Positions 1-39,589 of a DNA stretch of 39,589 nucleotides are shown here, piece by piece (within the stretch, counting starts at the first letter, position 1; the number at the start of each line of letters is the position of its first letter). Location of the stretch: contig CAWVME010000138.1 in NCBI GenBank assembly GCA_963930325.1, positions 1-39,589 of the forward strand, written 5' to 3'. The position numbers were made by a program, and so were the translations under genes. Source of the DNA: Bacillota bacterium (GTDB taxonomy: Bacteria; Bacillota; Clostridia; TANB77; CAG-508). The notes beneath the pieces are model-generated. The model was not told the origin of the DNA. It was given only the letters and a program-made list of their open reading frames with translations, and ran no database searches.

Positions 1-156
1 ATAAAGAAAAGTGCAACCATTTATGTTGTAGGAGCAGTATTATTATTTGGAGCAGTAGGAGTGCTACAAATTATTAAAGGATTTACAGAAGATGCTGGAT
101 TAGATGATATAGATGGAACAACACCTATCCAAAATGATCAAACAATGACGATATAA
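1..156 (+). CDS. 3' fragment of a pilin-like (VirB2/TrbC-type helical-hairpin) membrane protein, paralog 0; the 5' end lies upstream of the window
   Basis: Frame 1 is open from base 1 to TAA at 154-156. It reads IKKSATIYVVGAVLLFGAVGVLQIIKGF..., co-linear with IKKTATIYIIGAVILFGASGILQIIKNV of the complete paralog at 446-916. It is absent from the ORF track because it has no start in the window. Confidence 0.6.
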   Translation: MKKSATIYVVGAVLLFGAVGVLQIIKGFTEDAGLDDIDGTTPIQNDQTMTI

Positions 157-226
157 TAAAAGCTTAAATTATAAATTATTGCTAATTAGAAAGGTTAAAG
201 TATCAAAAATTAACTTTAAACAGAGA

Positions 227-255
227 AACAACAATTTCAATATTGTTGTTTTTTT
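227..255 (+). terminator. Rho-independent terminator candidate after paralog 0
   Basis: A 9-bp stem, AACAACAAT (227-235) / ATTGTTGTT (242-250), with a 6-nt loop, followed by T5 (251-255). Confidence 0.55.
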
Positions 256-295
256 GTTGCTCCGGAAATTTCGTTAGAAATTTCCGGAGCAACAA
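254..295. repeat. Perfect 19-bp inverted repeat with a 4-nt spacer
   Basis: TTGTTGCTCCGGAAATTTC (254-272), GTTA, GAAATTTCCGGAGCAACAA (277-295); the arms are exact reverse complements. No T-tract follows, so it is not a standard terminator. Confidence 0.9.
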
Positions 296-383
296 AGTTA
301 GAATCATTTAAGATGTGCGTATTTATAAAGCAAAAAGGCTTGTGATTATTTTGCTTAAAACTGGAATAAACCAAAGAAAAAAG

Positions 384-412
384 TTGATTTTAGGCGCTTT
401 TTGTATTATAAT
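384..412 (+). promoter_or_regulatory. Sigma-A-type promoter candidate for the pilin-like genes at 446-3043
   Basis: TTGATT (384-389), a 17-nt spacer, then TATAAT (407-412), 34 nt upstream of the ATG at 446. Confidence 0.5.
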
Positions 413-445
413 AAAAGAAAGGGAATTTTTTCTGGGAGGTGCAAA

Positions 446-916
446 ATGAAAACAAGTATAACAATAAAAATAATTTTTTTAATATCAATTATAAGTATTT
501 TTACAATCGGAAATTGTTTAGCAACAAATGGGTGGGATATAGAAATAACTCCCAATTCTGACCTAGGAAGCGACAATGATCAAAAAATTGTAAATGCTGG
601 AAATCAAATTATAGGAATAATACAAATGGTTGGGGTTGCTATAGCAGTTGTTATGCTTATAATGCTTGGAATAAAATATATGATAGCAGCACCAGACGAA
701 AAAGCAGATATAAAAAAGACCGCAACTATTTATATTATAGGAGCAGTAATATTATTTGGAGCGAGTGGAATTTTACAAATAATAAAAAATGTTGTTACAG
801 GACAACAACACATACATGATTATCAAGAGGTAAGTAGCTATACTCAAAATGGAAGAGTCGTAACAGTAATGCGTTGCACTATATGTGGAGCAGAAGAAGA
901 GTTTATGCAAATATAA
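446..916 (+). CDS. Pilin-like (VirB2/TrbC-type hairpin) secreted membrane protein, paralog 1, with an extra C-terminal tail
   Basis: The start is trimmed from the track ORF (401) to the ATG at 446, behind RBS GGGAGG. The 156-aa product has a signal peptide (...IGNCLA/TNG). The hairpin reads VAIAVVMLIMLGIKYMIAAPDEKADIKKTATIYIIGAVILFGASG. A 37-aa tail follows, containing CTIC. Confidence 0.75.
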   Translation: MKTSITIKIIFLISIISIFTIGNCLATNGWDIEITPNSDLGSDNDQKIVNAGNQIIGIIQMVGVAIAVVMLIMLGIKYMIAAPDEKADIKKTATIYIIGAVILFGASGILQIIKNVVTGQQHIHDYQEVSSYTQNGRVVTVMRCTICGAEEEFMQI

Positions 917-948
917 ACAAATATAAATTAGAAAGAATGGTGAGAAAA

Positions 949-1305
949 ATGAGAAAAAAGAAAATAATTTGCATATCAATTTTAATTCTAATGATAACCT
1001 TATTTTCCACTTGCGTATATGCAACACCAATTGATTCTATTATGGAACAAGTACAATCACCAGATGGAGATATCATCACTAGGGGAGATAGTATAAGGGG
1101 GAAAATATTATTTATTGTACAATTAATAGGAACTATTGTAGCTATTTGTACTCTTTTAGTACTTGGAATTAAATATATGATAGCAGCGCCAGATGGAAAA
1201 GCCAATATAAAAAAACAGGCTATAATTTATATAATAGGAGCATTTTTCCTATTCGGAGCAGTTGGAGTTGTAGAGATTATTAAACAGTTTGGAACAGGGT
1301 TATAA
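949..1305 (+). CDS. Pilin-like hairpin protein, paralog 2
   Basis: ATG at 949 behind GGTGAG (ATG at 937 is an alternative; the track start at 874 is unlikely). The 118-aa product has a signal peptide (...STCVYA/TPI) and the hairpin LLVLGIKYMIAAPDGKANIKKQAIIYIIGAFFLFGAVG. Confidence 0.75.
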   Translation: MRKKKIICISILILMITLFSTCVYATPIDSIMEQVQSPDGDIITRGDSIRGKILFIVQLIGTIVAICTLLVLGIKYMIAAPDGKANIKKQAIIYIIGAFFLFGAVGVVEIIKQFGTGL

Positions 1306-1364
1306 TAAATTAATAAAAAGTAATTTATAAATTTAAACAGTAAATAAAAAAGTGAGGTGAGAAA

Positions 1365-2669
1365 ATGATTAAAAATATGAGAAAAATAATATTAATTTTT
1401 TTACTTATATGTGTCATTTTCTCTTTTAAAACGGTAAAAGCTGATTCTGCAAGTGCACAACAAGCCTTAGATAAATTATTATTAGAAATTAGAGACAAGG
1501 TAAAAGATCCTAATATTTCGATAGATGAGAAAAAACAATTATTAATTTCATATGGCTGTTCACAAGGAACTGGAACAGACACAGATGAACTTGCAAGTAT
1601 AAATAATTATAATAGCAATGCCGAAATTCAGGCAATTTTGCAAGATCATGGGGTAGCAGGAAAAGTAACATATAAAATAGTGTTTGACCCAGAATGGGCA
1701 GATACAATGGTAGATAGCTATATTAAATCAAATGAAATTGGAAACTATAATGAAGATAAAAATGAATGGACTTTTGAGACAATAGAAGAGTGGAATGCAG
1801 GGAAACAATATCTGATAGATGAATGGGGGACCCAAGCTGAAATTAGTTGTGACGAAGAACTGTATAATCAACAAGGAGATACATATTTTAACGAATGCTT
1901 TGGAGAATATTGCTATATAGCAGTATCTAATGAAATGCCAAACCAAGCTGAGTATGAAGCTTTAAGAAGCTATTTTATAGATGGCTTAAATCGTATAAGA
2001 GCAAATGAAGTAACAGATGAAAACGGAAATGATGTTTATATAGATCCAACTGGTGGAAATACAGTTACTAATCCTTCAGAAAATCAAACAACAACTAACA
2101 CACCAACCACAAATTCACCTACAATGGAATTTATAAAACAAAAACTACAAGAATGTAAGGAAAGATATGAACAAGAGTATTATAAAACAATTAATAATGT
2201 AAAAGAATTAGAAGGACTTGGAACAGAACTTCGAGTTTTTAAAGAAAGATATACAGAAGAACTAGATATGTATAGAGACAAACTAATAGATGAAGGACTA
2301 AATCCACAAATAATAGATCAGTGTATAAACATGATTAATAGACAAATACAAAGATTGGAATATACAGTACAAACACCAGAGGGTATGGTAAACCAAGCAC
2401 AGGAATTTGTAAATCAAACACCTGCTATTTCACTTAATGAAATTGCAGGAAGCATTGTACCTATAGGAAAAGCAGCAGTTGCTATTGCTTTAGTTATTTT
2501 ACTAATTGTAACTATAATAATGGGAATAAAATACACTATGGCAGATCCTCAATCTAGAGGGCATTTGAAACAACAATTAGTAGGATTAGTAATATCTACA
2601 TTTGTAGTATTTGGAGCTTATGCTTTATGGGATTTTGTATATAGACTAGTAGTAGCAATATTTGAATAA
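1365..2669 (+). CDS. Large secreted protein whose C terminus is a pilin-like hairpin, paralog 3 (long type)
   Basis: RBS GAGGTGA. The 434-aa product has a signal peptide (...KTVKA/DSA). A roughly 335-aa ectodomain follows, with several Cys, a Thr/Asn-rich linker (TNPSENQTTTNTPTTNSPT) and a coiled-coil-like stretch. The C terminus reads LLIVTIIMGIKYTMADPQSRGHLKQQLVGLVISTFVVFGAYALW. Confidence 0.75.
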   Translation: MIKNMRKIILIFLLICVIFSFKTVKADSASAQQALDKLLLEIRDKVKDPNISIDEKKQLLISYGCSQGTGTDTDELASINNYNSNAEIQAILQDHGVAGKVTYKIVFDPEWADTMVDSYIKSNEIGNYNEDKNEWTFETIEEWNAGKQYLIDEWGTQAEISCDEELYNQQGDTYFNECFGEYCYIAVSNEMPNQAEYEALRSYFIDGLNRIRANEVTDENGNDVYIDPTGGNTVTNPSENQTTTNTPTTNSPTMEFIKQKLQECKERYEQEYYKTINNVKELEGLGTELRVFKERYTEELDMYRDKLIDEGLNPQIIDQCINMINRQIQRLEYTVQTPEGMVNQAQEFVNQTPAISLNEIAGSIVPIGKAAVAIALVILLIVTIIMGIKYTMADPQSRGHLKQQLVGLVISTFVVFGAYALWDFVYRLVVAIFE

Positions 2670-2683
2670 AAGGAGTTGGTAAA

Positions 2684-3043
2684 ATGAAAAAAAATATCTA
2701 TAGGATTTTAATTATTTGTATAATCAGTTTTATATTTCTTTCAATTACTGGATATTGTCTTGCAGTAGACACTTCTCAATATGAAGGAATTACTCAAATA
2801 GATGGAACAGAAATGGGTCCATTTGCAACTTTTGGTGGACAAATTGTTTATATTTTGCAATTTGTTGGATATAGCGTAGCTGTTATTATGCTAACAGTTA
2901 TGGGAATAAAATATATAATGTCAAGCCCAAATGATAAAGCAGACATAAAGTCTAAACTAGTTCCATATATTATAGGCGCTGTATTATTATTTGCTGGATC
3001 CACAATGCTAAATATAATATATAATATTGCAACAACAATATAA
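2684..3043 (+). CDS. Pilin-like hairpin protein, paralog 4
   Basis: RBS AAAGGAG. The 119-aa product has a signal peptide (...TGYCLA/VDT) and the hairpin VAVIMLTVMGIKYIMSSPNDKADIKSKLVPYIIGAVLLFAGS. Confidence 0.8.
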   Translation: MKKNIYRILIICIISFIFLSITGYCLAVDTSQYEGITQIDGTEMGPFATFGGQIVYILQFVGYSVAVIMLTVMGIKYIMSSPNDKADIKSKLVPYIIGAVLLFAGSTMLNIIYNIATTI

Positions 3044-3057
3044 AACAATCGAAAAAA

Positions 3058-3081
3058 AGGCGACTTTTATAAAAGTCGCCT
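3058..3081. terminator. GC-cored palindromic hairpin after paralog 4
   Basis: AGGCGACTTTTA / TAAAAGTCGCCT is a perfect 24-nt palindrome. An A7 run precedes it but only a weak T-tract follows. The geometry therefore suits stopping minus-strand (antisense) transcription better than + strand read-through. Confidence 0.4.
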
Positions 3082-3138
3082 ATTAGAATAAGTAATTCAT
3101 TTCAAAATTTATTTATTTTGGAAAGGAGGATTATTAAA

Positions 3139-3765
3139 ATGAAAAAAAAGTGGATAAATGGAATTATTCTAATTTTAATAATTATAAATTTACTTATTAC
3201 GCCATGTATTGCAATTACAGAAGCTGAGGCAGATGAAATTATAAGTGATGTGCTTTTATATAATAGTGGTGCAGGAGGAGTAACCTGGAAGGATTTAGAT
3301 AATGAAAAAATTTCAGAAATAACGTCAAAACTAGAAGAAGTTATGAGCAATTTTGATACAATTTATCCACAAGGACATATAAGAAGAAATTCAAAAACAG
3401 AGTTAGAAACAATTTTAAACAGTTTGAAAACCAGTACAAATGTAAATGCAGAAAAACCAAGCTTTGAAAACTTTTGGGAATCTGCCATGAATTTTCTTCG
3501 AATAGGTCAAAAAGGTGGAAATCAAGTATCTTTAGAAGAAGCGAAAGTAGAGCTTGAGGGATTAGCAAAAATTTTAATTATAGCTTCTATTATTATTTTA
3601 TTAATTGCAATTTTTGTAATAGCTATTAAATACATGATGGCAACAAGTAAAGAACAAGCTAAACTAAAAAATAAGTTGATAGGATTAGTTATTGCTACAG
3701 CAATTATAGGTGGAGCATATACTATCTGGAGCTTAGTATATAATTTTATAGCAGGGATCGAGTGA
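3139..3765 (+). CDS. Secreted protein with a C-terminal pilin-like hairpin, paralog 5 (long type)
   Basis: The start is trimmed to the ATG at 3139 behind AAAGGAGG. The 208-aa product has a signal peptide (...ITPCIA/ITE). The C terminus reads LLIAIFVIAIKYMMATSKEQAKLKNKLIGLVIATAIIGGAYTIW. The stop is TGA. Confidence 0.75.
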   Translation: MKKKWINGIILILIIINLLITPCIAITEAEADEIISDVLLYNSGAGGVTWKDLDNEKISEITSKLEEVMSNFDTIYPQGHIRRNSKTELETILNSLKTSTNVNAEKPSFENFWESAMNFLRIGQKGGNQVSLEEAKVELEGLAKILIIASIIILLIAIFVIAIKYMMATSKEQAKLKNKLIGLVIATAIIGGAYTIWSLVYNFIAGIE

Positions 3766-3779
3766 GGATTTATGTAAAC

Positions 3780-3827
3780 ATTACAAAAATATTACAAAGA
3801 TATTACAATTTGATAACTTTTTTACAA
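3780..3827 (+). repeat. Phased TTACAA direct repeats upstream of a promoter
   Basis: ATTACAA occurs at 3780, 3791 and 3802 (exact 11-bp period). A fourth TTACAA lies at 3822-3827. All are 26-73 bp upstream of the -35 element at 3853. Confidence 0.7.
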
Positions 3828-3852
3828 AAGCAGAGGATTTTAGCGTAAAATG

Positions 3853-3881
3853 TTGAAATAAAAAAGTTTTTTAAGTATAAT
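3853..3881 (+). promoter_or_regulatory. Sigma-A-type promoter candidate for paralog 6 and the downstream T4SS genes
   Basis: TTGAAA (3853-3858), a 17-nt spacer, then TATAAT (3876-3881). Confidence 0.55.
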
Positions 3882-3924
3882 TATATTAATTATGGCTGTA
3901 GTTGTACTAAAAGGGGTGAATAAA

Positions 3925-4623
3925 ATGAAAAAAATAATAACAATTGGAATTATAATAATTTTTTGCATACTTTTATTTACTTCACATGCTTATGCGGCTG
4001 ATGAAGAATATACAGAAACTTATATAGATGATAATTATACGGAAGTATATTTTGAAATCGTAGATGTATTTAATTCAGTTGGAATTACAATTGATGATAC
4101 AGATGATGTGATTAGAGAAAAACTTAGTGGATTATCAACTACGCAAAAAGACATTTTGTATAACAATATTGAGACATTTAATTCACTTCCTGGAAGAAGT
4201 ATGTTCGCAGGAGATGGAAATGATTATTTAAATAGAGTCGCGACTCAAATTTCTGATACTCAACCGGTTCAACAACAAGGAACAAGTACAAGTACAAACA
4301 ATAAATTTTCTTTTCCAAGTATAGGAGAGCTATTTCAAAAAGCAAGTGATTTTATTGGATTAGGCGCAAGTGGGGAAACTATTGGAGATGATGATTTAGT
4401 AGATCCAACATTGCAAATAGGAAGAGTTCTTATGACTATTGCAATTATTGTCCTTTTAATAGTAACTATTATTATGGCTATAAAATATATGATAGCAAAT
4501 CCAGAAGAACAAGGGAAATTAAAACAACAATTGGTTGGACTAGTAATTTCAGCGGCAGTTATATTTGGGGCATATATTATATGGCAAATAACAATTAATT
4601 TATTAACAAATGTAACACAATAA
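3925..4623 (+). CDS. Secreted protein with a C-terminal pilin-like hairpin, paralog 6 (long type)
   Basis: The start is trimmed to the ATG at 3925 behind AAGGGGTG. The 232-aa product has a signal peptide (...SHAYA/ADE). An acidic ectodomain carries a QQQGTSTSTNN linker. The C terminus reads LLIVTIIMAIKYMIANPEEQGKLKQQLVGLVISAAVIFGAYIIW. Confidence 0.75.
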   Translation: MKKIITIGIIIIFCILLFTSHAYAADEEYTETYIDDNYTEVYFEIVDVFNSVGITIDDTDDVIREKLSGLSTTQKDILYNNIETFNSLPGRSMFAGDGNDYLNRVATQISDTQPVQQQGTSTSTNNKFSFPSIGELFQKASDFIGLGASGETIGDDDLVDPTLQIGRVLMTIAIIVLLIVTIIMAIKYMIANPEEQGKLKQQLVGLVISAAVIFGAYIIWQITINLLTNVTQ

Positions 4624-4650
4624 ATTAAAAATGCAAAGGAGGAAATTTAA

Positions 4651-4986
4651 ATGGGAACTTATAATATTCCACGTAATTTAAAAGGAGAGTCTAGAATTTT
4701 ATACATATTTTCAGTCAAATCATTAATAACCACCGCTGGAGGAGCCATGATAGGAGGAATCTTCTTTTTGCTATTTAGTAGCATAGGACTCGACACAGTA
4801 GGAATGGTTTTTTTGGCACTATTTGCACTAATAGGTTTTTGCATAGGTGCTATTAAAATACCTACTTTAAACGGAATTAGTTTTACAAAAAAAATAGGAG
4901 GAGAGTCTATAGATGAGATTATACTCCGCTATATGAAATTTAAGAAAAATAGAAGAATTTATATAGATACAAAGGAGGAAAAGTAA
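4651..4986 (+). CDS. PrgI/VirB3-like small T4SS membrane protein
   Basis: RBS AAAGGAGG. The 111-aa product begins YNIPRNLKGESRILYIFSVKSL, followed by two hydrophobic helices. It lies upstream of VirB4, separated by one gene (4987-6222); orf17 of Tn916 and PrgI of pCF10 likewise sit upstream of their VirB4. Confidence 0.65.
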   Translation: MGTYNIPRNLKGESRILYIFSVKSLITTAGGAMIGGIFFLLFSSIGLDTVGMVFLALFALIGFCIGAIKIPTLNGISFTKKIGGESIDEIILRYMKFKKNRRIYIDTKEEK

Positions 4987-6222
4987 ATGGGAGAATCATT
5001 TGTAAATGCGCTTTATATTATTATGATTATACTAGTTTTCTTTATTATTGTACTAGGAGTTTGGCTATTAGTAATTAATCAAAAAGAAAAAAATGCAAAC
5101 AAAGAAAAGAAAAAAGACAATAGCGGAGAAGAAAAGGCAAATGCTAATTCTTACAAACCAGGACTTACAAGAGAAGCTGTACGAAACTTTATGGATTTTG
5201 ATGAGGTAAAAGACAGTATGATCATAAGAAAAAACAAGCAACAGTATGTTATGGTTATACAATGCCAAGGAGTAAACTATGACTTACTTTCAGAAGCAGA
5301 AAAAGTAGCTGTAGAAGAAGGGTTTGTTCAGTTTTTAAATATTTTAAGGTTCCCAATACAATTATACATACAAACACGAAGTTTAAACCTAAGAGAAATT
5401 ACAGACGAATATAAAAAGAAAATAAAAACAATAGAAGAAGAATTAGAAGATATTCAATTGAAACTAAGGGATGCAAGCTTAAAAGGAAATGAGAGATTAG
5501 TAAATGATTTAAAATTCCAAGAAAGGCGTAAGAAAAATATTTTAGAATATGGTACAGATATTACAGAATATGTAGGAAGACTTAGCTTAAATAAAAATGT
5601 ACTACAACAAAAAACATATTTAATTGTTTCATATTTCGCAAATGAGCTTGGGTCAGTAGACACTTATTCTAAAGATGAAATTGCTAACATGTGTTTTTCA
5701 GAATTATACACAAGATGTCAATCAATTATAAGATCACTTGCTACTTCATCTGTAACAGGGAAAGTGCTAAATTCAGAAGAATTAGCAGAACTATTATATG
5801 TAGCCTATAATAGAGATGATGAAGAATTAATTCAATTATCAAAGGCATTAGATGCAGAATATGATAGGCTATACAGCGTAGGAAGAGATGTACTAGATAA
5901 GAAAAAAGAACAAATTGAAAGACAATTGGATATGGATGCAGCAAAACTTGCAACAGATAGCATGTTAGAAGTGGATAAAAAAAGGAAAAAACAAAAAGAA
6001 GAAATTCAAAAAGAAGAGAAAATAAAAAGAAAAGCATTAGGTTTAGTGGAACAATATAGAGACCAAATGGATAGAGATCTTTACCAAGGAACAAAGGAAG
6101 AAATAATAAGAAAATCCGAAGAGAAAAAGGCAAAAATAGCAGGTAAAAAGGGAGAAAAATTATCAGAAGAACAGATAAAAGAAATGAGTAAAAGAACAAT
6201 TAAATCGAAAAAAACCCTATAA
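4987..6222 (+). CDS. Membrane-anchored coiled-coil protein whose central part resembles a VirB4 N-terminal domain; no ATPase motifs
   Basis: The ATG abuts the upstream TAA. The 411-aa product has an N-terminal TM helix (ALYIIMIILVFFIIVLGVWLLVI). The segment FMDFDEVKDSMIIRKNKQQYVMVIQCQGVNYDLLSEAEKVAVEEGFVQFLNILRFPIQLYIQTRS has the pattern seen at the N terminus of VirB4/TraC-type proteins. The C-terminal third is K/E-rich. No Walker A motif is present. Confidence 0.4.
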   Translation: MGESFVNALYIIMIILVFFIIVLGVWLLVINQKEKNANKEKKKDNSGEEKANANSYKPGLTREAVRNFMDFDEVKDSMIIRKNKQQYVMVIQCQGVNYDLLSEAEKVAVEEGFVQFLNILRFPIQLYIQTRSLNLREITDEYKKKIKTIEEELEDIQLKLRDASLKGNERLVNDLKFQERRKKNILEYGTDITEYVGRLSLNKNVLQQKTYLIVSYFANELGSVDTYSKDEIANMCFSELYTRCQSIIRSLATSSVTGKVLNSEELAELLYVAYNRDDEELIQLSKALDAEYDRLYSVGRDVLDKKKEQIERQLDMDAAKLATDSMLEVDKKRKKQKEEIQKEEKIKRKALGLVEQYRDQMDRDLYQGTKEEIIRKSEEKKAKIAGKKGEKLSEEQIKEMSKRTIKSKKTL

Positions 6223-6300
6223 TATCAAGAAAAATAGATATAACTTGGTATAAAAATATCGCTCAAGGAAAAATAACGAAAGATTAAGGAGTGTGTGAAA

Positions 6301-15461: not shown

Positions 15462-17417
15462 ATGAAAAAAATACTAAATAAGGTATGTGTAATTGGATTA
15501 ATTATAACTATACTGTGCAATATTCTTTTGCCACAATATGCTTATGCAACTGACTCAAGTTCTACAACTCCAAGTAGTGGAGGGACAACCAGTTCTACAA
15601 TACAATTTGATAATGAAGCAATAAGTGCAGAGGAAGCAGATATGGTACCAGTTAGCATTCCAATACCGATTCTCGGAGGAGTAATTGAACTACTTTTAGA
15701 TGCAATAAAATTATTAATAGTATTACCGGGAATGATTATTAATGGTGTAAATAGTGGAATTGGTGGGATGGAAGGAAATGAGGGAGAAACCTTTATTTCT
15801 TTATATAATATTTTATTTAATCAATTAGGAATAACAGACATCAATATTCTAGAATTTTCTTGGGGAACGCAACAAAATGCAATAGATGCTAATAGTGATA
15901 GTGCGGTAGCGACAATAAGAAGAAATATTGCTTATTGGTATTATGGAATTAGAAATTTAGCAATAGTTATATTGCTTTGTGTACTTATTTATATTGGAAT
16001 TCGAATGGCAATATCAACTATTGCAGAAGATAGGGCACGATACAAGCAATTATTAATGTACTGGTTTACAGCAGTGGTCTTGGTATTTATTCTACATTAT
16101 ATTATTCTTATAACTATTAATGTAAATACTGCTTTGGTTTCCATAATAGAAACAGCAGCAGGAAGCTCTAACTATTCAGCCAATATGGAAGCATACAATG
16201 GACTTCTGCTAGAAAGGGCATTTGGACTTCAAGAGGGTGTTGGTTGGAAAATTATTAACACTTTAATTGGAAGAATGAATAATATACCAGCATCTTTTGG
16301 AGCAGCAATACTTTACACAATTCTTAATGGAATGACTTTTGCATTTTTAATGCTATACATAAGACGTATGATCATTTTGTCGTTTTTAATATTGATTGCA
16401 CCAATTATTACAATTACTTATCCAATAGATAAAGTAGGAGATGGAAAATCGCAAGCACTAAATACATGGCTTAAAGAATTTATGTTTACAGTTTTAATAC
16501 AACCATTCCACTGTTTAATTTTTGTAATATTTGTTTCAACCGCAATGAACTTACTAAATGGAACATTTGCAAGTACTATATTTGCAATTGTTACAGTTAC
16601 TTTCTTATTCCAAGCAGAAGGAATTGTAAAGAAAATATTTGGATTCCAACAAGCAAGTACATTGGGAGATGCTATTAAATCTGCAGCAGCTATTACAGCA
16701 GGTACAAATTTGGTTAAAGGTATTGCATCTAAAGCTGGTAGTTCAATGAAAACAGGAAGCTCTGGCTCAACAAGTTCTAATACAAGCTCTGCTAATTCAG
16801 GGGCTTCGGGCTCAGGAGGAAGCAACTCAGGAGGAACGAGTACTAATGGAACTGCTTCGACTGGATCTGGCTCAGGGGGAACAGGTTCTGGAAATTCCGG
16901 AACAGGAACTTCTAATTCAGGTGGAAGAGTAAAAACATGGCTACGAGCACACCCAAAAACATCAAAAGCATTGAAGACAGGACTAAAAGGATATGCAAAA
17001 GTTGGAAAATTTGCTTTTGCAGCAGGTGTAGCTTCTCTAGGAGCTGGTACAGGAAACTTTATGCAAACTACAACTGCAGCTATAGGTGTAAATGAAGCAA
17101 TCAATTCAGTTGGCAATGGAATGAGAGCAAGAAGATATGCTAAAAACTTAAATAATGATTTGTATCTAGCAGGAAATGAATATGATGCAAGAGTACAAGC
17201 CTTAATAGATAGTGGCTTATCGCAAAATCAAGCTCATGCACAATTAAAGGCAGATATTACACGATTAATACATACAGAAATTGGTAGAATTAGAAATACA
17301 GAACCTCAAAATGAACGTTTAGCTACTATTTTACATGAAGCAGTTACAAGAGCAGAACAATTAGGAAAAGAAAAACCAGAAGAATTTGTATTTAAACAAG
17401 TAACTGGAGGGAATTAA
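15462..17417 (+). CDS. VirB6-like polytopic membrane protein, paralog 3, with a Gly/Ser-rich linker and a basic C-terminal domain
   Basis: The 651-aa product has a signal peptide (...QYAYA/TDS). It carries GIRMAISTIAEDRARYKQ (15996-16049) and APIITITYPIDKVGDGKSQ. A 65-aa G/S/T/N tract lies at 16731-16925. Confidence 0.65.
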   Translation: MKKILNKVCVIGLIITILCNILLPQYAYATDSSSTTPSSGGTTSSTIQFDNEAISAEEADMVPVSIPIPILGGVIELLLDAIKLLIVLPGMIINGVNSGIGGMEGNEGETFISLYNILFNQLGITDINILEFSWGTQQNAIDANSDSAVATIRRNIAYWYYGIRNLAIVILLCVLIYIGIRMAISTIAEDRARYKQLLMYWFTAVVLVFILHYIILITINVNTALVSIIETAAGSSNYSANMEAYNGLLLERAFGLQEGVGWKIINTLIGRMNNIPASFGAAILYTILNGMTFAFLMLYIRRMIILSFLILIAPIITITYPIDKVGDGKSQALNTWLKEFMFTVLIQPFHCLIFVIFVSTAMNLLNGTFASTIFAIVTVTFLFQAEGIVKKIFGFQQASTLGDAIKSAAAITAGTNLVKGIASKAGSSMKTGSSGSTSSNTSSANSGASGSGGSNSGGTSTNGTASTGSGSGGTGSGNSGTGTSNSGGRVKTWLRAHPKTSKALKTGLKGYAKVGKFAFAAGVASLGAGTGNFMQTTTAAIGVNEAINSVGNGMRARRYAKNLNNDLYLAGNEYDARVQALIDSGLSQNQAHAQLKADITRLIHTEIGRIRNTEPQNERLATILHEAVTRAEQLGKEKPEEFVFKQVTGGN

Positions 17418-17437
17418 ACTATAAAGGAGGGAAAAAG

Positions 17438-17962
17438 GTGAAAAATAAGAAAAAAGCAATTATTGTAATTATTCTAATTTGTTTATTGCTACTTAGTGTG
17501 ATATTTAGTATTTTAGTTGCTATAAAAAATAGTTCAATAAATGCACAAGGAACAATCGGAAATGAATTAGAATTAGGCTGGAGAACAGATGAACAACTAG
17601 CAGAAGCAGAAATAGTACAATTGAAAAATATGACAGAAAAGAAAAGAATGCAAACTTATTTTTCAAAATATCTCTCATACATGGAAGAAGGAAAATATGA
17701 ACAGGCTTATAATTTATTATATGATGAATTTAAACAAAATTATTTTCCAACAATAGAAGAATATATAGAATATGTGGAAAAAACATATCCAAAAATGCTA
17801 TTAGTAAATTATGAAAACATGGAAAGACAAGGAAAATATTTTATTATAGATACAACAATAACAGGAGTAAACGAGCAAGGAGAAACTGCAAAAATAGAGC
17901 AAAAATTTATTGTATATGAAAAAGACTATAATGACTTTATGATGTCCTTTAATGTAATTTAA
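17438..17962 (+). CDS. N-terminally anchored exported protein; NTF2-like / VirB8-TcpC-like candidate
   Basis: GTG start 6 nt after AAGGAGGG. The 174-aa product has one TM helix, then YLSYMEEGKYEQAYNLLYDEFKQNYFPTIEEYIEYVEKTYP. This block is paralogous to one in the next gene. Confidence 0.45.
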   Translation: MKNKKKAIIVIILICLLLLSVIFSILVAIKNSSINAQGTIGNELELGWRTDEQLAEAEIVQLKNMTEKKRMQTYFSKYLSYMEEGKYEQAYNLLYDEFKQNYFPTIEEYIEYVEKTYPKMLLVNYENMERQGKYFIIDTTITGVNEQGETAKIEQKFIVYEKDYNDFMMSFNVI

Positions 17963-17975
17963 ATGGAGGAATACA

Positions 17976-18923
17976 ATGGGAACAAATTTGAAAATAAAAA
18001 TACATAATTTTATAAGAAAATACAAAAGGTGGATATTTGTTATTCTTATTGCTTGGGGACTAGTTGTTGTTATTAATTACATTATTAAAAATCATGACTT
18101 TAAAGAAACTCCGAGTACTACATATGAACCACACACACCTATTATGGGAGGAAATACAGATGTAAATGAAAGAACAGAAGAGTCTATTTCTAATATTATT
18201 GATGAATTCGTAAAATACTGTAATGAAAAAGAATATGAAAAAGCATATGCCTTATTAAGTACAGACTGTAAAGAAAATGTATATCCAAGAATAGAAACTT
18301 TTGAAGAATATGTGGATAGACTATTTCCAACTAAAAAGGTATATACAATACAAAATTATTACAATAGTGATAATGATTACGTATATCGTTTAAGAATTTT
18401 TGATGATATTTTAGCTACAGGATTAACAGGAGAAGAAAAATTAAGCTATGTAACTGAGATTATCACTCTAAAAGTGGAACAGGGAGATTTAGTGTTATCT
18501 GTTAATGGATATATTGGAAAAGATATATTAGAATCAGTTTATGAAGACAAATATATAAAAATTACAGTAAAAAGCAGAGAAAAAACTTATGAAACAGAAA
18601 CTTATGAGGTGTTATTTAGTAACAAAACAGAGTACCGAATTGCTGTAATTGACCAAAACCCCATGAATGAAGTTCTATTAAAATTAAATATAGGTAAAAG
18701 AAATGCAAAAGGATTTTCAAACTCTAACTTAATTTTGGCACCAGGAGAGAGCAGAACAGTATATTTTAATTTCAGCAGATATTATCATGAAACAGATTTA
18801 CCAAAAGGATTGGAATTTAACAATATAAAAGTATTAAGAACATATCCACCAGTTTATGATGAAAATGGAGATGTAGTAGATGCAATTGACCAATACGGAA
18901 TAGAATTAAATTTTGAAAAATAA
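17976..18923 (+). CDS. N-terminally anchored exported protein with a longer (possibly two-part) ectodomain; VirB8-TcpC-like candidate
   Basis: RBS TGGAGGA. The 315-aa product has one TM helix, then FVKYCNEKEYEKAYALLSTDCKENVYPRIETFEEYVDRLFP, followed by about 170 further beta-rich-looking residues. Confidence 0.45.
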   Translation: MGTNLKIKIHNFIRKYKRWIFVILIAWGLVVVINYIIKNHDFKETPSTTYEPHTPIMGGNTDVNERTEESISNIIDEFVKYCNEKEYEKAYALLSTDCKENVYPRIETFEEYVDRLFPTKKVYTIQNYYNSDNDYVYRLRIFDDILATGLTGEEKLSYVTEIITLKVEQGDLVLSVNGYIGKDILESVYEDKYIKITVKSREKTYETETYEVLFSNKTEYRIAVIDQNPMNEVLLKLNIGKRNAKGFSNSNLILAPGESRTVYFNFSRYYHETDLPKGLEFNNIKVLRTYPPVYDENGDVVDAIDQYGIELNFEK

Positions 18924-18950
18924 GAACTATGAGAAAAAGAAGGTGAGAAG

Positions 18951-21900
18951 ATGGATGAAGAAAACAAAGAATTAAATGAGGAAGACATTAATCAAGAAGA
19001 AAAGGAACAATCAGAACAAGAAGAAACAGAACAAGAAGAACAAAATCAGGAAGAAACTCAAAAACCTAGTTCTGGAAGTAATGGCGCAAATAGTAGTAGT
19101 CCATCTGCCAGAGAAAGGATAAAACGAACACAAGAGCAAATAAAGAAACAATCAAGGGCAGAAGTACAAAAGAAAATAAAAAAAGAGATGCAAAAGAAAA
19201 TAAAAAAAGAGACAGAAAAAAGAATAGCAAAAGAAGCAGCAAAAAAGGCGGCAGTTGAAGCAGCTAAAAAAGAAGCTGCTAAAGCAGCAGCCAAAGCAGC
19301 AGCAGCAGAGGCGGCTAAAGCAGCAGCTGCTACCACAGCAAAAGCAGCAGCAACTACCGCAGCAGCAGCCACAGCAGGAACGGGAGGCGGTTGTGCTATT
19401 GGTTGTGCTGTTGCAATAGTAATTATAGTAATTATTATATTAATTATAGGTTCAAATTCATTTTTTAGTAATATGCCTGACTCCATAATTGGAAAAATAA
19501 CAGAATGGTGGGATGACACTTGGAGAGAAACAAAAGTATATTGGGCAGAGAGTGTTTCAGAAGAACTAGCAAAAGAAAGATTGGAAAGTACAGCACAATA
19601 TGTAGAAAATATGGGGTATGATTTAGCAGGATATGGCTTTTTAGACCCAGGAGAAGTAGAAGAAGATGAAGGAAAAAAAGTTGACTACAAATATATAGAA
19701 GTAGATGTAGATAGCAATGGTATTCTCTATTATGGAGGTATAAAGATAGTAGGTACATCAATAATTGGACAAGATTTACAATGGTCAATAAGTAGAGAAA
19801 ATTTAGGAAAAATCCTACCAGGAGTAGACCCAGGAGACGAATCAGCTAATATGATGGTTTTTAATACTACATTTAATCAAAGCGTTATAGAAGCAATTTT
19901 TGGACTAAAAACTAAACCATCATATGCAGTAATACGAGTTAGAATTGTTGAAGATAATGAAGGAAATAAAAAGATTGAGCCGGGAGAAGATGATGGTGCA
20001 TCTTTACATACTGTTTTGGAAAAAGATGAGAATGGAAATATTATTTATGCAGATAGTAGAGTATTATTGTCCTATCTTGCAGCAGAAGAAAGAACATATA
20101 TGTTTAAAGGGCAATATTGGAATATTCATGACTGGTGGGAAGGAAGCTTTTGGGACAAATTAGATATATTTAACTTCGTAAAAGACGTAGAAGAAGATAG
20201 AGAAGGAATGATTGAATTTGAACAAAGTGTCTTAGATGAATATGAGGAGTATAGTAATACTAATATACTAGATGAAAATGGTGAAGAAGAAGCATTAAAC
20301 CTAACAATAGATCGTGCAAATAGAATATTTTCAGTACCTTATATAGAAAGAAATGTCAACCTTTTTCCTATAAAATTTGGAGAATATAATTATGATTTAG
20401 TTGGATGGACAGGAAAGTATGGCAAACCAATTGAGTTTTCATTAGCCATGCATTTATCTACTATGTCACCGGATTTTACATATAAATTTGTAACAGATGA
20501 AGAATTAGAAAGTGTGGTTAGTATAAAGTTTGCAAAAATTCCATCTTCAAGAAGGCTATTGAGAGATGGAGCAGATGCACAAGAAGCTGAAGGACAAAGA
20601 CTACTAGAACAACTAGAGCAAAGAATAAGTGAAATAGAGGGATATAAAGAGAAAATAGAAAAAAACAATACGGATATAGAGGGATATAGAAATGAGATAG
20701 CAGACTTAGAAGCAGAAATGGAAAATGGACAGCCTCTTGCCAATAGTTTCATAGTGCAAGAAAAAAACTCATACGAGGAAGCCATTTCAGAACTTAGAGC
20801 AGAAAATTTTAAAATGCAAGAAATGATAGATTTCTTAGAGTCAGAAGAGATACAAAGTGCAATTGAAGTGGCAAGAGAATGTTTTTCTACCAATATTTTA
20901 AATGAAAATCAAAGATCTAAGCTAAAAGATATTATTTATGGGGGACAAAGTTGGATAACTGGAAGTAGATCAGGTGGACTAAATGATAAATTAGAAATGG
21001 AATTAGAATTAGAGGAATTTATCGGAATTTGTACATATAATGATCATTACAGTAGTGTCCAAATAAATGTACCATATATATCAGAAGTGACAAACCACTG
21101 GTATAGAAATTTATATTTTGGAACAGTCAACAGTGGAGCTGGATATGTAGTAAAAACAGATGCAAGTGGAGCTGCTACAGAAATAACAGACAGAGATGCT
21201 TTAATACAAATATTAAAATCTTATAGTAATACAGAAGCAGCTAACCGAATGGAAAAATATGTAGATATTATATTAGAAATACAGGAAGAATATAAAGTAA
21301 ATGCTTTGTTTACAGCAGCTGTTGGAATTATAGAATCTAGGTGGGGAACTGCAAGTAATGAAAACTTAAATAGTAGAAATAACTGGTTTAGTATTTCTGG
21401 AAAACAAGGGAACTATTGGACAAGACCAAGTGATGGACAAACATTTAATGAATATTCTTCGCCAGAAGAAGGAATTCGAGCATTTGGAAGACTGATTGGA
21501 GATATAGGAGCAGGAGGAGCTAGTGATAATTATTATTTTGGAAAAGGTAATATAACAGTAGGAGCAATTGCAGAACACTACTGCAACACTGATTGGGGCG
21601 AAAAAGTAAATAAACAAATGCAAGCTTTTTATAAATATGCAGAAGAAAATAATTTGATTGAAGGAAATACGACTACTATAGACGATACAGATGATACAGA
21701 AGAAGATTTTTCTGCTTATGAATTAGACTATAGTTTAGCTGAAACTTATGAAACTTCGGTTGTAGTACAGAAAACTTATGATGCATACGATGGAGAAGTA
21801 ACAGAAGTAGATGGTTGTGGACTATCTGCAGATGATTATACAGTACAAGTAACAATTCCATATGGTATTAAACAAGTATCTGAGCCAAAGGTATATGACA

Positions 21901-23960
21901 ACTCTAAAAGAGTAAAAGAATTATTAGGTGTAACAGATTATGATTTAAAAGAACTATATAATGAAGAATTACAAGAAATTGTTGAACAAGAATTGGAAGA
22001 AACTGGAGTAGAGTTAGAAGAGGATGAAGCTTGGCTAAGATTATCAGATACATATAAAGAAAGAGCCCAATATTATATTTTTGATGGAAGTGGTAGATCA
22101 GAAGAAAAACAAAACATTTCTCCAACCAAAAGTTCTATTACAGCAATGGCAATTTTAGAGAATGTTCATACAGAAGATGCTGCACACATTTTAAAAGATT
22201 TTAAAGAATTATTTAATGATATTGGATTTGAAGTAGAATTAGAAGAAGATATATCATCAACAGAAAAAAATCAATCTTTAAAATGGATATTTAAAGATTA
22301 TGTACCAGGGTATGATTGGCCATTAAAAGATGAAATTCCAGTATTAGAAGATGACAGATCAACTTATAGTTCAAGACCATTTGCTTATGTTGTAAAAAAC
22401 GGAAATCAATCCGAAGAAGACAGAAATGGTTTTACAGGAGGAGAAGAATTAGTTACACCAGGAAATTGTATAGTAAAGGATGTAGGACAAGATTATATTG
22501 TATTAGAGTTTGTAGATGTAACAAAAACAGAAAAGAAACAAGTAAGAGAATTTAAAAATGGGAAATATGAATTAGTAGAAGTAGAAGAAACCATGTACGA
22601 CAATGAAGTAAATGGAATGGTACTTTATGTATATGGATTAGATGTAGAAGAAGGAATAGAAAAGGATCAAAAACTAGAAGCAGAAACTAAAATAGGTACA
22701 GCAAATGCAGAGAAAAACTTAGAAATGGTTATGAAAGACCAATTGAATTCACCAGTTGTTGTATCTCAATACATATATCCACCAGAAATGACAGAAGTTA
22801 TATTTGACTTATCTGGATTAGAAGGATTAGCACTTGAAGTATGGACCAAATATTCAGCAGAAATAACGGAAATGGCAATTAAATATGGATTAGATCCATA
22901 TGCTATTATTGCAGTTATTTGTGTAGAATCTAGTGGACGTTTAGATCTTGATGATAATGGTATAGCTTATGGATTAATGCAATGTCATATGAAATATCAT
23001 GCAGTTAAAGATAAAGTATTAGTAGATGTCGATGGAAATAAAGAAACAAAGGATTGTTCACCTAGTGCAATGAAAGGAAATGCAAGCTTGCAAATAGAAT
23101 GTGGATGTCATGTACTTCGTAGTTATATATTCTATGATGATTGGACAGGTGGCAACTGGTTTAGAGGGTTAGGTGCATACAACAAAGGACCAAGCGGAAT
23201 AAAAAAACCAGGAGCTCTAGATAGATTTAGAAATGGATACTGGGGTAAAAAATATGGATTTGTAAATTTCTTTTATGGTGGAGAAGAAACCTGGGCTATT
23301 AAAAAAGAAGGTGGTAAATATTATCAAATATTTACTAATATAGAAACTGGAGAGATAACAAGAGAAGTAGAGGTAAGTTGGCCACCAGCAGGAGGACTTA
23401 AAGTTACTATCGGTGGAGGAAATCAGAATGCAGCAAATGGTGATGGATATACTACAACATATACTTCTACAGCAGGAAGAACTTTTAATGAATTTAAACA
23501 GAGTAGAGGAAGTTATAAAGGTCAGTTATATAGTGAAGGAACTATTTCAAGCTCTGGATGTGGACCAACTTCAGTAGCAATTGTACTAAGCGGATATGGA
23601 CAAAATGTAGATCCAGGAGATATTGCTAAAGCAATGGGTGGTGCACATAATGGAGGAACAAACGGATCAAACTTAGCGTCAGCTTTAAGGAGATATGGTC
23701 TTGGTGCAAGGCAAGTGAGTAGACCATCAGCTTCACAGATAAGGACACAGCTACAATCAGGTAAAGAAATCGTAGTATCAGTAGGATCAAGTCCAGATAG
23801 TAAATTTACTGGAAGTGGACATATTATGGCGATATTAGACATTAATAGCAATGATGAAGTATATATCTCAAATCCTAATCCACGTACATACAATGGTTGG
23901 ATACCATTAAATCAGTTTATTAAATATTGTTCTTATAAATATGCAGTTTTCGTAGAGTAA
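18951..23960 (+). CDS. Giant membrane-anchored multidomain peptidoglycan hydrolase (VirB1/PrgK/CwlT functional analogue)
   Basis: RBS AAGGTGAG. The product is 1669 aa. The charged, Ala-rich cytoplasmic N terminus leads to a TM helix at about 19381-19455. The GH73 glucosaminidase-like block is ALFTAAVGIIESRWGTAS...NWFSISG (about 21280-21640). A His-less LytM-like block lies at about 22425-22705. The SLT block is AIIAVICVESSG...AYGLMQ (Glu codon 22926-22928). The C39-like peptidase has SSGCGPTSVAIVLSGYG (Cys codon 23559-23561) and GSGHIMAIL. Confidence 0.8.
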   Translation: MDEENKELNEEDINQEEKEQSEQEETEQEEQNQEETQKPSSGSNGANSSSPSARERIKRTQEQIKKQSRAEVQKKIKKEMQKKIKKETEKRIAKEAAKKAAVEAAKKEAAKAAAKAAAAEAAKAAAATTAKAAATTAAAATAGTGGGCAIGCAVAIVIIVIIILIIGSNSFFSNMPDSIIGKITEWWDDTWRETKVYWAESVSEELAKERLESTAQYVENMGYDLAGYGFLDPGEVEEDEGKKVDYKYIEVDVDSNGILYYGGIKIVGTSIIGQDLQWSISRENLGKILPGVDPGDESANMMVFNTTFNQSVIEAIFGLKTKPSYAVIRVRIVEDNEGNKKIEPGEDDGASLHTVLEKDENGNIIYADSRVLLSYLAAEERTYMFKGQYWNIHDWWEGSFWDKLDIFNFVKDVEEDREGMIEFEQSVLDEYEEYSNTNILDENGEEEALNLTIDRANRIFSVPYIERNVNLFPIKFGEYNYDLVGWTGKYGKPIEFSLAMHLSTMSPDFTYKFVTDEELESVVSIKFAKIPSSRRLLRDGADAQEAEGQRLLEQLEQRISEIEGYKEKIEKNNTDIEGYRNEIADLEAEMENGQPLANSFIVQEKNSYEEAISELRAENFKMQEMIDFLESEEIQSAIEVARECFSTNILNENQRSKLKDIIYGGQSWITGSRSGGLNDKLEMELELEEFIGICTYNDHYSSVQINVPYISEVTNHWYRNLYFGTVNSGAGYVVKTDASGAATEITDRDALIQILKSYSNTEAANRMEKYVDIILEIQEEYKVNALFTAAVGIIESRWGTASNENLNSRNNWFSISGKQGNYWTRPSDGQTFNEYSSPEEGIRAFGRLIGDIGAGGASDNYYFGKGNITVGAIAEHYCNTDWGEKVNKQMQAFYKYAEENNLIEGNTTTIDDTDDTEEDFSAYELDYSLAETYETSVVVQKTYDAYDGEVTEVDGCGLSADDYTVQVTIPYGIKQVSEPKVYDNSKRVKELLGVTDYDLKELYNEELQEIVEQELEETGVELEEDEAWLRLSDTYKERAQYYIFDGSGRSEEKQNISPTKSSITAMAILENVHTEDAAHILKDFKELFNDIGFEVELEEDISSTEKNQSLKWIFKDYVPGYDWPLKDEIPVLEDDRSTYSSRPFAYVVKNGNQSEEDRNGFTGGEELVTPGNCIVKDVGQDYIVLEFVDVTKTEKKQVREFKNGKYELVEVEETMYDNEVNGMVLYVYGLDVEEGIEKDQKLEAETKIGTANAEKNLEMVMKDQLNSPVVVSQYIYPPEMTEVIFDLSGLEGLALEVWTKYSAEITEMAIKYGLDPYAIIAVICVESSGRLDLDDNGIAYGLMQCHMKYHAVKDKVLVDVDGNKETKDCSPSAMKGNASLQIECGCHVLRSYIFYDDWTGGNWFRGLGAYNKGPSGIKKPGALDRFRNGYWGKKYGFVNFFYGGEETWAIKKEGGKYYQIFTNIETGEITREVEVSWPPAGGLKVTIGGGNQNAANGDGYTTTYTSTAGRTFNEFKQSRGSYKGQLYSEGTISSSGCGPTSVAIVLSGYGQNVDPGDIAKAMGGAHNGGTNGSNLASALRRYGLGARQVSRPSASQIRTQLQSGKEIVVSVGSSPDSKFTGSGHIMAILDINSNDEVYISNPNPRTYNGWIPLNQFIKYCSYKYAVFVE

Positions 23961-23975
23961 AAAAGAGGTGATATT

Positions 23976-39589: not shown

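Follow-up and report, generated by a model that had tools for sequence, protein, structure and literature searches.

Arrays of VirB2 genes are already known from Patescibacteria and Bartonella, and Gram-positive VirB2-like pilins from PrgF (2025 preprint). In Patescibacteria, the arrays lie beside relaxase-less monoderm T4SSs (PMC12102498). The locus described here, found in a window of 39,589 nucleotides (a whole stretch of contig CAWVME010000138.1 of a Bacillota bacterium), resembles those of Southlakia epibionticum and Nanosynbacter lyticus (PMC12102498, PMC12857230) in being monoderm, chromosomal and lineage-wide, in having an array of divergent PF04956/PF18895 pilin genes close to virB4 (2-11 in Patescibacteria), and in encoding VirB3, a TrsD/TraC-like protein and a short VirB4, usually with no relaxase. 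Both groups have small genomes, and their members are uncultured or difficult to grow. Unlike in Patescibacteria, the host here is a Clostridium. The A(n)-B gene order, head-bearing pilins and pilin hairpins in polytopic proteins presented below are not reported for Patescibacteria in PMC12102498 and PMC12857230, and essentiality and an epibiotic role have been shown for Southlakia only.

The first-pass annotation of this DNA assumed that Gram-positive systems lack VirB2. This premise is dated, as PrgF of pCF10 has been reported to be an essential, pilus-forming VirB2-like protein, with polymerisation proposed on a VirB6-like pentamer, which we count as a likeness (bioRxiv 10.64898/2025.12.18.695078). 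Like the short proteins of our array, PrgF is small, has two helices and a charged loop, and has its gene in a T4SS operon of Firmicutes, close to VirB6-like, VirB3 and VirB4 genes. It differs in its length (75 aa), in beginning, as read from its sequence, with the first hydrophobic helix and no separate signal-peptide segment, and in being single-copy on a plasmid with relaxase and coupling protein, whereas the array proteins match classical Pfam pilin profiles, are multi-copy and in some cases carry large heads. Direct hhalign of the array pilins with PrgF detected no relation (probability 0.8%).

Tandem, sequence-variable pilin paralogs and multiple VirB6-like paralogs, some with extended domains, are also found in Bartonella Trw and Anaplasma/Rickettsiales (PMC12857230). 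Bartonella Trw further resembles our locus in lacking a coupling protein, and the role proposed for these systems is variable adhesion, not DNA transfer. These systems differ in being diderm and proteobacterial, with outer-membrane core components, separate VirB5 tip proteins and pilins without fused ectodomains. The tip adhesin VirB5/TraC (pKM101) may be a functional analogue of our class B pilins, with no homology claimed: class B would be a minor component mediating contact where the pilus starts or at its tip, and usually occurs as one copy beside the machinery genes. VirB5 is a soluble helical protein without a two-helix pilin hairpin.

A Tad-type pilus cluster described in TANB77, probably the same gut order, is also a lineage-wide surface-filament cluster, and it includes several pilin-like genes under promoters of their own (PMC11680825, which makes no mention of T4SS or VirB2). 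The machine is a different one, built of a CpaF/TadA ATPase, TadB/C and TadE-like type IV pilins, and the window contains no such Tad genes.

A pilin array upstream of T4SS genes

On the + strand of positions 1-4623 we found six complete secreted proteins and one partial one that have in common a C-terminal two-helix hairpin (Table 1), confirming the array noticed in the first-pass annotation, with all seven ORFs where it had placed them. Its count of seven is too low, since the array extends upstream of the window: a near-identical genome (L001, 99.2% identical) has two further class A genes, including one of 140 aa upstream of the full-length p0 gene, and eight members in total. The array lies directly upstream of the VirB3-like, TraC/TrsD-like and VirB4 genes.

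In every complete member, as judged by hydropathy, a hydrophobic segment at the N-terminus reaches to the proposed AxA-like signal-peptide end, and two hydrophobic helices lie at the C-terminus. The 44/51 nt identity claimed between 668-718 and 1165-1215 is exact, and a 58-nt direct-repeat family is present in six copies. The length given for the short protein p1 was right, but it includes a 35-aa C-terminal tail beyond the hairpin, which contains a CxxC. A cysteine before the cleavage site is no family trait (present in only 114 of 319 relatives); as proposed, a canonical lipobox context is absent, also among the relatives.

Table 1. Features of the array, the downstream T4SS genes and non-coding signals
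Feature	Position	Strand	Remarks
p0, class A pilin	1..156	+	C-terminal 51 codons only; full gene in L001, 135 aa
p1, class A pilin, 156 aa	446..916	+	Signal peptide, hairpin; PF18895 32.4 bits, PF04956 31.3 bits, both above cut-off
p2, class A pilin, 122 aa	937..1305	+	PF18895 22.5 bits, below cut-off; hydropathy
p3, class B pilin, 434 aa	1365..2669	+	PF18895 27.4 bits, above cut-off
p4, class A pilin, 119 aa	2684..3043	+	PF18895 33.3 bits, PF04956 27.9 bits
p5, class B pilin, 208 aa	3139..3765	+	Pfam matches sub-threshold; head ~115 aa, homologous to p6 head
p6, class B pilin, 232 aa	3925..4623	+	PF18895 32.9 bits; conserved last-gene slot adjoining virB3
VirB3-like (PrgI family)	4651..4986	+	Two transmembrane helices; PF12666 25.6 bits, just below cut-off 27
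TraC/TrsD-like, 411 aa	4987..6222	+	N-terminal transmembrane helix; resembles N-terminal part of VirB4
VirB4-type ATPase, 658 aa	6295..8271	+	Without usual N-terminal domain
Polytopic membrane protein, 387 aa	8301..9464	+	Presumptive VirB6 slot; first helix pair pilin-like
Single-pass membrane protein, 311 aa	9468..10403	+	Conserved in locus
1557-aa protein	10769..15442	+	NlpC/P60 wall-hydrolase domains, then pilin-like hairpin and polytopic domain
651-aa protein	15462..17417	+	Third polytopic-domain paralog, with pilin-like hairpin
Two single-pass membrane proteins, 174 and 315 aa	17438..18923	+	Possibly VirB8-like, by position and topology
Cell-wall hydrolase, 1669 aa	18951..23960	+	Glucosaminidase, SLT, C39-like peptidase; VirB1/PrgK-like role
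Single-pass membrane protein, 283 aa	23976..24827	+	Last gene ahead of housekeeping genes
Tandem stem-loops between p0 and p1	211..296	+	-45.5 kcal/mol, z = -11
Promoter-like site 5' of p1	384..412	+	TTGATT, 17 nt, TATAAT; consensus match only
Promoter-like site 5' of p6	3853..3881	+	TTGAAA, 17 nt, TATAAT; 11/12 matches; consensus only
GC-rich palindromic hairpin 3' of p4	3055..3084		Scan: terminator-like on - strand

The array proteins belong to the VirB2/TrbC pilin family by profile

The shared hairpin repeats far above chance, with HMM E-values down to 1e-28. It matches Pfam T4SS_pilin (PF18895) with E = 5e-8 to 4e-6 and TrbC/VirB2 (PF04956) with values down to 2e-7, and four of the six complete paralogs (p1, p3, p4 and p6) reach the curated Pfam cut-off, with p2 and p5 below it. 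By profile, the array ORFs are members of the VirB2/TrbC-type pilin family. The likeness proposed in the first-pass annotation holds at the level of profiles. At that of structure, a Foldseek search with the helical hairpin gave no specific similarity to solved VirB2 pilins (best E = 0.7); a sequence profile had no match in PDB. An AlphaFold2 model of p4 predicts helices at 2-26, 45-79 and 82-118 with pLDDT block means of 71-86 across the hairpin; the p3 model is unusable (pLDDT 43). A concern had been that the family might mostly sit outside T4SS loci, but in pilin-first look-ups, covering every one with clean context, the relatives again lie in arrays beside T4SS genes.

Two pilin classes in a conserved order

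We detected VirB4 relatives of at least 74% identity (74-100%) in at least 80 species-level genomes of gut Clostridia, whose order is probably TANB77. Pilin ORFs lie upstream of virB4 in 79 of the 80 loci (one to eight each). The short and long sub-types proposed earlier are real groups, better described as conserved classes in A(n)-B order: 0-7 class A genes, the number varying between species, are followed by exactly one class B gene adjoining virB3 (75 of 80 loci). Here, class A comprises p0, p1, p2 and p4, and class B p3, p5 and p6. The clade of the source genome has three class B copies, with heads of 115-340 aa in our array, and class B, normally single-copy and virB3-adjacent, appears to have been triplicated and to have gained its N-terminal heads in this clade.

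Our preferred reading, with a probability of roughly one half, is that these genes encode the VirB2-type pilin paralogs of a chromosomal, probably non-conjugative T4SS, class A being the likely major subunits of its filament and class B the minor or tip subunits, with variable binding heads.

Head replacement and variation within the array

In p3, the signal peptide is followed by an orphan Cys-containing head (~27-225), a Thr/Asn linker, a helical stalk (254-351) and the hairpin (365-433). The head has no relative beyond its own cluster among 1.84 billion representative proteins, while the stalk and hairpin recur under unrelated heads in P0017 and P0018, the latter at the orthologous array position (locus L084). 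Alleles of p6 agree fully in the signal peptide and the last 100 aa but diverge in between, the head having been replaced. Differences between strains concentrate in exposed parts: the p3 head and, in the 387-aa and 651-aa proteins, the N-terminal regions. Heads have evidently been exchanged between relatives, with stalk and hairpin conserved. The earlier description of the ectodomains as mutually dissimilar does not extend to p5 and p6, which share 66 identities over 203 aligned residues. The idea of pilin-adhesin fusions gains support from the finding that, at an orthologous position in the array, unrelated heads are joined to the conserved stalk and hairpin. The pilin and pilin-adhesin interpretation as a whole is partly supported.

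The same variation would suit an array of alternative major subunits expressed one or few at a time, altering the filament surface as a means of escaping host IgA or phages or of suiting different partner cells. This is compatible with our preferred reading, with the emphasis on switching and not on co-assembly, and we regard it as possible but doubtful. The exposed position of the strain differences, the replaced p6 heads, the variable class A copy number and the wide range of hairpin identity among paralogs (19-97%) are in its favour, and there is precedent in proposals for the VirB2 arrays of Bartonella Trw, Anaplasma and Patescibacteria (PMC12102498, PMC12857230). Promoter-like sites before p1 and p6 and strong hairpins after p0 and p4 could also split the array into units. 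The hairpin claimed at 227-255 belongs to a tandem pair, in which the first stem-loop (219-258) is followed by a T-run and is terminator-like and the second (253-296) is a perfect 20-nt inverted repeat; among the fetched loci, only L001 has this pair. The one claimed at 3058-3081 is present, and the two promoter-like sites are the top two consensus matches in 1-5000. Against this explanation, such matches number 44 where 30 are expected by chance in DNA of 29% GC, and positions 1-4700 contain no invertible element, recombinase or silent-cassette structure.

Pilin-like hairpins in the presumptive platform proteins

The pilin hairpin profile also aligns with the first helix pair of the three polytopic proteins (probability 96.6%, E = 6e-10; membrane-protein controls, <3%), and Pfam T4SS_pilin independently matches 18 of 23 members of the 387-aa family. 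The polytopic proteins had no match to TrbL/VirB6 profiles, and their VirB6 role as platform proteins is presumptive, from position and topology; the 651-aa protein weakly matches a family of Mycoplasma ICE transfer proteins. The 411-aa protein shares 50% identity with one for which a TraC-like match (PF26593) is precomputed; direct hhalign of the 411-aa protein with PrgJ was not significant.

Built into polytopic proteins, the hairpin could not leave the membrane as a free subunit, which would fit a membrane-integral module of the secretion channel and no pilus at all. The short proteins would then be channel or platform accessories and the long ones membrane-anchored exoproteins, e.g., wall-spanning scaffolds or VirB5/VirB8-like parts. 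It is in line with this that electron microscopy has reportedly yet to reveal a VirB2-type conjugative pilus on any Gram-positive cell and that large N-terminal domains are atypical for VirB2, the candidates in the preprint having 50-150 aa (bioRxiv 10.64898/2025.12.18.695078). We nevertheless consider it unlikely: the Pfam pilin families match at full-family cut-offs, pilin arrays typically consist of a small two-helix protein in multiple divergent versions, and PrgF labelling data favour extrusion from the membrane (bioRxiv 10.64898/2025.12.18.695078).

A chromosomal, probably non-conjugative locus

The locus is chromosomal, with housekeeping genes flanking both sides and also found upstream across 80 species. 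No relaxase, coupling protein or integrase was detected in the ~43 kb visible. VirB4 is better conserved than a flanking housekeeping gene (74-84% versus 51-66%) and co-varies with it (rho = 0.53, p = 0.011), unlike what is expected of a mobile element. The T4SS locus is probably vertically inherited and non-conjugative, although the genome may hold a relaxase or coupling protein at another site. The closest plasmid relatives, from Clostridium botulinum and C. beijerinckii, have 41% VirB4 identity and the same gene order (pilin, VirB3-like, X, VirB4, large pilin-like-hairpin protein), one with a TraM-recognition (coupling protein) gene nearby. Despite these plasmids, and although coupling-protein genes sometimes lie far from virB4 (PMC12102498), the flanks, gene content and conservation just described make it very unlikely that the locus serves a conjugative element as its mating-pore module, with relaxase and coupling protein elsewhere and with pilins that act in conjugation like PrgF.

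In a T4SS filament built from class A and class B pilins, each pilin would be exported by Sec, cleaved at the AxA-like site and anchored in the membrane so that its short Lys-rich loop faces inwards and both its ends outwards. VirB2 systems suggest, by analogy, that the subunits may then be extracted and stacked into a wall-crossing filament by the module of VirB3, TraC-like protein and VirB4 ATPase, acting with the three polytopic platform proteins, which themselves start with a pilin-like hairpin. Class A proteins, with their variable copy number, would be interchangeable major subunits. A VirB2-type helix could hardly accommodate 340-aa heads on all of its subunits, which counts against this model unless class B, the specialised minor subunit, is sparse or terminal, as we assume. 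In a pilus growing from its base, class B heads would come to lie on the outside or tip as variable binding modules, a role analogous to that of VirB5. This arrangement, a pilin array before a T4SS without nearby DNA-transfer genes, has so far been described mainly in ultra-small Patescibacteria.

A tandem array of VirB2-like pilins

The tandem array of secreted proteins that the first-pass annotation placed in 1-4623 is real and was correctly seen as VirB2-like. It comprises one truncated and six complete ORFs, in a window of 29% GC in which the + strand holds nearly all genes. In the reading we favour, with a probability of roughly one half, the short proteins (class A) would be the major subunits and the head-bearing proteins (class B) the minor or tip subunits of a T4SS filament. 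Seven genes are present in the window, as had been counted, and the window edge cuts the array: the related locus L001 (MAG BRZ_T bin16, a 99.2%-identical genome) has eight, with two more class A genes upstream (p0 in full and one further gene); ahead of these lie genes for an M16 peptidase, lgt, and a Spo0E-like protein. The identity of 44 of 51 nt reported between 668-718 and 1165-1215 is exact, and a 58-nt repeat family spans the IKY-loop region of all six genes.

ORFs of the pilin array, p0 to p6
ORF	Position	Strand	State	Class
p0	1-156	+	truncated ORF at window edge	A
p1	446-916	+	complete ORF	A
p2	937-1305	+	complete ORF	A
p3	1365-2669	+	complete ORF	B
p4	2684-3043	+	complete ORF	A
p5	3139-3765	+	complete ORF	B
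p6	3925-4623	+	complete ORF	B

The two promoters proposed at 384-412 and 3853-3881 are the two best promoter-like matches in 1-5000, such matches being modestly enriched only (44 found vs 30 expected in this AT-rich DNA), and the GC-rich hairpin proposed at 3058-3081 is present. Given these signals on one side and the modest enrichment on the other, we regard it as rather unlikely that the array is an expression-switching repertoire. Two neighbouring stem-loops of very high stability (-45.5 kcal/mol, z = -11) occupy 211-296, between p0 and p1. The downstream one forms a perfect 20-nt palindrome (TTTGTTGCTCCGGAAATTTC / GAAATTTCCGGAGCAACAAA) that no T-run follows; of the loci fetched, only those of this species contain the pair, which might act as two terminators or as an operator. 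Neither Rfam nor tRNA scans gave a match in the window.

Four of the proteins (p1, p3, p4, and p6) match pilin profiles at the curated Pfam cut-offs, which are 26.6 bits for T4SS_pilin (PF18895) and 27.9 bits for TrbC/VirB2 (PF04956), in agreement with the VirB2/TrbC-like hairpin described earlier. p1 scored above the cut-offs (32.4 and 31.3 bits, respectively), p4 reached them (33.3 and 27.9 bits), and p6 (32.9 bits) and p3 (27.4 bits) reached the pilin cut-off. p2 (22.5 bits) and p5 (15.6 and 17.3 bits) scored below the Pfam pilin cut-offs and are clear paralogs of the other members by an in-house HMM. Hydropathy showed three hydrophobic segments in each complete member, as expected from the layout first described: an N-terminal segment leading to an AxA-like cleavage site (read from the sequence) and two C-terminal helices joined by a short Lys-rich loop. 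For p4, an AlphaFold2 model places helices at 2-26, 45-79, and 82-118, corresponding to a signal helix and a two-helix hairpin, the hairpin having pLDDT block means of 71-86. A Foldseek search of this model against PDB returned generic helical hairpins only (best E = 0.7) and is uninformative because the fold is so simple, and a PDB sequence-profile search with the pilin family alignment found no relative. Pilin membership is thus based on profile, layout, and context, not on structure.

The small mature size of VirB2-type pilins, without an extra domain, is seen in the class A proteins p1, p2, and p4 and not in p3, p5, and p6, which carry 115-340 aa in front of the hairpin. A gap of 27 nt separates the array from a PrgI-like gene, and VirB4 follows 1.7 kb downstream. 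One to eight pilin ORFs are located upstream of VirB4 in 79 of 80 related loci, and relatives retrieved by pilin-first look-ups are, wherever the context is clean, likewise encoded with the T4SS genes virB3/virB4; the family is therefore not one that occurs mostly outside T4SS loci, a case that had been considered at the outset. That the hairpin proteins are purely membrane-integral appears improbable, since they match the pilin profiles of Pfam.

Other types of surface protein were also considered. A Cys near the cleavage site, noted earlier together with the lack of a lipobox, is not a conserved family trait (114 of 319 relatives). The lipobox L-[ASTVI]-[GAS]-C was sought at the signal-peptide end and the lipoprotein reading was rejected, the residues before the Cys being N, T, Y, and P in the window; the 114 relatives have I, L or F at position -1. 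Neither the G/FTLxE-type prepilin leader of type IV (prepilin-peptidase) pilins nor the C-terminal LPXTG of sortase pili was present in the seven translations.

Two conserved pilin classes and swappable heads

The two sub-types recognised by the first-pass annotation are real and are better described as two conserved classes. The class A consensus is ...laiKYm.AaPgdKAdIKKhAv.YvvGAvvLFgA and that of class B ...MGIKYmtA.Pe.qAKLKqQLIGLVVS.vVIFGAy.IW, with an a..Fi.kG motif upstream; hairpin identity between array paralogs is 19-97%. The arrays read A(n)-B, with exactly one class B gene adjoining virB3 in 75 of the 80 loci, and three class B copies were detected only in the window, L001, and the related locus L002. 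The usual class B protein has ~133 aa, to which heads are added here.

These heads had been described as mutually dissimilar, which does not hold for p5 and p6, whose heads are homologous (66 of 203 aligned residues identical). For the p3 head (residues 25-225), a search of 1.84 billion representatives gave no relative outside its own cluster. The helical stalk and hairpin of p3 recur under unrelated heads in two related pilins, P0017 (396 aa) and P0018 (528 aa), the latter occupying the same fifth position in a related array, and two alleles of p6 (P0014 and P0015) are unchanged in the signal peptide and in the last 100 aa and have a replaced middle. These comparisons are evidence, at the sequence level, that class B heads are modular. 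No Pfam domain was found in the heads of p3, p5, p6, P0014, and P0017 or in the long forms of L002 and L065, nor in that of P0018. The AlphaFold2 model of p3, built on a 4-sequence alignment, has a mean pLDDT of 43, and only residues 100-190 are moderately confident.

Nucleotide differences between the window and L001 are strongly clustered (1935-1993, 8384-8456, and 15491-15728) and correspond to the p3 head and the exposed N-terminal portions of the 387-aa and 651-aa membrane proteins encoded downstream, which suggests recombination patches or diversifying selection.

Several pilins depart from the common architecture. The C-terminus of p1 (812-916) has a 35-aa tail past the second helix with a CxxC motif (RCTICGAEEEF) that is absent from the other paralogs. 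Two related loci encode a tandem double-hairpin pilin as a single polypeptide of 234-235 aa (L061 4797-5501 and L063 7583-8290), and L002 encodes a 399-aa pilin with N- and C-terminal ectodomains flanking the hairpin (7140-8339). In the metagenome contig L086, a 5'-truncated copy of p5 abuts a type IV prepilin-like gene with an FTLPEF leader (3651-4962), near a T2SSE ATPase, and class A genes are absent; the contig may represent a variant that arose by deletion or rearrangement, or its assembly may be chimeric.

Secretion machinery encoded downstream of the array

After the array follow genes for a PrgI/VirB3-like protein, a 411-aa protein, a 658-aa VirB4, three polytopic proteins of 387, 1557, and 651 aa (here called platform proteins), small single-pass membrane proteins, and a 1669-aa multi-hydrolase. 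A protein for which a PF26593 (TraC-like) match is precomputed shares 50% identity with the 411-aa protein (E = 5e-128). The 658-aa VirB4 lacks the usual N-terminal domain and aligns to positions 181-729 only of the CD1110 model. VirB4 is apparently split (4987-8271): the 411-aa part is TraC/TrsD-like and has a membrane helix at its N-terminus, and the 658-aa part is the ATPase, a layout also reported for Patescibacteria. No usable match came from PDB profile searches with the alignments of the 411-aa and 387-aa families.

The platform proteins have a six-helix membrane domain in common, the first helix pair of which (LIYIGIRMAISTIASDKAKYKK) resembles that of the pilins (GIKYMIAAPDEKADIKK). 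HHalign comparison of the pilin hairpin profile with this helix pair gave a probability of 96.6% (E = 6e-10), the controls with three other membrane-protein families staying below 3%. Independently, Pfam T4SS_pilin matches 18 of the 23 members of the 387-aa family as well as the equivalent 864-aa plasmid protein. VirB6/TrbL profiles match none of the three platform proteins, for which position and topology suggest a putative VirB6 role.

Wall hydrolases are unusually prominent: NlpC/P60 is fused to the platform-type membrane domain in the 1557-aa protein (10769-15442), and the separate 1669-aa protein (18951-23960) has glucosaminidase, SLT, and C39-like peptidase domains.

Chromosomal setting and distribution

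Housekeeping genes occupy the window from 24.9 kb on (CAP/SH3, D-Ala-D-Ala carboxypeptidases, LytR, ComEA, Sua5, DedA, a two-component system, and AdhE), and the upstream neighbours in related loci are housekeeping genes as well. A mobile element was rejected, since relaxase, coupling-protein, and integrase genes were sought and none was found in the window ORFs or the upstream flank of L001 (~43 kb covered). The ComEA gene, an SLBB and helix-hairpin-helix DNA receptor (29733-30341), is located 4.9 kb downstream of the T4SS and in five related loci (L015 5695-6342 and four others) is one of the genes closest to the pilin array on its upstream side; its proximity may reflect nothing more than synteny, or it may point to DNA uptake. 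At 32973-34035, between the response regulator and the histidine kinase, are two ORFs (225 and 121 aa) without a family match.

VirB4 relatives with 74-100% identity were identified in at least 80 species-representative genomes, all of them gut Clostridia MAGs, in a search that gave more than 575 matching stretches overall. The hosts are named Clostridia, Clostridium sp. CAG, and, in several cases, Candidatus Scatovivens, and not Patescibacteria. Candidatus Scatovivens is a member of TANB77/CAG-508 (PMC13106387), and TANB77 is an order without any cultured member (PMC9606305); the host order of the window is probably TANB77. VirB4 is more conserved than the syntenic M16 peptidase (74-84% vs 51-66% identity) and the two identities co-vary (rho = 0.53, p = 0.011), which is consistent with vertical inheritance. 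Among plasmids, the nearest relatives are from C. botulinum and C. beijerinckii (VirB4 identity 41%), with one weak pilin-like gene and the same gene order; a tblastn search of plasmids with the hairpin found no match, probably through low-complexity masking. A conjugation module with its relaxase elsewhere is very improbable, the plasmid relatives recalling such a module and the vertical signal and housekeeping flanks speaking against one.

Comparison with known systems

Until 2025, reviews recognised no VirB2 pilin in Gram-positive T4SSs, with Patescibacteria as the sole exception (PMC12857230). The Patescibacteria T4SS, with 2-11 VirB2 genes in arrays and usually no relaxase (PMC12102498, PMC12857230), is the closest system. 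As there, at least two divergent VirB2 genes are arranged in tandem near virB4 (seven in the window, eight in L001), the setting is chromosomal with no relaxase or coupling protein in the ~43 kb covered, and a TrsD/TraC-like protein lies between VirB3 and a short VirB4, whereas the host here is a Clostridium. A preprint of December 2025 reported VirB2-like pilins of Gram-positive conjugative plasmids (PrgF; bioRxiv 10.64898/2025.12.18.695078). Unlike the region covered here, pCF10 has a relaxase and a VirD4-type coupling protein. Our pilin profile gave a probability of 0.8% against PrgF, and none of the pilin, platform, VirB3, and 411-aa profiles was significant in hhalign against the single pCF10 proteins PrgF, PrgH, PrgI, and PrgJ; sequence homology is almost absent according to the preprint itself (bioRxiv 10.64898/2025.12.18.695078).

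Expansions of pilin and VirB6 paralogs are known in Bartonella and Rickettsiales (PMC12857230). The "conserved pilin" of TANB77 (PMC11680825) was rejected as a description of this locus, being a Tad/CpaF cluster. In the literature covered, which is incomplete, we found no account of a Clostridia system of this kind, the A(n)-B rule, a head-bearing VirB2, or a pilin hairpin in platform proteins.

Proposed filament and its implications

In the favoured reading as a filament of major and minor subunits, the pilins would be exported by Sec as two-helix proteins with the loop on the cytoplasmic side, and a module of VirB3, the TraC-like protein, and VirB4 would extract them and stack them on the platforms that bear the pilin hairpin. 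The major subunits would come from class A, and class B, at minor or tip positions, would present the variable heads. A bolder version, which we offer as speculative and judge unlikely, is that an uncultured gut order, probably TANB77, has a non-conjugative T4SS that is passed on vertically and serves as a core organelle, as in Patescibacteria, with a filament made from a variable class A repertoire on platforms whose built-in pilin hairpin serves as nucleus; class B caps with swappable heads would choose the contacted cell or surface and would be the first VirB2-adhesin fusions, replacing VirB5.

Patescibacteria are thus not a unique case: VirB2 arrays that Pfam recognises occur in ordinary Firmicutes, in a chromosomal machine conserved in at least 80 species of the gut. 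Two design rules can be tested, the A(n)-B gene order and the pilin hairpin inside platform proteins, both of them relevant to the nucleation and tipping of a VirB2 fibre without VirB5. The head-bearing class B pilins are natural cases of large domains displayed on a VirB2 scaffold. TANB77 has been associated with cancer-immunotherapy response and outcome (PMC11680825; the pilus described there is a different, Tad-type one). Class B pilins would be abundant, variable surface proteins of this clade and are therefore candidates for host or inter-bacterial recognition. If the core-organelle version is true, it would imply a contact-dependent, possibly partner-dependent lifestyle and could help account for the clade's resistance to cultivation.
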